64,000 nucleotides of DNA, taken from contig NZ_CBDICW010000001.1 in the NCBI RefSeq assembly GCF_965277465.1, forward strand, positions 451,654-515,653, in the 5' to 3' direction. The notes under the pieces were generated by a model. The model was not told the DNA's origin. It worked only from the letters and a program-made list of their open reading frames with translations, and searched no databases. The stretch comes from Mucilaginibacter sp. (lineage in GTDB: Bacteria; Bacteroidota; Bacteroidia; Sphingobacteriales; Sphingobacteriaceae). The position numbers were made by a program, and so were the translations under genes. This document shows positions 1 to 64,000 of this stretch, one piece after another (the first letter of the stretch is position 1; every line of letters starts with the position of its first letter).

Positions 1-480
1 GGGCATTTGATCGGAAACGACCCTGCTTTCAAAAACTTCCTTCATCGCGTCATATTTATTTGTATTGACCGAAGTTTTAAAAAGTTTTGTTATGAACAAT
101 ATCATTAACCCTGCGCACACTACGACCATCGTGGTAAGAAGTGGGCGTCTATAAATCATGTAACTACTTCGTATTTCATGCGCTGAACGTTTACCCTCAA
201 AACTATTTTCGTCCATCCTTTTTTTGAAGGCTCTCCAATCTTCCAAATCCAGCGCATGGGCTAAAACATTAAGGGTAGCGATTGTTGGTGTACTCTTATA
301 TTGCACCTTACCCCATAACCTCTTTAAAGTCGATAAGCTTAAGCGGGTATTAGTTTTGGAAAAAATAATTTCACTCAATTTTTCAAAATCATACTCACTC
401 CAGGTATCACTGCTTTCCCAGCCTAAAGATTTTTCAAAAAGTTCCCGCCATAAGCGAATGTATGGCTCTTCTTTGCCCAT
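1..480 (-). CDS. hypothetical membrane-anchored protein, N-terminal 160 codons only (ORF runs off the window start)
   Basis: Not in the ORF track. Manual translation of the minus strand from the ATG at 480-478 stays open to position 1: MGKEEPYIRLWRELFEKSLGWESSDTWSEYDFEKLSEIIFSKTNTRLSLSTLKRLWG..., followed by the hydrophobic segment LLTTMVVVCAGLMILFI. The 224..607 + ORF is its antisense shadow. Confidence 0.5.
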   Translation of the reverse strand, partial: MGKEEPYIRLWRELFEKSLGWESSDTWSEYDFEKLSEIIFSKTNTRLSLSTLKRLWGKVQYKSTPTIATLNVLAHALDLEDWRAFKKRMDENSFEGKRSAHEIRSSYMIYRRPLLTTMVVVCAGLMILFITKLFKTSVNTNKYDAMKEVFESRVVSDQMP

Positions 481-654
481 GCTAATCTGTTATATTAATT
501 CGCTGATGTTACCAATCTGGTATAATTCAAAATTAGCGAAACTACACCGTCCCGGCAATATTATAAGTAACTGGCAAATAATGCGATGGAACTTGAACCG
601 AAGTTGAACACTGCTTGAATTGCCGCAGAAAAAAGGAAACTCGAACTTTGCAGC

Positions 655-1728
655 ATGAAAAATAATTCAATGCTGCGCACGGTAGAAGTCCGTTATATGA
701 TGATATTAATGCTATTGATTGTATTCGCTTTTAAAAGCTCTGCAACAATGGGTCAAACCCTTTACATAGATGCTTTAAAAGGAAAAAACAATGCCAAAGG
801 AACAGTTAATGATCCCCTACTATCCCTTGACGAGACTGTGTTAAAAACAAATAGTTTTAAAGGCAATGAACCTGTGACCATAAAGCTGAACCCCGGTTTA
901 TATACGGTTACCCACAAACTTATCTTAAAAACAGCCGGATCGGCTGCCGGTAAGGAGCCGTATACCATCGAGGCTGTTACTTTGCCTGACGATAAAGCAT
1001 GGCAACCGACCAGTATGCCGGTGATCCTTTGTATATCAGGCAATAATGCCGACTACGAATTTGCTCATTGCGAGGGAATGTCTGTCTTCCAAAACAATAT
1101 AAATATTAGAGGTCTGAAATTTGTCGGTAATCCAAATACAAGCGTACATTACTACTATCCAATAGGCCGGCACGATAAAACGTTAAGCGGGTTGAATGTT
1201 ACGCAATGCCTTTTTATCGGCGAAGCGAATTCTTCAGCAATTCAAAGTGCGTTTTGGGTCGCCGGCCAGGGAATCCATGTAGACCATTGTATCTTTCATA
1301 ATAGTAAGATCGCTTTTGTGCTCAGCGGGAATATCAACGGCTTTTCGTTGACGCATTCCATCATTGACGGTGCTTATAATACTGCTATATGGTATGGATT
1401 TGACGGAACGCAGCCAAAATTTACCTTCAAAAATAACATTGTTACCAATTGCTATTATGTGATGGTCTATCCTGTAGAAAACGGGCAACCTGCTTACACA
1501 TTCAGTGATTCTTATATTACCAATAATAAAAACTACTTGGGTTATTATCCAAAGGCACAGGATAGATTTTTTTCCGAACCAAAAAAGCACATAAAAGAAA
1601 TCAATATCAAAAAAACAGGGATATTAGAACTTGCAGATGTCAAAGATGACGGAATTACCAAGGACAATCTTAATCCGACCAAAAATTCAGCAGGGAAAAG
1701 TACTGGTGCCGGAATATTTATGAAATAA
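655..1728 (+). CDS. secreted right-handed beta-helix repeat protein (pectin-lyase-fold-like), function unknown
   Basis: 357-aa ORF with an N-terminal hydrophobic signal-like segment. Repeated short beta-strand motifs are rich in N/G/I/V (NNINIRGLKFVGN, IHVDHCIFHNSKIAF, FTFKNNIVTNCYY), typical of parallel beta-helix proteins. Confidence 0.55.
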   Translation: MKNNSMLRTVEVRYMMILMLLIVFAFKSSATMGQTLYIDALKGKNNAKGTVNDPLLSLDETVLKTNSFKGNEPVTIKLNPGLYTVTHKLILKTAGSAAGKEPYTIEAVTLPDDKAWQPTSMPVILCISGNNADYEFAHCEGMSVFQNNINIRGLKFVGNPNTSVHYYYPIGRHDKTLSGLNVTQCLFIGEANSSAIQSAFWVAGQGIHVDHCIFHNSKIAFVLSGNINGFSLTHSIIDGAYNTAIWYGFDGTQPKFTFKNNIVTNCYYVMVYPVENGQPAYTFSDSYITNNKNYLGYYPKAQDRFFSEPKKHIKEINIKKTGILELADVKDDGITKDNLNPTKNSAGKSTGAGIFMK

Positions 1729-1942
1729 ATGATATAGCGGTAAGACGATGCCTGAAGCGTTTTACTCTTACTTTTCAAAACAAAATTATTTCCTGTTTTC
1801 AATTTCAGAAATAACCAAAAAAGGGCGGGTTGAATTGTTTAAGTTTATATAAAATAAGGTCAAGTCCCTTTAATTGATCTTATTTCATTCCAAGGGCTGC
1901 CTGATTTCATAAAATAGTTAAGGCCCGTATCAAGCAACAAAC

Positions 1943-4900
1943 ATGAAGTTAACCTACAAATTTTTCCAACTGCTAGCATTTATTTTATTATGTGTATCAG
2001 TTTCAGCAGTTCATGCTCAGCAAAGCCTCCGATGGATGCAACAGCCTGCCGTATCACCGGATGCTAAATGGATTGCTTTTGAATATAGAGGAAATGTTTA
2101 TAAGGTTTCTTCACACGGTGGTAAAGCGATTCCATTGACGAAAGAAATTTCTTATAATGGTTACCCGATATGGAGTCATGATGGTTCCAAGATTTCTTTT
2201 GCTTCAGATCGAAATGGGAATTTCGATGTTTACATCATGTCCTCTTCAGGTACCGAACCAAAACGATTAACATTTAACTCCACTAAAGACATCCCTTATG
2301 AATTTTCAAATGATGATGTTTCCGTCTATTTTGGAACTACCCGTCATGATGTTTATTCATCGGTCCGCTCTCCGCAGGATAGATTTTTTCTAAAACTTTT
2401 CAAAGTTCCTGCATCAGGAGGAGCCAGTTTGATGGTCAATAGCGCCGGAATGGAATTCGCTCATTTTAACCATCAGGGAGACTTAATTATTTTCCAGGAT
2501 AACAAAGGTAGTGTTGAAGACAGCTATAGAAAACACGCGACATCTTCGGTTACCAGAGATATCTGGAGTTTCAATACTAAGACGAACGTCTATTCTAAAT
2601 TGTCGCCTTTTCCTGGTGAGGACCGGGAACCATTGTGGGGCGACGGTGATGATTTTTACTATTTAAGCGAGCGAAACGGCAACCAAAATCTTTTTAAATC
2701 TTCAACTGCGGATACAGGCAAAATTAAACAACTCACGTTTTTTGAAAAAAATCCGGTTCGTAATCTTTCCAGGTCAGCAAACGGCAGTTTTGTCTTTACT
2801 TATAACGGCGATTTGTATACCTTTTCAGAGGGACGCATTCCGCATAAAATTATTGTCAAGTTTAGTGAGGCCGCCAAAGACAGCATTATTTCAATCCCGG
2901 TAAAAGGCTCATCCGGTGATTTCGATGTTTCTAAGGATGGAAAACAAATCGCCTTCGTAATGCGCGGAGACGTATATGTAACCTCTACAGATAGTAGCAG
3001 TATTACCCGGAGAATCACCAATACCCCTTATGTCGAAAGTATGGTGAATTTCAGCCCTGATGGTAAAAAGTTACTTTATTCCGTTGAACATGCAGGCTCC
3101 TGGGATATTAATCAGGTAACCATTGCAGACCCAGCTGAAAAATACTTTTACACTGCAAAAGCCCTAAATACAACCAGTATTATCGCCGGGCCGCAAGATG
3201 AATTTCAAGGGGTTTACTCACCCGACGGAACAAAAATCGCTTACCTGGAGAATAGGGAAATTCTGAAGAGTTACGATGTAACAACCAAAGCAATACATAC
3301 GCTGCTTCCCTATGGCATCAATTTTTCCATGAGAGATGGCGACCAATCATTCACCTGGTCACCAGACAGCAAATCTATTTTAGTGCAACATGGACATCAA
3401 AATATTATCCTGGTCAGTGATGATGGGTCTGGTAGGCGAATAAACGTAACAAAAAGCGCATTTGAAGATAAACTGCCGCATTGGGGACCTTCAGGCAGTA
3501 CCATGTATACACTTTCTGCAAAAAACGGACTAACCAACTTCACCCGCGATCAGAGTCAGTTTGATATATTAGAAACCTTTTTTGATAAACGGGCGTGGGA
3601 TGATGACCGGCTCGATAAAGCGGAAGATAAGTCTTTAAGTAAGATCGAAAAAATATCGACTTTATTTTCAGACACCACCTATCATACGAAGCAGCTTACA
3701 TCCTCTCCGGCGAAAATTAACGACTTTGCAGTATCCAGGGACGGCAAACTGATTTATCTGCTCGCCAGCTATGAAAACAATTTCGACCTCTATACACTGG
3801 ATATAAAGTCCAAAGAAATTCATCTTTTTTCAAAACTTAATGCACAAAATCCGAAGATGAAACTAACCAATAATGGAAATACCATAGTATTAATTGGTGA
3901 CGACAGCCAGTTTAAAACGATTGACGCTATTTCGGGGAAAGAAGTCGCTGTGACGATAAATATGAAATCGGAAATTAATATTACCCAGGAGCGTAATGGA
4001 GTTTATGACCATATATATCTATTGATAAAGAAGCGATTTATGGACCCGAAGTTAAACGGTGTTGACTTTGAGTATTATTACACCAATTATAGGCAGTTTC
4101 TTCCATACGTCAATAATAGTTACGATTTTAAAATCCTTGTATCCGAGTTGCTCGGCGAATTGAATACTTCACACCTGGTTCCTCAATTATCCGTCTCTAT
4201 TCCCCATGCGCAATACACGGCCTCTTTGGGTTTACTATATGACCTGACGCGAACAGACGACGGCCTTTTGGTAAAGGAAGTGATCGCCGGAGGTCCATTT
4301 GATAATGAAAGCACCAAAATGCGCACGGGCATGATTATCGATCAAATTGACGGTCGAAAAATAACTATTGACGACGACTGGACTAAATATCTAAATAACA
4401 AAACAGATTCTACCGTTAGGGTCAGTTTTCATGAGTTGAAGACCGGGAAACAATACAAAGAAAAAATTCGCGCAATTGAGTTGCGAGACGAGACCTATAA
4501 CTTAATGCAAGCACGCTGGGTGAAACAAATGGAACACTTAACGGATAGTCTTTCCGGCGGTAAAATTGGGTATGTTTACATTAGCCAGATGGATGATGAT
4601 AATTTCCGCTCCTTTTATGATAAAGTGTTAGGGGGCTATGCCGATAAAAAAGCTTTGATCGTTGATACCAGGTTTAATAACGGCGGCGATTTATTGGACT
4701 TACTGACATCCTTTTTGAGTGGTAAAATTTATTTGACTGAAAGAAGGCAGGGACAAGTGACTGAAGGCGGTGAGCCAGACACGAAATGGACCAAACCCAG
4801 TTGCATCATAATGAATGAGTCCAACTATTCCGATGCTTTCAGGGTGCCTTTTATTTACAAATATTTAGGATTAGGTAAAGTTATCGGTATGCCCGTACCC

Positions 4901-5119
4901 GGAACAGGAACTGCCGCAGTAGCTGAAAGGCAATTGATTCCTGGTTTTGCTATAGGAGTTCCACAGGGTGGCACTTATCGTCCCGGCGATGTTCATCCTT
5001 CGGAAAATCACCAGTTGATGCCTGACATATTAATAAACGATGATTATTCAACCATACTCAATGGCAGGGATCAGCAAATAGAAGCTTCGGTTAAGGAGCT
5101 TTTAAAAACAATTAAATAA
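1943..5119 (+). CDS. tricorn-type / S41 family peptidase with N-terminal TolB-like (PD40/WD40-like) beta-propeller repeats
   Basis: 1058 aa with a signal peptide (LLCVSVSAVHAQ). PD40-like repeats are present (SPDAKWIAFEY, WSHDGSKISFASDRNGNFDVY, FSPDGKKLLYS, YSPDGTKIAYL, WSPDSKSILV). The C-terminal S41-like region contains IVDTRFNNGGD and NESNYSDAF. Confidence 0.8.
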   Translation: MKLTYKFFQLLAFILLCVSVSAVHAQQSLRWMQQPAVSPDAKWIAFEYRGNVYKVSSHGGKAIPLTKEISYNGYPIWSHDGSKISFASDRNGNFDVYIMSSSGTEPKRLTFNSTKDIPYEFSNDDVSVYFGTTRHDVYSSVRSPQDRFFLKLFKVPASGGASLMVNSAGMEFAHFNHQGDLIIFQDNKGSVEDSYRKHATSSVTRDIWSFNTKTNVYSKLSPFPGEDREPLWGDGDDFYYLSERNGNQNLFKSSTADTGKIKQLTFFEKNPVRNLSRSANGSFVFTYNGDLYTFSEGRIPHKIIVKFSEAAKDSIISIPVKGSSGDFDVSKDGKQIAFVMRGDVYVTSTDSSSITRRITNTPYVESMVNFSPDGKKLLYSVEHAGSWDINQVTIADPAEKYFYTAKALNTTSIIAGPQDEFQGVYSPDGTKIAYLENREILKSYDVTTKAIHTLLPYGINFSMRDGDQSFTWSPDSKSILVQHGHQNIILVSDDGSGRRINVTKSAFEDKLPHWGPSGSTMYTLSAKNGLTNFTRDQSQFDILETFFDKRAWDDDRLDKAEDKSLSKIEKISTLFSDTTYHTKQLTSSPAKINDFAVSRDGKLIYLLASYENNFDLYTLDIKSKEIHLFSKLNAQNPKMKLTNNGNTIVLIGDDSQFKTIDAISGKEVAVTINMKSEINITQERNGVYDHIYLLIKKRFMDPKLNGVDFEYYYTNYRQFLPYVNNSYDFKILVSELLGELNTSHLVPQLSVSIPHAQYTASLGLLYDLTRTDDGLLVKEVIAGGPFDNESTKMRTGMIIDQIDGRKITIDDDWTKYLNNKTDSTVRVSFHELKTGKQYKEKIRAIELRDETYNLMQARWVKQMEHLTDSLSGGKIGYVYISQMDDDNFRSFYDKVLGGYADKKALIVDTRFNNGGDLLDLLTSFLSGKIYLTERRQGQVTEGGEPDTKWTKPSCIIMNESNYSDAFRVPFIYKYLGLGKVIGMPVPGTGTAAVAERQLIPGFAIGVPQGGTYRPGDVHPSENHQLMPDILINDDYSTILNGRDQQIEASVKELLKTIK

Positions 5120-5128
5120 CTACCCATC

Positions 5129-6838
5129 ATGGAAATAATGCAGCATAAATTAATGGTTCCTCTTTCGCTGCTTTTACTCTTTTTTGTCTATGCGGATCTA
5201 TCAGCACAGGATCAAAAGCCAATTCAAAAAAGCTTAAAAATAAAAGACTATTCACCGCTGATCAGGCAGTTGGATAGCCTTATAAAGAAAAGAATGGCTC
5301 AATACAACATTAAAGGTGTTTCCATATCCCTGGTTGATGACAAATCGGTAATTTTGCAAAAAGGTTTTGGTTTTACCGATAAAACTCAACAATCTACAGT
5401 AAATGAAAAAACCTTATTCAGCATACAATCTATTTCAAAGACTTATTTAACTACTGCATTCCTGATGGAGGCATCTAAAGGGAATTATAAGCTTGACGAT
5501 CCGCTTACTAGATACTATCCGTCATTTTCTATAAAGTCGAGGTTTGGGACCAATGAAGCCCAAAAAATAACGCTTCGGCAATTATTAAGCCACCGGGCCG
5601 GATTTTGTCAGGAAGCGCCTGTTGGAAGCAATTATGATACTGTACACTGCACCTATAAAGAACATATCAAAAGTATAAGTGATGGTTGGCTGAGGCTTCC
5701 GGTGGGGAAATTTTACAGTTACTCAAATGAAGGACTAGATTTAATTGGATTTGTGCTATCAAAAAAGGCAGGGATTTCTATCGGCGATTACCTGAAGCAA
5801 AATTTATTAACCCCGCTTGGGATGAATAATAGCACCTATAACCAGGATGAGGCCTATGACTATGGTAATATAGCCAAAGGTTATTACAGGAACAATGAAT
5901 TAAAAAAGACGTACATAGCCGATGTGGCAGCCGGCGGACTTTACTCCAATGCCGCAGATATGGCTAAATTTCTTCGATACCAATTTAATGATTGTAAGAT
6001 TAACGGGAAGCTAACCATATCACCTGCATTACTCACTCAAATGCATACGGTGCAGTTTAAACTTGGTGAACAAAAGGCGGGATATGGCTTAGGTATTATG
6101 ATAAAACCTTATCATGGGGCCACTTTATTATATCATCCGGGAGGTGGATACGGATACAGTGCAGAGCAAGCATGGATTCCGGGAGCTAAATTAGGCGTTG
6201 TAATTTTAACAAACAGTGCTGACGGGTACGCATTTAATCAGGAAATCTTCAATGAGGCATTGGAAGGGATGCTAAGCGTCAAATTCGGATCGCTAAAAGC
6301 TGACAAACAACACGTTCACAAACCTGTTATTCAATTAAGCGATAGGTACCTAAAGAAATTAACAGGAACTTATAAAACGGGAAGAAGCCTGGCAGAAATT
6401 AGGTATTCAGCTAAAAAACTATTATTAATTTCCGGTTCCGACACATCTTTTTTAACTGCAAACAGCAACATAAAATTTTCAGATGCTAAGGGCAATGAAC
6501 TCATCTTTCATTTCAACAAAAATGGCACGCCTGCCTATTACATAAATGTGAATCAAAACGATGCTGATTTTTACATCTTTAATGACGCGGCAAACGATAA
6601 ACCCGGGGCCAATAAGGCATCCTGGAGGGCCCTGACAGGCACTTATAAAGGATATAATGACAGGCAGGAAGAAATTATCAAGCTATTTATGAAGAACGGT
6701 TACCTGTATTGTTCAGCGGGCGGCCCAACAAGGGTGAGCGAATATAAGCCGGGTTTACTTTTTACAGCAGACGGAGAGTCAATCTTTAAAAGGAACAGCA
6801 TCCTGTATCTTGGAAACCGCAGCTATTATAAAAAATAA
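5129..6838 (+). CDS. serine hydrolase, class C beta-lactamase / PBP-like family
   Basis: 569 aa with a signal peptide. It has the S-x-x-K motif (SISKTY) and a Y-x-N motif (YSYSNEG). Confidence 0.85.
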   Translation: MEIMQHKLMVPLSLLLLFFVYADLSAQDQKPIQKSLKIKDYSPLIRQLDSLIKKRMAQYNIKGVSISLVDDKSVILQKGFGFTDKTQQSTVNEKTLFSIQSISKTYLTTAFLMEASKGNYKLDDPLTRYYPSFSIKSRFGTNEAQKITLRQLLSHRAGFCQEAPVGSNYDTVHCTYKEHIKSISDGWLRLPVGKFYSYSNEGLDLIGFVLSKKAGISIGDYLKQNLLTPLGMNNSTYNQDEAYDYGNIAKGYYRNNELKKTYIADVAAGGLYSNAADMAKFLRYQFNDCKINGKLTISPALLTQMHTVQFKLGEQKAGYGLGIMIKPYHGATLLYHPGGGYGYSAEQAWIPGAKLGVVILTNSADGYAFNQEIFNEALEGMLSVKFGSLKADKQHVHKPVIQLSDRYLKKLTGTYKTGRSLAEIRYSAKKLLLISGSDTSFLTANSNIKFSDAKGNELIFHFNKNGTPAYYINVNQNDADFYIFNDAANDKPGANKASWRALTGTYKGYNDRQEEIIKLFMKNGYLYCSAGGPTRVSEYKPGLLFTADGESIFKRNSILYLGNRSYYKK

Positions 6839-6985
6839 CTATCACTGATTTGCTTACCTGCTATTTAAGCCGATAGTGTTATTGATTTCATTTAAATTCT
6901 ATGATAATAGTTTTACAGCATAAGTTAAGATTGACAATAAATTCAGATAATTTCGGCTTAGAATTAACAGATATTAAAATGTGGC

Positions 6986-8035
6986 ATGTTCAGTAAGCTA
7001 AACAAGTGGGCAGGGGTAGCGATTTTCGCTATAGCGATGATGGTAGTCTCCTGGTATAGTCTGAAGGGCCATGGGTTAACAGATTCCGGAAGGGTCGTCC
7101 AATGGATGGCCGGAGACCTGCTTTTTATTTTGATGTATTGGAGTTTATACCGTTTAGCCTTTAGATCGATTAGCAAAAAATGGCCATTGGCTTTCCAGGT
7201 CAGAAAGCGCTTATTCTTCCGGCTACTATGGGTCATCGCTTCGATTTTGATCATTGGCGCCGCTTTGGATACCTTAAATTACGGCTTGCCTTATTTTTTT
7301 AAGGTTGGCAACAACCTCCAGAATTTTAATCACCTGGTGGAAAATAGCCTTTTATTTATCGCGCCGCTTATCCTTATTTATAACATTTACCTTTTTTTTC
7401 GTTTATATGAGCAAAATATTATTGAGAATGAACAGCTTAAGAAAGAGGCCCTGGTCGCTCAGTTTGAGATCCTGAAAAATCAAATAAGCCCGCATTTTTT
7501 ATTTAACAGCCTGAATGCTTTGATTGCACTGATACCCAAAGATGAAATGATGGCAGTTTCTTATACGCAAAAGCTGTCTAATGTCTATCGGCGATTATTG
7601 GATAATACCGGAAGACAAACGATCAGCCTGTCAGAGGAATTAATTTTCCTGGCTGATTACATCTTTATTTATGAAAGGCGCTTTGGGACTAAAATGGCGG
7701 TGAATATGGTTTTCCCTGATGATATCAAGCAACAGTTGGTCGTGCCGTTTGCGCTGCAAATGCTGGTTGAAAATGCAGTTAAACATAATACTATTTCGCG
7801 GAATAATCCGCTGACCATCCGGCTTTTTATCGAAGACGATCATATTGTGATAGAAAACAATCTCCAGGTTAGGAAAGCGCCCGTTGTCTCTACCGGTATA
7901 GGTCTTGAAAATATCATTAACCGCTACAATTTGTTAACCGGGAAACAGGTGATCGTTCTAAATACAGGCACCCATTTCCGCGTGTCATTACCGCTGATCC
8001 TTAAAGAAGATATTTATGAAAGTAATTATTATTGA
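6986..8035 (+). CDS. LytS/YehU-type sensor histidine kinase
   Basis: Multi-TM N-terminus. The His_kinase (PF06580-type) signature ISPHFLFNSLN and the N-box LVENAVKHN are present. It overlaps the downstream response regulator by 20 nt. Confidence 0.85.
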   Translation: MFSKLNKWAGVAIFAIAMMVVSWYSLKGHGLTDSGRVVQWMAGDLLFILMYWSLYRLAFRSISKKWPLAFQVRKRLFFRLLWVIASILIIGAALDTLNYGLPYFFKVGNNLQNFNHLVENSLLFIAPLILIYNIYLFFRLYEQNIIENEQLKKEALVAQFEILKNQISPHFLFNSLNALIALIPKDEMMAVSYTQKLSNVYRRLLDNTGRQTISLSEELIFLADYIFIYERRFGTKMAVNMVFPDDIKQQLVVPFALQMLVENAVKHNTISRNNPLTIRLFIEDDHIVIENNLQVRKAPVVSTGIGLENIINRYNLLTGKQVIVLNTGTHFRVSLPLILKEDIYESNYY

Positions 8036-8783
8036 GGATGAGGAACTCGCAGCAGAGCGGCTCGCCGGTATGCTCACGCAACTTGATCCAACGTTAGAAG
8101 TTATCGATGTCATAGAAAGTGTAGATGATGCAGTACGGCGATTTTCAGGCGGAATCCAGCCCGACCTGGTATTTATGGATATCCGGCTGGCCGACGGCGA
8201 ATCTTTTGAAATATTCGACCAGGTAAAAATAACCACACCGGTGATCTTTGTCACCGCCTATGACGAACATGCCATCAGGGCTTTCCAGGTCAACACCATA
8301 GATTATTTACTCAAACCGGTGGAGGTAGCAGCGCTCGAAAAGGCACTTGCCAAGTTTCATGCATATGCGCCTGTACCTTTGAATATTATGGCGCTCTTGA
8401 AATCATTGAATACCGGTTCTACAACTTCCGAACCACCTCGGAAATTCAAAGCGCGTTTTTTGGTCAGGTCTGGCGATAAATTTATTCCGGTAAGTACAAA
8501 TGATATCAGCTATTTCAGCTTCGAAAACAAATTGTCCTTTCTGCACCTGGCAAACGGGACGCGTTATATGTTGGATCAAACCATGGACGAACTGGAGGCC
8601 ACCCTCGATCCCGGCCTTTTTTTTCGCATCAGCCGCCAGTATATCGTTTCCTTTGAATCGGTTAAAACGGTGCATAATTTTTTTAACGGCAAACTTAAAG
8701 TATACCTTCACGCGTTGCCTGAAGATGGCATCATGGTCAGCCGCTACCGTGCTAATTTGTTAAAAGAATGGTTGAACCGGTAG
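8016..8783 (+). CDS. LytR/AlgR (LytTR DNA-binding) family response regulator
   Basis: It has a receiver domain (MKVIIIEDE...DLVFMDIRLADG...YLLKP). The C-terminal LytTR-like region contains FFRISRQYIVSFESV. Confidence 0.9.
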   Translation: MKVIIIEDEELAAERLAGMLTQLDPTLEVIDVIESVDDAVRRFSGGIQPDLVFMDIRLADGESFEIFDQVKITTPVIFVTAYDEHAIRAFQVNTIDYLLKPVEVAALEKALAKFHAYAPVPLNIMALLKSLNTGSTTSEPPRKFKARFLVRSGDKFIPVSTNDISYFSFENKLSFLHLANGTRYMLDQTMDELEATLDPGLFFRISRQYIVSFESVKTVHNFFNGKLKVYLHALPEDGIMVSRYRANLLKEWLNR

Positions 8784-8933
8784 TGGCCGTCTTTTGTCTC
8801 CCATTCTTAAATTCACTTTCATTTCAGTCAGTCTAATTAACCACTCGTACCTAAATTCCCGCCCTTGGGATACATTATGATTTCCTTACGAGGGTTTGCC
8901 TATTACTATTGCAGGAAATAATCAACGAAAGAC

Positions 8934-9344
8934 ATGACCACAACCCTAAAAACGCTGGCAGTAATGATCACCCTGCTGATTGCCCGTACCCAAATTGATC
9001 AGAAAAGTCCCCTGCTGATCGGTAGCTGGAAGGTAAGCGATATACACGCGGAATACCCGGCAACTTTGACAGCCATGGAAAAGATGAAAGCGGAACAATC
9101 CTTTATGTCAATGCAAAAAATGTTCGAATCTTCACCTTTTATTTTTGAGAAGAACGGTGACCTGACCGTTATGCAGAAATCTGCCAGCTGGGAATTAGCC
9201 AAAGATGAAAAATCTTTCAAGATCATCCTGATGAAGAATGAGGGCCTCGACGCCAACATAGTTTCTCTCAGTGCAAAAAAACTGGTCTTCACCGTATTAG
9301 ACCACGACATCAAAGAGACTTTTGATCTTGAAAAAATCAAATAA
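8934..9344 (+). CDS. hypothetical small exported protein (lipocalin-like?)
   Basis: 136-aa ORF with a hydrophobic N-terminus. No recognisable catalytic motif. Confidence 0.45.
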   Translation: MTTTLKTLAVMITLLIARTQIDQKSPLLIGSWKVSDIHAEYPATLTAMEKMKAEQSFMSMQKMFESSPFIFEKNGDLTVMQKSASWELAKDEKSFKIILMKNEGLDANIVSLSAKKLVFTVLDHDIKETFDLEKIK

Positions 9345-9394
9345 TAAACTAATTGCCAGTTATTTATATCGTTTATCAACAAATTTAATAGGTT

Positions 9395-9943
9395 ATGCTT
9401 AAAAAGATATTGACCCTGAGCCTTTCTGTCGCTTGCCATTCCTGCTTTGCGCAATCAGGGCCTCCACCCGCTGAAGGGCCGGATCGCGGTTATATTGTTA
9501 AAGTCGGCCAGGAGGCCCCGGACAATTTCATTCTCAAATTAACGGATGGGACAACCACATCACTTAAGGCACTTCGCGGAAAAGTTGTTGTACTGCAACT
9601 GACGGCCAGTTACTGCACCGTTTGCCGTCTGAAATTTCCGCACTTGGAGCATGAGCTGTGGTTGCCATTAAAAGACAAAAACTTTATGCTGATAGCCTTA
9701 GACCGGGATGAGCCACTCGCTAAGGCCATTAAATTTAAAAAAGATATTCAAATTACTTATCCGATGGCGCTTGATCCCGGAGCAGAAATATTCGGCAAGT
9801 TTGCTTATAAACAAGCTGGAATCGCGAGGGACATTGTCATAGATCAAAATGGCAGGATAGTCTTTCTGACAAGGCTCTTTGATCAGAAAGAATTTGAAGA
9901 GATGACCTTGAAGATTAAGAGTCTCCTGTCCAAATCCTTATAA
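9395..9943 (+). CDS. TlpA/redoxin-family thiol:disulfide oxidoreductase
   Basis: Signal peptide and a thioredoxin-fold CxxC motif (SYCTVC) in the context GKVVVLQLTASYCTVCRLKFPHLE. Confidence 0.8.
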   Translation: MLKKILTLSLSVACHSCFAQSGPPPAEGPDRGYIVKVGQEAPDNFILKLTDGTTTSLKALRGKVVVLQLTASYCTVCRLKFPHLEHELWLPLKDKNFMLIALDRDEPLAKAIKFKKDIQITYPMALDPGAEIFGKFAYKQAGIARDIVIDQNGRIVFLTRLFDQKEFEEMTLKIKSLLSKSL

Positions 9944-10059
9944 TGATAACGTAGCAACGCGATGATGCCAATCGGAATTACTTATGGGGAAGGAGTTGTT
10001 AAGGAAACCCGTTAAATAAAATCGAAATACAGCGCATTGAGCATGAATTGTGCATTTTT

Positions 10060-10980
10060 TTAATTAAAGGTTGCTCTAAACGCCAGGGGAGAAAGATCGG
10101 TTTTTGATTTGAAAAATTTGCTAAAAGACTGAGGATGTTCAAAGCCCAACCGGTAAGCAATTTCACTCACTGAAAGATCGCTTCCAACCAATATTTCTTT
10201 TGCCTTTTCAATAAGCTTCAGGTGTATATGCTGTTGTGTGTTATGCCCGGTTAAAGATCTTAATAAATCGCCCAGATATCTTGGTGATACGCCCAACTGT
10301 TCCGCCAGCAGTTGAACCGATGGTAATCCTTTTAGTAAGGCGATTTTATCATTAAAGTAGTTATCTAATAGTCGTTCTAATTTCTCAAGTACCAGGTTAT
10401 TAATCGGCTTTCGGGTAATGAACTGTCGCTTGTAGAAGCGTTGGCTATAGTTAAGCAGCAATTCGATTTGCGATAGGAGAACATCCTGACTGATGTCGTC
10501 TATGGCCGTCTCCAGTTCTTCTTCTATGTTTTTCGCAATTGCACTTATAATGGACCGCTCTTTACCGGATAGATGAAGTGATTCGTTAACGGAATAAGAG
10601 AAAAAATTGTAACTTTTGATTTTGGCATCCAATAGGTAATTTCGCAGAAAATCGGGATGTATCAACAACGTAAAACCGGCGTCCGAAAATGGCGTGTGCA
10701 TGATCGTTAGCGGCTGTCCCGGAGAAGTAAATATCATTCCTCCTTCATCAAAATCGTAAGTGGTTTGACCATATTTAGTTTTGCAGCCTGCAGATTCATT
10801 GTAAGTGATGTTGTAAAAATTCATCATAAAGGATGGGCTGAGCATGTCCCCGGTAATTTGCACTTTACTGTAATCTAATAGACTGATCAAAGGATGGAGC
10901 GGCTTCGGCAAGCCAAAAGCACGTTGGATCTCCGTTATAGAATTGAAGATACGCGGTTTGTTTTTTTGCGCTGATTTCAT
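10060..10980 (-). CDS. AraC family transcriptional regulator
   Basis: C-terminal HTH_18 signature (SVQLLAEQLGVSPRYLGDLLRSLTG...SVSEIAYRLGFEHPQSFSKFFK). Confidence 0.9.
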   Translation of the reverse strand: MKSAQKNKPRIFNSITEIQRAFGLPKPLHPLISLLDYSKVQITGDMLSPSFMMNFYNITYNESAGCKTKYGQTTYDFDEGGMIFTSPGQPLTIMHTPFSDAGFTLLIHPDFLRNYLLDAKIKSYNFFSYSVNESLHLSGKERSIISAIAKNIEEELETAIDDISQDVLLSQIELLLNYSQRFYKRQFITRKPINNLVLEKLERLLDNYFNDKIALLKGLPSVQLLAEQLGVSPRYLGDLLRSLTGHNTQQHIHLKLIEKAKEILVGSDLSVSEIAYRLGFEHPQSFSKFFKSKTDLSPLAFRATFN

Positions 10981-11044
10981 TTTTTGTCCTTTAATTGCCG
11001 GTAAATTAAAAAGTATTTACCGGCAATGTGTTGTTAAATACTGA

Positions 11045-11842
11045 TTAACCTTGAACCATTCCACGGACAAAGTCTCTAAAAGCCTCATCGCCAATCGCAA
11101 GTCTGTGCGCGTATAAGTTTTTCGCGTCTTCACCGCATACATAACGCAACGTATTTTTGCCGTCTGTTGCGGCCTCGTAGACTACTTCTGCAATCTGTTC
11201 TGCAGTTGTAACGTTAGTGCCTGAGCCGATCACGGCTAAAAATTTATTTAGCAAGGTTTCATAGGCAGGGTGAGAAGCGATGACTGAACTTGCTCCATTA
11301 TCGGTGGCAACAAGACCGGGCTCTATATTTTTGATACCAATACCAAATTCGTTCAGTTCATAGGATAGACTTTCGCTCCAACCTTCCAAAGCCCACTTAC
11401 TGGCATCATAAATTGAACTTACTGGGAAACCTGCAAGGCCTGCACTGGAGGTTGTCGTGATAAAAAGACCGGCCTTTCTTTCACGAAAATATGGGATAAA
11501 GGCTTGTGTAACCCGGACAACGCCAAAGAAATTAGTTTCCATTTGCTGAACCAGCTGTTGATCGGTAATAGCCTCCAAGGCTCCCAGTAAGGTGTAGCCG
11601 GCATTGTTAAATACTATATCTACAGGTCCGAGTGATAAAGTTTCCTTTACAGTGTCCTTAATTTGCTGAAGGTTCGTTACATCCAGCGGTAGTAAGGTTA
11701 TATTCTCCAATAAATTTAATTCCTGCTCATTTTCGGGTTTGCGCATCGTTGCGATCACATGCCATCCCTTGCCAGCAAAGTGTTTTGCGGTGGCTTTTCC
11801 AATCCCGGTAGAGGCACCCGTAATAAAAATTGTCTTTTTCAT
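11045..11842 (-). CDS. SDR family oxidoreductase
   Basis: Carries the TGASTGIG cofactor motif, the NNAG motif, and YDASK (YxxxK active site). Confidence 0.9.
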   Translation of the reverse strand: MKKTIFITGASTGIGKATAKHFAGKGWHVIATMRKPENEQELNLLENITLLPLDVTNLQQIKDTVKETLSLGPVDIVFNNAGYTLLGALEAITDQQLVQQMETNFFGVVRVTQAFIPYFRERKAGLFITTTSSAGLAGFPVSSIYDASKWALEGWSESLSYELNEFGIGIKNIEPGLVATDNGASSVIASHPAYETLLNKFLAVIGSGTNVTTAEQIAEVVYEAATDGKNTLRYVCGEDAKNLYAHRLAIGDEAFRDFVRGMVQG

Positions 11843-12171
11843 ATATTTATTTTAATACAAAAGTCCCTAATCACAACTTGCTGGACGTAACTGATTTGGT
11901 AAATTTTGTAGCCAAATTGGTAAGCTTTATATTGTTATATACAAATTTTTGTCGCTTACTCTTCTTGGTTCACTCATAACTAAACGTTAGTTATATATAT
12001 AAAGTGCAATTCACCCACTGCTCCGAATCACAGGTTGGGCGCGTTTCCCTGCGACCTAATGGGAATTTCTCAAGCAATTTTATGGAAAGTTGTTAATTAA
12101 GCAGGAAAACACCCCGGTGACAGAGCTTCTGCTTTTTGAATTAATTAATGCTGGGGCTGGCAATATTGATA

Positions 12172-12861
12172 TTAATAATCATTAGATATTAATTTATAAC
12201 CCATGCCGCGTAAACTGACAATTTCCACACCTGGCTCATCTTTAAGCATTCTGCGCAGATGGGCCATAAATACATTCATACTTTTGGAATTATAGTAGTT
12301 GTCATCCCCCCATATCTCCAGCAGCGAATCCTGCCGTTTTAAAATGTTGTTTTTATGAAGCAATAACATTTCGAGCAGCGCAACTTCTTTGAAAGAAAGC
12401 CTGTATTCACCTGAACTGGTTAACAATTTCTGGTTAACAGTATCCAGCTCGCAATTCCCAAAATGATAAACGGTAACTCTCTTATCAGTAGACGCATCCG
12501 ACCCGAACCGCTTCAGCAAGGATTCGATCCTTACCAATAATTCCCCCATATTAAATGGCTTTTTAAGATAATCATTTCCACCGCTCTTAAAGCCGTTAAT
12601 AACATCTTCAGGAAGTGATTTTGCACTTAAAAAAATAATAGGTGTTTTAGATCCCAGCCCCCTTATGTCATCAGCAAGCTTATAGCCGTCTTTTAAAGGC
12701 ATCATAATATCGAGTATACAAATATCCGGCTGCGCGCTTTTAAACAGGTCAAAAGCCTCCTGCCCGTTACGCGCCTGCAAAACTTCATAACCGCTTTCCA
12801 CCAGGCCATCTGTAATGATGCCGGATAAAACCGGCTCATCTTCCGCATATAACACTTTCAT
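12172..12861 (-). CDS. OmpR/PhoB-type winged-helix response regulator
   Basis: Receiver domain (DICILDIMMPLKDG, YLKKPF) plus a C-terminal winged-helix region (LRGMGYKL). Its ATG overlaps the kinase stop (ATGA). Confidence 0.9.
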   Translation of the reverse strand: MKVLYAEDEPVLSGIITDGLVESGYEVLQARNGQEAFDLFKSAQPDICILDIMMPLKDGYKLADDIRGLGSKTPIIFLSAKSLPEDVINGFKSGGNDYLKKPFNMGELLVRIESLLKRFGSDASTDKRVTVYHFGNCELDTVNQKLLTSSGEYRLSFKEVALLEMLLLHKNNILKRQDSLLEIWGDDNYYNSKSMNVFMAHLRRMLKDEPGVEIVSLRGMGYKLISNDY

Positions 12862-14330
12862 AGCTGCTTAAATACTGGTAAATACACCATAAATTTACTT
12901 CCCTTTCCCTTCTCACTCTGAACATTAACACTACCTCCGTGCATTTCAATGATCTGCTTTACATAATTCAGGCCGAGCCCGGAACCTTCAACATGCGGCA
13001 CATCGTAAGCGCTGGAAACCCTAAAAAAACGTTCAAATATTTTATCATGGTAGATCGCTTCAATACCCGGCCCGTTATCTTTGATACTGATCTTCACTGT
13101 ATCTGCATCAGAGGTACAGACAACCACAACATGTACACCCGCCTGGCCATACTTCAGCGCGTTCTCAATCAGGTTGTAAAAGACATTGGTCAAGTGAACA
13201 GGATCTCCGCTAACAAAACAGGGTTCTTCCAAAGGCTCGTATATAATTTTCGCATTCTTATTAATGACCTGAACGCTCATCGAAGCTACAACAAGCTTAA
13301 GGCATTGCTGAACGTCGTAAAGTTCCTGGTGCAGTTTAATATTTACTTTATCTAAATCATCCAGCCGGAGTGCCTTATCAATCATCTGTTTTAATCTTTG
13401 CAGTTCTGTTTTACTGATCTCTAAATAAGTGTTAAGTTTTTCGGGTTTAGCCAATAAATTATAGCGGGTGATAGAATCCAGAGCAACTTCGATAATGGCA
13501 AGCGGCGTTTTAAGTTCATGGGACATGTTATTGGTAAATGCCGCTTTAGCTTCTGCATACAACTGTTTGTTGGCGATGGATTTCAAGATATAATAACAGG
13601 CGAAACCAATCAGCAGGATAAGGACAAATGCTGAACAGATGTAAATACGCATCCGCCATAAAACCAGACTGTCCAAACCTGGCACGATCAGTTCGTATTT
13701 ATTTTTGGATCTGAGGTCATAACTATATTTACGGGAACGGAAAGCAGGATGGGTTACCGGATTGTTGATACTATATGTTATTTGTTCGTCATTGTTCCGG
13801 TATCGGAAGGCTCCGTAATAGGCGTCCACATTTAAATCAGCCTGTTTCAGCAACACTTTTACGGTGCTGTCCATCTTTAACACAGAACGCTGGTCAATCG
13901 CTAACATTCCGGGGCTTACTTGCTTTGGAGAACTAGGAGCCATTGCGACATGATTCACCACAGTCTTTCCGCTGTAAACCTGTAAGTGAATATTAACCAC
14001 AACACTGTCCCTGAACGCGGAAGAAGCAAAGGAGCTGTTTAAGTAACGGTTAACCTCGCTGTCAGTGATCGCGTCAAACGCAGTTTTCAAATTGATCCAT
14101 CTGGGGGACAAAAAAAATTGCCGATAGTCGCCGTTTCCACTTTTATCTCCCAACAGGTTCTTGTACATCGCCTCTCTTGAAGCTTTGTTCACCACCTGTT
14201 CCAGTTCCTCTTCAACAAGCTGATATTGTTTTTTGAAGAGCTGGTTAAGCCAAATCAGCTGCAGACAGACGGCCAGCAGGATAATGCCAGACATAATTGG
14301 AATTAAATACCTGTTTGCAATAATTTTCAC
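12858..14330 (-). CDS. sensor histidine kinase (HisKA + HATPase_c)
   Basis: H-box NMSHELKTPL, N-box NLIENALKY, and G-boxes DNGPGI and GSGLGL. There are two TM segments. Confidence 0.9.
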   Translation of the reverse strand: MKIIANRYLIPIMSGIILLAVCLQLIWLNQLFKKQYQLVEEELEQVVNKASREAMYKNLLGDKSGNGDYRQFFLSPRWINLKTAFDAITDSEVNRYLNSSFASSAFRDSVVVNIHLQVYSGKTVVNHVAMAPSSPKQVSPGMLAIDQRSVLKMDSTVKVLLKQADLNVDAYYGAFRYRNNDEQITYSINNPVTHPAFRSRKYSYDLRSKNKYELIVPGLDSLVLWRMRIYICSAFVLILLIGFACYYILKSIANKQLYAEAKAAFTNNMSHELKTPLAIIEVALDSITRYNLLAKPEKLNTYLEISKTELQRLKQMIDKALRLDDLDKVNIKLHQELYDVQQCLKLVVASMSVQVINKNAKIIYEPLEEPCFVSGDPVHLTNVFYNLIENALKYGQAGVHVVVVCTSDADTVKISIKDNGPGIEAIYHDKIFERFFRVSSAYDVPHVEGSGLGLNYVKQIIEMHGGSVNVQSEKGKGSKFMVYLPVFKQL

Positions 14331-14379
14331 AGAACAAAAGTGGTCAATAAAAGTGACTGAGTTTCAGCATACTTAAGAT

Positions 14380-14421
14380 TTAACCTTATTTAATCTTACT
14401 TAACCTGCCTTAATCTTAACC
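14380..14421. promoter_or_regulatory. direct repeats in a divergent promoter (candidate response-regulator binding sites)
   Basis: TTAATCTTA occurs at 14390-14398 and 14410-14418, 20 bp apart. TTAACC occurs at 14380, 14400 and 14416. All lie in the 108-bp gap between the kinase operon and the receptor gene. Confidence 0.3.
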
Positions 14422-14438
14422 CGTGGTAGGTTTGCTGT

Positions 14439-16824
14439 ATGAAAAAGTTACTGATAATGTTCATTTTAAATCTGCCATTTTTGTTAATCGCTCAAACACG
14501 GATTAAGGGAATGGTCACTGACCGGTCAGGCCATCCGCTTGATGCGGTAACCATAGCGTTAAGCCAGCAAAATAATGCGGCGACTTATGCGCTTGCCGAT
14601 TCAGGGCGTTTTACTTTGAATACAAAGAGTCGCGGGTAGTTTTACCCTCACTGCCACACTTATCGGATATAAGACCATTATAAAGTCTATAACGCTGCCG
14701 AAAGATACGCTGCTGATTATTATGGAGGAAACTGCAAAGCAGTTAGGCATGGTTACCATTTCAGCCACGAGACCTGTCATTGAAAGAAAAATTGACAGGG
14801 TCGTATTTAACGTAGAAAACAGCATTGTCGCCAGCGGCGGAAGTGCCTGGGATGCCATGACCAAAGCACCGGGCGTTCAGCTGAACAGCGGCAATACACT
14901 GGCTGCTGATAAAAAAAATGTAACGGTATATGTCGATGACCGGCCGCTGCATTTATCGGCCGATGAGCTGACCACCTATCTTCAGGGGCTTCCCTCAGAC
15001 GCGGTTTCAAAAATAGAGGTCATTACAAACCCGCCGGCAAAATATGATGCAGAAGGTGGGGCGATCATTAACATCGTAACCAAAAAATCAAAATCGGATG
15101 GATTGAATGTCACCCTGAATTCCGGCTATACACAGGCGACCTATGGAAGCTATAATGCCGGGGCGATTTTCAATTACCGTAAGGATAAACTGAATGTTTT
15201 CGGCAGTTACAATTACAGCAACAGGGATAAAGATTATAAAGAAACAGACTTTGTAAACTACAATACCCCAGGTAATCCTTCTTTCTGGAACAGTGATGTT
15301 GTTAATCACCGGAAATCAGCAGTCAATAATTATAAACTTGGGGCTGATTACCGGCTCAGTAAAAACCAGGTAATCGGATTTCTGGTTACCGGCTATAATG
15401 CGGCTGGTAACGGGCATAGCGAAACCAACACTTCCGTAGCAGGCGGCAGCAACGCAACACCTGATTCCCTGCTTCATACCATAACGAACAGTAAAAGCAA
15501 TACCACCCAGATCGGGTTTAACGCGAATTATACGCTGAAAATCGATACAACCGGAAAAAGTTTGACCGTAGATTTTGATTACCTTCCATTTAGGTCAACT
15601 AACAGGCAGTTTCTGGATAATTATTCCTTCCTGCCTGACGGTAGCCCTGCATCAGCCCCTTATCATATATATACCCCAACCACTCAGGGTATCAATATAT
15701 ACTCGGGAAAGGCAGATTATACCAGCAAATTATTTAAGCGCTGGACATTGACATCAGGAATAAAGTACAGCAGCATAAAAACTGACAATACCTTTAATTA
15801 TTTTAACAACGCAGGTGCGGTACCCGTTCTGGCCAGTAACCAGAGCGATCATTTTACCTACACGGAAAATACAGCAGCATTGTACACCAGCATTAATGGA
15901 ACCGTAGGTAACTGGACATTCCAAGGCGGTTTACGCGGTGAATACACAAACAGCCGGGGTTTTTCAGCTACACTTGATTCGTTAAATAAACGTAGTTACT
16001 TTAAGCTTTTCCCTACCGCTTATGTGATTTATAAACTAAACGACAACAGTGATCTGCAACTGACCTACAGCTACCGTATTCAGCGTCCCGAATATTTCAG
16101 GCTGAACCCCTTTAAAACCTATGTTACACCTTATTCATTTGTTGAGGGAAATCCTGCATTACAGCCTTCATTTGTTCAGAATATAGAACTTGGCTATACC
16201 TGGAAGAAGCAGTACAACATCACAGGTTATTACAATGTTACACATGACATGTTCACCTACGCAACGGTACAGGATAACGTGGATCATCTCCTTTATACTA
16301 CCCAGCAAAATCTCGGCTTCAGTTCGAACGCAGGTGTCCGCCTTTCAGCGCCATTTAATCCGGCAGGATGGTGGGAGGTTAACGCCACGGCTGATTTCTC
16401 CCGGCAAACTGAAAGGTCAGCATACTTGCAGGGAAGTTACGATTACCATAAGTTAACTTTCAGCGGGACCGTTGACCAAGCCTTTACCATAAACAAAGGT
16501 GCGGGGTTGAAAGCAGAATTAAACGCTTGGTATAACACGCCGCATATTGCCGGAATATTTGATATCGCACGAACTTATGATGTTAGCTTCGGTATCCGTA
16601 AAACAGTTTTTCATGACGGAACGGTGAAACTGGCCGCAAGTGATATTTTCTATGGAAATTCATTTAATGTGAGTTCACACTACCTGAACCAGGATAATGG
16701 CTCACTCATGAAAGGCGATACACGAAATATTAGCCTGTCATTTAGCTACAAATTCGGTAAGAATGTAAAGGATGCGAAGAAAAGGGAAACTTCAAATGAG
16801 GACGAAAAAAAAAGGGCGCGCTAA
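14439..16824 (+). pseudogene. outer-membrane beta-barrel receptor (CarboxypepD_reg + TonB-dependent-receptor-like), interrupted by a single frameshift near 14620-14636
   Basis: The 66-aa ORF (14439..14639) encodes the signal peptide plus the start of a CarboxypepD_reg domain. The 700-aa ORF frame is open back to 14620 and reads ...VAGSFTLTATLIGYKTIIKSITLPKDTLLIIMEE. Joined, they align colinearly with the intact paralog at 43453..45906 (AGTYIVKATVVGYEKTISKPFTV; TATKPLIERKIDRTVMNVENS versus SATRPVIERKIDRVVFNVENS). Confidence 0.75.
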
Positions 16825-16904
16825 TGTAACAAACCGGGCATTTTGTAAAAATTAAATATCAGACCACCTCATATACTTATTACCTTGCTTAAATTTCAAC
16901 AAAC

Positions 16905-18056
16905 ATGACTTTGAGAAACTTATTCGTGACCGCGCCTTTAGTACTATTTTTTTACTTTGGCTGCCATGCGCAAATCAAAAACAATCAAAAATCAATCATA
17001 ATTCCTTTTGAAGCTCCCAAGTGGGATACTACTGCCGCAAAAGCGGAATTTGTCACTTACAAAGGTGTAAAAGCTATTAAAATGCACCCCAACGGCGGAC
17101 AAATCAATTTGAAAGGATTAATCTTTACTAATGGCACCATCGAGTTCGATACGCAGCCGATCGATGCGGAAACAAGGGGCTTCGGTCCGATAGGCATATA
17201 CTTCCGTCAGCAGAATGTAAAGGAAAGCGAATACGTTTACCTGCGAACCAAAAGGGATGATAGCAAGCGCGACAACGATGATATCCAATATGCACCGGTT
17301 GTAAACGGTGTGCTGCTCTTTAATATGATGTCGCCTTATGATGGGCCGGCACCTGTACACAACAAGGAATGGAACCATGTTAAGCTGGTAGTTTCCGGTA
17401 TGCAAATGCGCATGTATGTAAATGATATGAATGAGCCCGTTTTAGAAATTCCAAGATTGGAAAGTAGCAGCAAAGCAGGAACAATCGGATTTGACGGGCT
17501 TGCCTATTTTGCAAATTTGACCATTAAGCCAAATGATGTAGGAAATATATCTCCCCTGGAAGGAATTGACCCTACTAAACACGATATGAATTATATCCGG
17601 CAATGGGATGTTACTTCCTCAAGGATCAAGGGACAAGGAAGAGAACTAACAACCGGTGATCTGCCCAAAGACTCCACGCAATGGAACGGGATTACTGCGG
17701 AAAGGCGCGGGGTTGTCAACTTATCCCGCAAATTTGGAGCAAGCGACACCAGCCGTTACGTTTGGTTGAAAACCACCATTAATTCAACAAAGGATCAGGT
17801 TATGCAGATGCAACTTGGTTTTTGTGATGAAGTCTATGTTTTCGCGAATAATAAATTAATTGATGCCGATAAAAATCAATTCGGACTTCCGCTCGCCAAA
17901 TTTCCGAACGGATGCCTAAATATTGATAATTCGATGGTCAACATCCCTCTTAAAGCCGGTTCAAATACACTGCTAATTGGTGTGGTAAATAACTTTTATA
18001 GTTGGGGCATTATTGCCAGGCTCAGGAATTTAAGCGGAATTACGCTGACAAATTGA
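16905..18056 (+). CDS. secreted protein with concanavalin/LamG-like (DUF1080-like) N-terminal domain, function unknown
   Basis: 383 aa with a signal peptide. The motif WNHVKLVVSGMQMRMYVNDMNEPVLEI...GTIGFDG is typical of DUF1080/LamG-fold proteins. Confidence 0.5.
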   Translation: MTLRNLFVTAPLVLFFYFGCHAQIKNNQKSIIIPFEAPKWDTTAAKAEFVTYKGVKAIKMHPNGGQINLKGLIFTNGTIEFDTQPIDAETRGFGPIGIYFRQQNVKESEYVYLRTKRDDSKRDNDDIQYAPVVNGVLLFNMMSPYDGPAPVHNKEWNHVKLVVSGMQMRMYVNDMNEPVLEIPRLESSSKAGTIGFDGLAYFANLTIKPNDVGNISPLEGIDPTKHDMNYIRQWDVTSSRIKGQGRELTTGDLPKDSTQWNGITAERRGVVNLSRKFGASDTSRYVWLKTTINSTKDQVMQMQLGFCDEVYVFANNKLIDADKNQFGLPLAKFPNGCLNIDNSMVNIPLKAGSNTLLIGVVNNFYSWGIIARLRNLSGITLTN

Positions 18057-18374
18057 AAGGTAGTTTACTTGGCGCACTGGCTTGTCCATTGTTGCCGAGA
18101 AGAAGGTAGTTACCATGAAGTCTGCTTAATTGACTTGAAACTTTCCTGCATGGCTGTTATGCGCTTAAATTAGCCCACTTAAGTTATATAGAAGTCTTAG
18201 GCGATTATTCTCTTCAGCTTTTGCTGACCGTTGCAGGGACTTATCAGGAGTTTTCAGACACTTAAAGCGCGGCAAACCCACACTTGACCATTGACTGCTC
18301 AATAGACCAACATTAAAGGGCACCCTGTAGGTTCTTTTGGACTAAATGAGGTAACGTGTGCTGATAAAATACAG

Positions 18375-18572
18375 TTAAGCAGAAGGGCTAATATCCATTG
18401 TCTGCCCATTGTTGTCAATAACACTTTTAAGCATATTTTTTGCAAGGCTAATTTCAAAATCATCTATTTTGGTAACCCTTAAATTTAAACTGTTTATTTC
18501 ATCAAGCTGTTTAAGGCATTTTGAAATAATTTTCAAAGCCTTAAAATCTGTTTTATCTGCTAAAATGCTCAT
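18375..18572 (-). CDS. hypothetical protein (65 aa)
   Basis: ORF downstream of DUF932, separated from it by a GGGGG/CCCCC hairpin. No motif recognised. Confidence 0.4.
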   Translation of the reverse strand: MSILADKTDFKALKIISKCLKQLDEINSLNLRVTKIDDFEISLAKNMLKSVIDNNGQTMDISPSA

Positions 18573-18589
18573 AACGATTAATTTATAAA

Positions 18590-18606
18590 GGGGGTGTTTA
18601 GCCCCC
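18590..18606 (-). terminator. short hairpin after the DUF932 gene
   Basis: On the minus strand: GGGGG-CTAAACA-CCCCC followed by TTTATAAATT. Confidence 0.4.
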
Positions 18607-18618
18607 TGTTGGTTATTG

Positions 18619-19677
18619 TTAGTTTAACGTATTACCATGTTTGGCAAATTCAGTGCATAAATCAAAGGCGGTTTGACTGCGTTGCAACCCCGTCCCGTAC
18701 ATGATGCTTTTAAATTTGCTTTCATCATCCTTGAAGTTTCGGACATTCTGAAAATATCCCGTAACCGCATTGTAAGCACCAAACAAAGTTCCTTTTGTGG
18801 TCGCTTCCTGCTGTGTTGGGCTGGTTAGGGCATATTCCATAACACTACTTACCATATTATTATAAGTAGTGCTTAATTCGTCCTGCTTCCCGTTTTGCAG
18901 ATTTTGCAATACTTCCTTATTCGGTGCCATTGCAATTTGTATCAAATGCTTAACGGCATTATCTGTAATACGGATTTTCGACCAATGGTTAAACACTTCT
19001 TCCAGTTCGTCGGCTAACTGGTTGGTAATCCCTAATAATTGATGTGCTTGTTTTAGCCTTTCGTTTGCGCTGGCGGTATGCCGTATTTTAATGCCGTTGC
19101 TATGGTTACGCATGGCAGCGTTTAACGTATTGGCGCAAACTATCCTAACAGGTGTAAAAGCTGCGGTAATACTGCCGTAACCATCGTGCGAAGTAGTTAA
19201 AAACAAATACTGCTCTATTAAATCATCTTTTCCAACCCTGATATAATCGGGCAGTTTAGCGGTAATAAAAATACGCTCCCCTTTGCCCAACGCTCCGGCG
19301 GTTTCGTATAAAATCCCGTCCTTACCCCCTACGATGCTATCGAAAAACTCAAAGGCGTTTACATTCTGTACCACTTCGTAATCTTTGCCAACTACGCCCA
19401 AAACTTGTTCAGTATCGTTGCGGATGGTGGCGTAAAAATCGGGCACTTCAATTTCGGGGATTAAAATATCCATGTCGGGGTCGCCTGTATGATTTTCAGT
19501 ATCATACGTAAATAAAGGGCGTTTTTCAACGGTGTAGTTTAACCCTGCGTGTATAATCGCTTCTGCGCTCGTGGGATAATCTGTAATGATCTGCCCTAAG
19601 TTGTGCCAGGCTTTTTCCTTTACTGAAAAAAAACTGTGCTTTGCTGTTTGCTCGTTATAATTAAGATTGTGTGCCAT
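18619..19677 (-). CDS. DUF932 domain protein (phage/plasmid-like protein, TIGR03299-type)
   Basis: 352 aa. N-terminus MAHNLNYNEQTAKHSFFSVKEKAWHNLGQII. Core LGVVGKDYEVVQNVNAFEFFD...ETAGALGKGERIFITAKLP...FLTTSHDGYGSITAAFTPVRIVCANTL matches my recollection of the DUF932 family. Confidence 0.8.
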   Translation of the reverse strand: MAHNLNYNEQTAKHSFFSVKEKAWHNLGQIITDYPTSAEAIIHAGLNYTVEKRPLFTYDTENHTGDPDMDILIPEIEVPDFYATIRNDTEQVLGVVGKDYEVVQNVNAFEFFDSIVGGKDGILYETAGALGKGERIFITAKLPDYIRVGKDDLIEQYLFLTTSHDGYGSITAAFTPVRIVCANTLNAAMRNHSNGIKIRHTASANERLKQAHQLLGITNQLADELEEVFNHWSKIRITDNAVKHLIQIAMAPNKEVLQNLQNGKQDELSTTYNNMVSSVMEYALTSPTQQEATTKGTLFGAYNAVTGYFQNVRNFKDDESKFKSIMYGTGLQRSQTAFDLCTEFAKHGNTLN

Positions 19678-19861
19678 TGTTGTTTTTGTTTAATTGTTCT
19701 TTATTCAGTTTAATAATCTCTGTTTCCAATACTTCCACATTGTCGGTACTGCCGATGCTGTATTGGGTTTGGTTTTCCAATTCTTTCATAGCATCCTGTA
19801 TATGCTGGTACTTGGTTTGGATAACCACTTTGATAAATAGAAATACGGTGTCTGTCCTCAT
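19661..19861 (-). CDS. hypothetical small protein (66 aa)
   Basis: ATG start. It overlaps the DUF932 start by 17 nt and begins 4 nt after the stop of the upstream 41-codon ORF, so the packing is operon-like. Confidence 0.35.
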   Translation of the reverse strand: MRTDTVFLFIKVVIQTKYQHIQDAMKELENQTQYSIGSTDNVEVLETEIIKLNKEQLNKNNNGTQS

Positions 19862-19865
19862 TGGA

Positions 19866-19991
19866 TTAGTTGTAATTATTAATGAAATCGTTTAACTCGG
19901 AATTGAAAACTGTGGGGTTTTCATTTGCTAATTGCTGTGCATAACCATCCCAAAAAATTTGGTTGGTTAATTCGATAAATAATTCTAACAT
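19866..19991 (-). CDS. hypothetical micro-protein (41 aa)
   Basis: Below the ORF-track cutoff. Manual translation: MLELFIELTNQIFWDGYAQQLANENPTVFNSELNDFINNYN. It abuts the next ORF. Confidence 0.3.
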   Translation of the reverse strand: MLELFIELTNQIFWDGYAQQLANENPTVFNSELNDFINNYN

Positions 19992-20031
19992 TGTCTTAGC
20001 TTTTAAGAAAATAGAAGTTTTTAAAAACGCT

Positions 20032-20052
20032 CCCTGCAATTCAGATGCAGGG
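20032..20052 (-). terminator. rho-independent-type terminator after the 194-aa gene
   Basis: On the minus strand: CCCTGCA-TCTGAAT-TGCAGGG followed by AGCGTTTTTAAAAA. Confidence 0.5.
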
Positions 20053-20067
20053 GGCGTTTTCCATTAA

Positions 20068-20652
20068 TTAAGCGGGAATAATGATACCTGCTTCAATCTG
20101 CGCCAGTTTGTCTAGACAAAGGGCGTTCACATACTGCGTTACATGAAAAATGATTACCGGGTTTTTAGTGGTAAAGCTTTTGCCCTTGTCATCTGCAATG
20201 GTTAGTTCGCACCGGGAATAATTGGTTATCCCGCTTTCTTCGGCTTCATCCTTTTGGTTAACCTCAAAAGCTTCCAAACTTTGGATTGTATCCATTAATT
20301 TATCCCGTTGCACCTTACGGCGGTGCAGTTCTTCCACCAATTTTAACGTACTCTCTAAATTCAGTACAGGTTTAGCGGGTTTTACTTCCTCGGCAACTTT
20401 CTTTGGTTCTTCTGCCTTTGGCTGTTCTGCCACAAATTTGGGACTGTTCTCCGCCTGTACTATTTCTTTAGGCTGTTCGGTTGCCTGTACGGGTACAGGG
20501 GTTTCCGTTTTCTTCGGTTCGTCCTTTTTGGCTTCGCCGTTTAAAGTGGTACTTACAGGCAAATTGTTTGCCTTTGCAGTTTCGTTATTGTTACCTGTGA
20601 TATTTGCCCTGTTATTGTTAATCTCTGTTGTTTTTACTTCTGCGGTTTTCAT
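20068..20652 (-). CDS. hypothetical protein with Pro/Lys/Glu-rich low-complexity N-terminal half
   Basis: 194 aa. The N-terminal half is low-complexity (KKDEPKKTETPVPVQATEQPKE...EQPKAEEPKKVAEEVKPAKP) and the C-terminal ~90 aa look globular. Confidence 0.55.
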   Translation of the reverse strand: MKTAEVKTTEINNNRANITGNNNETAKANNLPVSTTLNGEAKKDEPKKTETPVPVQATEQPKEIVQAENSPKFVAEQPKAEEPKKVAEEVKPAKPVLNLESTLKLVEELHRRKVQRDKLMDTIQSLEAFEVNQKDEAEESGITNYSRCELTIADDKGKSFTTKNPVIIFHVTQYVNALCLDKLAQIEAGIIIPA

Positions 20653-20819
20653 AATTTCTAATTTTTAAAAGTTTTTAATAAATTCAGTAATTGCCCTAAT
20701 GAGGCGTTTTGCAATGGCGGGGCGGTTTGTCCGTTCCGCTGTTGGGCTGTGTGTGGTGGGCTTCTGCCGTTTGCTGTTTTCATGGTTGCTTTTCTTTTTA
20801 AAGTCAGTCGGCAGGGCCT

Positions 20820-20996
20820 CCTGGCTTTTTGTTAAGCAACCTCACCTGAACACAAGCCCTTTGTAAGGCAAGACTTTGCGAAAAAAAATACGCTTGCGAG
20901 GAACGAGCAAGGAAGATTTTTTTTCAGCAAACCCGCAGGGCCCCGGTCTTGACGTCAAAGGGCTTGTTCAGAAATTTGCTAACCAAAAAGCCTGGG
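20820..20996. repeat. ~177-nt imperfect palindrome (long multi-stem hairpin)
   Basis: Manual pairing gave five stems. Stem A: 20820-20839 with 20977-20996, 17/20. Stem B: 20846-20863 with 20956-20971, 16 bp with a 2-nt bulge. Stem C: 20867-20874 with 20946-20953, 7/8. Stem D: 20875-20889 with 20916-20931, 15 bp with a 1-nt bulge. Apical stem: CTTGC/GCAAG at 20893-20897 and 20907-20911. Confidence 0.8.
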
Positions 20997-21271
20997 GGAA
21001 TTTTTAAAAGGACATAGAAAACAGTATTAGAAAACAAGGAGTGGCGGTAAAAAGTTCGTGTGGTTTGGGTGAGCGCAGGCGATGCCCAAATCGCACGGTC
21101 TTTTAAAATGCAGGGAAGCGGCTGAATGAGGGACGAATGAAGTGACTGGACCTGCTGAGATACCTGGTGTCAATGCGGCTTGGCATAGTCAGTATGGTGC
21201 AGATTATTCACCAAAGCTTATAGGAGTTTATTGTTTTTTTGCCGACGATAATAATTACATTGATTTGAAAT

Positions 21272-21829
21272 TTAAAGTTTAGCCACCATTTGCCGGGCTT
21301 CCTGTACCAGTTCCTCTTTTTCTTTAACCGATGTTGTGAAGCCGAAATTTTCCCGTGCTTTGGCATATTGGTTTAGGATGTATTGGAATTTGATTTTGAG
21401 ACTTTCTTTGGTTTCCAGTTTTTCCGCGATTGTTTTAATCAGACGCTCCGTTTCCGCTGATTTTTCGATGTGTGCCTGGTGACTATTTATTAAATCTTTA
21501 TTCGCTTTCAACACCTGACCGTTAAAGCAGTCCAGTATTTTGATTTGGGATTGTACCATGCGGTCAACTTCGGTCTTGACAGGAATTAGTATTTTTTCTT
21601 CCTGCGCCCGGATGAAGCGGATGTAAGTGTCATGATTTTTAACAAGCGTATTTTTAAGTATTTCATCATTGATGTCAGAAGGGTCCTTTTTGGTACGGTG
21701 GAAATATTCTACCATCTTATTGAAGAACTGGAACTTGCTTAAGCTGAATTTTTGGGAAAGTTTACTAAGCTTTTCGTCTGTCTCCGCTGAAAAACGGAGG
21801 GTCTTGCTATAATTGTCTTTTGTGCTCAT
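21272..21829 (-). CDS. hypothetical protein; possible small oriT-binding mobilization accessory protein (BfmA/BtgA-like, unverified)
   Basis: 185 aa. The N-terminus TLRFSAETDEKLSKLSQKF looks ribbon-helix-helix-like and the rest is predicted coiled-coil. The family assignment is from memory only. Confidence 0.4.
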   Translation of the reverse strand: MSTKDNYSKTLRFSAETDEKLSKLSQKFSLSKFQFFNKMVEYFHRTKKDPSDINDEILKNTLVKNHDTYIRFIRAQEEKILIPVKTEVDRMVQSQIKILDCFNGQVLKANKDLINSHQAHIEKSAETERLIKTIAEKLETKESLKIKFQYILNQYAKARENFGFTTSVKEKEELVQEARQMVAKL

Positions 21830-22146
21830 TTTGTTTGTACTTATAAGGTGACTTATGGTTATTTCGGCCTTGCCGATAGTCCTGGGGCCTCAACTTATAC
21901 CAGGAGTATAAGTTAACCCCCCGTAGCGATAGCGTAGGGCAAGCAAAGTAGGGCTCTGCCCAACTTCCGCTTGCTCCATTTTTTTTCAAAAATGGACGCG
22001 GTTAAAACTCCAAACGATGCTTCGCACCGAAGCCGCTTGCCGGCTGCAATACCGCTTCGCGGGTTGCACCGGGGCGGCGCTTGTCCCTGTGGGCTAAATT
22101 CGCTGTCGCGGTGAATAAGAAATGGCAGCTACTTCACTTTTAACAA

Positions 22147-22683
22147 TTACAAATCATCCGATTTATACCCAATTCTTTTGCGCGGTATCGGTTCATTTTT
22201 CTTTTCCAATAGTTCATCCAAATAGCGGAATACGATCTCCATGTTTTTATCCTGGTTATCCAACTTTGATTTTATTTTTTCCACCTCTAATCGTAAATCA
22301 GTATTATCAAACAGCATTTGCCGCAGTTTGGTGAAAATGCGAATGATCTGTATGTTGACCTTAATCGCCCGTTCGCTGTTTAAAACGCTGGATAACATAG
22401 CAACTCCCTGTTCGGTAAAACAAAAAGGAACATACCTTAAACCTTGTTGGTCTGATTTGGAGGTCACAAATTGTGACCTCCAAATTTGAAATTCCTCTTT
22501 ATCCATTTCAAACATAAAATCCTCCGGGAACCTTACGATGTTACGTTTTACAGACTGTTTCAAAACCTTTGTTTCTACTTGGTATAGCTTAGCCAGATCA
22601 CGGTCTAACATAACTTTATGATCCCTTATGTAATAGATTTGGTTCATTACTATTTCATCGGGTATTAGTGCGTTCTCTTCCAT
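22147..22683 (-). CDS. ORF6N (KilA-N-like) domain DNA-binding protein
   Basis: IYYIRDHKVMLDRDLAKLYQVETKVLKQSVKRNIVRFPEDFMFEM...WRSQFVTS...FCFTEQGVAMLSSVLNSERAIKVNIQIIRIF is the characteristic ORF6N pattern. Confidence 0.85.
   Translation of the reverse strand: MEENALIPDEIVMNQIYYIRDHKVMLDRDLAKLYQVETKVLKQSVKRNIVRFPEDFMFEMDKEEFQIWRSQFVTSKSDQQGLRYVPFCFTEQGVAMLSSVLNSERAIKVNIQIIRIFTKLRQMLFDNTDLRLEVEKIKSKLDNQDKNMEIVFRYLDELLEKKNEPIPRKRIGYKSDDL
22455..22485. repeat. 31-bp perfect palindrome P1, inside the ORF6N coding sequence
   Basis: ATTTGGAGGTCACAA-A-TTGTGACCTCCAAAT: 15-bp arms around a central A. It encodes WRSQFVTSK. Confidence 0.9.
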
Positions 22684-22713
22684 AATTTGGATGCTTTTAA
22701 TTTGTCTTAAATT

Positions 22714-22744
22714 AACTTAAGGTCGCAAATTGCGACCTTAAGTT
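22714..22744. repeat. 31-bp perfect palindrome P2, in the integrase/ORF6N intergenic region (also a possible integrase terminator)
   Basis: AACTTAAGGTCGCAA-A-TTGCGACCTTAAGTT. It shares the core AGGTC(A/G)CAAATTG(T/C)GACCT with P1. Confidence 0.9.
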
Positions 22745-22754
22745 TTTGAGTAAT

Positions 22755-23984
22755 TTATTCATTAGCAAATTTTTTCCTAAGCAATGCCATATCCTTACTG
22801 ACTTTCAAATCCAAAACTTTTGCATAATGCTGTGTGGTTTTAATATTGGTGTGACCTAACATCTTGCTCACACTTTCGATAGGTACGCCATTAGATAAAG
22901 TTACCGTTGTAGCGAATGTGTGCCGGGCCATGTGAAATGTGAGCGTTTTAGTAATACCGCATATATCAGCTATTTCCTTTAAGTAGCTGTTCATCCGTTG
23001 ATTACTCAAAACAGGCAAAACAAGGTTCTTATTTACGCATTGCGGGTGATCGGCGTATTTGTTTACAATGTCGGCGGCTATGGCTAATAACGGTATTCTT
23101 GAATTGGTATCTGTTTTTTGCCTTGTTGTAAATATCCATTGTTCACCGTCAACACCTTTAGCTATTTGGTGGCGTTGTAATTTCTGCACATCTGCATAAC
23201 ATAAGCCGGTATAACAGCAGAATACAAATATATCCCGCACCTGTATCAGCCTTTCAATAGTGATACCCTTAATCACTATGGCCTCCAGTTCATTCTGCAT
23301 TAAAAACTCTTTTTCTTTCGCTTTGGCCTTTGATCTGTAATTGATAAATGGATTATCACTTAACCATTTGTTAGCTAAACAATTGTTAACGATCTTTTTT
23401 AGGTGCTTTACATATTTGGCGGCAGATACCCCGCTGCATTTGCATACCGTTTTTAGGTAAAATTCATAATTGACAATAAAGGCATGGTTCAAACTTTTAA
23501 TATCCATATCAGCTATGCCATATTGATGCTGCACAAACAACGACAAGTGTTTATATGAACTGCGATAACTTTTAAGGGTGTTGGCTACAAAGCCATTGCC
23601 AATTAATGCTTTTACCTGGTCGTTATGCTCATTAAATAACGCTACTATATAGTAGGGTTTTTCTGCACGGCCAATAAATTGATTACGTAACCTGTCGGCG
23701 GTAATACTTTCACCTGCTCCAATTAGTTGCTGGTGCGCATTCATTACTTTGGCTTGCAACGTGTCTAAGTAACTGTTTAAAGCCCTTACTTCCGATTTAG
23801 TGCCAATGCCCCGCCCAGCGTGGTTGTTCCACCCTGATGGCTCACAATCCCGTCCGGCAGACACTTCCGAACGTTTGCCATTAACGGTGATACGCATATA
23901 GACAGGCATGTTACCTGATACGTAAGCTTTTTGTTTCTTTAAATAAAAAAGCAGATTGAAATTAGTTTTCATGATTACAAGCAT
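22755..23984 (-). CDS. tyrosine-type site-specific integrase (Bacteroidota mobile-element type)
   Basis: The C-terminal catalytic region contains HMARHTFATTV and LGHTNIKTTQHYAKV. The N-terminal part is Arm/SAM-like (FYLKKQKAY...PVYMRITVNGKR). The track start at 23999 is a TTG inside a -7 box, so I moved the start to the first ATG (MLVIMKT...); the ATG at 23972 is also possible. Confidence 0.9.
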   Translation of the reverse strand: MLVIMKTNFNLLFYLKKQKAYVSGNMPVYMRITVNGKRSEVSAGRDCEPSGWNNHAGRGIGTKSEVRALNSYLDTLQAKVMNAHQQLIGAGESITADRLRNQFIGRAEKPYYIVALFNEHNDQVKALIGNGFVANTLKSYRSSYKHLSLFVQHQYGIADMDIKSLNHAFIVNYEFYLKTVCKCSGVSAAKYVKHLKKIVNNCLANKWLSDNPFINYRSKAKAKEKEFLMQNELEAIVIKGITIERLIQVRDIFVFCCYTGLCYADVQKLQRHQIAKGVDGEQWIFTTRQKTDTNSRIPLLAIAADIVNKYADHPQCVNKNLVLPVLSNQRMNSYLKEIADICGITKTLTFHMARHTFATTVTLSNGVPIESVSKMLGHTNIKTTQHYAKVLDLKVSKDMALLRKKFANE

Positions 23985-23996
23985 TAAAAAGTTAAA

Positions 23997-24004
23997 CAAA
24001 TGTA
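23997..24004 (-). promoter_or_regulatory. Bacteroidota -7 promoter box (TACATTTG) for the integrase
   Basis: Exact match to TAnnTTTG on the minus strand, immediately upstream of the first ATG. Confidence 0.45.
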
Positions 24005-24160
24005 TGCTTGCAACTAATAGGTATCAAGATGTTCAATTATTGAACTGGTTGACAGTCAATAATTTACAGCGTTTTTGGTGAGTAGTAACTTGACTTTATG
24101 GTACTCACCGAATTACTCACTTTTTTAACGTGATTTGGTGCATATTTTGGTGTTTTGACC

Positions 24161-24197
24161 AAAAAACAAAAGCCTGCAATCATTTGATTTGCAGGCT
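24161..24197 (-). terminator. rho-independent terminator downstream of tRNA-Arg
   Basis: On the minus strand: AGCCTGCAA-ATCAAATGA-TTGCAGGCT followed by TTTGTTTTTT. Confidence 0.7.
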
Positions 24198-24224
24198 TTT
24201 ATCGTATTTTGATATTGATTTTAG

Positions 24225-24296
24225 TGGTCCCGACGAGAATCGAACTCATATCTAGAGTTTAGGAAACTCCTATTCTATCCGTTGAACTACGGGACC
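24225..24296 (-). tRNA. tRNA-Arg (anticodon CCT)
   Basis: Manual cloverleaf fold. Acceptor stem GGTCCCG/CGGGACC; D stem GTTC/GAAT; anticodon stem GGAGT/ACTCT with loop TTCCTAA; T arm ATGAG-TTCGATT-CTCGT; discriminator A. CCA is not encoded. Confidence 0.9.
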
Positions 24297-24411
24297 GGTT
24301 TGCTTTACGCGGATTTTGAATGTGCAAATGTGCGAATTTTGAACGAGTTAGTCAACAAACATTTGCAGTTATGCGTATTTGCCTTTTTAACGTACTAATT
24401 GCAGTTGCGCA

Positions 24412-26484
24412 CTACCTTATTACCGATCCGTTATGCATCTCCTCTGTAGGCGAAACAAAGCTTAGCTTGCCTTCGCTGTTCTCGGCCATCAGGATCATTC
24501 CTTGCGATAGTATGCCTTTTATTTCGCGAGGTTCAAGGTTTACCAGGATGCTTACCTTTTGGCCTATAATGGCTTCGGGCTCGTAATGCTCGGCAATGCC
24601 CGATACTACGGTGCGCTGGTCAATCCCGGTATCAATGGTAAGCTTCAGTAGCTTTTTTGTTTTGGCAACTTTTTCGGCCGCTAAAATAGTGCCGGTGCGG
24701 ATATCCATCGTGGCAAACGATTCAAAGTTGATATTTTCTTTAGCGGCAACAACCTCAACTTGTTTTTGCGGGGCCGATGCTGCTTTTTTATCTATCAGTT
24801 TCTGGATCTGGAAATCAATCACCTCATCCTCTACCTTTTCAAATAAAAAGGCTGATGGGTTTAGCTGGTGCCCGTTCTCAAAAGCTATTTCCTGCTCAAA
24901 GGCTATTGCGCTAAATGACAGGTTAAGCATGCCTATTATTTTTTTAACCGTAGCCGGTAAAAACGGCTGCATACACGCTGCCAGGTGGCCGATAATCACC
25001 AAACAGTTATGCAACGCCGTCTTAGCGTCTTCGGGGTTGGTTTTGATGGTTTTCCAGGGCTCTTTTTCGGTCAGATAACGGTTACCCAAGCGGGCAATAT
25101 CCATTGCGCTTTGCAATGCCTGCCTAAACCTGTATGCCTCTAAATTTACTTCTATCTCTCCATAAAAACGACTGATCTCTGCAGCCAGCGTTTCATCGGT
25201 CAGCACAATTTTACCGGCATCGCTTTCAATCTTACCGTCAAAAAACTTGTGCATCAATATCATTACACGGTTTACGTAATTACCTAAAATGGCAACCAAT
25301 TCGTTATTAACACGTGCCTGGTAATCTTTCCAGGTAAACTCGCTGTCGCTGGTTTCGGGTAATATAGAGGTAAGTACATAGCGCAATTCGTCCTGCTTAC
25401 CCGGAAACTCTTCCAGATATTCATGCAGCCAAACAGCGTGGTTGCGCGAGGTAGATAGCTTATCCCCCTCTAAATTTAAAAACTCATTGGCAGGTACATT
25501 TTGCGGCAAAATATATTCGCCATGCGCATGCAGTATAGATGGGAAAATGATACAATGGAAAACGATATTGTCCTTACCAATAAAGTGCAGCAGGCAGGAG
25601 TCGCCAACATCTGGAGTTTGTTTTTTCCAGTATAGCTTCCAATCCTTGCCATTATCAAGGGCCCATTGTTTAGTGGCAGATATATAACCTATCGGCGCAT
25701 CCATCCAAACATAAAGTTTTTTGCCTTTGGCTTCTTCCAAAGGTACGTCAATACCCCAGTCAAGGTCGCGGGTCATGGAGCGGGGTTGCAAGCCCGATTT
25801 AAGCCATGATTTACACTGGCCAAATACGTTTACCTTCCAGTCGCCTTCTTTGGTATCAATCCACTGTTCAAGCCAGGGCTGATATTTATCAAGCGGCAGG
25901 TACCAGTGTTTGGTTTCGCGCAAAATGGGTGTTTTTCCGCTCAGGGTCGATACCGGGTTAATCAGGTCAGTTGGATTCAGCGAGGTACCGCAGCGCTCGC
26001 ACTGATCGCCGTAGGCATTCTCATTTTTACAGTTTGGGCAGGTACCAATAATATAACGGTCGGCCAAAAACTGCTGGTAATCCTCGTCATAATATTGTTC
26101 CGAAAACTTCTCTATAAACTCATCCTTCTCGTAAAGGTTCAGAAAAAACTCCTGCGAAAGATCATGGTGTATGGGCGATGAGGTGCGGTGATAAATATCA
26201 AAAGCTATCCCGAACTCTTCAAAGCTGTTTTTTATCTGGGTATGGTACTTGTCAATAATTGCCTGCGGGGTGGTATCCTCCTTTTTGGCTTTGATAGTGA
26301 TGGCAGCGCCATGCTCGTCAGACCCACAGATATAAACCACATCCTTTTTTTTAAGGCGAAGGTAGCGTACAAAAATATCGGCAGGTAAATATGCACCGGC
26401 CAAATGGCCTATATGGAGCGGCCCATTAGCATACGGCAATGCCGATGTTACTGTAAACCGTTTAAATTTATTAAGCTTTGACAT
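24412..26484 (-). CDS. metG: methionine--tRNA ligase
   Basis: HIGH motif (PYANGPLHIGH), KMSKS-like motif (KLSTSR), zinc-knuckle cysteines (CPNCKNENAYGDQCERCG) and a C-terminal tRNA-binding (EMAP-like) domain. The start was moved to the ATG MSKLNKF because the track start is a TTG inside the -7 box. Confidence 0.95.
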   Translation of the reverse strand: MSKLNKFKRFTVTSALPYANGPLHIGHLAGAYLPADIFVRYLRLKKKDVVYICGSDEHGAAITIKAKKEDTTPQAIIDKYHTQIKNSFEEFGIAFDIYHRTSSPIHHDLSQEFFLNLYEKDEFIEKFSEQYYDEDYQQFLADRYIIGTCPNCKNENAYGDQCERCGTSLNPTDLINPVSTLSGKTPILRETKHWYLPLDKYQPWLEQWIDTKEGDWKVNVFGQCKSWLKSGLQPRSMTRDLDWGIDVPLEEAKGKKLYVWMDAPIGYISATKQWALDNGKDWKLYWKKQTPDVGDSCLLHFIGKDNIVFHCIIFPSILHAHGEYILPQNVPANEFLNLEGDKLSTSRNHAVWLHEYLEEFPGKQDELRYVLTSILPETSDSEFTWKDYQARVNNELVAILGNYVNRVMILMHKFFDGKIESDAGKIVLTDETLAAEISRFYGEIEVNLEAYRFRQALQSAMDIARLGNRYLTEKEPWKTIKTNPEDAKTALHNCLVIIGHLAACMQPFLPATVKKIIGMLNLSFSAIAFEQEIAFENGHQLNPSAFLFEKVEDEVIDFQIQKLIDKKAASAPQKQVEVVAAKENINFESFATMDIRTGTILAAEKVAKTKKLLKLTIDTGIDQRTVVSGIAEHYEPEAIIGQKVSILVNLEPREIKGILSQGMILMAENSEGKLSFVSPTEEMHNGSVIR

Positions 26485-26502
26485 TAAATAGTAATAATTG
26501 TG

Positions 26503-26510
26503 CAAAGATA
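26503..26510 (-). promoter_or_regulatory. -7 promoter box TATCTTTG for metG
   Basis: Exact TAnnTTTG match, 18 nt upstream of the ATG. Confidence 0.5.
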
Positions 26511-26523
26511 CCTATTTAGTCGC

Positions 26524-26553
26524 GAAAGTCCGAAAGCGGGGAAAGTCCGAAAG
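26524..26553. repeat. tandem 13-nt direct repeat GAAAGTCCGAAAG x2 (4-nt spacer)
   Basis: The sequence is GAAAGTCCGAAAG-CGGG-GAAAGTCCGAAAG, followed by T7, in the metG/LD-carboxypeptidase divergent intergenic region. Confidence 0.7.
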
Positions 26554-26570
26554 TTTTTTTATACTTGGTG

Positions 26571-27500
26571 ATGGATACACATTTATCAGCCATAACTGCC
26601 CTGCCCGAGATTCCTTTTCTTAAAAAAGGAGATAAGATAGCAATCACCTGCCCGGCCAAGAAACTGCCTAACCCCATGACGGATGCCATAACCCTGCTGC
26701 AATCATGGGGCTTAGTAGTTGTTTTGGGCGATACCGTTACTGCCAGCTATAACCAGTTTGCCGGCGATGACGCCTTTAGGGCGAAAGACCTGCAGCGCTT
26801 TATTGATGACGACAGCATTAAGGCTATTATTGCTGCACGCGGTGGATACGGAACTGTGAGGATGATTGACCTGGTTGATTTTAGCCGTTTTGCCCAAAAC
26901 CCAAAATGGGTAATAGGTTTCAGTGATATTACGCTGCTGCATGCGCACTTGTTTGCAAATTACAATGCACCCAGCATACACGGGCAAATGCCCATGACCA
27001 TTCCCGATGCTTCGGCCAGGTCATTGGATACCTTAAGGAAAGCTTTATTTGGCGAGGAGATCAGTTATCAGCTTGCACCAAATACAATGAACCGGCAAGG
27101 TGAAGGAAGCGGCCTGCTGATAGGCGGCAATCTTTCTATATTGCTCTCGGCATCAGGCTCGGTTTCGGATATGGATTACCGGGATAAAATATTGTTTATT
27201 GAGGATATTGGCGAGTACCTGTACGCGGTAGACCGGATGCTGCGCACCCTGAAACGCGCAGGAAAGTTAGCACACCTGGCGGGGATAATAGCCGGGGGCT
27301 TTACCGATATAAAAGATAATGACATCCCCTTTGGGCAAACCGTACCCGAAATTATTATGGACATAGTTAAAGAATATAATTACCCGGTATGCTTTGATTT
27401 CCCGGCAGGGCATGTGCCTGATAATTGCAGCCTGATATTAGGGAAAACGCTAAATTTGTGTGTAACAGCTACAGGCGCAAGCATAAATTACACTTTTTGA
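26571..27500 (+). CDS. LD-carboxypeptidase (peptidase S66 family)
   Basis: GFSDITLLH (nucleophile Ser context), the FIEDIGE motif, and a C-terminal H (PAGH). The start is set at the first ATG; the track start is TTG-GTG-ATG. Confidence 0.85.
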   Translation: MDTHLSAITALPEIPFLKKGDKIAITCPAKKLPNPMTDAITLLQSWGLVVVLGDTVTASYNQFAGDDAFRAKDLQRFIDDDSIKAIIAARGGYGTVRMIDLVDFSRFAQNPKWVIGFSDITLLHAHLFANYNAPSIHGQMPMTIPDASARSLDTLRKALFGEEISYQLAPNTMNRQGEGSGLLIGGNLSILLSASGSVSDMDYRDKILFIEDIGEYLYAVDRMLRTLKRAGKLAHLAGIIAGGFTDIKDNDIPFGQTVPEIIMDIVKEYNYPVCFDFPAGHVPDNCSLILGKTLNLCVTATGASINYTF

Positions 27501-27543
27501 TCATATTTTTTTCAAACTCCATCTACCAAAAAAACATACAAGC

Positions 27544-27951
27544 ATGGCAATATTGAGCAATTTGGGCAAATACAAAAACTTTGGCCTGTTAATTATCAGG
27601 ATTGGGTTGGGTATAATGTTCATTTTTCATGGCTACCCTAAATTGGGCGGCGGCGTAAAAACCTGGGAACAGATTGGCACTTCAACCAAATATATTGGTA
27701 TTCATTTTTGGCCGGTAGTTTTTGGCCTGCTCAGCGTGGTGGTTGAAACATTTGGCGGTTTCCTGCTTATCATAGGCCTTGCATTTAGGCCCGTTTGCCT
27801 TTTAATGATAATAAACCTTATTGTAGCCGCTTTATTTCACTTTGGCAAAGGCGATGGCCTTGAAGGTGCTGCGCATGCTATTGAAGATGCGATAATGTTT
27901 GCAGGGCTCTTGTTTTTGGGTGCAGGGAAATATAGTGTAGATAAAAAATAG
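27544..27951 (+). CDS. DoxX family membrane protein
   Basis: 135 aa with four hydrophobic segments and the typical DoxX start LLIIRIGLGIMFIFHGYPKL. Confidence 0.8.
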   Translation: MAILSNLGKYKNFGLLIIRIGLGIMFIFHGYPKLGGGVKTWEQIGTSTKYIGIHFWPVVFGLLSVVVETFGGFLLIIGLAFRPVCLLMIINLIVAALFHFGKGDGLEGAAHAIEDAIMFAGLLFLGAGKYSVDKK

Positions 27952-27984
27952 AAAACCGGTTGCAAAAACCAATTCTGCAACCGG
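27951..27984 (-). terminator. hairpin terminator after the peptide genes (shared convergently with doxX)
   Basis: CCGGTTGCA-N11-TGCAACCGG. On the minus strand it is followed by TTTTC. Confidence 0.6.
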
Positions 27985-27999
27985 AAAATATGCAAACTA

Positions 28000-28200
28000 T
28001 TATGGGCAATACTCGCCGCCTGTGCAGGATACGTTTGAGTTATAGCATGAATATTCGCCGCAATACACAGCAGGATCGCCGGTTGAACAGGTACCAGCCG
28101 TCATAAAGGGTGATGTAGCGGTATCCTGGCAGTGCCAGATAGTTTTAAGGCCAACGCCACCTGTTACATCTTTCATTTCTTGTCTTGATAGTTTTTCCAT
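28000..28200 (-). CDS. double-glycine-leader, six-cysteine peptide precursor (bacteriocin-like), copy 2
   Basis: MEKLSRQEMKDVTGG | VGLKTIWHCQDTATSPFMTAGTCSTGDPAVYCGEYSCYNSNVSCTGGEYCP. Confidence 0.75.
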   Translation of the reverse strand: MEKLSRQEMKDVTGGVGLKTIWHCQDTATSPFMTAGTCSTGDPAVYCGEYSCYNSNVSCTGGEYCP

Positions 28201-28259
28201 GATGAAATTTTAAGGGTTAGTTGTGAATTAAATTGATTTATGATAATTTGCTAAATTAA

Positions 28260-28460
28260 TCAGGGGCATAGTTCAGCACCGGTGCACACTACATTGGAGT
28301 TGTAGCAGGAGTATTCACCGCAATGCGCGTAAGGATCGGTTGTTGAACAGGTACCTACCGTCATATAGGGCAGGTTTGGGGTATCTCTGCAATACCAAAT
28401 GGTTTTAGTAACTATGCCACCAGTTACATCCTTCATTTCTTTTCTGGATAATTTTTTCAT
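28260..28460 (-). CDS. double-glycine-leader, six-cysteine peptide precursor (bacteriocin-like), copy 1
   Basis: MKKLSRKEMKDVTGG | IVTKTIWYCRDTPNLPYMTVGTCSTTDPYAHCGEYSCYNSNVVCTGAELCP. By manual alignment 47/66 positions are identical to copy 2, and all 6 Cys align. Confidence 0.75.
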   Translation of the reverse strand: MKKLSRKEMKDVTGGIVTKTIWYCRDTPNLPYMTVGTCSTTDPYAHCGEYSCYNSNVVCTGAELCP

Positions 28461-28543
28461 TTGCTTTAAGGTTTGGTTTTAACTTATTATCCTAAAGTTA
28501 ATTAAAATATTAATCAATAAGAAATAGAAAAAATTTAAAAGCA

Positions 28544-28575
28544 TAAAAAAACCCATCCTTAAATTAGGATGGGTT
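28544..28575 (-). terminator. rho-independent terminator after the 324-aa gene
   Basis: On the minus strand: AACCCATCC-TAATTTAA-GGATGGGTT followed by TTTTTTT. Confidence 0.75.
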
Positions 28576-28600
28576 CATAAATCTGAAGTATTAATCTACG

Positions 28601-29575
28601 TTATTGACCTAAATTAATATTTAAATCAGCTAAATAATCTTCATCCACATCTCTTGAACCCTGATCTGCAATAAACTTATCAGCATCACCGGCAAATATT
28701 TCTTTAATTGTTTTTTTCCTAAGTGAGATAGAAACTGGCTTTGCACCATCTTTAACTACATAATACCTTTCAACATCTACATATTCGTCATAACGATGGC
28801 CTGATTCAATAACGCCATCAGTATGAAAATCAGCAGCAACCAGTTTTGTATCCACTTTTTTGTAAATCTTAACCTTAGGGCTGTTAACCAAAATCTCTAT
28901 ATACGGTTTACCGTTAATCTCGGGCGCACTTACAAAAATATGCGGGTGGCCTTTGCCATCAAACAACGTAAAACTTTTAACCTCCCCTTTAGGGATCATA
29001 CTCGTCGTTTTTTTGTCTTCAGATAACAACAGGTTACCATTAATTTTGTCGTAGTTATAAACGGTGCCAATATCAGCCAATAGTGTGTCACTTTTGTTTA
29101 TGCCAAAAGCGGGTAACCAGTTAGCAAACATGTAACGGCTACCTCTTGTTTCTTCTTGATTAAAGCCGGTTTTAATAGTTTGAGAAAACGCACCTAAATT
29201 TGTAGTAACCAATAATTGTCTGTTCATTAAAAAACTATTTGATCCGCCAGCATTATCGGCATCTGTTTTTGTTGAGGCCGCTTCTGAACCATTGGAAATC
29301 ATTACCATTTTAATTTTTTGACTTCCGCCAATAGCTACTACTTCATTTTTATAATGAGGGGCTAATGCCACCAGTGACGAAGCCGGATCAACCCTTAAAT
29401 GAAAGTTACCAACAGAGTCAGAAAATGTAGCATAGTTATGTTTTATATCCTTTATAAATGCAAAGGGTACAGGCTCGCCTGCCTGGTTGCTCACCGTTCC
29501 GTTAACCAATACGGTTTGCCCAAAACTAAAAGATGCTATAATGCTAAATAAAAAGCAAAAGTTCAAAATTTTCAT
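28601..29575 (-). CDS. secreted protein with N-terminal carboxypeptidase-regulatory-like domain, function unknown
   Basis: Signal peptide, then the pattern VNGTVSNQAGEPVPFAFIKD...SDSVGNFHL (CarboxypepD_reg-like). The remainder is unrecognised. Confidence 0.55.
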   Translation of the reverse strand: MKILNFCFLFSIIASFSFGQTVLVNGTVSNQAGEPVPFAFIKDIKHNYATFSDSVGNFHLRVDPASSLVALAPHYKNEVVAIGGSQKIKMVMISNGSEAASTKTDADNAGGSNSFLMNRQLLVTTNLGAFSQTIKTGFNQEETRGSRYMFANWLPAFGINKSDTLLADIGTVYNYDKINGNLLLSEDKKTTSMIPKGEVKSFTLFDGKGHPHIFVSAPEINGKPYIEILVNSPKVKIYKKVDTKLVAADFHTDGVIESGHRYDEYVDVERYYVVKDGAKPVSISLRKKTIKEIFAGDADKFIADQGSRDVDEDYLADLNINLGQ

Positions 29576-29751
29576 ATGTTCCTATAATAAGATTAAGATT
29601 TTTAAAGATAAGGATCATCGCCCAAAACCACCACCTAAGCTGCCTGTTTTATTTTAACCCTGAGTAACAATTTGGTTATAAAACGCTCTATTTCATGCTT
29701 AAAGATCTCTTTTATTTAATTATAATATAAATTCTAAGAAATAAAAAAGCC

Positions 29752-29790
29752 GCCTAATTTATAATTAGACGGCTTTTTTTATTTGGTATT
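29752..29790 (-). terminator. bidirectional-type hairpin terminator after the lipoprotein gene
   Basis: A-run, GCCGCCTAATT-TATA-ATTAGACGGC, then a T-run. Confidence 0.7.
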
Positions 29791-29794
29791 ATGC

Positions 29795-30691
29795 TTAGTT
29801 GTGTACTATAACGTCAGCAATTACCCTATTACCTGTACCACCTATATATTTATAGTTAAGGTTAAAGGTTTTAGTTGCAGGATTGTAAGTACAATCACCA
29901 TTGTTTTGAATAGTTTGATTTGGTGAAGTAGGAGCAGGAGTTACAGTAACAGTATTATCTGCATTTACTGTTAAATACATGTAGTATCCATTTCCGCCCA
30001 AATCAGCCGCTTCAGTTTCGCTGGTTGTTGCGTTTATGGTAGTTAAAGGTTTATCACGAGCAGCCCATGACCTGTTTGATGCCGGATTAGGGAATGAAAT
30101 AGAACCTGTAGCTGAATAATCTCCATCGTAGATGTTTTTAACACCCAACACAGCAACTATAGTATCAGCACTTGTACCATCATCTAAATGCTTTCCAGAA
30201 AAACCACCGTGGTTTGTTATTGCATAAGCAACAGCATATTTCTGAGATGGATCAAAATTGGCTCCATTAACATTCAGCACATAGTTTTTTGCAAAAACAC
30301 CAGCAGCAAAATTCATTGTTACGCCTGTAGCCGATGTAGTAATGCTATTATCTGAAGCTTGTGTTGCCAATGAACTTGGGATAGCACTATAGGTACCGAA
30401 TTTTGCTTTAAAAGCGGTAGTAGTAATATCAATAGCTGTTAATGTAACGGTTACGGCTTTTTGAAGATCTGCTTTACTTGCAGCATCACGCCTTACAGAA
30501 AACATGGTAACAGGTATGGTATTAGTAAACGGCAGGAAAAACTGGTTGTTTTGCTGCGCTTCGGTAATCCACACATAGGTTTTACCTGATTGTAGTGTTT
30601 CCTTGCCTTTGTAAGGATCTTTTCGGCACGCGCTGAAAAGCACCATTACAGAGCAACTAAGAAACAGATATTGTAAAAATGTCTTTTTCAT
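29795..30691 (-). CDS. PUL-associated surface lipoprotein, function unknown
   Basis: Lipobox LFSAC. The protein is Thr/Ala/Asn-rich and beta-rich, and sits immediately downstream of SusD, as DUF1735-type PUL accessory proteins do. Confidence 0.55.
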   Translation of the reverse strand: MKKTFLQYLFLSCSVMVLFSACRKDPYKGKETLQSGKTYVWITEAQQNNQFFLPFTNTIPVTMFSVRRDAASKADLQKAVTVTLTAIDITTTAFKAKFGTYSAIPSSLATQASDNSITTSATGVTMNFAAGVFAKNYVLNVNGANFDPSQKYAVAYAITNHGGFSGKHLDDGTSADTIVAVLGVKNIYDGDYSATGSISFPNPASNRSWAARDKPLTTINATTSETEAADLGGNGYYMYLTVNADNTVTVTPAPTSPNQTIQNNGDCTYNPATKTFNLNYKYIGGTGNRVIADVIVHN

Positions 30692-30807
30692 TTTAATGTT
30701 TTTTTAATGTTATTAAAACTATCACAGGTTTCACCTTCCAAATTCTTTGAGCCTCGGCCCATGATAGTTTCAAAATATATTTAAGAACTAAACAATAATC
30801 CTATTGG

Positions 30808-32289
30808 TTATTTATGCTGGCCTTTACCAATATCCCACCATACCCAATTGTCTTGAGAATCAACACCTGGATTAGGTCCTTTTTCTCTGGCAACTGCAGC
30901 TTGTACGCTTGCCTGGTTGGTAGTATACTCACTTGATGCATAAACAAACCTTCTAACAATCTCGCCCGAAGAGTTACTTGCAGCCGGAGCTGGTGTAAGA
31001 TTAGGGAAACCTGTTTTGCGGAAAATATCCCAGCCCATGTGTCCGTCAGGGTAGCTTGCTAACCACTGTTGGGTAGCAATCCTTCTTTCATTATCAGGAG
31101 AACCTGCTGCAGAAATTGCAACCTTAGGTCCGGTTGCATAACCCGGATTACTAACACCCCATTGAGCGAATGATAATGCGATACCATTTGCATAAGAAGT
31201 GGCAAGGGTACCTCCATCAATCCAACCAATGTTAGCAGCTTCAGCTTCAGCTAATGCTACCTGTGCGGCACTTACTATAGTAACCCTGCTTGTAGCAGCA
31301 GTTGTTACACGTAAATCAGCACGTAAAACAAGCGCCCATGTAGGGTTAGCAGCAGTAAATGCAGTAACCGCTGTGCGGCCTAAACCGTAAGGAACACCAA
31401 CATTTGAAGTTACAGTACCACCTGTTGTTTGAGCCGGATCTGAAAAAGAACCTCCGAATGGATTTGTTCTTGGATCGTTATAAGCAGATGTAGTATCAGT
31501 AACTGTTTTACTTTCTGCCCAGTCAGTTCTACCATTATAAAGGTTATACCAAGGAGAGCTATAAGTTGAACCCGGATAAACAACTGCAAAATTTTGAGCA
31601 TTTGTTGTTATAGGGCCAGCGTTCATAGCAGCAGTAAAGGCTGCTTTAGCAAAAGCGTTATCAGATGCTTTTGAAGCCTGGATAGCTATCAGCATACTCA
31701 AAGAGTTTGCTGCCCTTTTCCATGAAGCGGCATCACCACCATAGATAAGATCACCTTGAACAGTTCCGCCATCCATTGATGCTACTGCAGAAGATAAGGT
31801 TGTTAATAATCCCTTGTAGATATCTTCCTGTTTATCATAAGCCGGAGTAATCACCTTTATACCCTGCAATGCCTGGCTGTAAGGAATATCACCATAACTA
31901 TCTGTAAGTACCCAGAATATGTAAGACTGAAGTATTTTAGCTACAGCTACAGAGTTTTTATCCTGGTTAAGGTTAATAACATTCTGTAAATCGTAAAGGC
32001 TACCATTATATGAACCTGTAAAATCAGTGTTTGGCAGGGTATATAATGATGTACCTGGGTATTGTGTTTCTGAAAAGTACTGAGCATATGCACCTGGGCC
32101 AATTGCATAAGCATTGGTTGATGCATAACCGCCCACGCCTGACATTACACTTGCCAATAGTGCAGACACAATTGGTTTAGTAGTTGCCGATGGATCAAGG
32201 TTCGTTGTTCCAAAGTCGTTTGGCTTTTTACAGCTCGACGCCCCCCATAACATAAGGCCTGCGAGTGTGTATATATATATTTTTTTCAT
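30808..32289 (-). CDS. SusD/RagB family nutrient-binding outer-membrane lipoprotein
   Basis: Lipobox GASSC. The size and its position directly downstream of SusC fit, as do the TPR-like helical N-terminal region motifs (YIFWVLTDSYGDIPYSQAL). Confidence 0.85.
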   Translation of the reverse strand: MKKIYIYTLAGLMLWGASSCKKPNDFGTTNLDPSATTKPIVSALLASVMSGVGGYASTNAYAIGPGAYAQYFSETQYPGTSLYTLPNTDFTGSYNGSLYDLQNVINLNQDKNSVAVAKILQSYIFWVLTDSYGDIPYSQALQGIKVITPAYDKQEDIYKGLLTTLSSAVASMDGGTVQGDLIYGGDAASWKRAANSLSMLIAIQASKASDNAFAKAAFTAAMNAGPITTNAQNFAVVYPGSTYSSPWYNLYNGRTDWAESKTVTDTTSAYNDPRTNPFGGSFSDPAQTTGGTVTSNVGVPYGLGRTAVTAFTAANPTWALVLRADLRVTTAATSRVTIVSAAQVALAEAEAANIGWIDGGTLATSYANGIALSFAQWGVSNPGYATGPKVAISAAGSPDNERRIATQQWLASYPDGHMGWDIFRKTGFPNLTPAPAASNSSGEIVRRFVYASSEYTTNQASVQAAVAREKGPNPGVDSQDNWVWWDIGKGQHK

Positions 32290-32331
32290 CTTTTTTATGT
32301 ATCTAAATTTAGTTTTAAATTACGTAATCGC

Positions 32332-35300
32332 TCAAAAACCAACTTTAAGGTTAAATCCAAAACCTCTTGTTCCTGGCAATTGTCCTTGCTCACCTTGTAC
32401 AGAGCTGATCTGTGATGGATCAAAGTCTTTGGTTTTTGCATAAATTAACCAAAGGTCATGCGCCTGAAGCTGGAAGGTAGCATTCTTGATGTATGAACCT
32501 AAACCTAATTTTTTAACCGGGATGCGGTAAGAAATACCAGCTTCACGTAATTTTATGAATGTTAAATCGTAAACAAACTCATCTTCAGCGCTGTTGTTAA
32601 AGTTATTATGATAATAATCATAAGCACTAACATATTTGCTTACTGGCTTACCTGTTGCATCAACACCAACCTGGTGTATACCACCACCATCAGCTACTGC
32701 ATCACGAACCGGGTTGCCCTTATCGTTCAATGCTGCTGTACGTGCAGTTAAACCGCTGAATGAACCGAATGCATCAGATAATGAAGCAAATTTACCACCA
32801 AATTGATAATCGATGTTAAAGTTAACTGCAAAATCTTTCAGGAAAGTAAAGGAGTTTTGTAAACCACCTGTATGTTTTGGTAATACGCTGCCAAAATAAA
32901 CCGCAGGGTTGTTTTGGTAGAAACCATTAGCATCAAGTATAGGGATACCAGCACCGTTACGCAGGATACCACCACCAAATAATTGTCCCCATGTCATACC
33001 TACTTTTTGAACTAAGTAAGGCACGTTTGAGAAAGTGTTACCACCGCCTGAAACAACGATTTGTGTTACGTTATATTTAGGGCTGATAGATATAATTTTA
33101 TCCTCTAACAGGTTTGAGTAAGTGAAGTTGATATTCCATGAGAAGTTAGCCGTTTTAACAGGGTAACCGTACATAGTTAAATCAAAACCTTTTTTAGCAA
33201 CTAAACCAAAGTTAGTTAAGATGGTATTAAAACCGCTGGCACCGTTAACTGTTACTGTTTGAGGAATTTCTTTTTCAGAACCGTCCCAATAAGTACCCGC
33301 AACACCGATCCTGTCATTCAGGAATCTTAAGTCAATACCTAACTCCTTTTGAGTAACTGTTGCACCATGTATAACAGGGTCAACAAAAGTATCCGGAGTT
33401 TGCATTAACAACTGGCCATTGTATTTTGTAGCATTTACGTTGTAAGCAGCTCCCGGGTATCTGTAAGCACCAAATGTTTCGTTTGAAGTACCTAATGCTT
33501 TAGGGATCTGTCCGTAAGTTGCTCTTACTTTACCATAGCTTAACCAAGGTGTTTTGTCCTTAAGCAAATCGCTGAATACAAATGATAAACCAGCTGATTT
33601 TGATAACACATCATTTTTAGCCTGTGGCAAAGTTGAAAACCAGTCATTACGTAATGAACCATCAAGGAATATCAGGTTTTTCCAGCCTAAAGCTAAACGG
33701 CCTAATACAGCTTTGTAAGCTTCCTTAATTCTGGTGTTTGTTAAAGTAGGTGGATTTACGCTGTTATTAACAGTGTAAAGATCAGGTATAGATAAACCTT
33801 GGTTGGTTGAAACTGAATTATCTTTGTAAGTCCAGTTAAATACGTCAGTACCAGCATTAGCATCAACAGTAAAATCTTTGATCTTTTTGTTGTAAGTAGC
33901 TAAAAACTCATAGTTTTCGCGGTTTGAGTAAGTGTTTTGAGTATAGTAGCTCGCTTTAACACCTGTTTGTACAGCACTTATTTCTTCTTCTGTAGGAACG
34001 ATGTTCTCAGTATAAGAAGTAGCCTGTTGTTTACGGTAAGTTGCTTTGAAGCTTAAATCGTTATTTACTTTGTAAGTAAATGCGATGTTACCAAATAAAC
34101 GGTCGCGGTTGTAATAATCTTTGTTTAAATCCTGGTAAGTATAAAAGTTGTACCAGTAGTTACCACCGTAAAATGCTGAAGGGTTAGCTGAGTTCCATGC
34201 ATTTGGATCATTGTGATTCCAGCTTGCATATTGGCCCGGGCCATATTGTAAACCTCTAAGTTCTTTCATGATACTCATATCAATATCACGGTGGAACCAT
34301 TGGTCAAATGAACCTGATGACTGGTTAGCATAACCATCCTGAACTAAACCATCTTGTTTCTGGTTAACATAGTTAATGTTAGCAGATAATGAGAAGTGTT
34401 TGCTCAAATCATAGTAATAGTTAAGGTTCAGGGTATTTCTTTTTAAGTCCTGATCAGGAATTACGCCTCTTTGGTAAACATTACCGTAAGACATTTTAAA
34501 GCTGTAATCATCACCGGCCTTGTTAAAGGTAACACTGTTATCCAACAGATCGCCTGTTTGGAAGAAACTTCTGGTGTTGTTAGGCTGTGGTGTAAATAAA
34601 GCAGTTTTGTAAGAGTACTTTGTGCCAGCATACCAGGCATACCAAGGAATATACTCCTGGCCAACCATTTTAGGACCCCAGCTGCTATCATCTGAATAAT
34701 CAGGATAGTATTTGCCGCTTAATGCTTTCCAGGCAACAGGATCGCCGTCTTTCCAAACGTACTGCTCAAAGTTAGGATCATTACCACCACCATAAGTGTT
34801 TTGATAGTTAGGCAAAATGTAAGCCTTGTCAAATGTAGCGCCTAATCTAAGGTCAATACCTAAACCACCATTCTTTTTAGCTTTGCTTGTAGTGATGATG
34901 ATAGCACCGTTAGCACCTTGCGAACCCAATAGAGCCGCTGCTGCTGCACCTTGCAATACCGTAACGCTTTCAATGTCGTCAAGGTTGATATCATCAGAGT
35001 TTGGAAGGATAGTACCATCAACCACGTAAAGGGCACCTGAACCTGTTCCGAAACCAGATGCACCACGAAGCCTTACTTCGGTGTTACGACCCAATGCCGC
35101 TGCCGACTGGCTACGAACCTGGATACCTGCAACCTTACCAGCTAAGGCATTGTTGATGTTTGGCTGACGAACCGTGTTCAATTCGGCAGAGGTAACAACC
35201 TGTGCTGAGTTTGAAGCCGAACGGCCAGATTGCTTAATACCATAAGCACTTGTAACAACAACTTCTTTCAACTCTTTTGAGTTTGATTCTAAAGTAGCAT

Positions 35301-35577
35301 TTAAAACATCAGTTGCACCAATGTTTAATACAAGCTTGTTGTAACTAACATAAGTGAATGCTAATGATTTTGCCGATGCCGGCACTTTGATGGTAAATTT
35401 ACCATAGTCATTGGTTTGAGTACCAACTTGCGTTCCTGGTACAGTAACGCTTACTCCAGGAAGCGGCAAGCCGTCGTCCTTAGAAGTAACCGTACCAGTA
35501 ATTGTTCGATTTTGTGCAAATGCCTGTGTTATGCATAACATCAGGAAACACAAACTTACTAGTAAAAGTTTTTTCAT
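32332..35577 (-). CDS. SusC/RagA family TonB-linked outer-membrane protein
   Basis: 1081 aa. Signal peptide, then a CarboxypepD_reg domain (ITGTVTSKDDGLPLPGVSVTV), a plug region (IESVTVLQGAAAAALLGSQGANGAIIITTKKA), and a C-terminal F. There is no STN/anti-sigma signalling extension. Confidence 0.9.
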   Translation of the reverse strand: MKKLLLVSLCFLMLCITQAFAQNRTITGTVTSKDDGLPLPGVSVTVPGTQVGTQTNDYGKFTIKVPASAKSLAFTYVSYNKLVLNIGATDVLNATLESNSKELKEVVVTSAYGIKQSGRSASNSAQVVTSAELNTVRQPNINNALAGKVAGIQVRSQSAAALGRNTEVRLRGASGFGTGSGALYVVDGTILPNSDDINLDDIESVTVLQGAAAAALLGSQGANGAIIITTSKAKKNGGLGIDLRLGATFDKAYILPNYQNTYGGGNDPNFEQYVWKDGDPVAWKALSGKYYPDYSDDSSWGPKMVGQEYIPWYAWYAGTKYSYKTALFTPQPNNTRSFFQTGDLLDNSVTFNKAGDDYSFKMSYGNVYQRGVIPDQDLKRNTLNLNYYYDLSKHFSLSANINYVNQKQDGLVQDGYANQSSGSFDQWFHRDIDMSIMKELRGLQYGPGQYASWNHNDPNAWNSANPSAFYGGNYWYNFYTYQDLNKDYYNRDRLFGNIAFTYKVNNDLSFKATYRKQQATSYTENIVPTEEEISAVQTGVKASYYTQNTYSNRENYEFLATYNKKIKDFTVDANAGTDVFNWTYKDNSVSTNQGLSIPDLYTVNNSVNPPTLTNTRIKEAYKAVLGRLALGWKNLIFLDGSLRNDWFSTLPQAKNDVLSKSAGLSFVFSDLLKDKTPWLSYGKVRATYGQIPKALGTSNETFGAYRYPGAAYNVNATKYNGQLLMQTPDTFVDPVIHGATVTQKELGIDLRFLNDRIGVAGTYWDGSEKEIPQTVTVNGASGFNTILTNFGLVAKKGFDLTMYGYPVKTANFSWNINFTYSNLLEDKIISISPKYNVTQIVVSGGGNTFSNVPYLVQKVGMTWGQLFGGGILRNGAGIPILDANGFYQNNPAVYFGSVLPKHTGGLQNSFTFLKDFAVNFNIDYQFGGKFASLSDAFGSFSGLTARTAALNDKGNPVRDAVADGGGIHQVGVDATGKPVSKYVSAYDYYHNNFNNSAEDEFVYDLTFIKLREAGISYRIPVKKLGLGSYIKNATFQLQAHDLWLIYAKTKDFDPSQISSVQGEQGQLPGTRGFGFNLKVGF

Positions 35578-35592
35578 GTTTGTTAATAATAA

Positions 35593-35614
35593 GATCAGTT
35601 AATAGTTAATTAAT
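35593..35614 (-). promoter_or_regulatory. conserved 22-nt SusC leader motif (copy 2)
   Basis: On the plus strand: GATCAGTTAATAGTTAATTAAT, 15 nt from the ATG. 20/22 identical to 40825..40846. Confidence 0.5.
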
Positions 35615-35661
35615 CATAAAAGTAGTGTTACATTATTAAATTGTCAAGTTAAATCGTAAAA

Positions 35662-35693
35662 AACATTGCTTTTTTTTAAAAAAAAGTAATGTT
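35662..35693. repeat. 32-bp AT-rich near-perfect palindrome upstream of SusC copy 2
   Basis: AACATTGCTTTTTTTT/AAAAAAAAGTAATGTT with one mismatch. Confidence 0.7.
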
Positions 35694-36036
35694 ATATAGT
35701 AAATGTGATAAAATTAATAATATGCATTACAAGGTAGCTGTTTATACCTATATATATGATATTGTTACAAAAACAGGGCAAATTCGTCATAAAAACGAAC
35801 TTCTATAAGACAAAAAACTACAATTTCAACAAGCAATTTTTAAGTAACACCAGCGCGAAACCTATTAAAACGATTAAAAAACAGGCGAAATAAAAAATCA
35901 CTTCCTGCTGATAATGAAAAGATTAAGACAAATGCAATACATCGGGACAGATGGAGAACAGCCCGGACAAGTTTAGCTGGCAACTAAACGTTTAAACCAA
36001 TAAACAGCGTGTAAACGCCCGGAGATGGCGACACGC

Positions 36037-36076
36037 TAAAAAAATCCGGAAAGCCTAAAAATCAGGCTCTCCGGAT
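36037..36076 (-). terminator. rho-independent terminator after the first SusD
   Basis: On the minus strand: ATCCGGAGAGCCT-GATTTTT-AGGCTTTCCGGAT (12/13 paired) followed by TTTTTTT. Confidence 0.75.
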
Positions 36077-36094
36077 TATATTAACTAAATAGGA

Positions 36095-37567
36095 TTATTT
36101 TTCGAAAAATAATTTTGTGGTTACCAAATCGCCGCCAATTGCGGTTGCTGCCTGGTTATAACTAACCACATTTACGTTTTGCTCACTTATTGGGTAAGTA
36201 AAACGTACCGGAAATGCACTAAATGCATTTGGCGGAGGAGTTAATGCTGGTGATTTTAACCTCCTGGTTGCAATCCATGCATCCCATCCCCTGTTATAAT
36301 AAGCAAGGTATTCCTGTTTTGCAATTTGTGAAAAATCAGTACCTGTTTCACTAAACGTATTACCTGGTAAGGCTAAATAAGCAGCTGCGCTGGCTGTTGA
36401 GCCTGTCCAATAAGCAATTGAAGAAGTAACAGCACTATTATACAAAGCTGCTGCATCGCCTGTTATAAAGCCTCTTTGTACCGCTTCTGCCTGGTTAAAG
36501 GCAGTTTCGGTATAATCAAGTAATACGCCAGGGAAATCAGGGTTTGTTAATGAGCCTATTGACCCCTCTGTAAGCAACGGACCAGCAGGTAATGAAAACT
36601 GACTGTAAACAATGCCACCATTACCAGAGCCGTTTGAGGCACCTATATAAGTACCTGCTGCATTTTGCGCAAAGTAATATGGTAAACGGGGATCCTGCGT
36701 AGCAGTGTTTGGATTTAATAAATTAATAAACTGGCTTGTTCCAACAAAATCATGCCTGCCGCTCTGTACCAAATCAACCCAAACAGGATTGGTATTTGGC
36801 GGTGTAGCTACATAGTTAAATGTTGCATTGTCATCGTTTGATGCAAATACACCACCATTAGCCGGTGCTACCGCTGCTGCAATTTCAGTTTTTGCAGTGG
36901 CTGCATCATAATCAGCAATGGTGATACCCATTTTTAATTTAATTGAGTTGGCAAACTTTTTCCACTGGCCAATATCGCCGCCATAAATAATATCGGCGCT
37001 GCCAATGCTTCCTGCCGAAGTGTTCAAGGCAGCAATATCAGCATCCAAACGGGTAAACAATTCGTAATAAACTGTTTTTGCATCATCGTATTTAGGGAAA
37101 GGTTTGGTTATATCCAATGCTTGCGAATATGGGATATTACCAAATGTGGTTATCAGATAATAATAGCTGTAAACCTGTAATATATCGGCCATTGCTATTT
37201 CATTTTTTTGAGTACCGCCATCTTTTACATCGGTAGCCATTAACGTTTTTGCATTCTGCAGGTTTTTCAAAACACCTGTATAAAAGGCATTCCAGATATT
37301 ATCCGGTTGTTTACGGTAAGTGATCTGGTATTGGGTTTCATTTAAATAGGTAGTTTCTGTCCATTGCTGCTCAATTAAACGGAATATATTTAAATTAACA
37401 CTTGATGATGTTAAAGTATTGCTTAGTAACCTTTCACTTTCGGTAAACAGTGTATATGACGGCACAACCGACGGGTTCTTGGGATCGTTGTTAAGACTGG
37501 TAAGGTCCTTTTTACAGCCCGCCAGTAACGTTAGCGACGCTGCAAAAATTAATGCTGTTTTTTTCAT
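36095..37567 (-). CDS. SusD/RagB family nutrient-binding outer-membrane lipoprotein
   Basis: Lipobox LLAGC. It lies directly downstream of SusC (13-nt gap) and has the motif YYLITTFGNIPYSQAL. Confidence 0.85.
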   Translation of the reverse strand: MKKTALIFAASLTLLAGCKKDLTSLNNDPKNPSVVPSYTLFTESERLLSNTLTSSSVNLNIFRLIEQQWTETTYLNETQYQITYRKQPDNIWNAFYTGVLKNLQNAKTLMATDVKDGGTQKNEIAMADILQVYSYYYLITTFGNIPYSQALDITKPFPKYDDAKTVYYELFTRLDADIAALNTSAGSIGSADIIYGGDIGQWKKFANSIKLKMGITIADYDAATAKTEIAAAVAPANGGVFASNDDNATFNYVATPPNTNPVWVDLVQSGRHDFVGTSQFINLLNPNTATQDPRLPYYFAQNAAGTYIGASNGSGNGGIVYSQFSLPAGPLLTEGSIGSLTNPDFPGVLLDYTETAFNQAEAVQRGFITGDAAALYNSAVTSSIAYWTGSTASAAAYLALPGNTFSETGTDFSQIAKQEYLAYYNRGWDAWIATRRLKSPALTPPPNAFSAFPVRFTYPISEQNVNVVSYNQAATAIGGDLVTTKLFFEK

Positions 37568-37580
37568 GTCTATATATAGA

Positions 37581-40500
37581 TTAGAAACGTAGTTTTAAAT
37601 TGAATGAAATAGTACGTACTGTTGGGTAAGCACCTTCTTGTATACCTTGCAGGTTACCTGCTGATAATCCTTCTTCAGGATCGGCATACGGAAGGTTTTT
37701 ATGGATGATCCATAAGTTACGGCCAATAAGCTGGAAAGTAACTTCCTTAACCGGGCCAAGCTTATTTATAGCGCTTGATGGTAAGGTATAGCCAATTAAC
37801 GCCTCGCGCAGTTTTACATAACTTGCATCGTATACAAACGCTTTAAGCGGTAATAAACCTGCTCCGTCACCAAAGTCACCATAATTATAAGCGGTTACCC
37901 TTGTAGTATTAGGCTGGCCGTTTTCGTAAACACCCGGGCGGATAAAACCACCACCATCAGCAAGTGTATTACGTACCGGTTTACCTAAATCATTAGTGTA
38001 GGCAGTTAATGGGTAAATACCATCAGCCAAACCGTAAGCTAAGTCATTCGAGAATACTGATCCACCTTTACGAATATCGATCAAGAAGCTTAAGCTAAAG
38101 TTTTTATAAGTAAAGCTGTTATTAATACCACCTGTCCAGTCTGGGTTAGTATTACCTATGTTATTGTTTGATGTAGGAGTAATTTCATACTGGCCATCGG
38201 CGCCAACAACTTTTTGTCCGTTTTTGTAGATATAGTCAGTTCCCCTGATTGTACCTAATGACTGGCCAAGCGGTGCGTTAAGTGATTCGCCATTCTGGAA
38301 ACCAGCTAACTCAAGGTTGCTTGCTTCCTGTCCTGTAGCATCCTTATATAATGCAGTAACCTTATTCCTGTTGTGGGTAAAGTTTACATTAATTTTCCAG
38401 CTAAAGCTATTAGTTAATACCGGGGTACCGTTTAATGAAAATTCAAACCCTTTGTTTTGAACGTTACCAGCATTTAAATACTCATTGGTATAACCGGTTG
38501 CGCCTGATATATTAACAGGTAATATTTCATCAAAAGTATTGGTAACATAATAACTTGCATCAAAACCTACACGGTTTTTAAGGAAAGACATTTCCACACC
38601 GATTTCCTTACTTTTTGTTTGCTCTGGTTTTAAGGCCGAGTTATTTTTAGTAGTTGGTGTTACTGCTTGTGGGTTTGCACCAAATGGCGGCACAATAGTA
38701 TAAGTATCATTTACGCTATATCTTTGCGCATCGCTACCTACCTGAGCATAACTTGCTCGTAACTTACCGTATGATAACCAAGGCAAATCATTTTTAAGCA
38801 ATTCAGAGAAGATGAAGCCACCTGATACTGAAGGGTAATAATAAGTATTGTTAACTGAAGGCAGTGTTGAAGATTTATCTCTTCTGATAGTACCGTCAAC
38901 AGTCAGCATGTTTCTCCAGGTTAATGTTGCACCTGCAAAAATACCGTCAACTTCTGATCTTCCATCATACTCACTAGGTGATAACGGAGAGCTTAGGGTG
39001 TTTGATAATGAATATAAACCCGGGATAATTAAACCACCATTTGTACTTGCCAAAATGCTGTTGTCATTATTCTTGCGGATGTTTGTACCTAATAAAGCTT
39101 TTAAGTTAAAATCTTTTGATAGATCTTTATTTACGTTAGCCAAAAGGTCAAAGTTGGTTTCAGAATAATTGTGATCATACCTTGAATAATAAGGTACACC
39201 AATACTACCCACATCATAACGCTCCTGATCTAACTCAGAGTAAGTATCTAATGATACCTTACCGCTAACATTTAACCAGCTGGTTACTTTATAGTTCAGG
39301 TTGATGTTACCCAAATACCTGTTACGTGAATCTGTTTCGTAGTTATGGTCAGTTACCCAGTACGGGTTGTTCCAGTACGCAGGCGAAGTATTGCCATTGC
39401 CCGGATCGGCCATGTTCCAGGTAATATTTGATTTTGTTCTTTCGTAAGCCGCTTTTAACTCCTGTACGTCAACGTTGGTTTCCCACCATTGCCTAAAGTT
39501 GCTCATTACGTTACGGTTATCAGAGTTGCTGCCATCGTAGCCAGTACCACCACGGCCTGTTCCATTGGTATTATAGTAGTTAATGCTTGCGCCTACAGTT
39601 AATTTAGGGGTGATGTTGTAGGTAGCTGCAAAATCAACTAAGTTTTTATCTAACTTATTGTTAGGGATAACACCGTTTTCAATGCTTTTGGTGTAGCCTA
39701 ATTTAAAAGTACCATTTTCGCCACCATTGGTGATCATTATACTTTGGTTAGTTGATACCGGTTTAACAAAAAATGTTGTCGGATCATTTTTAGCGGCAAC
39801 CCAGGGCGTAGCCTTACCATAGTTTGGCGAAGTAGGGTCAAAAGCATCCCATTGATAAATTTTCAGGTTCGGATCAAATTTTGTTCCGTTTGAAGCATCA
39901 TCAGATGTTGGGGCAATTTGCGCATTTGGGTTTCCAAAAACATCAGCAGTATTAAAATACTGTGCATAACCTGCACCATATTGTTTCTGATACTGAGGGA
40001 AAGTTGATTTATCAATTGAACCTACGCTTACGGTTGAATTAATAACTATACCTAAACCTTTTTTAGCTTTTTTGGTAGTAATTAAAATTACACCATTGCT
40101 ACCGCGCGAGCCATACAGGGCTGTTGCACCTGCACCTTTCAAAACGGTTACGCTTTCAATATCATCCGGGTTGATATCCGAAGCAGGGCTACCATAATCA
40201 TAACCACCACCACCAGCCTGCTGACTGCTGCCGTTTGTGTTTTCGTTACCGATAGGAACGCCATCAATTACAAACAAGGCCTGATTGTTACCGTAGATAG
40301 ATTTTGAACCACGAAGCACTACGTTTGTTGAACCGCCCAGGGTATTGTTCTGGCGGATCTCCAAACCTGATACTTTACCTGATAATCCATCAATAAAGTT
40401 TGCTGAACGTTGTTTGCTAACCTCATCGCCGCTAACCTGCTGTGCTGCATAGCTCTGCTGGTTACGGGTACGGGTTATACCTAACGCACCGGTTACTACA

Positions 40501-40811
40501 ACCTCACCAAGCTGTTTGCTTTCGGGGTTAAGTGAAATATTAATAACGCCACCTTTACCAACAGGAACATCTTGCGATGCGTAGCCAATAAAGCTGAAGT
40601 TTAATGACGAGCCCGCAGGCACGCTAATGGTGTATTTACCAGATACATCTGTTAAGGTACCGGTAGTAGTACCTTTAATTTTTACTGTGACTCCGGGTAG
40701 GGGTAGTCCATCATCCTTACCAATTACCTTACCGGTAACTGTGGTTTGTGCAAACGCCTGTGAGATGCAAAGCGCCAGGAAACACAAACTTACGAGTAAA
40801 AGTTTTTTCAT
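37581..40811 (-). CDS. SusC/RagA family TonB-linked outer-membrane protein
   Basis: 1076 aa. The signal peptide MKKLLLVSLCFLALCISQAFAQ is 20/22 identical to the other SusC. It also has a CarboxypepD_reg domain, a plug (IESVTVLKGAGATALYGSRGSNGVILITTKKA), and a C-terminal F. Confidence 0.9.
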   Translation of the reverse strand: MKKLLLVSLCFLALCISQAFAQTTVTGKVIGKDDGLPLPGVTVKIKGTTTGTLTDVSGKYTISVPAGSSLNFSFIGYASQDVPVGKGGVINISLNPESKQLGEVVVTGALGITRTRNQQSYAAQQVSGDEVSKQRSANFIDGLSGKVSGLEIRQNNTLGGSTNVVLRGSKSIYGNNQALFVIDGVPIGNENTNGSSQQAGGGGYDYGSPASDINPDDIESVTVLKGAGATALYGSRGSNGVILITTKKAKKGLGIVINSTVSVGSIDKSTFPQYQKQYGAGYAQYFNTADVFGNPNAQIAPTSDDASNGTKFDPNLKIYQWDAFDPTSPNYGKATPWVAAKNDPTTFFVKPVSTNQSIMITNGGENGTFKLGYTKSIENGVIPNNKLDKNLVDFAATYNITPKLTVGASINYYNTNGTGRGGTGYDGSNSDNRNVMSNFRQWWETNVDVQELKAAYERTKSNITWNMADPGNGNTSPAYWNNPYWVTDHNYETDSRNRYLGNINLNYKVTSWLNVSGKVSLDTYSELDQERYDVGSIGVPYYSRYDHNYSETNFDLLANVNKDLSKDFNLKALLGTNIRKNNDNSILASTNGGLIIPGLYSLSNTLSSPLSPSEYDGRSEVDGIFAGATLTWRNMLTVDGTIRRDKSSTLPSVNNTYYYPSVSGGFIFSELLKNDLPWLSYGKLRASYAQVGSDAQRYSVNDTYTIVPPFGANPQAVTPTTKNNSALKPEQTKSKEIGVEMSFLKNRVGFDASYYVTNTFDEILPVNISGATGYTNEYLNAGNVQNKGFEFSLNGTPVLTNSFSWKINVNFTHNRNKVTALYKDATGQEASNLELAGFQNGESLNAPLGQSLGTIRGTDYIYKNGQKVVGADGQYEITPTSNNNIGNTNPDWTGGINNSFTYKNFSLSFLIDIRKGGSVFSNDLAYGLADGIYPLTAYTNDLGKPVRNTLADGGGFIRPGVYENGQPNTTRVTAYNYGDFGDGAGLLPLKAFVYDASYVKLREALIGYTLPSSAINKLGPVKEVTFQLIGRNLWIIHKNLPYADPEEGLSAGNLQGIQEGAYPTVRTISFNLKLRF

Positions 40812-40824
40812 GTGTTTTTCAAAA

Positions 40825-40846
40825 GATTAGTTAATGGTTAATTAAT
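40825..40846 (-). promoter_or_regulatory. conserved 22-nt SusC leader motif (copy 1)
   Basis: On the plus strand: GATTAGTTAATGGTTAATTAAT, 13 nt from the ATG. Confidence 0.5.
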
Positions 40847-41016
40847 TTACAATATTAAGGTTCCGGCTGTTTATCATCAACGAAAATTCAGCGAATTATT
40901 GCCTCAGCAGAAAATTTCGTGCTATTTAGCTATAACGGTAATAACAATTTTACACGATTTGTTTCGGCTTTTTGTTTTTTTAGTACTATGTATTGCATAA
41001 TACAATTTAAAACATA

Positions 41017-41024
41017 TATCTTTG
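41017..41024 (+). promoter_or_regulatory. -7 promoter box TATCTTTG for the padR-like gene
   Basis: Exact TAnnTTTG match, only 4 nt before the ATG at 41029. Confidence 0.45.
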
Positions 41025-41028
41025 TGGT

Positions 41029-41361
41029 ATGATTGTTGAAAATACACAAACCCAAATGCGGAAAGGAATACTGGAGTATTGCATTCTTTCCATTATAGCA
41101 AAGGGCGAAACATACGCATCTGACATTATTGCAGAGCTGAAAAAAGCCCAATTGCTTGTAGTTGAGGGTACTTTATATCCTTTGCTAACCCGTTTAAAAA
41201 ACAATGGCCTGCTAACTTATAACTGGGTTGAATCAACCTCGGGCCCACCCCGAAAATACTATATCCTATCGGACGAAGGCCGCAATGTGCTGGAACAACT
41301 GGATAAAACCTGGGAAGAACTATCATTTGCAGTACAAACGGCTATTGGCGACAGAAAATAA
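41029..41361 (+). CDS. PadR family transcriptional regulator
   Basis: MRKGILEYCILSIIAKGETYASDIIAEL...EGTLYPLLTRLKNNGLL...PRKYYILSDEG is the canonical PadR winged helix. The true start may instead be the ATG at 41056 (MRKGILEY). Confidence 0.9.
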   Translation: MIVENTQTQMRKGILEYCILSIIAKGETYASDIIAELKKAQLLVVEGTLYPLLTRLKNNGLLTYNWVESTSGPPRKYYILSDEGRNVLEQLDKTWEELSFAVQTAIGDRK

Positions 41362-41385
41362 AAAAACCTGAAATTATTATCAATC

Positions 41386-43041
41386 ATGAACAAAACTATC
41401 ATCATAAATATAAACGGCATTGTTTTCCATATTGAGGAAGATGCCTACGAAATACTAAAGAGTTATATGACGGATGTAAAACGTCATTTCTCAACCTCGG
41501 CAGATAGCCTGGAGATCACCACTGATATTGAAAACCGCATTGCCGAAATGTTTGCTGAGATATTAGCGCGCGAAAACAAACAGGTTATTGTGGAGCAGGA
41601 TGTTAACATAGTTGTTGAACAAATGGGTTCGGTAGCTGATTTTGAGCATGCCGAGAACGATGCTGCCGCTAATGCAAGTCCGTTTACCTATAATACCGAA
41701 GGACGCCGGCTGTTCCGCGATCCGGATGATCATTTGGTGGGCGGGGTTTGTGCAGGTATAGCCAATTACTTTGATATTGACCCGGTATGGATCCGCCTTG
41801 CCTTTGCCTTATTTACCCCGGTAGCCGGTTCGGGCTTTTTACTGTACGTTATCTTATGGATTATACTACCAAAAGCTGTTACCCGTGCCGACAGGATGGC
41901 CATGAAAGGCGAAAAACAAAACCTGCAGGGCTTTAAAAAGAACTTTGAGGATGAGCTAAGCTCGGTACGCCAAAACCTTACCAACTTTGGGCACGAAGCA
42001 AGACCCTTTGTTTACAAGGCCCGTGATTTTGCAGGCGATTTTTTTCATCACCTGGGCGTATTTTTAGGCGGTACCGGTAAAGTGCTTATTAAACTATTAG
42101 GTGTTTTATTATTGCTGGCCTGCTTTGGTGGTGTTATTGCGCTTGTGGTAGCATTAATTGCCTTTGTTGCATTAGGCAAACAACCTGTTAGCCTGTTCCC
42201 TTTTAATGTTATTCAAAACCATTTTGCAAATAAGGTTTATATCTCAGCATTTTTTGTTGCCTTTATTCCGCTGCTTACCATTATACTGTTAATTATCAAG
42301 GGGATATTTAATACCGCCAGCGTTGGCAAATCAACAGGCACGGTTCTTTTAGCCCTTTGGATCTGCGCTTTGGGGATGCTGGTTTTTTATGCCACACGCA
42401 TCAGTGCCGAGTTCAGGGAATCAGCAAGTTTTACCGAAACCATTAATATTAAACCAACTGCAAATAATACTTATTATTTAAAACTGAACGATATTAAATA
42501 TTTTTCGCACGAGGACAGCGTAAGGCTTGATATTAAGGACCATTTCCGTAACATGATAGTAACGGATAATGATAACAACGATTTTCATAACGAACCCAAC
42601 AGCGTTACCATTAATATTGAAAAAAGCGATGTGGATCACCCCATATTGGAAGAATCGTTCAGGGCCAATGGAGGCAACTATGACGATGCTTTATACAATG
42701 CCCGCAGTACACGCTATGTGTTTGCACAGTTGGATACTATTTTAAGGTTTGATTATACCCTGCGCAGAAGACCCGGAATATCATGGCATGCCGAAGAGGT
42801 GACACTTACCTTAAAAGTACCGCTAAATGCAACTGTTATTATTGACCAGCGCCTTGACCGTTACCTGCATGATATTAATATATATGATTGCAAAGTAGCC
42901 AACATGCACGAAAACGCAACCATGGCCGCATTTGTAATGACCAACAACGGCTTACAATGTAAAATTGATTCGGCCGCTATAGCCAAAAAAGATACTTCAA
43001 AAGCTATTGTACAAAGCTATAGTACGCAAAGCGCACGATAA
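41386..43041 (+). CDS. PspC domain-containing membrane protein
   Basis: PspC motif LFRDPDDHLVGGVCAGIANYFDIDPVWIRLAFALFT, followed by several TM segments and a large C-terminal domain. Confidence 0.8.
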   Translation: MNKTIIININGIVFHIEEDAYEILKSYMTDVKRHFSTSADSLEITTDIENRIAEMFAEILARENKQVIVEQDVNIVVEQMGSVADFEHAENDAAANASPFTYNTEGRRLFRDPDDHLVGGVCAGIANYFDIDPVWIRLAFALFTPVAGSGFLLYVILWIILPKAVTRADRMAMKGEKQNLQGFKKNFEDELSSVRQNLTNFGHEARPFVYKARDFAGDFFHHLGVFLGGTGKVLIKLLGVLLLLACFGGVIALVVALIAFVALGKQPVSLFPFNVIQNHFANKVYISAFFVAFIPLLTIILLIIKGIFNTASVGKSTGTVLLALWICALGMLVFYATRISAEFRESASFTETINIKPTANNTYYLKLNDIKYFSHEDSVRLDIKDHFRNMIVTDNDNNDFHNEPNSVTINIEKSDVDHPILEESFRANGGNYDDALYNARSTRYVFAQLDTILRFDYTLRRRPGISWHAEEVTLTLKVPLNATVIIDQRLDRYLHDINIYDCKVANMHENATMAAFVMTNNGLQCKIDSAAIAKKDTSKAIVQSYSTQSAR

Positions 43042-43050
43042 TAATCTACC

Positions 43051-43092
43051 GTTTGCAGCGGGCTTTTAAACAGCCTGCTGCAAACTCTTTTT
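43051..43092 (+). terminator. rho-independent terminator after the PspC-domain gene
   Basis: GTTTGCAGCGGGC-TTTTAAAC-AGCCTGCTGCAAAC followed by TCTTTTTT. Confidence 0.75.
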
Positions 43093-43452
43093 TATGCAAA
43101 ACCGATTTATTTATACTTAAAACAGGCTATTTGTATCAAAAAGTTGAAATTGTTTGTAACCTTAGGCCTCCTTATTGCATCTTATAGATAACAAAACAAA
43201 TTTACAGTGCTAACAGCAACCCGAAATTAAGGTTGCTGAATTTTAAAAAAGGGCTAATACCCTAAGGGGATTTTTATTGCCCAAAAACAGGATGAACATT
43301 AACTAAAATCAAAAAACAGAATACTTATATAAAACAAATACTAAACCTCGCCCGGTAAAATAAACGGGAAACACCAACATCTTATTCAACTATTTAAAAA
43401 AAGAACAACATTCTTTTAACGGGCTTGCTATTGCCCAAAAACTAATAACACA

Positions 43453-45906
43453 ATGAAATCTCTCATCATAAAAATACTCACCCTATCTATATTATTTATA
43501 AGCGGCGTATCAATTAGCTATGCTCATACCACTAAACCTCCGGTTAAAGTTTCGGGCTCATTAACTGATGATAAAGGAAAACCGATGGATTATGCCACCG
43601 TTAGCTTGCTGAACGCAAAAGATTCGACCGTGATTAAGGGAACCTTAAGTAACGAAAGCGGCCAGTATACATTTGACCGCCTGCCAGCAGGTACCTATAT
43701 AGTTAAGGCAACCGTAGTTGGTTACGAAAAAACAATAAGCAAGCCTTTTACCGTAACCGATGGATCAACAGATATAACCATCCCTGTATTAAAAATGCAG
43801 CAGGCAAGCCATGCTTTAAATACAGTAACCATTACAGCAACCAAACCGCTGATTGAACGCAAAATAGACCGTACCGTAATGAACGTTGAAAACAGCGTGC
43901 TTGCCGCCGGAAATTCTGCTTTGGAAATTTTGGAGCGCGCGCCCGGTGTATCTATTGATAAAGATGACAATATCAGCCTGAAAGGGAAACAAGGCGTAAC
44001 CGTAATGATCAATGATAAGCTTACTTACCTTACCTCATCGCAGCTGGCCACCTTGTTACGCTCAACCGATGGTACAACTATCCAGTCTATCGAGATCATA
44101 TCAAATCCATCGGCCAAATATGATGCATCAGGTAACTCGGGCATTATCAATATCAAGCTAAAAAAGAACAAACAAAGCGGCACAAACGGCAGCGTTACCT
44201 TAGGTGCAGGCTTAGGCAGCGGCGGAAAAGACAATGAAACCATTTCACTGAACCATAAAGACGGTAACTTAAATGTGTTTGGCTCTTTTAGTCATAATGA
44301 TAGCAAACGCAACCAGGATATACAGATCAAAAGAATTATTACCGACAATACCGGCGGCACTACTTATTTTAACCAGTTTACCAACCTGCTGCAATCAAAC
44401 CATAATAACAGCTACCGTTTAGGTGCCGATTACGATCTGTCATCAAAGAACACCATCGGATTTGTAATGAATGGCTATTTTAATAAGGAAAACGATGCGA
44501 ACAATAACTGGACCTACATAGGATCAAACTTTGCCAAAGCCGATTCAACCCTGCATACCGTTTCAGACATTCCGCAAACGTATCATAACATTGCCGTAAA
44601 CCTGAACGATACCTGGAAATTAGATACCGCAGGCCAGCAGATAAGCACCGATTTGGACTACTCTAAATTTAAAAACACATCCTTGGCAACATACATTACT
44701 GATTATTACCTGGCCGATGGCAGCCCACAGCATCCACAGGCTTTTTTAGGGAACAACACCCCATCAACTATTGATATCCGCACCGCAAAAGTTGATTATA
44801 CCAAACCCATTACCAAATCGGTAAAGCTGGAATCGGGCTTAAAATTCAGTGATGTAAAAACGGATAATGACCTAATGGAAAAAACAGATCAAAGCGCCGA
44901 TTATGTAAGCACCAATCACTTTATTTATGATGAAAAAATTGATGCTGCTTACCTTAACCTGAGCAAGGATTTTAAACATACCTCGGTACAGTTAGGTTTA
45001 AGGGCCGAGTATACCAGCTCAAAAGCATCGGGCGATTCGGCTAACGTAGTATCTGTTATTGACAGGCATTACCTTAACTTTTTCCCAAGCGTATTTATTA
45101 ACCAGACATTGAACAGCAAAAACGAAATTGGTTTATCATACAGCCGCCGTATTGACCGCCCGCAATATGATAACCTGAACCCTTTTGTTTTTCATTTAGA
45201 CCCATATACTTACCAAAAGGGAAACCCTTATCTAAAACCACAATACACCGATAACTTTGAACTTAATTACACTTATAATAAAGAGCTTACTCTTACTTTA
45301 GGCTACAGCCGTACTACCGATGTAATTACCGAAGTACCGGGAACCGACCCGGCAACCAAGGTTTCATTTATTACCCAGGATAACTTACAGGTACAAAATG
45401 CTTATAACGTTAATATCTATTCGCCATATACCATTACCAAATGGTGGACTGGTAATGTTAATGCTACTGCATTTTACCTCGGCTTTAAATCAAATGGTTT
45501 AGAGGGTGGTAACCTTGACCGCGGACAAACAGCTTACAACATTCGCGCAACGCAAACATTTACACCGGTAAGCGGCTATAAAGCAGAGTTTACCGCCAAC
45601 TACCAGTCGGGTTTAACTTATGGCTTGTACAATGTAAAGTCGAGATATTCTGCGGATGCCGGTATCAGCCATTCGTTTGATAACAAAAAGGCAAATATTA
45701 AACTATCCATGAGCGATATATTTAATACCCTTAGAAACGATGTGACCAGCAATTACCAAAGCACCGATTTAGATATTCGCCAAAAACGCGAATCGCGTAT
45801 AACCAGGTTAACTTTCACCTACAACTTTGGCAGCAACAAAATAAAGGCCCGCAACCACCAAACCGGTGCCGATGCAGAAAAAGAAAGGGTAAAGGGCGGG
45901 AATTAA
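43453..45906 (+). CDS. outer-membrane beta-barrel receptor (CarboxypepD_reg + TonB-dependent-receptor-like), intact paralog of 14439..16824
   Basis: 817 aa. Signal peptide, a CarboxypepD_reg domain (VSGSLTDDKGKPMDYATVSL), a plug-like region (IERKIDRTVMNVENS...LERAPGV), and a beta-barrel with a C-terminal aromatic-rich segment. Confidence 0.85.
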   Translation: MKSLIIKILTLSILFISGVSISYAHTTKPPVKVSGSLTDDKGKPMDYATVSLLNAKDSTVIKGTLSNESGQYTFDRLPAGTYIVKATVVGYEKTISKPFTVTDGSTDITIPVLKMQQASHALNTVTITATKPLIERKIDRTVMNVENSVLAAGNSALEILERAPGVSIDKDDNISLKGKQGVTVMINDKLTYLTSSQLATLLRSTDGTTIQSIEIISNPSAKYDASGNSGIINIKLKKNKQSGTNGSVTLGAGLGSGGKDNETISLNHKDGNLNVFGSFSHNDSKRNQDIQIKRIITDNTGGTTYFNQFTNLLQSNHNNSYRLGADYDLSSKNTIGFVMNGYFNKENDANNNWTYIGSNFAKADSTLHTVSDIPQTYHNIAVNLNDTWKLDTAGQQISTDLDYSKFKNTSLATYITDYYLADGSPQHPQAFLGNNTPSTIDIRTAKVDYTKPITKSVKLESGLKFSDVKTDNDLMEKTDQSADYVSTNHFIYDEKIDAAYLNLSKDFKHTSVQLGLRAEYTSSKASGDSANVVSVIDRHYLNFFPSVFINQTLNSKNEIGLSYSRRIDRPQYDNLNPFVFHLDPYTYQKGNPYLKPQYTDNFELNYTYNKELTLTLGYSRTTDVITEVPGTDPATKVSFITQDNLQVQNAYNVNIYSPYTITKWWTGNVNATAFYLGFKSNGLEGGNLDRGQTAYNIRATQTFTPVSGYKAEFTANYQSGLTYGLYNVKSRYSADAGISHSFDNKKANIKLSMSDIFNTLRNDVTSNYQSTDLDIRQKRESRITRLTFTYNFGSNKIKARNHQTGADAEKERVKGGN

Positions 45907-45912
45907 TCCTAA

Positions 45913-46000
45913 GCCTCACCTAAATCCTCTCCTTTGGAGAGGACTTGAAAAAAATGCAAATCCAAAGCCCCTCTCCCCCGGAGAGGGGTTGGGGTGAGGC
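45913..46000. repeat. nested triple-hairpin REP-like element / bidirectional terminator between convergent genes
   Basis: Outer stem GCCTCACC (45913-45920) pairs with GGTGAGGC (45993-46000). Inner hairpin 1 is CCTCTCC-TTT-GGAGAGG (45926-45942). Inner hairpin 2 is CCCCTCTCC-CCC-GGAGAGGGG (45968-45988). Confidence 0.7.
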
Positions 46001-46002
46001 TC

Positions 46003-48558
46003 CTACTGCCCCACCATAAATACCGCGTTACTAAACAGCAGCTTGCCATTTTCCCAAAAGCTACGGAAGATAGGATCATCAACCATGTAAACTACGGTAC
46101 CGCGGCCCATTGATTGTACACCAAGCAGTAAGCCGTCCTTAATTTTATCCTTACTTTTTTGGCCCACAAAGCCGGCTACATAACCATTCCCTTTTATGGT
46201 GCCTACGTTCCAGCCGTCATCGCCTAAAAAGTCGTAAACATCATCGCTTAATTTAATAGAGTAATAATACGGCGGCAGGCCAAAACCTAAGGGGTGGGTA
46301 TTATCTAAATTCAGTTTGTAAATGGCACCGGGTACACTTGAGCGCAGGGCATCGCGGTCGCGGTCGTCATATAATTTTACTGGTTGCGGCTTAGTTTTGG
46401 CATCTGCCTTATCATCCTTTTTATCTTCTTTTCTTTTTATCAGGAAACCCTTTTTATCAACCAATTCTGCAACCGCATTTTGAAGAGCGATCAGCTTACC
46501 GCCATCACGCACCCAGCTCTGTAATTTATCCGACGGAAAATCATCATAATACCCATCCGGAAAAATAACCACATCAAAATCACCAAGCTTTGCCCGGTTC
46601 AGATCCTGGTAACGCACCAGCGATACCGGGTAACCTATCTGCTGCTCAAAAAAGTGCCAGATCTCGCCCATTCCTTCTGATGATACTGCGTCACCGGCAA
46701 CTAATAACACGTGCGGCTGGTGGATATACCTGATCACATCCGACCCAAGATCATACCCTTTATCAACAAAGCCCGACATTAGGGGGGTAAGGTCCTGATT
46801 CAGGGAGGTAGCTATTTGCGCTACCCGCTGATCAAAGTCTGCACGATCATTGCCCGCACGGGTAATAAGCAAGGTGCCTGCTGCAAACTTTTTGCCTGCT
46901 GCATCAAATGGTTTTTCTGAATACCGTACTTTAATGCCCGCCTTTAATAAAGCGGCTAAAAACTTCACATCATTAACCGACTGCCAGGTTGATACATAGG
47001 CGTAAGCATGCGTATTAACCAAAACCTGCTGCTTAGCCGCCAACGCGATGGTTGGCGAAGCAGGTTTAAACGATTCCTTAACGCCGTAAGCTTTTAAGCC
47101 GTAGGCATAAGCCAGCGACCATGCCGTAATATCATAAGTGTTAGAGTCGGTCATAAAGGTTTTGGGCTCTAACAACACATTTAACAATACCGATTTTGGC
47201 TGATAGGCATTTATTACCAGGTCATTTGCCCCGGCAGTAAATTGCTCTGTTTTGCCCGTTATATAATTATAGCCGCTAACAGTAGCATTTAAACCGAAAC
47301 CATATTGAATCCCATTCCTGTCAAGCGTTTTGGTTAGCGCGTTTACCTTATCTATATTATCATTTTTAATAACATAGGTTTTGTATTCGCCGGGCGGATT
47401 GCTGCGGCTGTTGTCATAAAACTTTTTAAACTGCTCCAAAAGCTTTTGTGCGTTGGCCGAAACGGTTTCTAAAGTACTTAAGCTGGTTGAGTGGTGGTGG
47501 GCAATACGGTCTGCTAATTTCAGCGTATCCCCGGTACGGGTTAAAACTGCCAGCCCGGCGCTGATACCTCCCTGCTCATACGTCATCCCGATAGATCCGT
47601 TGTACAACGGATAAGTATCCCCGTATGATGGGTACAGCAAATCAAACTCCTGCTTGGTAAAATACAGCCAGCCATTCTGGTCAAAGTATTTAGCATTGTT
47701 TTTCCCGATGGTGGTCTGGAACTCGCGCTGCCACGGCGTAATCACTTTATGCATCGGCTCTGCAGCCGGGGCAAAATAATAAGGTGCATTGTAGCCCTGT
47801 TCGTGGTAATCTACATGTACCTCAGGCAGCCACTGGCTAAAAAGCGCAAGCCTGGCCTGTGTTTCCTTTTGTGTTTGCCAGGCCCAGTCGCGGTTTAAGT
47901 CAAAGTAATAGTGGTTTACACGGCCACCTGGCCAGGGCTCGGCATGCTCGCGCGATGCAGGGTTTGCATCCGGCGTTGCTCCTTTTACCGAATTATAAAA
48001 ATTCAGGTAGCGCTCGCGGCCGTCGGGATTAAGGCAGGGGTCAATAACCACCACCGTGTTTTTTAAATAAGCAGCAACACGTGTATTTGATGGGTCTACC
48101 AGATCATAAAGCGTAGCCATCGAGGCTTCTGATGATGATGGCTCATTACCATGCACATTATAGCTCAGCCAGCAAATAACCGGCGAGTTGGTTGTACCTG
48201 CCAAAGTGGTAGTTTTAACGGTATTGCCACTGGCTGCGGTAACGGTTTCCAAACCTGCAAGGCGCAGGTTATTTTGGCGGATATCTTCCAGCTTGCCAAT
48301 ATTCTCATCAGATGCAATGAACATAGCCAATAGCGGGCGGCCCTCGTTAGTGCTGCCGTATTGCAGCAGCTTTACATTTTTTGATACCTGGGCTATGTAT
48401 TTAAAGTATTCAACAACTTTATAATGCGGGGTAAACTGATCGCCCAATTTATAACCTAAAAATTTTTCGGGCGATTGGATGGCTTGTGAAAAAACATTAA
48501 AAAAGAAAGCGACAAGGATTGCCGACAGCAATAGTTTTTTTATCATGATACGGAGCAT
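46003..48558 (-). CDS. M14 family zinc carboxypeptidase (large, multi-domain)
   Basis: Signal peptide, the zinc-ligand motif HGNEPSS (HxxE), and NPDGRE. About 500 extra C-terminal residues. Confidence 0.85.
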   Translation of the reverse strand: MLRIMIKKLLLSAILVAFFFNVFSQAIQSPEKFLGYKLGDQFTPHYKVVEYFKYIAQVSKNVKLLQYGSTNEGRPLLAMFIASDENIGKLEDIRQNNLRLAGLETVTAASGNTVKTTTLAGTTNSPVICWLSYNVHGNEPSSSEASMATLYDLVDPSNTRVAAYLKNTVVVIDPCLNPDGRERYLNFYNSVKGATPDANPASREHAEPWPGGRVNHYYFDLNRDWAWQTQKETQARLALFSQWLPEVHVDYHEQGYNAPYYFAPAAEPMHKVITPWQREFQTTIGKNNAKYFDQNGWLYFTKQEFDLLYPSYGDTYPLYNGSIGMTYEQGGISAGLAVLTRTGDTLKLADRIAHHHSTSLSTLETVSANAQKLLEQFKKFYDNSRSNPPGEYKTYVIKNDNIDKVNALTKTLDRNGIQYGFGLNATVSGYNYITGKTEQFTAGANDLVINAYQPKSVLLNVLLEPKTFMTDSNTYDITAWSLAYAYGLKAYGVKESFKPASPTIALAAKQQVLVNTHAYAYVSTWQSVNDVKFLAALLKAGIKVRYSEKPFDAAGKKFAAGTLLITRAGNDRADFDQRVAQIATSLNQDLTPLMSGFVDKGYDLGSDVIRYIHQPHVLLVAGDAVSSEGMGEIWHFFEQQIGYPVSLVRYQDLNRAKLGDFDVVIFPDGYYDDFPSDKLQSWVRDGGKLIALQNAVAELVDKKGFLIKRKEDKKDDKADAKTKPQPVKLYDDRDRDALRSSVPGAIYKLNLDNTHPLGFGLPPYYYSIKLSDDVYDFLGDDGWNVGTIKGNGYVAGFVGQKSKDKIKDGLLLGVQSMGRGTVVYMVDDPIFRSFWENGKLLFSNAVFMVGQ

Positions 48559-48703
48559 ACGTACTGGCTAATTTATAAAAATATTCTCATCTGTTTATAT
48601 TAAGGAAGCCAGGCACATCAAAATGTAATTTACACATCTGGTTTCGCACAAATAAATTTTCCTCACCTTTGCCTATCTTCACCTTGCACACAAAAAAGAA
48701 TAG

Positions 48704-50869
48704 ATGACACCCCTACAGGCACTGCAAAAATATTTCGGATACAGCGAGTTCAGGCACCAGCAGGAAGCCATTATTCAGCGGGTTTTAAATAAAAAAGATG
48801 TACTGGCATTAATGCCAACCGGCGGCGGTAAATCGCTTTGCTATCAGTTGCCCGCGGTTTTATTGGATGGGCTCACCATAGTAATTTCGCCATTAATTGC
48901 CCTGATGAAAGACCAGGTTGATAGCCTGAATGTTAACGGCATACCCGCCGCCTTTTTAAACTCGAGCCAAACACCCGATGAGCAGGTACGCTTAACCGCC
49001 CAGCTTCAAAACAAGCAGATCAAACTGCTATACCTTGCGCCCGAACGCTTGTTTGGTAACGATGGTAAGCTGATCGGCTTTTTAAAATCGCTTACAGTAT
49101 CATTAATAGCTATTGATGAGGCGCACTGTATTTCACATTGGGGGCACGATTTCAGGCCCGAATACCTGATGCTGGCCGGGCTGAAAGATCATTTTCCAAA
49201 CGTGCCCGTAATTGCGCTTACTGCCACTGCCGATAAGCTGACCAAAAAGGATATTGAAGATAAGCTGAACCTTAAAGAAACTGCCGTATTTATATCTTCC
49301 TTTAACCGGGCCAATATTACTTACCGCGTTATCCCTAAAAGGAAAAGCATTAACCAGCTGCTGGCTTTTTTAGATGAGCGTAAGGATGATTCAGGTATTA
49401 TTTATTGCCTTTCGCGTAAGTCGACCGAATCATTGGCTGCAGAGTTGCAGGCCGAAGGTTTTTCGGCCGAAGCCTATCATGCCGGTTTAGATAATGAGCT
49501 TAAGGCCCGGCGGCAGGAAGCTTTTTTAAGGGACGAAGTAAAGATAATGATAGCTACCATTGCCTTTGGGATGGGCATCAATAAATCAAACGTGCGTTAC
49601 GTGGTACATGCCGATATGCCCAAAAACATTGAAGGCTATTACCAGGAAACGGGCCGCGCCGGTCGGGATGGCCTGCCATCTGATGCCATGCTGCTGTATT
49701 CGCCGGGGGATGCCATTAAGCTAAAGCAGTTTGCCATGATTGATGACAATCCCGAGCAAAGCCGTATAATGCTCAACAAACTGGATGACATGGTAAAATA
49801 TTGCCAGCTCCATGCTTGCCGCAGGCAGTTTTTGCTTAAGTATTTTGATGAGGATGCCCCCGGCAACTGTGGCTCCTGCGATTTTTGCTTAACCGAATAT
49901 GAGAAGTTTGATGGTACCCTCATCGCCCAAAAAGCATTATCGGCAGTAACCCGTTTAAAAGAACGTTTCGGCACCACCTACGTGGTGGACCTGCTGCGCG
50001 GCTCAAAAAACGAAAAGATAAGGGCCGAGCACAAAGAACTTAAAACCTATGGCATTGGTGCCGATATTAGTAAGGCCGACTGGATGCGATATATCCGCGA
50101 GTTAACCGCCATGGGTTATTTACAGCTTACTGATGATGCCTACCCGGTTTTAAAACTCACTTACAAAAGCGAAGCCGTTTTAAAAGGGTATGAAAAGGTA
50201 GAACTGATCGCCTCAGAAACCACCGAAGAACAAAAACCAGCCGAGGCCCTACCGTTTGAAACCACTTTGCTTAACGAGTTAAAAGCCATCCGCCGGGATA
50301 TTGCTATGCACGAAAATGTGCCGCCTTATGTGATCCTGTCGGATGCTACTTTGCAGGAGATTGCTACCTACCTGCCCCAAAGCCTCGACGAACTGCGTTT
50401 AATTTCGGGCTTTGGCGATATTAAACTGGCCCGTTATGGCCGTGAGTTTTTGCTACCCGTTAAAAGCTACTGCGACAAAAATGGCCTGTCGTCACAAATA
50501 AAACTAAAATCGGCCAAAAGGGAGCGCAAAACAAAAACAGAAAGAGCGCCTAAAACGGCAAGGGCATCCAATACCTCGCAAGAGAGCTTTACTTTATACC
50601 GGTCGGGCAGAAGCATTAACGAAATTGCCAAGGTGCGCGGGCTCTCTACCTCAACTATCGAAGGACATCTGAGCTCCTATATTTATACCGGCGAGATGAA
50701 TTTAAGTGAGATGGTGGATGAAGAAAAGAAAGGTCCTATCAAAAACGCGATTGAAAGCTATGGCGCCGACAAGTTATCACCCCTAAAAGAAATATTAGGC
50801 GATGCGTATAGCTATGGCGAAATTAAAGCTGTTATAGCATGGATGAAAAAAGAAGGCGTGATTGGATAG
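48704..50869 (+). CDS. recQ: ATP-dependent DNA helicase RecQ
   Basis: Walker A (MPTGGGKSLCYQLP), DEAH box (IDEAHCISHWGHDFRPEY), zinc-binding cysteines (CRRQ...CGSCDFC), an HRDC region and a C-terminal HTH extension. Confidence 0.95.
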   Translation: MTPLQALQKYFGYSEFRHQQEAIIQRVLNKKDVLALMPTGGGKSLCYQLPAVLLDGLTIVISPLIALMKDQVDSLNVNGIPAAFLNSSQTPDEQVRLTAQLQNKQIKLLYLAPERLFGNDGKLIGFLKSLTVSLIAIDEAHCISHWGHDFRPEYLMLAGLKDHFPNVPVIALTATADKLTKKDIEDKLNLKETAVFISSFNRANITYRVIPKRKSINQLLAFLDERKDDSGIIYCLSRKSTESLAAELQAEGFSAEAYHAGLDNELKARRQEAFLRDEVKIMIATIAFGMGINKSNVRYVVHADMPKNIEGYYQETGRAGRDGLPSDAMLLYSPGDAIKLKQFAMIDDNPEQSRIMLNKLDDMVKYCQLHACRRQFLLKYFDEDAPGNCGSCDFCLTEYEKFDGTLIAQKALSAVTRLKERFGTTYVVDLLRGSKNEKIRAEHKELKTYGIGADISKADWMRYIRELTAMGYLQLTDDAYPVLKLTYKSEAVLKGYEKVELIASETTEEQKPAEALPFETTLLNELKAIRRDIAMHENVPPYVILSDATLQEIATYLPQSLDELRLISGFGDIKLARYGREFLLPVKSYCDKNGLSSQIKLKSAKRERKTKTERAPKTARASNTSQESFTLYRSGRSINEIAKVRGLSTSTIEGHLSSYIYTGEMNLSEMVDEEKKGPIKNAIESYGADKLSPLKEILGDAYSYGEIKAVIAWMKKEGVIG

Positions 50870-50879
50870 CGAAAAGAAG

Positions 50880-51737
50880 TTATTCTAATATTTGTATCAA
50901 CTCATTCAGTTCTGCAACCTTCTCTGCCGACCCTAAATGTTCATACGCGCTGATCAGGTTACGGAGCACCCTTTTTATAATATCGGTATTGGAGCAGGGC
51001 TCATAAAACTGCTTATCGTATTTAAGGTTAAGCTGTTTTAAAAACATATCCACATCGCGGCGGCCAAAAATAAAGCCTTTGTTAAAGGCATTGATGTAGA
51101 AAAGGATGCCGCTTTCAAATTCGCTTTGCAGGCTTTCGTCAAGATAGGCCAAAATAAAATGCTGCGGCAGGTTAACCCCATAAACCGGAATATCCAGCTT
51201 TTGCGCAATAATGGAATAAATAATAGCCAGCGAGATCTGATTACCCTTCTTGGTTTCAAGGACCTGGCTCAGGTAACTATTTTGCGGATCGAGGTGATTA
51301 GCGGTATTACCGCTAAAGCCATATATGTTATAAAACACATGGTTTATAAGCTTTACCTGCTCTGCCGGGCTCGATTCGTTCATCATTTGGATCCATATAT
51401 CGCGCTTAATGCCTTCAATCTGGTTAATTACCTTTTGCTCATCAAGGTCAGGATATTGATACCGGTTAATGATAAGGATGCCTTGCAACAGATCAAACGC
51501 GCCGGACTGGTGCCATAGCTGCAGGTCTTTTTTTACAATATCAAACTGGATTTCGTGTACTAAGTTGGCAATGCGCTCCTGTTGTACAGCGTCAAATGCC
51601 TGTTCCCAGGCCTGCTCTAAATATTCAATAGCCTCCGGGCCGTACGACAGTAGTTTTTGATGCACATGTTCAAAGACCTCCCCGTCCGGATCATCCAGTA
51701 AGCGTATCAGCGAATTTACTTCTGTTGGATTTATCAT
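50880..51737 (-). CDS. transglutaminase-like (SirB1/UPF0162-type) family protein
   Basis: 285 aa. The motif KKGNQISLAIIYSIIAQKLDIPVYGVNLPQHFILAY resembles the Transglut_core2/SirB1 family. Confidence 0.6.
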   Translation of the reverse strand: MINPTEVNSLIRLLDDPDGEVFEHVHQKLLSYGPEAIEYLEQAWEQAFDAVQQERIANLVHEIQFDIVKKDLQLWHQSGAFDLLQGILIINRYQYPDLDEQKVINQIEGIKRDIWIQMMNESSPAEQVKLINHVFYNIYGFSGNTANHLDPQNSYLSQVLETKKGNQISLAIIYSIIAQKLDIPVYGVNLPQHFILAYLDESLQSEFESGILFYINAFNKGFIFGRRDVDMFLKQLNLKYDKQFYEPCSNTDIIKRVLRNLISAYEHLGSAEKVAELNELIQILE

Positions 51738-51782
51738 GCTCAGTTTTGCTAAAATACTAAACGTTTGTATATTTTTACAGCC

Positions 51783-52568
51783 ATGTTAAATATACGGTTC
51801 GCCACAGATTACCTGCTCCACCGGCTTAAATCAAAAAACAGGCATGGTGTGCACTCGCCATTTGTTTACCGGCTGGTTGATGAGGTAATTTACGATTTTG
51901 ATGCCAAAAAAGTATACACAGATGTTGAGAATATTCGCGAACAGTTATTTATTGACAATCGGATTATAACCATTACCGATTTAGGTGCTGGGTCGCATGT
52001 GAACAATAACCGCCAAAAGAAGATCAGCGATATTGCAAATAATGCCCTGAAACCCCCTAAACTGGCGCAACTGCTTTATCGCTTAGTGGCCGATTTAAAA
52101 CCGAAAAACATTATTGAATTAGGCACCTGCTTAGGTATCACCACCCTTTACCTGCAAAAAGCTGCTCCTGAGGCTGCCGTTTATACAATGGAAGGCTGCC
52201 CCGAAACTGCCGGGGTTGCTAAAGAAACCTTTAAAAAAGGCAACATAGGCAATATTGAACCCGTAATTGGCAACTTTGACGATACCCTGCCCGGCGTAAT
52301 TAAAAAGTTAGCACAGCTTGATTTTGTTTTTGTTGATGGTAACCATCAAAAGGATGCCACCCTTAATTATTTTGAATGGTGCCTGCCTAAGGTGCATGAA
52401 AACACAATGCTTATTTTTGATGACATTTACTGGAGCACCGGCATGAAAGAGGCATGGGCACAGATAAAAGCTCACCCCCAGGTTACTGTAACTATTGATC
52501 TGTTTTGGATTGGCCTTGTATTTTTTAAACCCGCGCAGGCAAAAGAGGATTTTTTAATAAAGATCTGA
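51783..52568 (+). CDS. class I SAM-dependent O-methyltransferase
   Basis: The SAM-binding motif IIELGTCLGITT and the acidic loop FVFVDGNH are typical of the Methyltransf_24/O-MT family. The start is set at the first ATG; the track start is TTG. Confidence 0.75.
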   Translation: MLNIRFATDYLLHRLKSKNRHGVHSPFVYRLVDEVIYDFDAKKVYTDVENIREQLFIDNRIITITDLGAGSHVNNNRQKKISDIANNALKPPKLAQLLYRLVADLKPKNIIELGTCLGITTLYLQKAAPEAAVYTMEGCPETAGVAKETFKKGNIGNIEPVIGNFDDTLPGVIKKLAQLDFVFVDGNHQKDATLNYFEWCLPKVHENTMLIFDDIYWSTGMKEAWAQIKAHPQVTVTIDLFWIGLVFFKPAQAKEDFLIKI

Positions 52569-52582
52569 CACTTTCTTTTTCA

Positions 52583-53722
52583 CTAAAAAGATTGCCCCAG
52601 GGCTATATAAATGCCGCTTTCGCGTTTTTCGCCGGTTGGTTTTTCGCCAACCCCATAATCAAGGCGAATGGCCAGTCCTTTTTCAACATCAAAAAAGTAA
52701 CGTACACCACCACCATAATTGGGTTTTAATTGCGGCAGGCTAAAAGCGGAGTGGAACACCTCGCCCGTACCAACAAAGCCTGCTAAGCCAAAGCGGTTAT
52801 CAACACGGTAACGCAGTTCGGTTTGCCCGGCAATGTAATTACGATCGCGGTAGCGGCCGCCATAATATCCGCGCATCATTTCGTCGCTTCCCATTTCGGG
52901 CAATAAATAAAATGGCGATCTGCTGCCAGTTAAGCTTTGCTCCTGTATATCAAGCCCTAAAACCAGCTTTTTACTTAATGCGAAAAATTCCGAGTATTCG
53001 ATATTAAAAAATCCACCTACGTAGCCATTATTTATAAATGCGCCGTGCATTAAATTATAATAGGCATTAATAATAACCCCCTTGGTGGTATAGGTGTTAT
53101 TGTTACGGGTATCATAAGTAAAGCTCGGGCCGCCAAAAACAGCAGCACCACCCCGTTTATCTTCAATTGAAGGGTCGGTGTTTAAAATACCGTAGGGATC
53201 CCTGTCGTACTTGTAATAATATTTAAAGGCACCGAGGGTAACGCCGCCGTAAAAGTTTTTGGTTAAAAGCTTTTCTGCCGATATGCTGCTTTTATAGCGC
53301 TTTTCATACACGTAATCTTTATTAGCCAGGCGCGTGTTATTGCCTATACCATAAAAGTTAAACGGAAAATTATAAAAGCTGATATTGCCGGATAAATGGA
53401 GCTTATTTTGGGGTGTCCAGTAGCTGGCGTTAAGGCTAAGCTTGGTTTGTCCCTTTGTGGTAATGGTGGAGTATCCAAAAATGTTTGATACCCTTGTACC
53501 GCGGTCAAGCGTGTCAGAATAAAAGGAAAGCAGCGCAGCACCGCCAAATTCAAGGCCGGTTTCGGGTGCCGAACTTAGGGCCGGTAACAGTACAAAGCTT
53601 GGTTTGCGGTTAGTATCTTTTTTAAAATACATTTGCCGTACAAACTTTGGTAAAAAGCTTAACTGTGCAAAAACACACTGAAAGCCAAGCAGCAGAACAG
53701 ATAAGGTAAAAAGTTTTTTCAT
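52583..53722 (-). CDS. Omp85/BamA-like outer-membrane beta-barrel protein lacking POTRA domains
   Basis: Signal peptide, an alternating aromatic beta-strand pattern, and the C-terminal segment GIYIALGQSF ending in F. Confidence 0.6.
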   Translation of the reverse strand: MKKLFTLSVLLLGFQCVFAQLSFLPKFVRQMYFKKDTNRKPSFVLLPALSSAPETGLEFGGAALLSFYSDTLDRGTRVSNIFGYSTITTKGQTKLSLNASYWTPQNKLHLSGNISFYNFPFNFYGIGNNTRLANKDYVYEKRYKSSISAEKLLTKNFYGGVTLGAFKYYYKYDRDPYGILNTDPSIEDKRGGAAVFGGPSFTYDTRNNNTYTTKGVIINAYYNLMHGAFINNGYVGGFFNIEYSEFFALSKKLVLGLDIQEQSLTGSRSPFYLLPEMGSDEMMRGYYGGRYRDRNYIAGQTELRYRVDNRFGLAGFVGTGEVFHSAFSLPQLKPNYGGGVRYFFDVEKGLAIRLDYGVGEKPTGEKRESGIYIALGQSF

Positions 53723-53829
53723 TGAAAGTAGATGTGGCTAAGGTAAGCCATTTTGGCTATAAATTAAGCCTGTGGTTATTTAAAAAACCTTTACTACACT
53801 ATTAAGGAGCTAAAATTCACTAAAATACC

Positions 53830-53837
53830 TACTTTTG
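53830..53837 (+). promoter_or_regulatory. -7 promoter box TACTTTTG
   Basis: Exact TAnnTTTG match, 22 nt upstream of the ATG at 53860. Confidence 0.5.
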
Positions 53838-53859
53838 CACCAAATTTATTGATCCAAAA

Positions 53860-54840
53860 ATGAGCACTACAAAAGGACCTATAAGCCAGTTTATTGAAAA
53901 AAACTACCTGCACTTTAATGCAGCAGCCTTGGTTGACGCCGCAAAAGGTTATGAAACGCACCTTTTAGAAGGCGGCAAAATGATGGTTACCTTAGCCGGT
54001 GCGATGAGCACGGCCGAACTTGGTATCTCGCTTGCCGAAATGATCCGTCAGGATAAGATTGCCATTATATCATGTACCGGCGCTAACCTGGAAGAAGATA
54101 TTATGAACCTGGTTGCGCACTCTCACTACAAGCGCGTACCTAACTACCGCGACCTTAGTCCGCAGGATGAATGGGACCTGTTAGAGAATCATTACAACCG
54201 CGTTACTGATACCTGTATCCCTGAAGAAGAAGCATTCCGCCGCCTGCAAAAACATATTTACAAAATATGGAAAGATGCCGATACCAACGGCGAGCGCTTT
54301 TTTCCGCATGAGTTTATGTACAAGATATTGTTAAGCGGCGAGCTGGAGCAGTATTATGAAATAGACCCTAAAAACTCATGGATGCTGGCTGCTGCCGAAA
54401 AGAATTTGCCAATTGTAGTACCCGGATGGGAAGACAGCACAATGGGTAACATCTTTGCATCATACGTTATAAAAAACGAAATTAAACCTACCACTGTTAA
54501 AGGCGGTATTGAATATATGGCCTGGCTTGCCGACTGGTATATCAAAAACTCAGCCGGCAAAGGCATTGGCTTTTTCCAGATTGGTGGTGGTATAGCCGGC
54601 GATTTCCCGATTTGTGTAGTACCAATGCTTTACCAGGATATGGAAATGCCTGAGATCCCTTTCTGGAGCTATTTCTGCCAGATCTCTGATTCAACCACCT
54701 CTTATGGTTCATACTCTGGTGCTGTACCGAACGAGAAGATAACCTGGGGTAAGCTGGATATTCACACCCCTAAATTCATTGTTGAGTCTGATGCTACCAT
54801 TGTAGTGCCATTGATCTTTGCTTATATTTTAGGAGAATAA
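53860..54840 (+). CDS. deoxyhypusine synthase family protein (bacterial homolog, function unknown)
   Basis: 326 aa. MVTLAGAMSTAELGISLAEMIRQDKIAIISCTGANLEEDI... and GGGIAGDFP resemble the DS (deoxyhypusine synthase) fold as annotated in Bacteroidota. Confidence 0.75.
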   Translation: MSTTKGPISQFIEKNYLHFNAAALVDAAKGYETHLLEGGKMMVTLAGAMSTAELGISLAEMIRQDKIAIISCTGANLEEDIMNLVAHSHYKRVPNYRDLSPQDEWDLLENHYNRVTDTCIPEEEAFRRLQKHIYKIWKDADTNGERFFPHEFMYKILLSGELEQYYEIDPKNSWMLAAAEKNLPIVVPGWEDSTMGNIFASYVIKNEIKPTTVKGGIEYMAWLADWYIKNSAGKGIGFFQIGGGIAGDFPICVVPMLYQDMEMPEIPFWSYFCQISDSTTSYGSYSGAVPNEKITWGKLDIHTPKFIVESDATIVVPLIFAYILGE

Positions 54841-54860
54841 TTTAAGAAATTCTTACAACT

Positions 54861-54893
54861 AAAAAGGCATCCTGTTCGGGATGCCTTTTTTTT
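54861..54893. terminator. bidirectional rho-independent terminator between the DHS-like gene and psd
   Basis: AAAAA-GGCATCC-TGTTCG-GGATGCC-TTTTTTTT. Confidence 0.8.
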
Positions 54894-54930
54894 ATATCAT
54901 CCGGGGTTCTATAAACGCCGGTAATTTTAT

Positions 54931-55623
54931 TTATGCTTTTTTGATTTTTGCCGGTGCTGCAATGGCAGGCAGTTCGGCCAATACGGTGCGGCCGCCTTTT
55001 ACAACCTGGCCAAGTTCAACCTTAATTTCTGATCCAAGGGGTAAAAAAACATCAACCCTTGAGCCAAACTTTATAAAGCCAAACTGCGCACCCTGCTCAA
55101 CGGTATCACCTTCTTTTACATACCATACAATACGGCGGGCTAAGGCCCCCGCTATCTGGCGGAACAATACAACTACACCCTCTTTATTTTCAATGGCGAT
55201 GGTTGTACGCTCATTTTCGGTTGATGATTTTGGGTGCCATGCCACCAGGTATTTACCCGGGTTATATTTAAAATATTTAACCACACCCGCTATTGGGTTA
55301 CGGTTAATATGCACATTTACAGGCGACATAAAAACCGAAAGCTGGATCCTTTTATCCTTCAAAAATTCAGTTTCAACAATCTCTTCAATTACTACTACCT
55401 TACCATCGGCAGGGCAAAGTACTTGCTTGTCGTCGGTATTTATAGTGATTGAAGGGCTGCGGAAAAACTGTACGATGATTACAAACAGCAGGAACGAAAG
55501 TATGTATATGATCCACTTCACAACATGTGCTTCGGGAAAATAAAACTGTACCACGGCATTTAAAACCATGATGAACAGTATGCAAATGGCAAGTGAGGTG
55601 TATCCTTCTTTATGGAAAGTCAT
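54931..55623 (-). CDS. psd: phosphatidylserine decarboxylase proenzyme
   Basis: 230 aa, short membrane-anchored type. It has the self-cleavage-type motif FGSRVDVFLP and a conserved PVNVH region. Confidence 0.9.
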   Translation of the reverse strand: MTFHKEGYTSLAICILFIMVLNAVVQFYFPEAHVVKWIIYILSFLLFVIIVQFFRSPSITINTDDKQVLCPADGKVVVIEEIVETEFLKDKRIQLSVFMSPVNVHINRNPIAGVVKYFKYNPGKYLVAWHPKSSTENERTTIAIENKEGVVVLFRQIAGALARRIVWYVKEGDTVEQGAQFGFIKFGSRVDVFLPLGSEIKVELGQVVKGGRTVLAELPAIAAPAKIKKA

Positions 55624-55647
55624 TTTTTTATTCTTTTTACAAAGTTA

Positions 55648-56457
55648 TTAATTTGAAATTAAGTACAGATAAGTATATACAATTGGTGCTGCTATAAACA
55701 AACCATCAAAACGATCGAGCAAACCACCGTGGCCGGGCAGTATGCCGCCGGAGTCTTTTACGTTGATGCTGCGCTTAAACATCGATTCAATTAAATCGCC
55801 CAAAGTACCAAAGCAGGAGATGAGTACCGCAACAGATAGCCATTGGGTCCATTGCAGCTCGGGAAAGAAATGACCTATGGCAAATGATGCCGCCCCGGCA
55901 ATTACTACGCCACCGATAAAACCTTCCCATGTTTTTTTAGGCGAATGGCGCTCAAACAGTTTGGTACGGCCAAACTTATAGCCAACCAGGTAAGCGCCTG
56001 TATCATTAGCCCAAAGCAGCAGCATAAATGCCAGCGGGTAATGAAAGTTAAAATCGCCTTTTATATAGGCCATTGCATGGAAAAAGGTAAATGGCACACA
56101 CACAAGCCCTAAACCTAACAGGGTATAAGCTATGTTGGTAAACGGCGCTTCAGATTTTTTGAACAGCTCGTGTATAAAAATACTGCTTACGGTAAGCGTA
56201 AGCAAAAACAGTAGTTTATGCACATCGGGGCTATCCTTATAGGTAATTAAGGCAAATACAATATAAATAAACGCACCGTTTATTAAGCCTGCCTGCGTAT
56301 TGGGTTGCAGGCCGGTTTGTTTAATAAGGCCGTAAAACTCCCGCAAGCATAAAATACTCAGTATTAAAAAAAAGATACCGAATGGATAATGCCCGAAAAA
56401 GAAAGAGCAAAGCATTACAAGTACAAAAAAGAAGCCGGTTATGGCGCGTGTTTTCAT
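55648..56457 (-). CDS. cdsA: phosphatidate cytidylyltransferase
   Basis: Multi-TM protein with the C-terminal CTP-transferase signature SMFKRSINVKDSGGILPGHGGLLDRFD. Confidence 0.9.
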   Translation of the reverse strand: MKTRAITGFFFVLVMLCSFFFGHYPFGIFFLILSILCLREFYGLIKQTGLQPNTQAGLINGAFIYIVFALITYKDSPDVHKLLFLLTLTVSSIFIHELFKKSEAPFTNIAYTLLGLGLVCVPFTFFHAMAYIKGDFNFHYPLAFMLLLWANDTGAYLVGYKFGRTKLFERHSPKKTWEGFIGGVVIAGAASFAIGHFFPELQWTQWLSVAVLISCFGTLGDLIESMFKRSINVKDSGGILPGHGGLLDRFDGLFIAAPIVYTYLYLISN

Positions 56458-56666
56458 GGGTTAATTTGATTCAGTATTATAATTTCAATAGCATTGCTAA
56501 AATCGCGCTGGTGCACATAAACTTCAATATTGCCAAAAACGCGGTGAGATGAATCCTGTTTGTTAAGCAATACGGCGTCAATATGATTTCCTTCCAAGGC
56601 CTGTTTTACCATTTCTGATCTGAAATAATTAGAAGAGGTAAAGATCCTGACCCAGTTTTTTTCCAT
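56454..56666 (-). CDS. DUF2007-type small protein (putative signal-transducing protein)
   Basis: 70 aa. Translationally coupled on both sides: TAATG with the upstream gene and ATGA with cdsA. Confidence 0.6.
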   Translation of the reverse strand: MEKNWVRIFTSSNYFRSEMVKQALEGNHIDAVLLNKQDSSHRVFGNIEVYVHQRDFSNAIEIIILNQINP

Positions 56667-57613
56667 TAATATTGCAATGATTGTTCTTTTCGGGCTGTTA
56701 TTTTTTTATAAATAAATAGCAAAAGTATCACAATTAGCAGGCTTAATAAATAGCCGGCATAATTAAATACATGCTGGTTGTTTGGATCAATATTGATCAC
56801 CTTATGCTGAATCAGGTAAGTAGCAATCACATCGGTAGCGTTATTAATAAAATGCGCTAAAACCCCTGTCCATATACTGCCGCTCCAGGCAACAAAATAA
56901 CCAAAAAATGCGCCCAGTAAAAGCCTTGGTAAAAAACCTAAAAACTCCATATGGAAGGCACTGAACAATATAGCCGTTATCCAAACGGCGGCATGGGTGT
57001 TTTTTGTCCACCTTACAAATATGGTTTGCAGTACCCCCCTGAACATAAACTCCTCAACAATGGCGGTAAGCAGGCCAATAAACAGCACATCAAATATCAT
57101 ATCGGCAATACCGTTCATCTTCAGCATTACTACCATTAGTTTTTGGGCGCTGGCCTCGCTGTCAACTATCCATTTTTGCAGACCGCTTAAGGATTTGGGC
57201 AGCATCAGTTTTTGGTTGATGTTTGATAAATACTCTATCAAAGGCATCGAGGCAAACATAATTACGAAGATGACCACGATCAGTTTCCAGTCAAACCGGA
57301 AGCTTGGCTTAATATAATCCTGAGGATCGCGGGCAATTACATAAGCAAAAAACACAGGGGCCGCAAAAATGGGGAAGGTAGTGCCTACGGTTTGCAGTAT
57401 CCATAAAGCCGTAACAAAATGCGGTGCGGTAGTATCCAAACTACCTATTGACATAAGTGTTTTGGCCCCGTAAAGCGCAAAAATAGCAGCTATACCCAAC
57501 AAATTAGCCACAAAAAAGAAACCCGCAAATACCCCTGCAAATATTAAAAACTGTAAAGCCGGATGTGTTTGGTTGTAACCGTTTTGTAAGTCTTTGTATG
57601 GCTTGTCTGTCAT
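56666..57613 (-). CDS. CPBP family intramembrane glutamic endopeptidase
   Basis: Motifs EEFMFRG, FSAFH and HFINN on a multi-TM scaffold. The start was moved to the ATG MTDKPYKDL at 57613, because the track's 409-aa extension runs across the divergent dusB promoter and start. Confidence 0.8.
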   Translation of the reverse strand: MTDKPYKDLQNGYNQTHPALQFLIFAGVFAGFFFVANLLGIAAIFALYGAKTLMSIGSLDTTAPHFVTALWILQTVGTTFPIFAAPVFFAYVIARDPQDYIKPSFRFDWKLIVVIFVIMFASMPLIEYLSNINQKLMLPKSLSGLQKWIVDSEASAQKLMVVMLKMNGIADMIFDVLFIGLLTAIVEEFMFRGVLQTIFVRWTKNTHAAVWITAILFSAFHMEFLGFLPRLLLGAFFGYFVAWSGSIWTGVLAHFINNATDVIATYLIQHKVINIDPNNQHVFNYAGYLLSLLIVILLLFIYKKITARKEQSLQY

Positions 57614-57627
57614 CCGCTTAAAATTCG

Positions 57628-57635
57628 TATTTTTG
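57628..57635 (+). promoter_or_regulatory. -7 promoter box TATTTTTG for dusB
   Basis: Exact TAnnTTTG match, 15 nt upstream of the ATG at 57651. Confidence 0.5.
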
Positions 57636-57650
57636 CAACGAAGATAAGTC

Positions 57651-58655
57651 ATGTCTGTACAAATAGGAAATATAGATTTAGGAGAGTTCCCGCTGTTGCT
57701 GGCGCCGATGGAAGATGTAAGCGATCCGCCATTCCGGTACGTGTGCAAACAGCATGGGGCTGATATGATGTATACGGAGTTCATCTCAAGCGAGGGATTG
57801 ATCCGTGATGCAGCCAAAAGCCGCCAGAAACTTGATATTTTTGAATACGAGCGCCCTATAGGCATCCAGATCTTCGGCAGTGATATTGAACACATGCGCG
57901 AAGCTACCGAAATAGCATCCTTGGCAGGCCCTGACCTGATGGATATTAACTATGGTTGCCCTGTAAAACAGGTAGCATGCCGCGGTGCAGGTGCAAGCCT
58001 TTTACAGGATATTGATAAAATGGTAGCCATGACCAAAGCGGTTGTTAATGCTACCCATTTGCCGGTAACCGTAAAAACACGCCTGGGCTGGGACGATAAC
58101 ACTAAAAATGTTTACGAAGTTGCCGAACGTTTGCAGGATGTTGGTATTAAGGCATTAACCATACATGGCCGCACAAGGGCACAAATGTATAAAGGCGTTG
58201 CCGATTGGGCCCTGATCCGCGATATTAAAAAGAACCCGAGGATAAAGATTCCGATTTTTGGCAACGGGGATATTGATTCGCCCGAGAAGGCAGCCAACTG
58301 GCGCATGGAATATGATGTTGACGGTATGATGATTGGCCGGGCGGCAATAGGCTACCCCTGGATCTTCAGAGAGATAAAGCACTTTTTTAAAACCGGCGAA
58401 CACCTGGAAAAACCAACCATTGCCGAGCGTATTGATGCCTGCACAACGCATCTGCATAAATCAATGGAGTGGAAAGGCCCTAAAACCGGGATATTTGAAA
58501 TGCGCAGGCATTACTCCAACTACTTTAAGGGGATTGACAACTTTAAAGAATACCGCATGCGCCTGGTTACCGCCGGAACGCTTGACGAAGTAATGTGTAT
58601 ATTAAACGAAGTAAGCCAAAACCCAAGGTATGCCGGCGAAGCAGTAAGCCTGTAG
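57651..58655 (+). CDS. dusB: tRNA-dihydrouridine synthase
   Basis: LAPMEDVSDPPFR, INYGCPV..., and HGRTRAQMYKG motifs of the Dus family. Confidence 0.9.
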   Translation: MSVQIGNIDLGEFPLLLAPMEDVSDPPFRYVCKQHGADMMYTEFISSEGLIRDAAKSRQKLDIFEYERPIGIQIFGSDIEHMREATEIASLAGPDLMDINYGCPVKQVACRGAGASLLQDIDKMVAMTKAVVNATHLPVTVKTRLGWDDNTKNVYEVAERLQDVGIKALTIHGRTRAQMYKGVADWALIRDIKKNPRIKIPIFGNGDIDSPEKAANWRMEYDVDGMMIGRAAIGYPWIFREIKHFFKTGEHLEKPTIAERIDACTTHLHKSMEWKGPKTGIFEMRRHYSNYFKGIDNFKEYRMRLVTAGTLDEVMCILNEVSQNPRYAGEAVSL

Positions 58656-58764
58656 CAATACTCACAGCACTGTAAAAAGGTTTTAATACTTTCAGCTCAG
58701 GGCGTTATACTTATAAAATTCTATGATTTTTTTTATTAATGGCTCAATATTTGACCTATTAATA

Positions 58765-58772
58765 TATATTTG
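58765..58772 (+). promoter_or_regulatory. -7 promoter box TATATTTG for apaG
   Basis: Exact TAnnTTTG match, 19 nt upstream of the ATG at 58792. Confidence 0.5.
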
Positions 58773-58791
58773 AATTAAAACAGATCCTGAT

Positions 58792-59178
58792 ATGGTTACT
58801 ACTATTACAGACGGTGTTAAGGTTTCGGTGGAAACCATCTATCAGCCTGAATATTCTAATCCGGGTAATGATCATTTTATGTTTGCTTATAAAGTAACCA
58901 TAGAAAACCTGGGTAGTTATGCAGTGAGGCTTTTAGGAAGGCATTGGTATATATTTGACTCAAATGGAGCAAAAAGAGAAGTTGAAGGCGAAGGCGTTGT
59001 AGGACAACAGCCAATTATTGAGCCCGGGCAATCGCATGAGTATGTTTCGGGCTGTAACTTAAAAACGGATATGGGCAGCATGAAAGGCGAATACCAGATG
59101 TCGCGCATGGTTGATAACTCATCATTTAATGTACAGATCCCTGAGTTTTACCTGATCGCTCCGTACAGAATGAACTAA
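58792..59178 (+). CDS. apaG: ApaG (DUF525) protein
   Basis: FAYKVTIENLGSYAVRLLGRHWYIFDSNG...GEGVVGQQP.I.PG is the canonical ApaG pattern. Confidence 0.85.
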   Translation: MVTTITDGVKVSVETIYQPEYSNPGNDHFMFAYKVTIENLGSYAVRLLGRHWYIFDSNGAKREVEGEGVVGQQPIIEPGQSHEYVSGCNLKTDMGSMKGEYQMSRMVDNSSFNVQIPEFYLIAPYRMN

Positions 59179-59204
59179 GAAAAATTATTTCTTCACTATA
59201 AAAT

Positions 59205-59235
59205 AAAACCCCGGCTGAAGTTCAGCCGGGGTTTT
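59205..59235. terminator. bidirectional terminator between apaG and the W/Y/G-repeat gene
   Basis: AAAACCCCGGCTGAA-G-TTCAGCCGGGGTTTT, flanked by A/T runs. Confidence 0.8.
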
Positions 59236-59248
59236 ATTTTATACCTTA

Positions 59249-60265
59249 TTACCTGTGCCTTTGATGTTGTTCGGCAGGCCTTGGGTTATTGTGCGGCTGC
59301 TGTACATGTTGCGCATGCTGCTGCGGTTGTGCATGTTGCTGCTGCATCCGTTGCTGCTGCTGGCCTTGTGGTTGGCGCTGCTGCTGTTGAGCATGTTGTT
59401 GTTGCTGTGCGTGCTGCTGTTGCATACGCTCCTGCTGCGGGGCCTGTGCATGTTGCTCACCCGCTTGCCTCTCAGCATTTGGCTGGCGGCCTGCATTAGG
59501 TTGATGGTTAGCTTCACCTTCGCGATTGGCTACGTTATGGTTGGCTGGTGCAGCATGACCCTGCTGATTAAATGAATGCCCGCCTACCCTGTTCATAGCT
59601 GTTGCAGCAGGCCTTCCGTGGTTTACCGATGCAAACTGAGCTCTGTCGCTGTGAGCGGCCTGCTGGTGGGCCAATTGCCTGCTGGTTGGCTGTACGTGCT
59701 GCTCTCTCATGGCTGCCTCTTCTTCGGGGCGTGGCCTTGCATTAACACCACCCGGGCCATTAAAGCTGGCGTGGTTATTTATAGTTGTGTTATTAATAAC
59801 CGTACGGTCAATGTAAGTATTATGTATCACTGTTCTGTTAACATTCACAACAGCTGTGTTATAACGGAAATGGTTTCCAGACCATCCACCGCCAACAAAA
59901 CCTACGCCGCCGTAACCAAAACCATAATTAATACCGCCGTAAAAGCCTACGTGCGGGCCCCAGTAACCTGGATGGTAACCATACATTCCGCCGGCATAAC
60001 CCCAGTAAGATGGTGTCCATAATAATCCCGGATTTGGCGGGGCTACCCAAACACCGGGTACCCAGTAATAACCATCGGCATCATCATAAGCCCAGTAACC
60101 GGGCTGCCATAAATAACCATCAGTTGGGCATGGTGGCTGTACATAAACAGGCAATGCCGGCGGGCCTATCCTAACGGATACACCTATACTTACTTGTGCA
60201 TAGGTTCTTGGCGCTGCAAAGCATACCAAACAAGCTAACGCTAATATTTTTGCTATCTTTTTCAT
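59249..60265 (-). CDS. secreted W/Y/G-rich repeat protein (YxWxPGxW repeats) with a Gln/His-rich tandem-repeat C-terminal tail
   Basis: Signal peptide. Repeats GYLWQPGYWAY, GYYWVPGVWV, LLWTPSYWGY and YHPGYWGPH. The tail reads QQERMQQQHAQQQQHAQQQQRQPQGQQQQRMQQQHAQPQQHAQHVQQ. Confidence 0.7.
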   Translation of the reverse strand: MKKIAKILALACLVCFAAPRTYAQVSIGVSVRIGPPALPVYVQPPCPTDGYLWQPGYWAYDDADGYYWVPGVWVAPPNPGLLWTPSYWGYAGGMYGYHPGYWGPHVGFYGGINYGFGYGGVGFVGGGWSGNHFRYNTAVVNVNRTVIHNTYIDRTVINNTTINNHASFNGPGGVNARPRPEEEAAMREQHVQPTSRQLAHQQAAHSDRAQFASVNHGRPAATAMNRVGGHSFNQQGHAAPANHNVANREGEANHQPNAGRQPNAERQAGEQHAQAPQQERMQQQHAQQQQHAQQQQRQPQGQQQQRMQQQHAQPQQHAQHVQQPHNNPRPAEQHQRHR

Positions 60266-60444
60266 TATAGATTTATTTTAATGGTATGACAAACAAAAAT
60301 TAAGAATGTTTAATCAACCCAGCCTTAAAAGCAAATTCTAATGCAATCCTAATCTCATGCATCCCTGCAAAATCAACCATAAAAACGCAAAAAAGCCTCC
60401 CTTTTGATGCTGGGAAGCTTTTTACAATCAATTCATCTATCGCA

Positions 60445-61173
60445 TTAGTTTCGCCTGTTCACCAAAAACGATGCGTAATATAACAAGGTAGCCAATGCAC
60501 TTAAAGCAGCAACAACATAGGTCATGGCGGCCCACCAAAGGGCATCTTTGGCTTGTTCATGCTCCTTGCTGGTTTGCATTACCGCGTAATTATTGTTTAA
60601 CCAGGCAAGCGCCCTGTTGCTGGCATCAAACTCAACGGGGAGGGTTATAAAACTAAAAGCAGTAACTACCGCCAGCGCTGCAACACCAATGGCCAGCACA
60701 TAGGGGTTATGTGTAAAAAACAACAGCATAACACCTATAAATAAGGTCCATTGTGTTAAGGTTGAAGCCACATTAATAACCGGAACCATTGCCGTACGCA
60801 TATTTAGCCAGCTATAGGAGCGCGCATGCTGAACTGCGTGCCCGCACTCATGCGCGGCAACTGCAGCCGAGGCCACGCTGCGGCTGTAATAAACATCAGG
60901 GCTTAGGTTAACGGTTTTTGTTTCGGGGTTGTAATGATCGGTTAGCTGGCCCTCAACTGATACCACCTGCACATCATAAATACCATTATCGCGCAGCATC
61001 TGTTCGGCTACTTCCTTTCCTGAAAGGCCCGAGAGCAGGCTGATCTCGGCATATTGTTTAAATTTACTTTTGAAACGCCATTGAACAATAAAGCTTACTA
61101 TTGCAATAACGATCATCAAAAACCAGGCTGAATTATAGCCTATAAAACCGGTAATTAATGCTAAATGGTTCAT
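60445..61173 (-). CDS. membrane zinc metallopeptidase (Zn_peptidase_2 / YugP-like)
   Basis: HECGHAVQH zinc motif, an N-terminal TM segment and C-terminal TM segments. Confidence 0.85.
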   Translation of the reverse strand: MNHLALITGFIGYNSAWFLMIVIAIVSFIVQWRFKSKFKQYAEISLLSGLSGKEVAEQMLRDNGIYDVQVVSVEGQLTDHYNPETKTVNLSPDVYYSRSVASAAVAAHECGHAVQHARSYSWLNMRTAMVPVINVASTLTQWTLFIGVMLLFFTHNPYVLAIGVAALAVVTAFSFITLPVEFDASNRALAWLNNNYAVMQTSKEHEQAKDALWWAAMTYVVAALSALATLLYYASFLVNRRN

Positions 61174-61305
61174 GTTTTTATTAGTTTTAGGTGTGGCGCA
61201 TTAACGTTTCCGCCGGGCAATGAAATTTAATAATTTTAATGCCGACATAATTAGCACTCCACAAATAAGATTTACAAAAAGTATTCCGTAAAATATAATA
61301 ACGTA

Positions 61306-62451
61306 TTGGGAACAAACACATTTTCGTACTGGGAACGTACCGCATTTATTGATAATGCCGATGTAATTATCATTGGCAGCGGCCTGGTGGGTTTAAGTGC
61401 GGCGCTGCATTTAAAAAAACAAGCGCCGGCCTTAAAAATACTGGTTTTGGAGCGGGGCTTTTTACCCACCGGTGCAAGTACAAAAAATGCCGGGTTTGCT
61501 TGTTTCGGTACCGTTTCTGAGCAAATTGATGCACTTAGCCATTCTACCGCCGATGAAGTTTTGCTCTTGGTTAACTATAAATGGCGAGGACTGCAGCGAC
61601 TGCGCCAAAACTTAGGCGACGATGCAATTAACTATCAGCAGCATGGCGGTTACGAATTGTTTATGGACGATGATACTACCCGAGCAGATAACTGCATTAA
61701 ACAGCTGGATAAACTGAACAATTTGTTAAAAGAGGCTATTGAAGGTCACGACATTTATTCAGTAGCTAATGCCAAAATAGCAGACTTTGGTTTTAAGGGC
61801 GTAAGCAGGATGATCTATAACCCGTTTGAAGGACAGATACATACCGGTAAAATGATGCGTGCTTTATTAAGCAGAGTTTACAATGCGGGCATACTTGTTT
61901 TAAACGGCTGTGAGATTTTGAAGATAGAAAACAACGGCGGCCAGGTTGAGCTGCAAACCACGCAGGGCAATTTTAAAGCGGGCAAAGTAATTTTAGCAAC
62001 CAATGCATTTGCCAGCCAGCTCTTTCCGGAGTTGAAGGTGATACCTGGCCGCGGGCAGGTGCTGGTAACCAAACCCATTGCGGGGCTTAAGTTAAAAGGC
62101 ACATATCATTTTGATGAGGGCTATTACTATTTCCGCAATATTGATAACCGGGTACTTTTTGGCGGTGGCCGTAATCTTGATTTTGCTGCCGAAGAAACCC
62201 TGGAGTTTGGACAAACCGAAGCCGTTCAGCAAAAATTAACCCACTATTTAAAAAAAGTAATATTACCCGGCCAGCCATTTGAAATTGATTATTGGTGGAG
62301 CGGTATCATGGGTTTTGGTGAGGCTATCAACCCGATTGTTAAACAGGTTGAGCCCGGTATATTTTGCGCTGTACGATGCAATGGCATGGGCGTAGCAATG
62401 GGTAGCCTGGTTGGAGAAGAAGTTGCAGATTTAGTATTGGCAGCTTTGTAA
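61306..62451 (+). CDS. FAD-dependent oxidoreductase (DAO family)
   Basis: The N-terminal dinucleotide fold DVIIIGSGLVGLSAAL is present. The start is TTG; there is no in-frame ATG upstream of the GxGxxG motif. Confidence 0.8.
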   Translation: MGTNTFSYWERTAFIDNADVIIIGSGLVGLSAALHLKKQAPALKILVLERGFLPTGASTKNAGFACFGTVSEQIDALSHSTADEVLLLVNYKWRGLQRLRQNLGDDAINYQQHGGYELFMDDDTTRADNCIKQLDKLNNLLKEAIEGHDIYSVANAKIADFGFKGVSRMIYNPFEGQIHTGKMMRALLSRVYNAGILVLNGCEILKIENNGGQVELQTTQGNFKAGKVILATNAFASQLFPELKVIPGRGQVLVTKPIAGLKLKGTYHFDEGYYYFRNIDNRVLFGGGRNLDFAAEETLEFGQTEAVQQKLTHYLKKVILPGQPFEIDYWWSGIMGFGEAINPIVKQVEPGIFCAVRCNGMGVAMGSLVGEEVADLVLAAL

Positions 62452-62564
62452 AGTTAAAAAATCCTCATGCAGAAGAGTTCTAATCATGTGGACAAGGCCT
62501 TTGCGCTTACCCTTCGAATACCTCAGGGTGACAGCCACTTAATAGCGGTAAAACGTTAACTCAC

Positions 62565-63839
62565 TTATAACAAATCAAACCCAATATCCTTCCGGAAATA
62601 CATACCATCGTAATAAATACGGGCGGCATCGGCTGTGGCTTGTTGCAGGGCAGCAAACATATTATCCTGTAAAGAAGTAACCGCTAAAACGCGACCGCCT
62701 GATGTTTTAACATCCTCACCATCCATATATGTACCGGCATGAAAAACCTGTGAGTCGCGCACATTCTCAATCCCGGTAATGGTTTTATGCTTTAAGTATT
62801 CGCTTGGATAACCGCCCGCAACCATCACTACGGTTGCAGCTGTTTTTGGCGATATGATTAATTCTTTTTCGTTCAGGTTGCCCTCGGCAACGCCTTGCAG
62901 CAAGTCCACAAAGTCTGATTCTATCCGTAACATTACACTTTCGGTTTCCGGGTCGCCCATGCGGCAATTGTATTCAATTACATTAGGTTCGCCATCGCTG
63001 TTCATCAGGCCAATAAAAATAAAGCCCTTGTATGGTATATTTTCCTTTTTTAACCCTTCAACGGTTGGTATAATTACGCGCTCCTCTACCTTCTTCATAA
63101 AGGCAGCATCAGCAAACGGCACCGGCGATACAGAACCCATGCCCCCGGTATTTAAACCGGTATCACCTTCGCCAATGCGTTTATAGTCTTTTGCTTCGGG
63201 TAATATTTTATAGTTGGTACCATCGCTTAAAACAAAAACCGAAAGCTCTATTCCCTGTAAAAACTGCTCAACCACCACGCGAGAGCTGGCATCACCAAAT
63301 TTGGCTTCGGTAAGCATTTCTTTTAGCTCCTGCTGTGCTTCTTCAACGCTCAGGCATATCAGTACACCCTTACCGGCTGCCAACCCATCTGCTTTTAAAA
63401 CTATGGGCAATCCTATGGTTGCCAGGTATTGGTTACCTTCCTGTAAAGTATCTTTAGTAAAAGTTTTTGATGCTGCCGCCGGGATGTTGTTGCGCACCAT
63501 AAACTGCTTTGAAAAATCTTTGCTGCCTTCCAGTTGGGCACCTTCCTGCTGCGGGCCAACAACGGGGATATTCTTCAATAAATCATCCGCCAGGAAAAAA
63601 TCATGGATCCCTTTAACCAGTGGTTCTTCGGGGCCTACCAAAACAAGGTTAATATCCTTATTTAAAACAAGGGTCTTAATGCCTTCAAAATCGGTTACCT
63701 TAATATCAACATTGGTACCATACTGGCTGGTGCCGGCATTACCGGGTGCAATAAAAAGGTTTTCACATTTAGGGCTTTGTGATAATTTCCAGGCGAAGGC
63801 ACTTTCCCTTCCGCCAGAACCGATGATCAGGATATTCAT
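62565..63839 (-). CDS. purD: phosphoribosylamine--glycine ligase
   Basis: MNILIIGSGGRESAFAWKL, and an ATP-grasp core (VLKADGLAAGKGV, GPNVIEYNCRMGDPE-type motif NVIEYNCRMGDPETE). Confidence 0.95.
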   Translation of the reverse strand: MNILIIGSGGRESAFAWKLSQSPKCENLFIAPGNAGTSQYGTNVDIKVTDFEGIKTLVLNKDINLVLVGPEEPLVKGIHDFFLADDLLKNIPVVGPQQEGAQLEGSKDFSKQFMVRNNIPAAASKTFTKDTLQEGNQYLATIGLPIVLKADGLAAGKGVLICLSVEEAQQELKEMLTEAKFGDASSRVVVEQFLQGIELSVFVLSDGTNYKILPEAKDYKRIGEGDTGLNTGGMGSVSPVPFADAAFMKKVEERVIIPTVEGLKKENIPYKGFIFIGLMNSDGEPNVIEYNCRMGDPETESVMLRIESDFVDLLQGVAEGNLNEKELIISPKTAATVVMVAGGYPSEYLKHKTITGIENVRDSQVFHAGTYMDGEDVKTSGGRVLAVTSLQDNMFAALQQATADAARIYYDGMYFRKDIGFDLL

Positions 63840-63843
63840 GGGG

Positions 63844-63851
63844 CAAAGATA
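63844..63851 (-). promoter_or_regulatory. -7 promoter box TATCTTTG for purD
   Basis: Exact TAnnTTTG match, only 4 nt (CCCC) before the ATG. Confidence 0.45.
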
Positions 63852-64000
63852 GTTTTTTGAGTCAGAAAGTCTGCAAAACCATCTATCCGGAAGAAAGAGT
63901 TTAACAGCATGCTTTTAAACCCTATAACTATATTAATGCTTAACTTCACATAAAACACCTGGCTATGACCCGTCGCTTAGAAAAATATGAAAAGCTGCCC

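Follow-up and report, generated by a model that had tools for sequence, protein, structure and literature searches.

A conserved 177-nt hairpin of Bacteroidota mobile elements as a probable single-strand DNA promoter upstream of a DUF932 gene block

The stretch of DNA analysed here (the window, 64,000 nt) contains an imperfect hairpin of 177 nt that is real, strongly conserved and selected for its structure. Judged from the sequence comparisons set out below, the class of hairpins to which it belongs is best read as a new and widespread set of Bacteroidota single-strand DNA promoters. We put at about 60% the probability that the window hairpin is such a promoter, that is, a functional analogue of F plasmid Frpo/ssi adapted to the Bacteroidota housekeeping sigma factor.

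The hairpin and its surroundings

The hairpin sits in an ORF-poor gap of 619 nt (20653-21271), with a 185-aa gene on one side and, on the other, a 194-aa gene that heads the DUF932 block. This agrees with the earlier note on this DNA, which had placed it between the 185-aa gene and the block and upstream of the latter. On re-inspection the sequence has each of the five stems and the 14-nt bulge, at the coordinates given there. The features of the hairpin and of the region around it are as follows.

18619..19677, - strand: DUF932 gene (PF06067, E = 1e-70), end of the block
20068..20652, - strand: 194-aa gene, family C0, the first gene that the hairpin would serve
20658..20783, - strand: upstream ORF, with M-x(3-8)-[RK]-[SAGDE]-P-P as its sole conserved feature
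20801..20819, - strand: leader that immediately follows the main hairpin on the sense strand, conserved as GGAGGC-CCT-GCCGACTGAC and containing a small GGC/GCC hairpin
20820..20996, + strand: main imperfect hairpin, stems A-D and apical stem-loop, proposed to fold on this strand
20820-20839 with 20976-20995: stem A, paired at 17/20 positions
20846-20863 with 20956-20971: stem B
20868-20875 with 20946-20953: stem C
20875..20931, + strand: stem D (A8/T8 helix) and apical GC stem-loop, AT-rich, upstream of the -33 element
20932..20945, + strand: 14-nt bulge, a small side hairpin CCC-GCA-GGG immediately upstream of the -33 element
21057..21104, no strand assigned: second conserved hairpin, which lies between the main hairpin and element 1 and is flanked by runs of A and T
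21110..21158, no strand assigned: element 1, in which GCAGG/CCTGC closes two or three direct repeats that read CAGC(C/A)GNTTC on the sense strand
21272..21829, - strand: gene of a 185-aa mobilization protein, a relaxosome accessory of the BfmA/BtgA family (NF041200, 47 bits; cutoff 24)

The apical stem of the hairpin reads CTTGC-N9-GCAAG. As single-stranded DNA, a segment of 217 nt folds with -49.2 kcal/mol for the + strand and -47.3 kcal/mol for the - strand, against -28 ± 3.5 kcal/mol for dinucleotide shuffles (z = -6.0 and -6.3, respectively), and 0 of 200 shuffles fold as well as the hairpin. The complementarity is thus beyond chance on both strands, as the earlier note had claimed. In the comparison of strands, the + strand fold is better by 2.7 kcal/mol (p = 1.6e-5). 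As this gap stays when G-T pairs are forbidden and the G-T wobble counts of the two strands (50 versus 63) do not differ significantly, the wobble test is uninformative, and assignment of the folded strand from wobble pairs or fold energy was dropped as non-diagnostic.

A scan of the window gap against Rfam 15 returned nothing at the gathering score and only chance-level matches at E up to 10, and 20 related loci had no Rfam match. Stem D and the apical stem-loop together bear a likeness to a bidirectional terminator. In a simple terminator scan (GC-rich stem of at least 5 bp, loop of 3-8 nt, T-run no more than 2 nt from the stem) the apical stem is not called, having a 5-bp stem, a 9-nt loop and a 4-nt spacer before T8; in some relatives the T-run directly abuts it. 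The same scan does find a match on the + strand at 21079-21094, within the second hairpin, whose stem shows compensatory changes across loci and which is likely an insulator or terminator for upstream transcription. Element 1 is conserved across loci as well.

The window's island is a small tRNA-Arg island. Its left end, at ~18240, was placed by eye only, from similarity to the ends in locus L003, and no att repeats were found with 10-nt seeds. The 185-aa protein that the earlier note had called RHH-like has its family match with the BfmA/BtgA mobilization-protein N-terminal model, NF041200. A Dyadobacter plasmid homologue carries the same mobilization annotation; there is no homology to the 185-aa ORF that follows RteC in Pedobacter. 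This BfmA-like gene, 275 nt from the hairpin, is the only mob-type gene of the island. A second structured gap, at 21830-22146, has no similarity to the Dyadobacter plasmid mob region or to the related loci. The C0 protein has 339 homologues and no Pfam or NCBIfam match; its AlphaFold model has a disordered N-terminal half and is confident only for a small conserved C-terminal domain, and Foldseek of the model against the PDB gave no match with E < 1. In most loci the DUF932 gene comes after C0.

Conservation, covariation and distribution

The hairpin is kept in 38 genome loci and more than 117 metagenome loci. Identity drops to ~50% in the adjacent protein but is 80-88% in the intergenic DNA of the same loci. 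The earlier note had named conservation with covariation as the sign of a functional structure, and both are found. Across 33 genomes, 90.4% of 1754 cells are paired, compared with 38-61% in controls with slid partners, and cells changed on both sides number 178 against 20-52 in the slid controls. Stem B has changes on both sides at 10 of its 11 pairs, and the apical stem at all four of the pairs scored. The CAAG/CTTG pairs of stem C (columns 78-81/196-199) are invariant while the adjoining stem B covaries freely, and the A-T pairs of stem D are invariant too. In the 14-nt bulge the CCC and GGG are paired in 31-33 of the 33 sequences, and in the wider family this side hairpin forms the best-conserved core.

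There is one copy of the hairpin per locus, in fixed orientation relative to the downstream gene. Its orientation with respect to the gene that it precedes is the same in 114/114 cases (C0, 35/35; DUF6943, 62/62; DUF6266, 17/17). The idea in the earlier note that a long imperfect palindrome of this kind might be a MITE, or another dispersed palindromic repeat, is refuted for the sequences examined, where one copy occurs in the 64-kb window and one in each 12-20 kb locus. A MITE has next to no chance of being the explanation: besides the fixed position and orientation with respect to the downstream gene, no target-site duplication is present at the hairpin ends, and the element is asymmetric, scoring 100-185 bits forward against 14-26 bits in reverse.

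The hosts are CTnDOT-type conjugative elements of Sphingobacteriia and the tRNA-Arg island of the window. In the CTnDOT-type elements the hairpin stands after the tra operon and upstream of DUF932, RadC and J-domain genes. Large ORFs adjoining the block in other loci are cargo, mostly of defence type (Mrr, GmrSD, OLD/AAA_21, Piwi, RES, methylase). The gap has no DNA match among PLSDB plasmids. More than 120 metagenome relatives were fetched with a core pattern that included the bulge and excluded the promoter boxes (non-redundant n = 104). Their hairpins fold with a median z of -4.4, and a co-oriented gene is found on the downstream side in 76 of 90, compared with a rightward gene on the opposite side in 18 of 91. 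Relatives are also found upstream of unrelated genes. The distant ones lie in Flavobacteriaceae islands, in which no transfer genes were seen within 10 kb, a point against the promoter reading.

These surroundings bear on whether the hairpin could be an oriT, or an oriT mimic by which a relaxase-less island hitch-hikes on a conjugative element. The island does have a BfmA/BtgA-like accessory gene while lacking a relaxase, and the conserved repeats of element 1 lie within the same gap. We nevertheless consider this reading highly improbable. In the Pedobacter conjugative element no relaxase, mob gene or oriT was found within 10 kb of the hairpin; the 10 kb on either side of the hairpin and of TraG hold only RteC, tra genes, cargo and chromosomal genes. 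An oriT normally adjoins its relaxase gene, and its nick site lies next to a short inverted repeat. An 85-bp multi-stem hairpin with promoter boxes is a different anatomy, the position of relatives upstream of unrelated genes also counts against an oriT, and no nick consensus was recognised in the gap by inspection.

A promoter-like motif in the 3' arm

The earlier note had seen no convincing -33/-7 promoter in the duplex. One is in fact present as a candidate: on the + strand, the template for the downstream genes, the 3' arm reads CTTG-N19-GAAATTTG and resembles the -33/-7 promoter of Bacteroidota. Its parts, with the start predicted from them, are these.

20948..20951, + strand: -33-like element CTTG, inside stem C, in 34/35 loci
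20952..20970, + strand: spacer, the 3' arm of stem B, free in sequence and kept in length and pairing
20971..20978, + strand: -7-like box GAAATTTG, in 30/35 loci
20828..20834, - strand: predicted start of transcription, in the template arm and facing non-template position ~20983, with an RNA that would read ACAAAAAGCCAGGAGG...

The spacer is 19 nt long in 22 loci, 20 in six, 21 in six and 22 in one. From A-11 to T-8 the -7-like box lies in a conserved internal loop facing CCTCAC. The -7 consensus is TAHHTTTG (PMC6847099, PMC7366714); in the window subfamily the box begins with G rather than the near-invariant T-12, and the -33 element of the window is CTTG, not TTTG. As background, the relaxed motif occurs 0.23 times per kb on each strand. 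Of the 104 distant metagenome relatives, 69 have an exact TAnnTTTG at the equivalent place, within a motif TTG-N17-23-TAnnTTTG (mostly N20-21). Elsewhere on the same strand of these relatives TAnnTTTG does not occur, and it occurs once on the sense strand. Where present, the box is always in the 3' arm, with its centre unpaired in ~60% of folds. No canonical promoter was found on the sense strand, where TAnnTTTG is seen in one of 35 loci between 260 nt upstream of the hairpin and 60 nt after it. In all cases the boxes belong to the strand complementary to the genes and lie in its 3' arm. The suggestion in the earlier note of a single-strand promoter is partly supported and has more behind it than any other reading: it gains a conserved motif that would be aimed at the 194-aa and DUF932 genes, with the reservation that in the window subfamily the first base of the -7 box is G and not T.

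The position of this motif has to be set against two other readings. One is a structured element of a sense-strand mRNA that starts farther upstream, with a role between the tra operon and the DUF932 block in termination, insulation, RNA processing or 5'-UTR regulation; it is unlikely. It would suit the apical GC stem with its A8 and T8 flanks, which looks like a bidirectional terminator, the other terminator-like hairpin just upstream, and some one-sided G/A changes opposite T, which are compatible with G-U pairs on the sense strand. A terminator, however, has no need of ~60 extra bp of covarying outer stems. Such an RNA also leaves unexplained both the exact TAnnTTTG with -33 spacing on the antisense arm alone (69/104, versus 1/104 on the sense strand) and the kept non-complementarity opposite the -7 box, and it has no Rfam family to match.

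The second reading is an ordinary double-strand promoter on the + strand, making a rightward divergent or antisense RNA, or an invertible promoter caught in its OFF state. The boxes are valid in duplex DNA too, and in the Mucilaginibacter subfamily a hairpin with a T-run ~115 nt rightward could end a small RNA. The rightward sequence is, however, poorly conserved, the T-run is missing in the Pedobacter subfamily, and a rightward gene is present in only 18/91 relatives, against 76/90 whose other side has a co-oriented gene; the reading would also leave the selected pairing of the arms unexplained. Bacteroides invertons are similar to the window motif in that a sigma-ABfr promoter with flanking inverted repeats is aimed off the gene in one state. 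They differ from the window segment, where self-complementarity extends throughout and the inner stems covary. Both orientations would be expected of an inverton, whereas the orientation here is constant (114/114), and most loci have no invertase nearby, a serine recombinase being present in only a few of them. In either form this reading is quite improbable. In the duplex form the same boxes point away from the genes, where they may have a function of their own.

We therefore return to the single-strand promoter. We infer that the + strand is the single-stranded one, that RNA polymerase binds it, and the position of the start site, the last of these from where G-5 of the -7 box lies (PMC6847099) and from the pairing of stem A. 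The most plausible occasion for the element to be single-stranded is its arrival in a conjugation recipient; if the oriT is upstream of the BfmA-like gene, the + strand would be the one transferred by the usual definition of the leading side. This strand would fold into an imperfect duplex of ~85 bp, in which the 3' arm would serve as the non-template strand of the promoter and would present, from 5' to 3', an AT-rich helix, the side hairpin, the -33 CTTG in an invariant helix, a spacer helix of 19-21 bp and the -7 box. The internal loop would keep this box (GAAATTTG in the window, TAnnTTTG in relatives) partly open. RNA polymerase would start ~5 nt past it with the 5' arm as template, and transcription would leave the base of the hairpin and run through the upstream ORF and the 194-aa gene to DUF932. 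Once the complementary strand is made, the hairpin would be lost and the block would fall silent, because the sense strand has no -7 box, the opposite arm being deliberately non-complementary there.

The same RNA could also prime synthesis of the complementary strand, as shown for Frpo, and it may be asked whether priming is all that it does. A single-strand origin, at which RNA polymerase makes a short primer on the ssDNA hairpin and no mRNA, would have an anatomy identical to that of the promoter. Frpo transcripts are reported to prime complementary-strand synthesis, and ICEs can replicate by rolling circle. Three observations speak against priming alone: the promoter would aim at a conserved co-oriented gene ~100-250 nt away (114/114), a translatable upstream ORF directly follows the hairpin, and the block has no other promoter box. 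As the sole function it is improbable. Priming and promoter functions are not mutually exclusive.

Downstream of the predicted start, the small hairpin of the leader is conserved in alignment A2, with the variants GGCA/TGCC and GGGC/GCCC. The motif of the upstream ORF, RSPP at 20754-20765 in the window, was found in most of the 35 loci, as judged from 31 sequences read by eye and not from a computed count, and there is no conservation past PP. RAPP-like motifs are ribosome-arrest motifs (PMC12992588). A fuller reading, to which we give somewhat less than an even chance on the strength of the sequence patterns, is that of a phylum-wide Bacteroidota hairpin cassette, of which the window hairpin would be the first instance. 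It would be a sigma-ABfr promoter active only as a single strand, with its -7 box pre-melted and placed as a module before "first-minutes" genes (DUF932, RadC, J-domain, DUF6943, DUF6266). In the window subfamily it would be joined to an upstream ORF with an R-[SAG]-P-P ribosome-arrest motif, by which translation of the early block would be timed or gated. The range of the proposed cassette covers conjugative and other mobile islands and samples from soil, freshwater, marine and gut sources.

Relation to known single-strand promoters

The closest parallel is with class 1, Frpo1/Frpo2 of F and ssi1-3 of ColIb-P9/pESBL, which are likewise long imperfect hairpins on the template strand. Frpo1 is a proven single-strand promoter, and early ygeA expression in recipients requires it. 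In the F plasmid's leading region a copy of the Frpo hairpin is upstream of a 95-aa gene and a DUF932 gene, so that Frpo1-ygeA-ygeB and the window share the layout of hairpin, small gene and DUF932. The window hairpin would also share with class 1 the two boxes rebuilt in the duplex and reading into "arrival" genes, and in both silencing is expected once the DNA is double-stranded. It differs in length (~177 nt versus ~315 nt for F Frpo), in its boxes (Bacteroidota -33/-7, TTG / TAnnTTTG, versus -35/-10) and in its hosts (Bacteroidota integrative elements versus enterobacterial plasmids). A simple scan of F Frpo for -35/-10 boxes found none, and inspection was ambiguous. Since blastn of the hairpin against the F leading region gave only matches of 10-16 nt with E > 1, and hence no sequence homology, the hairpin is not a member of the Frpo/ssi sequence family.

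The single-strand promoters of classes 2 and 3 in pESBL/F are ssp elements upstream of klcA, ardA and M.EcoGIX (Wen et al. 2025, PMC12672017). Their hairpin sequences are unrelated and have the same role upstream of each leading-region operon (PMC12672017). They belong to another phylum and differ in sigma factor and sequence, and their starts were mapped by 5' RACE, whereas the window start is a prediction only. The window hairpin may also be compared with single-strand origins. The ssoA-type origins of rolling-circle plasmids and the sso of ICEBs1 are strand- and orientation-specific hairpins of 150-200 nt that are read by host RNA polymerase on ssDNA. These yield a short primer, are not positioned to read into genes, belong to Firmicutes and have RSB/CS-6 motifs of their own.

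Single-strand promoters allow incoming plasmids to express anti-defence and establishment genes before they are double-stranded and, to our knowledge, have so far been proven only in enterobacterial plasmids. If the present reading is true, the principle would extend to integrative elements and to another phylum and sigma factor. Among the Bacteroidota are groups of the gut and of the environment in which resistance genes are moved by conjugative transposons. The hairpin would give a search handle for the unmapped "leading regions" and early genes of their elements, with DUF932, the 194-aa family, DUF6943 and DUF6266 as candidates for anti-defence or establishment functions, and Bacteroidota genetics would gain a compact natural part for expression that is specific to single strands.

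The hairpin and its island

The hairpin (20820–20996) lies within the 619-nt gap 20653–21271 of a small island of ~6 kb beside a tRNA-Arg gene. The island genes are without exception on the − strand, and the features concerned are as follows.

18619–19677, − strand: DUF932 protein
Between C0 and DUF932 in the island gene order, − strand: 66-aa ORF
20068–20652, − strand: C0, 194-aa protein
20658–20783, − strand: short upstream ORF, with an RSPP motif at 20754–20765
21057–21104: terminator-like hairpin with a covarying stem, upstream of the main hairpin
21110–21158: element 1, a repeat element ~115 nt from the main hairpin
21272–21829, − strand: 185-aa protein matching the BfmA/BtgA mobilization-protein model
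22147–22683, − strand: ORF6N protein
22755–23999, − strand: tyrosine integrase
24224–24296: tRNA-Arg, adjoining the island

In the minus-strand sense the gap precedes C0, the 66-aa ORF and DUF932, and the hairpin is thus upstream of the DUF932 block as the earlier note had it. The 185-aa gene, there called RHH-like, is indeed beside the gap, and the model match now identifies it as a BfmA/BtgA-family mobilization protein. No relaxase or transfer genes were found in the island. The DUF5712 partner gene that follows the counterpart of the 185-aa protein on a Dyadobacter plasmid is missing, so that the island has the accessory protein without a relaxase.

All the features described in the earlier note are present: five colinear stems, internal loops that are nearly symmetric, and a GC-rich bulge of 14 nt. 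Folded as single-stranded DNA, a 217-nt segment gives −49.2 kcal/mol (+ strand) and −47.3 kcal/mol (− strand), compared with about −28 ± 3.5 kcal/mol for 200 dinucleotide shuffles, none of which fold as well (z = −6.0 and −6.3, respectively); complementarity far beyond chance, as claimed, is therefore borne out for each strand. The duplex totals ~85 bp, which would roughly match a polymerase footprint. No matching family was found in Rfam 15.

A scan for the C0 family, taking one genome per species, gave 38 loci. C0 homologues come from Mucilaginibacter, other Sphingobacteriaceae and a metagenome-assembled Hanamia genome. The intergenic DNA around the hairpin is 70–95% identical across the 38 loci. 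In Pedobacter and Pelobium loci it is 80–88% identical whereas the C0 protein is only about 50% identical, and the non-coding DNA is thus more constrained than the adjoining gene. In the alignment of 33 hairpin copies, invariant blocks alternate with compensatorily changing helices, and RNAalifold finds both-sided changes at 14 of 32 pairs. A separate 54-pair structure was scored on the same alignment against partners slid by 1–3 columns and against shuffles. Standard pairs are formed in 90.4% of cells (38–61% in slid controls), both-sided changes occur in 178 cells (20–52 slid, about 60 in shuffles) and the covariation score is 0.265 (0.04–0.09 slid). Stem B varies freely, with both-sided changes in 10 of its 11 pairs, while little or no variation is seen in the CAAG/CTTG core of stem C, in the A8/T8 helix or in the small CCC/GGG side hairpin.

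With the alignment profile, a single copy is detected in the 64-kb window and likewise in every locus, ~150–340 nt upstream of C0 and in constant orientation, with no target-site duplication at the hairpin. A MITE, which the earlier note had wished to see checked, is thereby refuted. Full-length copies score ~97–185 bits forward and 14–26 bits at the same sites reversed; the hairpin is intrinsically asymmetric.

In Pedobacter, and in about half of the loci, the module lies at the end of a CTnDOT-type transfer operon, in the order RteC, DUF4134, DUF4133, TraG, TraJ, further conserved tra-operon ORFs without a Pfam match, TraM, a 326-aa protein, Hc1, hairpin, C0, a 92-aa ORF and DUF932. Since the same module ends these operons, the window island is a minimal relative that has retained the integrase, the mobilization accessory gene and the hairpin module. 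In the remaining loci, defence-type cargo (Mrr, GmrSD, OLD/AAA_21, Piwi, RES, methylase) is inserted on one side or the other of the block. Both flanks are cargo insertion hot spots (loci L005, L009–L011, L014, L015, L021, L027 and L034), where the cargo, defence-type in part, includes Mrr, GmrSD, OLD/AAA_21, DUF4435, a Piwi-domain protein, RES and methylase. RadC-like and J-domain genes, named from sequence, are part of the block in some loci.

Elsewhere in the island, the left end (~18195–18340) carries a conserved terminal sequence, …CCCTTTAATGTTGG…CAGTCAATGG…GCCGCGCTTTAAGTG…CTGATAAGT, which occurs twice in the Hanamia contig L003 (~2850–3050 and ~5750–5950) and puts the boundary near 18240; no att direct repeat of the island was found. 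The gap 21830–22146, upstream of the BfmA/BtgA-like gene, forms a large multibranch fold (z = −5.7). This fold has a T8/A-run apical hairpin of its own, and TAAATTCG occurs close to where its 3′ arm begins at the base. The gap may be an oriT or a second single-strand element, and nothing similar was found in the compared loci or the Dyadobacter plasmid.

Promoter-like boxes on the + strand

Promoters of the Bacteroidota housekeeping sigma factor have TTTG near −33 and TAnnTTTG near −7, the latter more precisely TAHHTTTG (T−12, A−11, T−8, T−7, T−6, G−5) (PMC7366714, PMC2483708, PMC6847099). The earlier note had found no convincing −33/−7 promoter inside the duplex, but boxes resembling one are present on the 3′ arm of the + strand, with CTTG at 20948–20951, a 19-nt spacer and GAAATTTG at 20971–20978. 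In the folded + strand the 3′ arm would serve as non-template, and the 5′ arm with all DNA 5′ of it as template. Because the boxes sit on the non-template arm, transcription would leave the hairpin base toward lower coordinates and give sense RNA of C0 and DUF932.

Part for part, the constraint agrees with this reading. The −33 element falls where stem C is invariant, and stem B forms the spacer, free in sequence and kept in pairing and length (19 nt in 22 of 35 loci, 20 in 6, 21 in 6 and 22 in 1). The −7 box is GAAATTTG in 30/35 loci, its A−11 to T−8 occupying a conserved internal loop whose other side, CCTCAC, is unable to pair with the box; stem A would be the initially transcribed region. 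A relaxed motif, TTG-N19-21-nAnnTTTG, occurs at 0.23 per kb per strand in the window, giving a chance of ~0.02 on one given 90-nt arm. The single-strand promoter idea of the earlier note thus gains promoter-like boxes, orientation and covariation; the −7 box of the window subfamily deviates from consensus in having G at −12, which may make the promoter weaker or more strictly dependent on single strands. We put at about 0.6 the probability that the hairpin is a single-strand DNA promoter working like Frpo, ssi and ssp. Our confidence is much higher that the structure is genuine, under selection and strand-asymmetric.

On the sense strand, from 260 nt upstream to 60 nt past the hairpin, TAnnTTTG occurs in 1 of 35 loci, against ~10 expected from the window background rate, and none was found on the − strand anywhere in the gap 20653–21271. 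As a terminator-like hairpin and a repeat element also precede the main hairpin, the C0–DUF932 block looks insulated from upstream transcription. An A-rich leader and the short ORF directly follow the hairpin. All that is conserved in this ORF is M-x(3-8)-[RK]-[SAGDE]-P-P (RSPP in the window; RAPP, RGPP and RDPP in other loci), its length and its sequence beyond PP being variable. RAPP-like motifs are ribosome-arrest sequences depleted from proteomes (PMC12992588). With an arrest-like ORF in this position, there is further indirect evidence of a translated sense RNA that would start at about the hairpin.

The short ORF resembles RAPP-type arrest peptides, but its motif is unusually near the N-terminus. 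The hairpin at 21057–21104 has an A-run before and a T-run after it, giving it the look of a bidirectional terminator, and its stem varies in sequence with pairing kept. In the Pedobacter set this second hairpin has a common loop, GAGGAACGRAG, which is also the apical loop of the window's main hairpin. In element 1, CAGC(C/A)GNTTC is directly repeated two or three times (sense strand) within a compensatory GCAGG/CCTGC stem (GCGG/CCGC in variants), and locus L019 has two copies of the element; it could represent protein-binding iterons or part of an oriT. Just past the C0 stop codon, in the gap 19862–20067 (z = −6.1 for the gap), A and T runs flank a GC-rich hairpin with a perfect stem of 15 bp. 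A strong bidirectional terminator thus lies within what was taken for one block, and the block may consist of two transcription units, or transcription may pass through the hairpin.

Distant relatives in metagenomes

Metagenome contigs were scanned with the side hairpin and A-run only (GCCCTRYGGGTTT-N2-5-AAAAAATCT), neither promoter box being in the pattern. At least 120 loci were recovered from soil, freshwater, marine, digester and termite-gut samples. The alignment profile matches 117 of the 120 loci listed, mostly in the central part only, and these loci are thus more distant. The relatives have, in the same orientation, TTGACCTTGAC, followed after ~20–21 nt by a perfect box (TACCTTTG, TATCTTTG, TAACTTTG or TATATTTG). 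Among the 104 non-redundant relatives listed, exact TAnnTTTG occurs on the template strand in the 75 nt after the side hairpin in 69 (chance about 5%), elsewhere on that strand of the hairpin in none, and anywhere on the sense strand of the hairpin in one.

Among the matches listed, the relatives fold as long hairpins (median z −4.4; 85% below −3). The box is on the 3′ arm in 68 of 69 box-carrying folds, with its six central bases unpaired in ~60% of minimum-energy folds and T−12 and G−5 mostly paired. A terminator or insulator of sense RNA is plausible for the apical A8-stem-T8 part, but it leaves over both this strand- and arm-specific perfect −7 box and the outer 60 bp of covarying stems.

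The gene downstream is not that of the window (DUF6943 in 62 loci, DUF6266 in 17, others elsewhere); it is close and on the strand opposite to the boxes in every case among the matches listed, with no inverted arrangement. A priming-only, sso-like role would begin with the same recognition and could coexist with the promoter, but a fixed, close and co-oriented downstream gene points to mRNA. Were the boxes instead a duplex promoter driving antisense RNA, a gene that it could serve is present in only 18 of 91 relatives listed; this reading is without a conserved target, does not account for selection for arm pairing and is argued against. An inverton is excluded by the same orientation in 114/114 loci, which comprise 35 upstream of C0 and, among the matches listed, the 62 and 17 upstream of DUF6943 and DUF6266.

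The relatives before DUF6943 (about 140 aa) or DUF6266 (213 aa) are among loci L044–L163 and L165–L167. Where their surroundings were examined, they lie in Flavobacteriaceae islands that also carry VapE-like primase, SNase, DUF5675, resolvase and defence genes. DUF6943 and DUF6266, both uncharacterised families, may be early or establishment genes.

Strand of entry and the F plasmid

The weakest link of the promoter model is which strand enters, and the BfmA/BtgA-like gene is the sole clue in the island; counting wobble pairs in the hairpin gave no strand discrimination. In Bacteroides mobilizable plasmids the oriT lies upstream of the BfmA/BtgA-type gene. If this holds here, and with the leading side of oriT being that away from the relaxase and accessory genes (bioRxiv 10.64898/2026.01.13.699239), the + strand would enter 5′ first, as the promoter model requires. 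That the hairpin is itself an oriT is unlikely, as it is far from any relaxase and unlike an oriT in anatomy; neither the relaxase nor the oriT of the Pedobacter element was found within 10 kb of it.

In the F plasmid's leading region (NC_002483, locus L043) a DUF932 gene (64438–65259) follows a 95-aa gene, and the gap before the latter contains a second Frpo hairpin, 89% identical to the one upstream of ssb. This region, 64032–65259, adjoins oriT. Frpo1 lies upstream of ygeA and ygeB, and its deletion abolishes an early YgeA reporter in recipients (Couturier et al., PMC9849209). From sizes and order, we assign ygeA to the 95-aa gene and ygeB to the DUF932 gene; if this is right, the layout of single-strand promoter, small gene and DUF932 is experimentally established. 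The window and F DUF932 proteins are distant homologues (E = 4e-6), whereas the window hairpin has no sequence in common with F Frpo.

In full-text literature searches, single-strand promoters were described for enterobacterial plasmids, with a handful of candidates from other sources; no Bacteroidota example was found. Although it would work in a like manner, the window hairpin is outside the Frpo, ssi and ssp sequence families and uses another promoter grammar, in integrative elements of another phylum. Since the F leading region encodes a DUF932 protein downstream of its Frpo copy, DUF932 is an 'arrival' gene common to proteobacterial plasmids and Bacteroidota conjugative elements.

Follow-up and report, generated by a model that had tools for sequence, protein, structure and literature searches.

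Why should one short locus carry two perfect palindromes with a common core, one inside a gene and the other directly in front of it? The question was raised by a window of 64,000 nucleotides from Mucilaginibacter sp. (the whole stretch of DNA that was analysed). A first-pass annotation of this window had marked two 31-bp perfect palindromes with a shared 19-bp core and centres 259 bp apart, and had offered four explanations for them: operators of an ORF6N protein, hairpins, recombinase core-type sites, and the relic of a second ORF6N gene.

The palindromes and their gene neighbourhood

Both palindromes were recovered exactly as described. P1 occupies 22455..22485 and reads ATTTGGAGGTCACAA-A-TTGTGACCTCCAAAT, and P2 occupies 22714..22744 and reads AACTTAAGGTCGCAA-A-TTGCGACCTTAAGTT, with no strand assigned to either. 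They consist of 15-nt arms around one central base, with 15 of 15 positions paired and dyad symmetry present in both, and are centred at 22470 and 22729, respectively. The 19-bp core, AGGTCRCAAATTGYGACCT, occurs in the window only at P1 and P2 (the mean of 100 shuffles was 0.03 occurrences), and the 5.08-Mb genome holds one more near-match, within the only other ORF6N gene, on a second contig.

P1, with A:T at ±4, belongs to the TCACAA type and covers codons 67-76 (IWRSQFVTSK) of an open reading frame matching Pfam PF10543, which confirms its placement at the WRSQFVTSK segment of the ORF6N coding sequence. P2 is non-coding and of the TCGCAA type, with G:C at ±4. It lies, as had been annotated, in the 71 nt that separate the integrase stop (22755) from the ORF6N ATG (22683). 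P2 starts 10 nt past the integrase stop and spans -61 to -31 from the ATG, with its centre 46 nt upstream of it. Translated on the gene strand it gives NLRSQFATLS*, in agreement with the NLRSQFATL frame of the annotation.

The ORF6N gene (22147..22683, minus strand) encodes a protein of 178 aa, in which an N-terminal ORF6N domain is followed by long C-terminal helices (residues 104-141 and 145-162) that presumably form a dimerising coiled coil in the predicted structure. The protein matched PF10543 over all profile positions (1-86 of 86) with 117.4 bits (gathering cut-off 27.8; E 3.4e-34), and the PADLOC profile PDLC04856 of the candidate defence system PDC-S05 with an E value of 4.3e-65, residues 1-174 aligning to positions 1-176 of 177. 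The AlphaFold2 model had a mean pLDDT of 76.6 and placed helices at residues 27-34 and 38-47. Codons 38-47 (TKVLKQSVKR; 22543..22572, minus strand) are predicted to form the second helix of a helix-turn-helix, and codon 43 (Gln; 22555-22557, minus strand) lies within it. A PDB sequence search with the protein returned nothing relevant, and Foldseek with the model gave no significant match, the best being Dachshund/SKI winged-helix and MerR/MarR folds at E 0.18 or worse. In the same model helix 62-71 ends within the peptide encoded by P1, and the peptide runs on into a loop of low confidence (residues 73-80 score a pLDDT below 50); indels adjoin it in the ORF6N alignment. The segment is a permissive one. 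ORF6N genes are abundant and are found in mobile elements, phages and defence islands, with no assigned mechanism, and 169 of the 301 genomes of the window's bacterial family have at least one.

The tyrosine integrase upstream (22755..23999, minus strand; Pfam Phage_integrase, Phage_int_SAM_5 and Arm-DNA-bind_5) forms a recurrent module with the ORF6N gene. A tRNA-Arg(CCT) at 24224..24296 (minus strand) adjoins the integrase end of the island. On the other side, the ORF6N gene is followed by a GC-rich gap (21830-22146), a 185-aa protein with a BfmA/BtgA mobilization N-terminal domain (21272-21829, minus strand) and, further on, a DUF932 gene identified with Pfam (18619-19677, minus strand). 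A search for att direct repeats of the tRNA-Arg 3' end, by which the island might be delimited, found none.

The intragenic palindrome and residue 43 across the ORF6N family

The family was sampled with 80 ORF6N homologues from many phyla and 30 from the window's own bacterial family, 110 genes altogether. A palindrome was called when at least 11 of 15 positions were Watson-Crick pairs in an arrangement with position 1 of the F/I codon as its centre. By this measure a palindrome was present in 103 of the 110 genes at the codons aligned with IWRSQFVTSK, the phyla represented including Bacteroidota, Omnitrophota, Planctomycetota, Nitrospinota and Patescibacteria among others. The codons that hold the site in nearly all genes of the family encode x(W/L)(R/K)SQ(F/I)xT(S/L)x. 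When peptides were held fixed and synonymous codons resampled from the same genes, a mean pairing of 6.1/15 was expected, while 12.6/15 was observed, with P<0.01 in 100 of 108 genes. The P1 peptide of the window would by the same procedure give 7.5 pairs, against the 15 found (P<0.001).

The covariation extends to the amino acids. The third base of Ser(-2) and the second base of the next-but-one codon (V/A/G) form a Watson-Crick pair in 100 of 108 genes, and three pair types occur: TCA with GTG (Val), TCG with GCG (Ala), and AGC with GGC (Gly). Further covarying codons were R/AGG with T/ACC, K/AAG with T/ACT, K/AAA with I/ATT and M/ATG with T/ACA, as well as W/TGG with S/TCC, L/TTG with S/TCA, and F/TTC or C/TGC with Gly. 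Since pairing exceeds that of resampled codons and both codons and amino acids covary, conservation of the peptide is insufficient as an explanation, and these alignments indicate that the P1-type palindrome is selected, or otherwise maintained, as DNA. The first-pass annotation had proposed to ask whether the codons for RSQF(V/A)TS are held to the palindromic choice; across the family they are.

Residue 43 of the predicted second helix predicts the base at ±4 of the internal palindrome in 96 of 103 genes, with Q going with A, E with G, and R or K with C. Viewed as the triplet from -6 to -4, TCA accompanied Q43 in 42 of 42 genes, TCG accompanied E43 in 26 of 27, a triplet ending in C (mostly AGC) accompanied R43 in 27 of 28, and TTC accompanied K43 in 5 of 5. 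On trees built without the helix and palindrome columns, 33-39 state changes were counted, compared with ~52 for shuffled labels. In phylogenetically independent pairs the base followed the residue in 5 of 5 cases for Q/A, 8 of 8 for E/G and ~6.5 of 7 for R/C. Gln-Ade, Glu-Cyt, Arg-Gua and Lys-Gua are classical preferred contacts between side chains and bases.

The rule was also found in non-coding sites, though less strictly. Upstream non-coding sites were cognate to residue 43 at 13 of 20 loci (expected proportion 0.37, P = 0.01) and non-cognate at the other 7. All four genes in which the upstream copy is the only one obey the rule, while none of the four upstream sites beside R43 genes fits it. 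Two close relatives, L121 and L122, have 33-bp upstream palindromes that differ at ±4 alone (A:T versus G:C), and their proteins have Q43 and E43, respectively. L121 combines its Q43 helix with a TCG internal site, and its DNA identity to L122 jumps just before the internal palindrome. A breakpoint between the helix codons and the palindrome has given L121 this combination. The helix codons are just 60-90 nt from the palindrome, and part of the association between residue 43 and ±4 may therefore stem from the joint inheritance of a recombining cassette.

The covariation bears directly on the difference between P1 and P2. The annotation had pointed out that the A:T to G:C swap between them keeps the dyad symmetry, and this holds. 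As a neutral compensated change the swap is not well described, since ±4 covaries with residue 43; judged by the alignments, this is the switch position of the family.

Non-coding copies and the mismatch of P2

Non-coding copies with the CAA-W-TTG centre adjoin ORF6N genes, and almost none occurred elsewhere in ~450 kb of flanking sequence. The expectation that a P2-like site should recur upstream was borne out at 15 of the 110 loci, where a non-coding copy lies at most 200 nt upstream of ORF6N, and in 12 of these 15 it is centred 28-60 nt before the start codon. Other non-coding copies lie 11-124 nt past the ORF6N stop codon. An upstream copy was found in 4 of the 8 genes without an internal palindrome, compared with 11 of the remaining 102 (Fisher P = 0.012). 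The distance between the upstream and internal sites ranged from 255 to 273 bp in relatives, and no helical phasing was detected over this range.

Modules of integrase and ORF6N provided the closest comparison. In the paralogous module of the same genome (L004), the palindrome upstream of the gene is CTTGATATCACAA-T-TTGTGATATCAAG, and its centre is 42 nt from the ATG. Among relatives of the integrase, an ORF6N-type palindrome follows the stop codon in 8 of 9 with a downstream ORF6N gene, and in 3 of 20 without one (Fisher P = 0.0003), where ordinary terminators or nothing come after the stop. Given these counts, P2 is best assigned to the ORF6N unit and not to the integrase. An upstream copy is missing from ~40% of the integrase-ORF6N modules. 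In four modules merely ~15-20 nt separate the two genes, and L012 and L115 have, in the place of the upstream palindrome, a GC-rich hairpin of ordinary type and its T run.

An HMM built from 80 homologues detected no second ORF6N domain fragment in the window, and the suggestion that P2 is the relic of a second ORF6N gene, for which there is no ORF6N-like flanking sequence, was rejected.

P2 does not match the regulator beside it. The window ORF6N protein has Q43, to which P1 (TCACAA) is cognate by the rule given above, while P2 (TCGCAA) is non-cognate. The closest module, L092 (the same module as L117), has an integrase ~88% identical overall and 93% identical over the C-terminal part, and its ORF6N protein has E43 with TCG in both sites. 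Its upstream site is orthologous to P2; the two sequences diverge just at ±10, through a compensated G>A / C>T pair, and at the centre base. DNA identity between the window and L092 was 80-90% over the integrase, 50-73% over nt 0-340 of ORF6N, which include the helix and P1, and 92% over nt 400-460. From this drop in identity it appears that the segment encoding the DNA-binding domain was replaced or has strongly diverged between the two, and that P2 stayed behind. Both ORF6N proteins of the genome are of the Q type, and hence it holds no cognate reader for P2. Non-cognate to Q43 and orthologous to the cognate upstream site of an E43 relative, P2 is most likely, on sequence grounds, a weaker or left-over operator. 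The integrase-ORF6N island would accordingly be a mosaic, with an upstream site that has ceased to match the regulator.

Readings of the palindromes and comparison with known systems

The best-supported reading, with roughly an even chance of being correct, is that P1 and P2 are operators of a dimeric ORF6N protein. The protein would dimerise through its C-terminal helices, its helix-turn-helix would bind the dyad-symmetric site, and residue 43 of the recognition helix would read the pair at ±4. Occupation of the upstream copy, which covers the expected position of the core promoter 31-61 nt before the ATG, would repress ORF6N itself, and the intragenic copy, when bound, may strengthen this repression. 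A search for a Bacteroidota-type promoter near P2 found no TAnnTTTG box at the proper spacing, and a sigma-70 scan is inapplicable to Bacteroidota. The operators proposed by the first-pass annotation are favoured by the family-wide occurrence of P1 and by the covariation of site bases with the recognition-helix residue, seen both in the 96 of 103 genes and in the independent pairs, while the mismatch of P2 to the resident Q43, the 7 non-cognate upstream sites, the varying spacing, the lack of a placeable promoter motif and the integrase-ORF6N modules with no upstream copy speak against them.

Symmetry itself appears to require something more. Across 17 pairs of sites within the same locus, 74 arm positions differ between the two members, and each site remains self-complementary at ~75-80% of them. 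Readout of duplex DNA by one protein leaves symmetry at such positions unexplained, and a second force acting on it is therefore likely. The pairing is probably also maintained in its own right, either by the formation of hairpins or cruciforms or by template-switch correction of quasi-palindromes, the latter being an established mutational mechanism.

Tentatively, the operator reading can be carried further, in a form that may well prove too strong. The Pfam ORF6N signature 'LRSQxxTS' would then be mainly the translation of the gene's own DNA site, and the gene a portable cassette of reader and site, with residue 43 setting ±4 and the site located 60-90 nt downstream of the helix codons. Mobile elements and defence islands would trade such cassettes, and P2 would be one of the mismatched upstream sites left by the exchange, either a dead operator or an input by which the ORF6N proteins of other elements or phages control the gene.

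That P1 and P2 act instead as nucleic-acid hairpins is rather unlikely. As RNA stem-loops, P2 could terminate or attenuate transcription between the two cistrons or serve for processing there, and P1 could cause pausing or processing within the gene. As DNA, they could be hairpins or cruciforms, formed for example while the mobilizable island is single-stranded; the stem might or might not be recognised by ORF6N. The perfect arms of 14-17 bp are longer than operators need. P1 and P2 each fold into a 14-bp stem with a 3-nt loop, with RNA folding energies of -23.0 and -20.8 kcal/mol and z-scores of -6.6 and -8.1, respectively. Compensated changes are found in non-coding copies, both at ±10 between P2 and L092 and at ±7/8 among P2-like sites, and where two sites of one locus differ, each keeps its own pairing. 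As would be expected of a loop, conservation is lowest at the central ±1 pair (77 of 108 genes). Many extragenic copies lie directly 3' of a stop codon, the gene concerned being upstream or convergent, the hairpins of L012 and L115 at this position are ordinary terminators, and the island carries the BfmA/BtgA-like mobilization gene.

Against hairpins stands the lack of a T tract after either site. A scan of 21800-24300 on both strands returned no terminator-like site, and the gene-strand tail of P2 reads AAUUUAAGAC, so that the G+C-rich stem and T/U tract of an intrinsic terminator are not found together there. The idea of hairpins advanced in the annotation thus keeps its stable stems and loses the terminator-like T tract at both sites. 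Rfam covariance models identified no family at P1 or P2, where just sub-threshold chance matches (microRNA and rivX models) were returned, while the tRNA was matched elsewhere. Even non-coding copies have kept the outer-arm sequence AACTTGA... and the centre CAA-W-TTG, a constraint that pure structure would not need, and the covariation of residue 43 with ±4 is left unexplained by a pure hairpin model. Mismatches in non-coding copies show no bias of G·T over A·C (~7 versus 6 by hand count); in coding copies A·C outnumbers G·T by 15 to 1 at the R3/T2 pair, a position confounded by codon and amino-acid constraints. The element can moreover be located within, upstream or downstream of the coding sequence, which argues against a role tied to the translation of that codon stretch.

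It is improbable that the palindrome has no present function. It would then be a self-perpetuating quasi-palindrome in a permissive loop, re-perfected by template-switch correction, and the extragenic copies, P2 included, would be decaying fragments of ORF6N genes. The loop that holds the encoded peptide is modelled with low confidence and prone to indels, copies are perfectly symmetric even where they differ freely from one another, the outer arms of non-coding copies look coding-like, and correction of quasi-palindromes is known to occur. At L016, where the gene has no internal palindrome, three identical palindrome copies surround the ORF6N gene, and the two upstream ones lie within 98-bp repeats that still resemble ORF6N coding sequence around the motif, by a weak HMM match (E 2e-3). 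Partial gene duplication is, to judge from these repeats, the visible origin of the extragenic copies at that locus. Such a history accounts poorly for a palindrome conserved at one codon position in 103 of 110 genes from many phyla, for its link to residue 43, for the enrichment of upstream copies where the internal copy is lost, or for their clustering 28-60 nt before the ATG, and no ORF6N-like sequence flanks P2 or its orthologues.

Very little speaks for the proposal that the neighbouring tyrosine recombinase uses P1 and P2 as core-type sites, bounding an invertible or excisable 259-bp segment with the ORF6N 5' end. The integrase does lie 10 nt from P2, and the two palindromes, with their shared 19-bp core, are direct and inverted repeats at once. 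But the palindromes go with ORF6N (8/9 versus 3/20) and not with the integrase, an adjacent integrase is lacking for the majority of the 110 ORF6N genes, an integrase homologue was nearby in just 3 of the 82 loci searched (L004-L085), namely the window locus, its paralogue L004 and L012, the assemblies of ~11 two-site modules always had the orientation that keeps the ORF6N frame (the gene of L137 being fragmented), and the integrase is of the element-integration type, with Arm-DNA-bind_5 and a position beside a tRNA gene.

Among known systems, one for comparison is the candidate defence system PDC-S05 of PADLOC, whose profile PDLC04856 the window protein matches over its full length. For one PDC-S05 representative, tested in E. 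coli B, a preprint (10.1101/2024.09.26.614923) reports that T7 and T5 plated ~1000-fold less well. Unlike this representative, which was described with a Virulence_RhuM domain, the 178-aa protein of the window is without RhuM. The palindrome is not mentioned for PDC-S05 in the preprint or in PADLOC. In the literature on ORF6N no description of a palindrome was found, nor any work joining 'KilA-N' and 'palindrome', and the self-encoded palindrome is apparently an undescribed feature.

The interest of the palindrome is that it is family-wide, apparently new to description and directly testable. If it is the site of ORF6N itself, every ORF6N gene would carry its own operator, and targets would become predictable from sequence by a simple residue-to-base rule that a single Q43E swap could test. 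Both palindromes of the window would be accounted for. A Pfam "protein motif" would have to be reread as a constrained DNA element, and the family would offer a clear case of amino acids evolving to serve the symmetry of DNA.

With Rho-independent terminators and intercistronic stem-loops, P2 has in common a stable stem-loop 10 nt past the integrase stop, at the place where L012 and L115 have a terminator. It is unlike Rho-independent terminators in that it lacks the T tract, shares its sequence with the internal palindrome of ORF6N and depends for its presence on a downstream ORF6N gene.

Operator pairs with one operator in coding sequence, known from lacO1/O2 and galOE/OI, form one of the two closest analogues. 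The ORF6N locus resembles them in having a site near the promoter and a second one a few hundred bp downstream in the gene (259 bp here), in dyad symmetry, and in a presumed dimeric regulator. Unlike those pairs, this locus has its internal site in the gene that encodes the regulator, its spacing (255-273 bp in relatives) is not helically phased, and P1 and P2 differ at a position that apparently sets specificity.

The other is the class of sites acting in cis inside the gene of their own binding protein, such as parS in spo0J/parB, the ori-lambda iterons in gene O and the pT181 origin in repC. As in these systems, the ORF6N site lies in the coding sequence of its presumed cognate DNA-binding protein, with extra copies nearby, and as in Rep families the residues that set specificity vary together with the bases of the site. 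ORF6N differs from ParB, O and RepC in having no partition, initiator or nuclease domain and in that its putative site covers the signature peptide of the family, where the symmetry of the site has been kept at the expense of amino-acid changes.

Possible segment exchange within the ORF6N gene

Comparison of the window module with its closest relative, L092, yielded an uneven identity profile. The integrase and the 3' part of the ORF6N gene were 80-92% identical between the two, while the 5' 340 nt of the ORF6N gene (window gene 22147-22683) were just 50-73% identical. This mosaic profile suggests that the segment encoding the DNA-binding domain is swapped among related islands. A second pair of closely related modules, L121 and L122, was compared from the integrase stop into the ORF6N gene. 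Their upstream palindromes of 33 bp differed solely in the symmetric ±4 pair (A:T versus G:C), the palindrome position that covaries with ORF6N residue 43, and residue 43 of the protein was Q in L121 and E in L122, respectively. The internal palindrome was of the TCG type in both loci. DNA identity between the two rose from ~75% to ~97% immediately 5' of this internal palindrome, an indication that a recombination breakpoint lies within the ORF6N gene.

The genome of the window also carries another integrase-ORF6N module (L004) on a second contig at ~428,000. Its integrase and ORF6N protein share 36 and 68% identity with those of the window, respectively. The L004 module encodes a Q43 protein and has its own pair of palindromes, with TCACAA in both the upstream (L004 1823-1849) and the internal copy (near L004 1575-1605).

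Extragenic and tandem copies and a probable pseudogene

In Pedobacter hiemivivus (L016), the ORF6N gene has lost its internal palindrome, but three nearly identical palindromes of 31 bp, ATCTTGCTATTCCAA-A-TTGGAATAGCAAGAT, lie on its two sides (2740-2870 and 3538-3568). The two upstream copies sit within 98-bp direct repeats; in the vicinity of the motif, these repeats still resemble the coding sequence of ORF6N (...EEFK-ILLFQIGIAR). Since these repeats read like part of the gene, partial gene duplication can give rise to extragenic palindromes. Tandem or fragmentary second ORF6N genes were also observed beside the first in L007, L013, L040, L042, L052, L062, L073, and L079, with one palindrome per ORF6N copy, frequently differing in ±4 type.

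At L012 (2950-2985) and in the upstream region of L115, the place of P2, the non-coding palindrome upstream of the window gene, is taken by a conventional GC-rich hairpin followed by TTTT, located only ~22 nt upstream of the ATG. The ORF6N reading frame of Pedobacter westerhofensis (L012 3190-3200) contains an in-frame TAA immediately preceding the palindrome and is therefore probably a pseudogene.

Island context and defence-family match

Downstream of the window ORF6N gene, a 185-aa protein (21272-21829) with a BfmA/BtgA-family mobilization N-terminal domain is encoded (NCBIfam NF041200, E 1.9e-12). By this domain, the island adjoining tRNA-Arg looks like a mobilizable element. The 317-bp GC-rich gap next to this gene (21830-22146) is a candidate oriT. 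No relaxase was identified. The window ORF6N protein (22147-22683) matches the PADLOC candidate defence family PDC-S05 over its full length. According to a preprint, one representative of this family conferred ~1000-fold protection against T7 and T5, but it is described with a RhuM domain (10.1101/2024.09.26.614923). The window protein is without one.

Follow-up and report, generated by a model that had tools for sequence, protein, structure and literature searches.

Two tandem six-cysteine peptide genes of Mucilaginibacter sp., probable orphan double-glycine-leader precursors of bacteriocin-like peptides

The 64-kb stretch of Mucilaginibacter sp. DNA analysed in this work (the window) carries two adjacent paralogous genes, here named pepA and pepB, each encoding a small precursor with a double-glycine leader and a cysteine-rich core. 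The best overall explanation, to which we assign a probability of about 0.7, is that they are orphan precursors of bacteriocin-like secreted peptides, with the exporter encoded elsewhere. The genes around them belong to a conserved chromosomal backbone that mostly occurs without the peptides, and a homologue in another locus adjoins an exporter gene whose orthologues belong to an export and oxidation module in several Mucilaginibacter genomes.

Organization of the pepA/pepB transcription unit

The features of the locus are listed in Table 1. The two precursors are identical at 47 of 66 residues (71%) and their genes at 145 of 201 nucleotides, and both have Cys at positions 24, 38, 47, 52, 59 and 65. 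The leaders follow the pattern M(K/E)KLSR(K/Q)EMKDVTGG, and the C-terminal block CGEYSCYNSNVxCTGxExCP, read from the sequence, is the same at 17 of 20 positions. These features had been reported in a first-pass annotation of the same DNA and were confirmed; its description of the pair as a transcription unit of its own agrees with the terminator-like hairpins found on both sides. The upstream hairpin closes the gene for a 324-aa protein and so separates the peptide pair transcriptionally from it. No terminator-like element occurs in the 59-nt spacer between pepA and pepB, which are apparently co-transcribed.

Table 1. Features of the pepA/pepB locus and other window genes discussed in the text
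Feature	Position in window	Strand	Remarks
pepA	28260..28460	-	66-aa precursor; RefSeq WP_428327726.1, 'bacteriocin-like protein'
pepA leader	28416-28460	-	codons 1-15; MKKLSRKEMKDVTGG
pepA core	28263-28415	-	51 aa, six Cys
pepB	28000..28200	-	66-aa paralogue of pepA; RefSeq WP_428327725.1, 'hypothetical protein'
pepB leader	28156-28200	-	MEKLSRQEMKDVTGG
pepB core	28003-28155	-	
Presumed promoter and 5'UTR	28461..28548	-	AT-rich, 88 nt, from upstream terminator to pepA start codon
Upstream intrinsic-terminator-like hairpin	28549..28576	-	closes the 324-aa gene
Downstream intrinsic-terminator-like hairpin	27956..27984	-	16 nt past the pepB stop codon; stem of 12 bp, then a T run
DoxX-family membrane protein gene	27544..27951	+	135 aa; convergent with pepB; conserved backbone neighbour
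TlpA/ResA-like thiol-disulfide oxidoreductase gene	9395..9943		
LytTR two-component pair	6986-8783		about 20 kb from the peptide genes

The region upstream of pepA is presumed to act as the promoter. Some 32 nt ahead of the ATG it contains TAACTTTA, which matches the Bacteroidota TAnnTTTG -7 motif at 7 of 8 positions. A CCTTAAA motif is present in the 5'UTR of pepA and also in those of homologues. The 5'UTR motif AACCYTTAAA is found four times in the window against 1.0 expected, a count of four being reached by 2 of 100 shuffles, and was rejected as a general signal. An Rfam search of positions 27000-30000 matched nothing but a terminator hairpin (29.74-29.82 kb), which fell short of the gathering scores.

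Both genes appear to be maintained. The dN/dS ratio between pepA and pepB is about 0.12, and a comparison of pepB with the L003 gene, its nearest relative at a different locus, gives about 0.07. The low ratios and the retention of the six Cys in homologues indicate selection on both genes, and a dS of about 1.6 between the paralogues places their duplication far back. The two are thus old coding genes kept by selection and not chance open reading frames.

Leaders and core family

In both peptides the Gly-Gly pair at -2/-1 is preceded by Val at -4, Met at -7, Glu at -8, Leu at -12 and Met at -15. In the double-glycine consensus recognised by C39 peptidase domains, positions -4, -7, -12 and -15 are hydrophobic and position -8 is acidic, and by this comparison the pepA and pepB leaders fit the canonical form. 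Against the NCBIfam model NF047798 ('leader_Chryseo', named 'bacteriocin-like protein'), pepA scored 25.3 bits and pepB 22.2 bits, respectively above and just below the curated cut-off of 23.5 bits. These scores explain the names given by RefSeq/PGAP, in line with which pepB is a 'hypothetical protein'. The proposal of the first-pass annotation that the leaders mark substrates of C39-ABC transporters is therefore supported by the NF047798 match of pepA, and also by the homologue in L009 that adjoins such a transporter.

The remaining models reached the leader only. The matches to TIGR04149 and CCPGW ranged from 13.5 to 16.5 bits, with cut-offs of 25 and 80 (TIGR04149 gave 13.5 and 14.4 bits for the two peptides), and TIGR03949 (lactobin A/cerein 7B) gave 12.6 and 13.1 bits with a cut-off of 21.5. 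Pfam gave no match for either peptide, and at the level of the core nothing in NCBIfam or Pfam matched, bacteriocin models included. The profile searches that the first-pass annotation had called for thus place the pepA leader in a known leader family, while TIGR04149 membership is not supported and the cores stand outside all of these models.

When 1.84 billion representative proteins were searched exhaustively with HMMER, a profile of the two cores recovered three clusters; a profile search of a set of 5.8 billion sequences found seven proteins. The loci around the homologues yielded further tandem partners and a divergent variant with eight Cys, which brings the family to about 13 distinct sequences and one decayed remnant. 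In GTDB representative genomes, a collection that evidently lacks the source species, a scan with core patterns returned just two spurious short partial matches (Hydrogenophaga and a Chitinophagaceae MAG). By these searches the 51-aa core is a rare and uncharacterised peptide family. Its sequences come nearly all from Mucilaginibacter-type metagenome loci.

Conserved under purifying selection, all six Cys are invariant across eight homologues; the same is true, or nearly so, of Trp7, a D/N-P pair and some further residues. Given this conservation, a disulfide-rich secreted core is plausible, which agrees with the three disulfides suggested in the first-pass annotation. The core profile found no match in the PDB at E<=10. 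An AlphaFold2 model made with an eight-sequence alignment was beta-rich with low confidence (pLDDT 65.7), and no PDB structure compared with it by Foldseek had an E-value below 3.5. With a pI of 4.3-4.75 and a net charge of -2 to -3, the cores are acidic; at a GRAVY of about -0.1 they are also not hydrophobic, and in these properties they differ from typical membrane-active class II bacteriocins. The calculated average masses of the reduced cores are 5643.3 Da for pepA and 5377.9 Da for pepB, and three disulfides would lower each by about 6 Da.

The tandem arrangement raises the question of a two-peptide, class IIb-like bacteriocin, in which pepA and pepB would both be obligatory toxin components. 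The apparent co-transcription across a spacer free of terminators would suit this explanation, as would the two family genes (one six-Cys and one eight-Cys, or two six-Cys) found in several related loci and the sub-threshold TIGR03949 match. That match is confined to the leader, however, and the cores are hydrophilic and disulfide-rich, with no amphipathic helices carrying GxxxG. Moreover, the two peptides are close paralogues and not complementary peptides, and a single family gene is found in L009, L010 and L018, so a two-peptide bacteriocin is very unlikely.

Window neighbourhood

In the orientation of the peptide genes, the order is a SusC/SusD pair, a second SusC/SusD pair, a BT_3044-like gene, the gene for the 324-aa protein (with a weak CarboxypepD_reg N-terminus), pepA and pepB. 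Beyond pepB, the opposite strand carries DoxX, whose gene ends 49 bp from the pepB stop codon, and an S66 LD-carboxypeptidase; the methionyl-tRNA synthetase gene (MetRS) follows. Among about 45 open reading frames of the window, scans with Pfam and NCBIfam found neither a C39-ABC exporter nor a HlyD adaptor nor a radical-SAM enzyme, as the first-pass annotation had stated, and no DUF692 or DUF2063 gene. An immunity gene for pepA and pepB is likewise not evident. The same annotation had also found no small membrane or redox protein to assign to the pair; DoxX and the TlpA/ResA-like oxidoreductase do exist in the window, but neither is specifically linked to the peptides.

Co-occurrence in related loci

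The contigs on which homologues were found cover this same region. Conservation of the arrangement was evaluated in 80 metagenome loci anchored on DoxX orthologues, 67-82% identical to the window protein. S66 adjoins DoxX in 72 of the 80 loci, MetRS follows S66 wherever the DoxX-anchored contig extends far enough, and the opposite flank of DoxX often carries 324-aa-like and SusD genes. The order MetRS-S66-DoxX-(324-aa-like)-SusD, which recurs in most of the 80 loci, is therefore a conserved Mucilaginibacter backbone. Both flanks of DoxX could be read for 700 bp or more in 50 loci; a family peptide was found in 4 of these and none in the other 46. One of the four, L054, has a leaderless remnant that has lost the last Cys. 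No other type of double-glycine-leader peptide was found at the DoxX site in the DoxX-anchored loci. In a tree of DoxX and S66, peptide-bearing and peptide-less loci are interleaved. The peptide genes at the DoxX site are a sporadic, decaying accessory insert that forms no functional unit with its neighbours.

These counts bear directly on the novel system suggested in the first-pass annotation, in which the peptides would belong together with the 324-aa protein and a double SusC/D locus devoid of CAZymes. In such a system they might, for example, be ligands or signals for the TonB-dependent transporters of that locus. In the window the peptide, 324-aa and SusC/D genes are contiguous on the same strand, and the same gene order recurs in L007, L008 and L018. 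However, the block of SusC/D, BT_3044-like and 324-aa-like genes is peptide-less in most related loci, a strong terminator lies between the 324-aa gene and pepA, and L003-L006 carry peptides with no 324-aa gene. The number of 324-aa-like paralogues per homologue locus varies from none (L003) to five (L008), independently of the peptides. With peptides at 4 of 50 sites and an interleaved tree, the novel system loses its basis and is extremely unlikely, and the predicted conserved linkage to the 324-aa gene and SusC/D was largely refuted, no specific linkage being observed.

A separate question is whether DoxX, the sole small membrane protein beside the peptide pair, is a dedicated partner, which would oxidise the six Cys as a quinone-linked thiol oxidase or else provide immunity. 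In the window and in L003-L008, L010, L018 and L063, family genes are found on one side of DoxX or the other at a distance of 55-500 bp. Nearly all family members are this close to a DoxX orthologue, and the proximity was counted in nine distinct loci. By sequence, the six-Cys genes of L003 and L007 have pepB as their closest relative. DoxX-type genes are also known from operons that encode exported, Cys-modified peptides, the bufferins among them (PMC11626156), and the window protein weakly matches the HvfX RiPP-maturation family (NF050144, 38.6 bits). That score falls well short of the cut-off of 80, though, and in the bufferin operons DoxX is dispensable (PMC11626156). Furthermore, DoxX is convergent with the peptide genes and not co-transcribed with them, and the same DoxX stands by S66 and MetRS in the 46 fully flanked loci that are peptide-less. 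The homologue P0002 sits instead with an exporter gene (see below), and P0007 occurs in a different context with no DoxX in sight. A dedicated DoxX partner was rejected as the main explanation on co-occurrence and is improbable. Passive synteny accounts for the proximity in the nine loci, although less than perfectly. A broader form of the idea is likewise improbable: it supposes a new disulfide-rich six-Cys fold with a new extracellular target in a Mucilaginibacter-specific system, independent of a C39-type exporter or assisted by DoxX. The nearly constant place of the peptides beside DoxX would then mark a true functional dependence, with DoxX acting as a DsbB/VKOR-like membrane thiol oxidase or in self-protection.

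The first-pass annotation had set against its own proposal the picture of an already characterised bacteriocin family whose exporter is simply encoded elsewhere, with no conserved linkage to this neighbourhood. The absent linkage and, as far as can be judged from the evidence below, the distant exporter are essentially what we found; the family itself is not a characterised one.

Export and oxidation module

An indication of an exporter comes from L009. The 68-aa homologue P0002, which has 49% core identity and keeps all six Cys, is encoded there 107 bp upstream of the gene for a peptidase-containing ABC transporter (PCAT), a 725-aa Peptidase_C39/ABC_membrane/ABC_tran protein, and this gene is followed by one for a 406-aa HlyD-type adaptor. 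More than 120 clusters contain orthologues of this PCAT at 77-98% identity, and those that are named all come from Mucilaginibacter. Three genomic contexts were examined: that of Mucilaginibacter sp. MD40, that of GCA_035019925/625 (two unclassified strains) and that of three M. rubeus genomes. In all three the PCAT is part of the same module: genes for a C39-VKOR(-thioredoxin) fusion and for a thioredoxin/redoxin-like protein come ahead of it, together with one or two small genes, and a HlyD/AprE adaptor gene comes after it. The genes flanking this module vary between the contexts. The small genes encode double-glycine-leader peptides with six to nine Cys and unrelated cores, so the cargo varies by context. 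Their leaders follow the pattern L(S/N)RxEMKx(V/I)xGG, which pepA and pepB have in common with them. For Bacteroidota or Mucilaginibacter, a literature search on Cys-rich double-glycine peptides or C39-VKOR fusions returned nothing specific.

A PCAT orthologue of 80% identity, WP_428330732.1, is labelled 'Mucilaginibacter sp.' with taxid 1882438 and is encoded on a 2,346,916-bp contig. The window proteins WP_428327724 to WP_428327728 have the same taxid and lie on a 2,734,076-bp contig. The accession of the PCAT comes about 3,000 numbers after theirs, and three sources are common to both. From this label, the taxid and the closeness of the accessions, we infer that WP_428330732.1 is the exporter of the window's genome; the accession proximity and the metadata indicate that it is probably on a second contig of the same assembly.

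Comparison with known systems

The bacteroidetocins (class IIf) are mature peptides of about 42 aa with four Cys that target BamA, and their locus has four genes, encoding a multi-TM protein, the peptide, a thiol oxidoreductase and a PCAT; the accessory genes are all needed for full activity (Coyne et al. 2019, PMC6671954). Like pepA and pepB, they belong to Bacteroidota, have a 15-residue double-glycine leader and lack an immunity gene. Their core is unmodified except for disulfides, and we propose the same for pepA and pepB. Their biogenesis by PCAT, multi-TM protein and oxidoreductase is closely paralleled by the C39-VKOR-Trx, Trx-like, PCAT and HlyD module of Mucilaginibacter. On the other hand, the pepA/pepB core has 51 aa and six Cys, is acidic, and is encoded apart from the export and oxidation genes, with no four-gene locus of the bacteroidetocin type around the pair. 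In their proposed mode of biogenesis pepA and pepB resemble the bacteroidetocins and the class II bacteriocins with double-glycine leaders, but core length, Cys number and locus set them outside the bacteroidetocin family as defined.

Other families differ more clearly. The precursors of NF047798, related to TIGR04149 and CCPGW, share a leader type that pepA fits, and these models cover the leader or other cores. The rSAM-modified RiPPs of TIGR04149 have an adjacent radical-SAM maturase gene, of which the pepA/pepB window has none. In HvfX/bufferin-type systems, a DoxX scoring at least 80 bits against NF050144 is accompanied by an MNIO (DUF692) and a DUF2063 protein, a combination that the window does not contain. 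pepA and pepB are thus not TIGR04149, CCPGW or class IIb peptides.

The separation of precursor and exporter has parallels in other phyla. Prochlorosin precursors, and pneumococcal Blp and Cib peptides (processed by ComAB/BlpAB), are encoded away from a shared, leader-specific processing exporter. The cores and modification systems of these peptides are different, and the likeness to pepA and pepB is one of logic only. A survey of class II microcins (PMC12219008) contained nothing on orphan precursors or Bacteroidota. pepA and pepB are best filed as orphan precursors with a rare new core family among the double-glycine-leader peptides.

Proposed mechanism and role

According to the proposed mechanism, pepA and pepB would be expressed as orphan precursors, in each of which a double-glycine leader of 15 residues precedes a core of 51. 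A PCAT encoded elsewhere, for which WP_428330732.1 is the candidate, would recognise the leader through its C39 domain and cleave it after Gly15, and the core would be exported with a HlyD/AprE-type adaptor. Up to three disulfides may be formed by the C39-VKOR-thioredoxin and thioredoxin-like proteins of the module. The released acidic, hydrophilic mini-protein would then act extracellularly, and its most likely function is that of an antagonistic (bacteriocin-like) peptide that depends on a receptor. An antagonistic role is considered the most likely one for the cores in view of their patchy distribution, fast divergence and likeness to bacteroidetocins.

The acidic, hydrophilic character of the core argues against simple membrane permeabilisation and leaves room for a non-toxic role. 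Secreted through the same PCAT biogenesis, the peptides could instead be signals, metal-binding peptides or protease inhibitors. Their richness in Cys, the missing immunity gene and the LytTR two-component pair in the window would all suit such functions. No sensor linkage was seen, however, the LytTR pair being distant from the peptides, and bacteroidetocin producers likewise have no immunity genes (PMC6671954). A patchy, fast-diverging and decaying distribution is, in addition, typical of accessory antagonism genes. A non-antagonistic function is therefore a possible but rather unlikely alternative to the bacteriocin-like role.

Implications

The window does not define a new class of system, given that orphan double-glycine-leader genes are common and that RefSeq already labels pepA as bacteriocin-like. 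The useful result is twofold: the neighbourhood holds no novel system, and an export and oxidation hub of Mucilaginibacter has been described. This module of C39-VKOR-thioredoxin, Trx-like, PCAT and HlyD proteins, with its interchangeable Cys-rich cargo, is the more useful by-product of the analysis. If the orphan-precursor explanation is true, the pool of double-glycine-leader peptides in Bacteroidota gains one more uncharacterised core family, precursor genes may sit far from the PCAT hub that serves them, and the module would offer a route to the heterologous production of Cys-rich peptides.

Genomic context of the peptide genes

DoxX orthologues with 67–82% identity occur in 80 metagenome loci from soil, rhizosphere and peat, across which the order MetRS-S66-DoxX is fixed, and one cysteine (C85) is invariant in the aligned orthologues (n=5). 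In Mucilaginibacter, MetRS, the S66 LD-carboxypeptidase and DoxX form a conserved trio of housekeeping-like character. In related loci, the interval from the BT_3044-like gene to DoxX holds zero to five tandem paralogues of the 324-aa secreted protein, whose copy number varies without dependence on the peptide genes.

The region 18600–24300 of the window is probably an integrative element at tRNA-Arg(CCT), which also holds several family-less ORFs. The element appears to be specific to this genome, since the syntenic loci L003 and L008 carry different genes after MetRS. At ~18–21 kb from the peptides (6986–9943), a LytTR-type two-component pair is followed by a 136-aa unannotated ORF and then by the TlpA/ResA-like oxidoreductase.

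Coordinates of features in the window and in related loci (L numbers)
Feature	Location	Strand	Remark
His_kinase	window 6986..8035		LytTR-type pair
Response regulator	window 8016..8783		LytTR-type pair
TlpA/ResA-like thiol-disulfide oxidoreductase	window 9395..9943		after 136-aa ORF
DUF932	window 18619..19677		putative element
ORF6N	window 22147..22683		putative element
Tyrosine integrase	window 22755..23999	-	putative element
tRNA-Arg(CCT)	window 24224..24296	-	element's site
DoxX	window 27544-27951	+	
324-aa secreted protein	window 28601-29575	-	weak CarboxypepD_reg/CarbopepD_reg_2 match, N-terminus
324-aa family paralogues	L007 4566-8941; L008 3729-9420		
CCTTAAA-type motif	window 28209-28218, 28464-28475	-	5' of family start codons
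CCTTAAA-type motif	L008 ~9580-9630, ~9940-9990; L010 ~830-880; L018 upstream of 8700		
Eight-Cys family variant, divergent	L003 9100-9300; L007 9106-9309; L063 ~8505-8705	- (L063)	
Decayed six-Cys gene remnant	L054 7605-7772	-	between S66 and DoxX
PCAT module	L092 5775-13484; L094 2741-9519; L096 2336-9486		conserved in Mucilaginibacter

Putative export and oxidation module in Mucilaginibacter

The C39-peptidase ABC transporter (PCAT) module, for which literature searches found no description, comprises a C39-VKOR(-thioredoxin) fusion, a thioredoxin/redoxin-like protein, one or more Cys-rich GG-leader peptides, a 725-aa PCAT and an HlyD/AprE adaptor, and is similar to the bacteroidetocin four-gene locus. 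In the three loci its flanking genes are not the same, and the cargo cores, with 6–9 cysteines, are unrelated.

Possible regulatory motif, divergent variant and decayed remnant of the peptide family

The start codons of many family genes are preceded, at 10–25 nt, by a CCTTAAA-type motif. In L008, L010 and L018 it lies in a hairpin loop; these hairpins are short, and their stems differ in sequence but keep their complementarity. The motif could be a 5'UTR regulatory element.

The eight-Cys variant (for example, MKKLSRDEMRKIAGG-TNKYQWSCYSSSYGGYVTICSATDPSSHCTICGSDCTNTGVSCGNATICIC) is the sole family gene found in L063. In L003 and L007, eight-Cys and six-Cys genes lie on opposite sides of DoxX, the former on the side away from S66. 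The six-Cys remnant in L054 has neither leader nor start codon, and its last cysteine is substituted; it directly evidences the loss of a family gene from the DoxX site.
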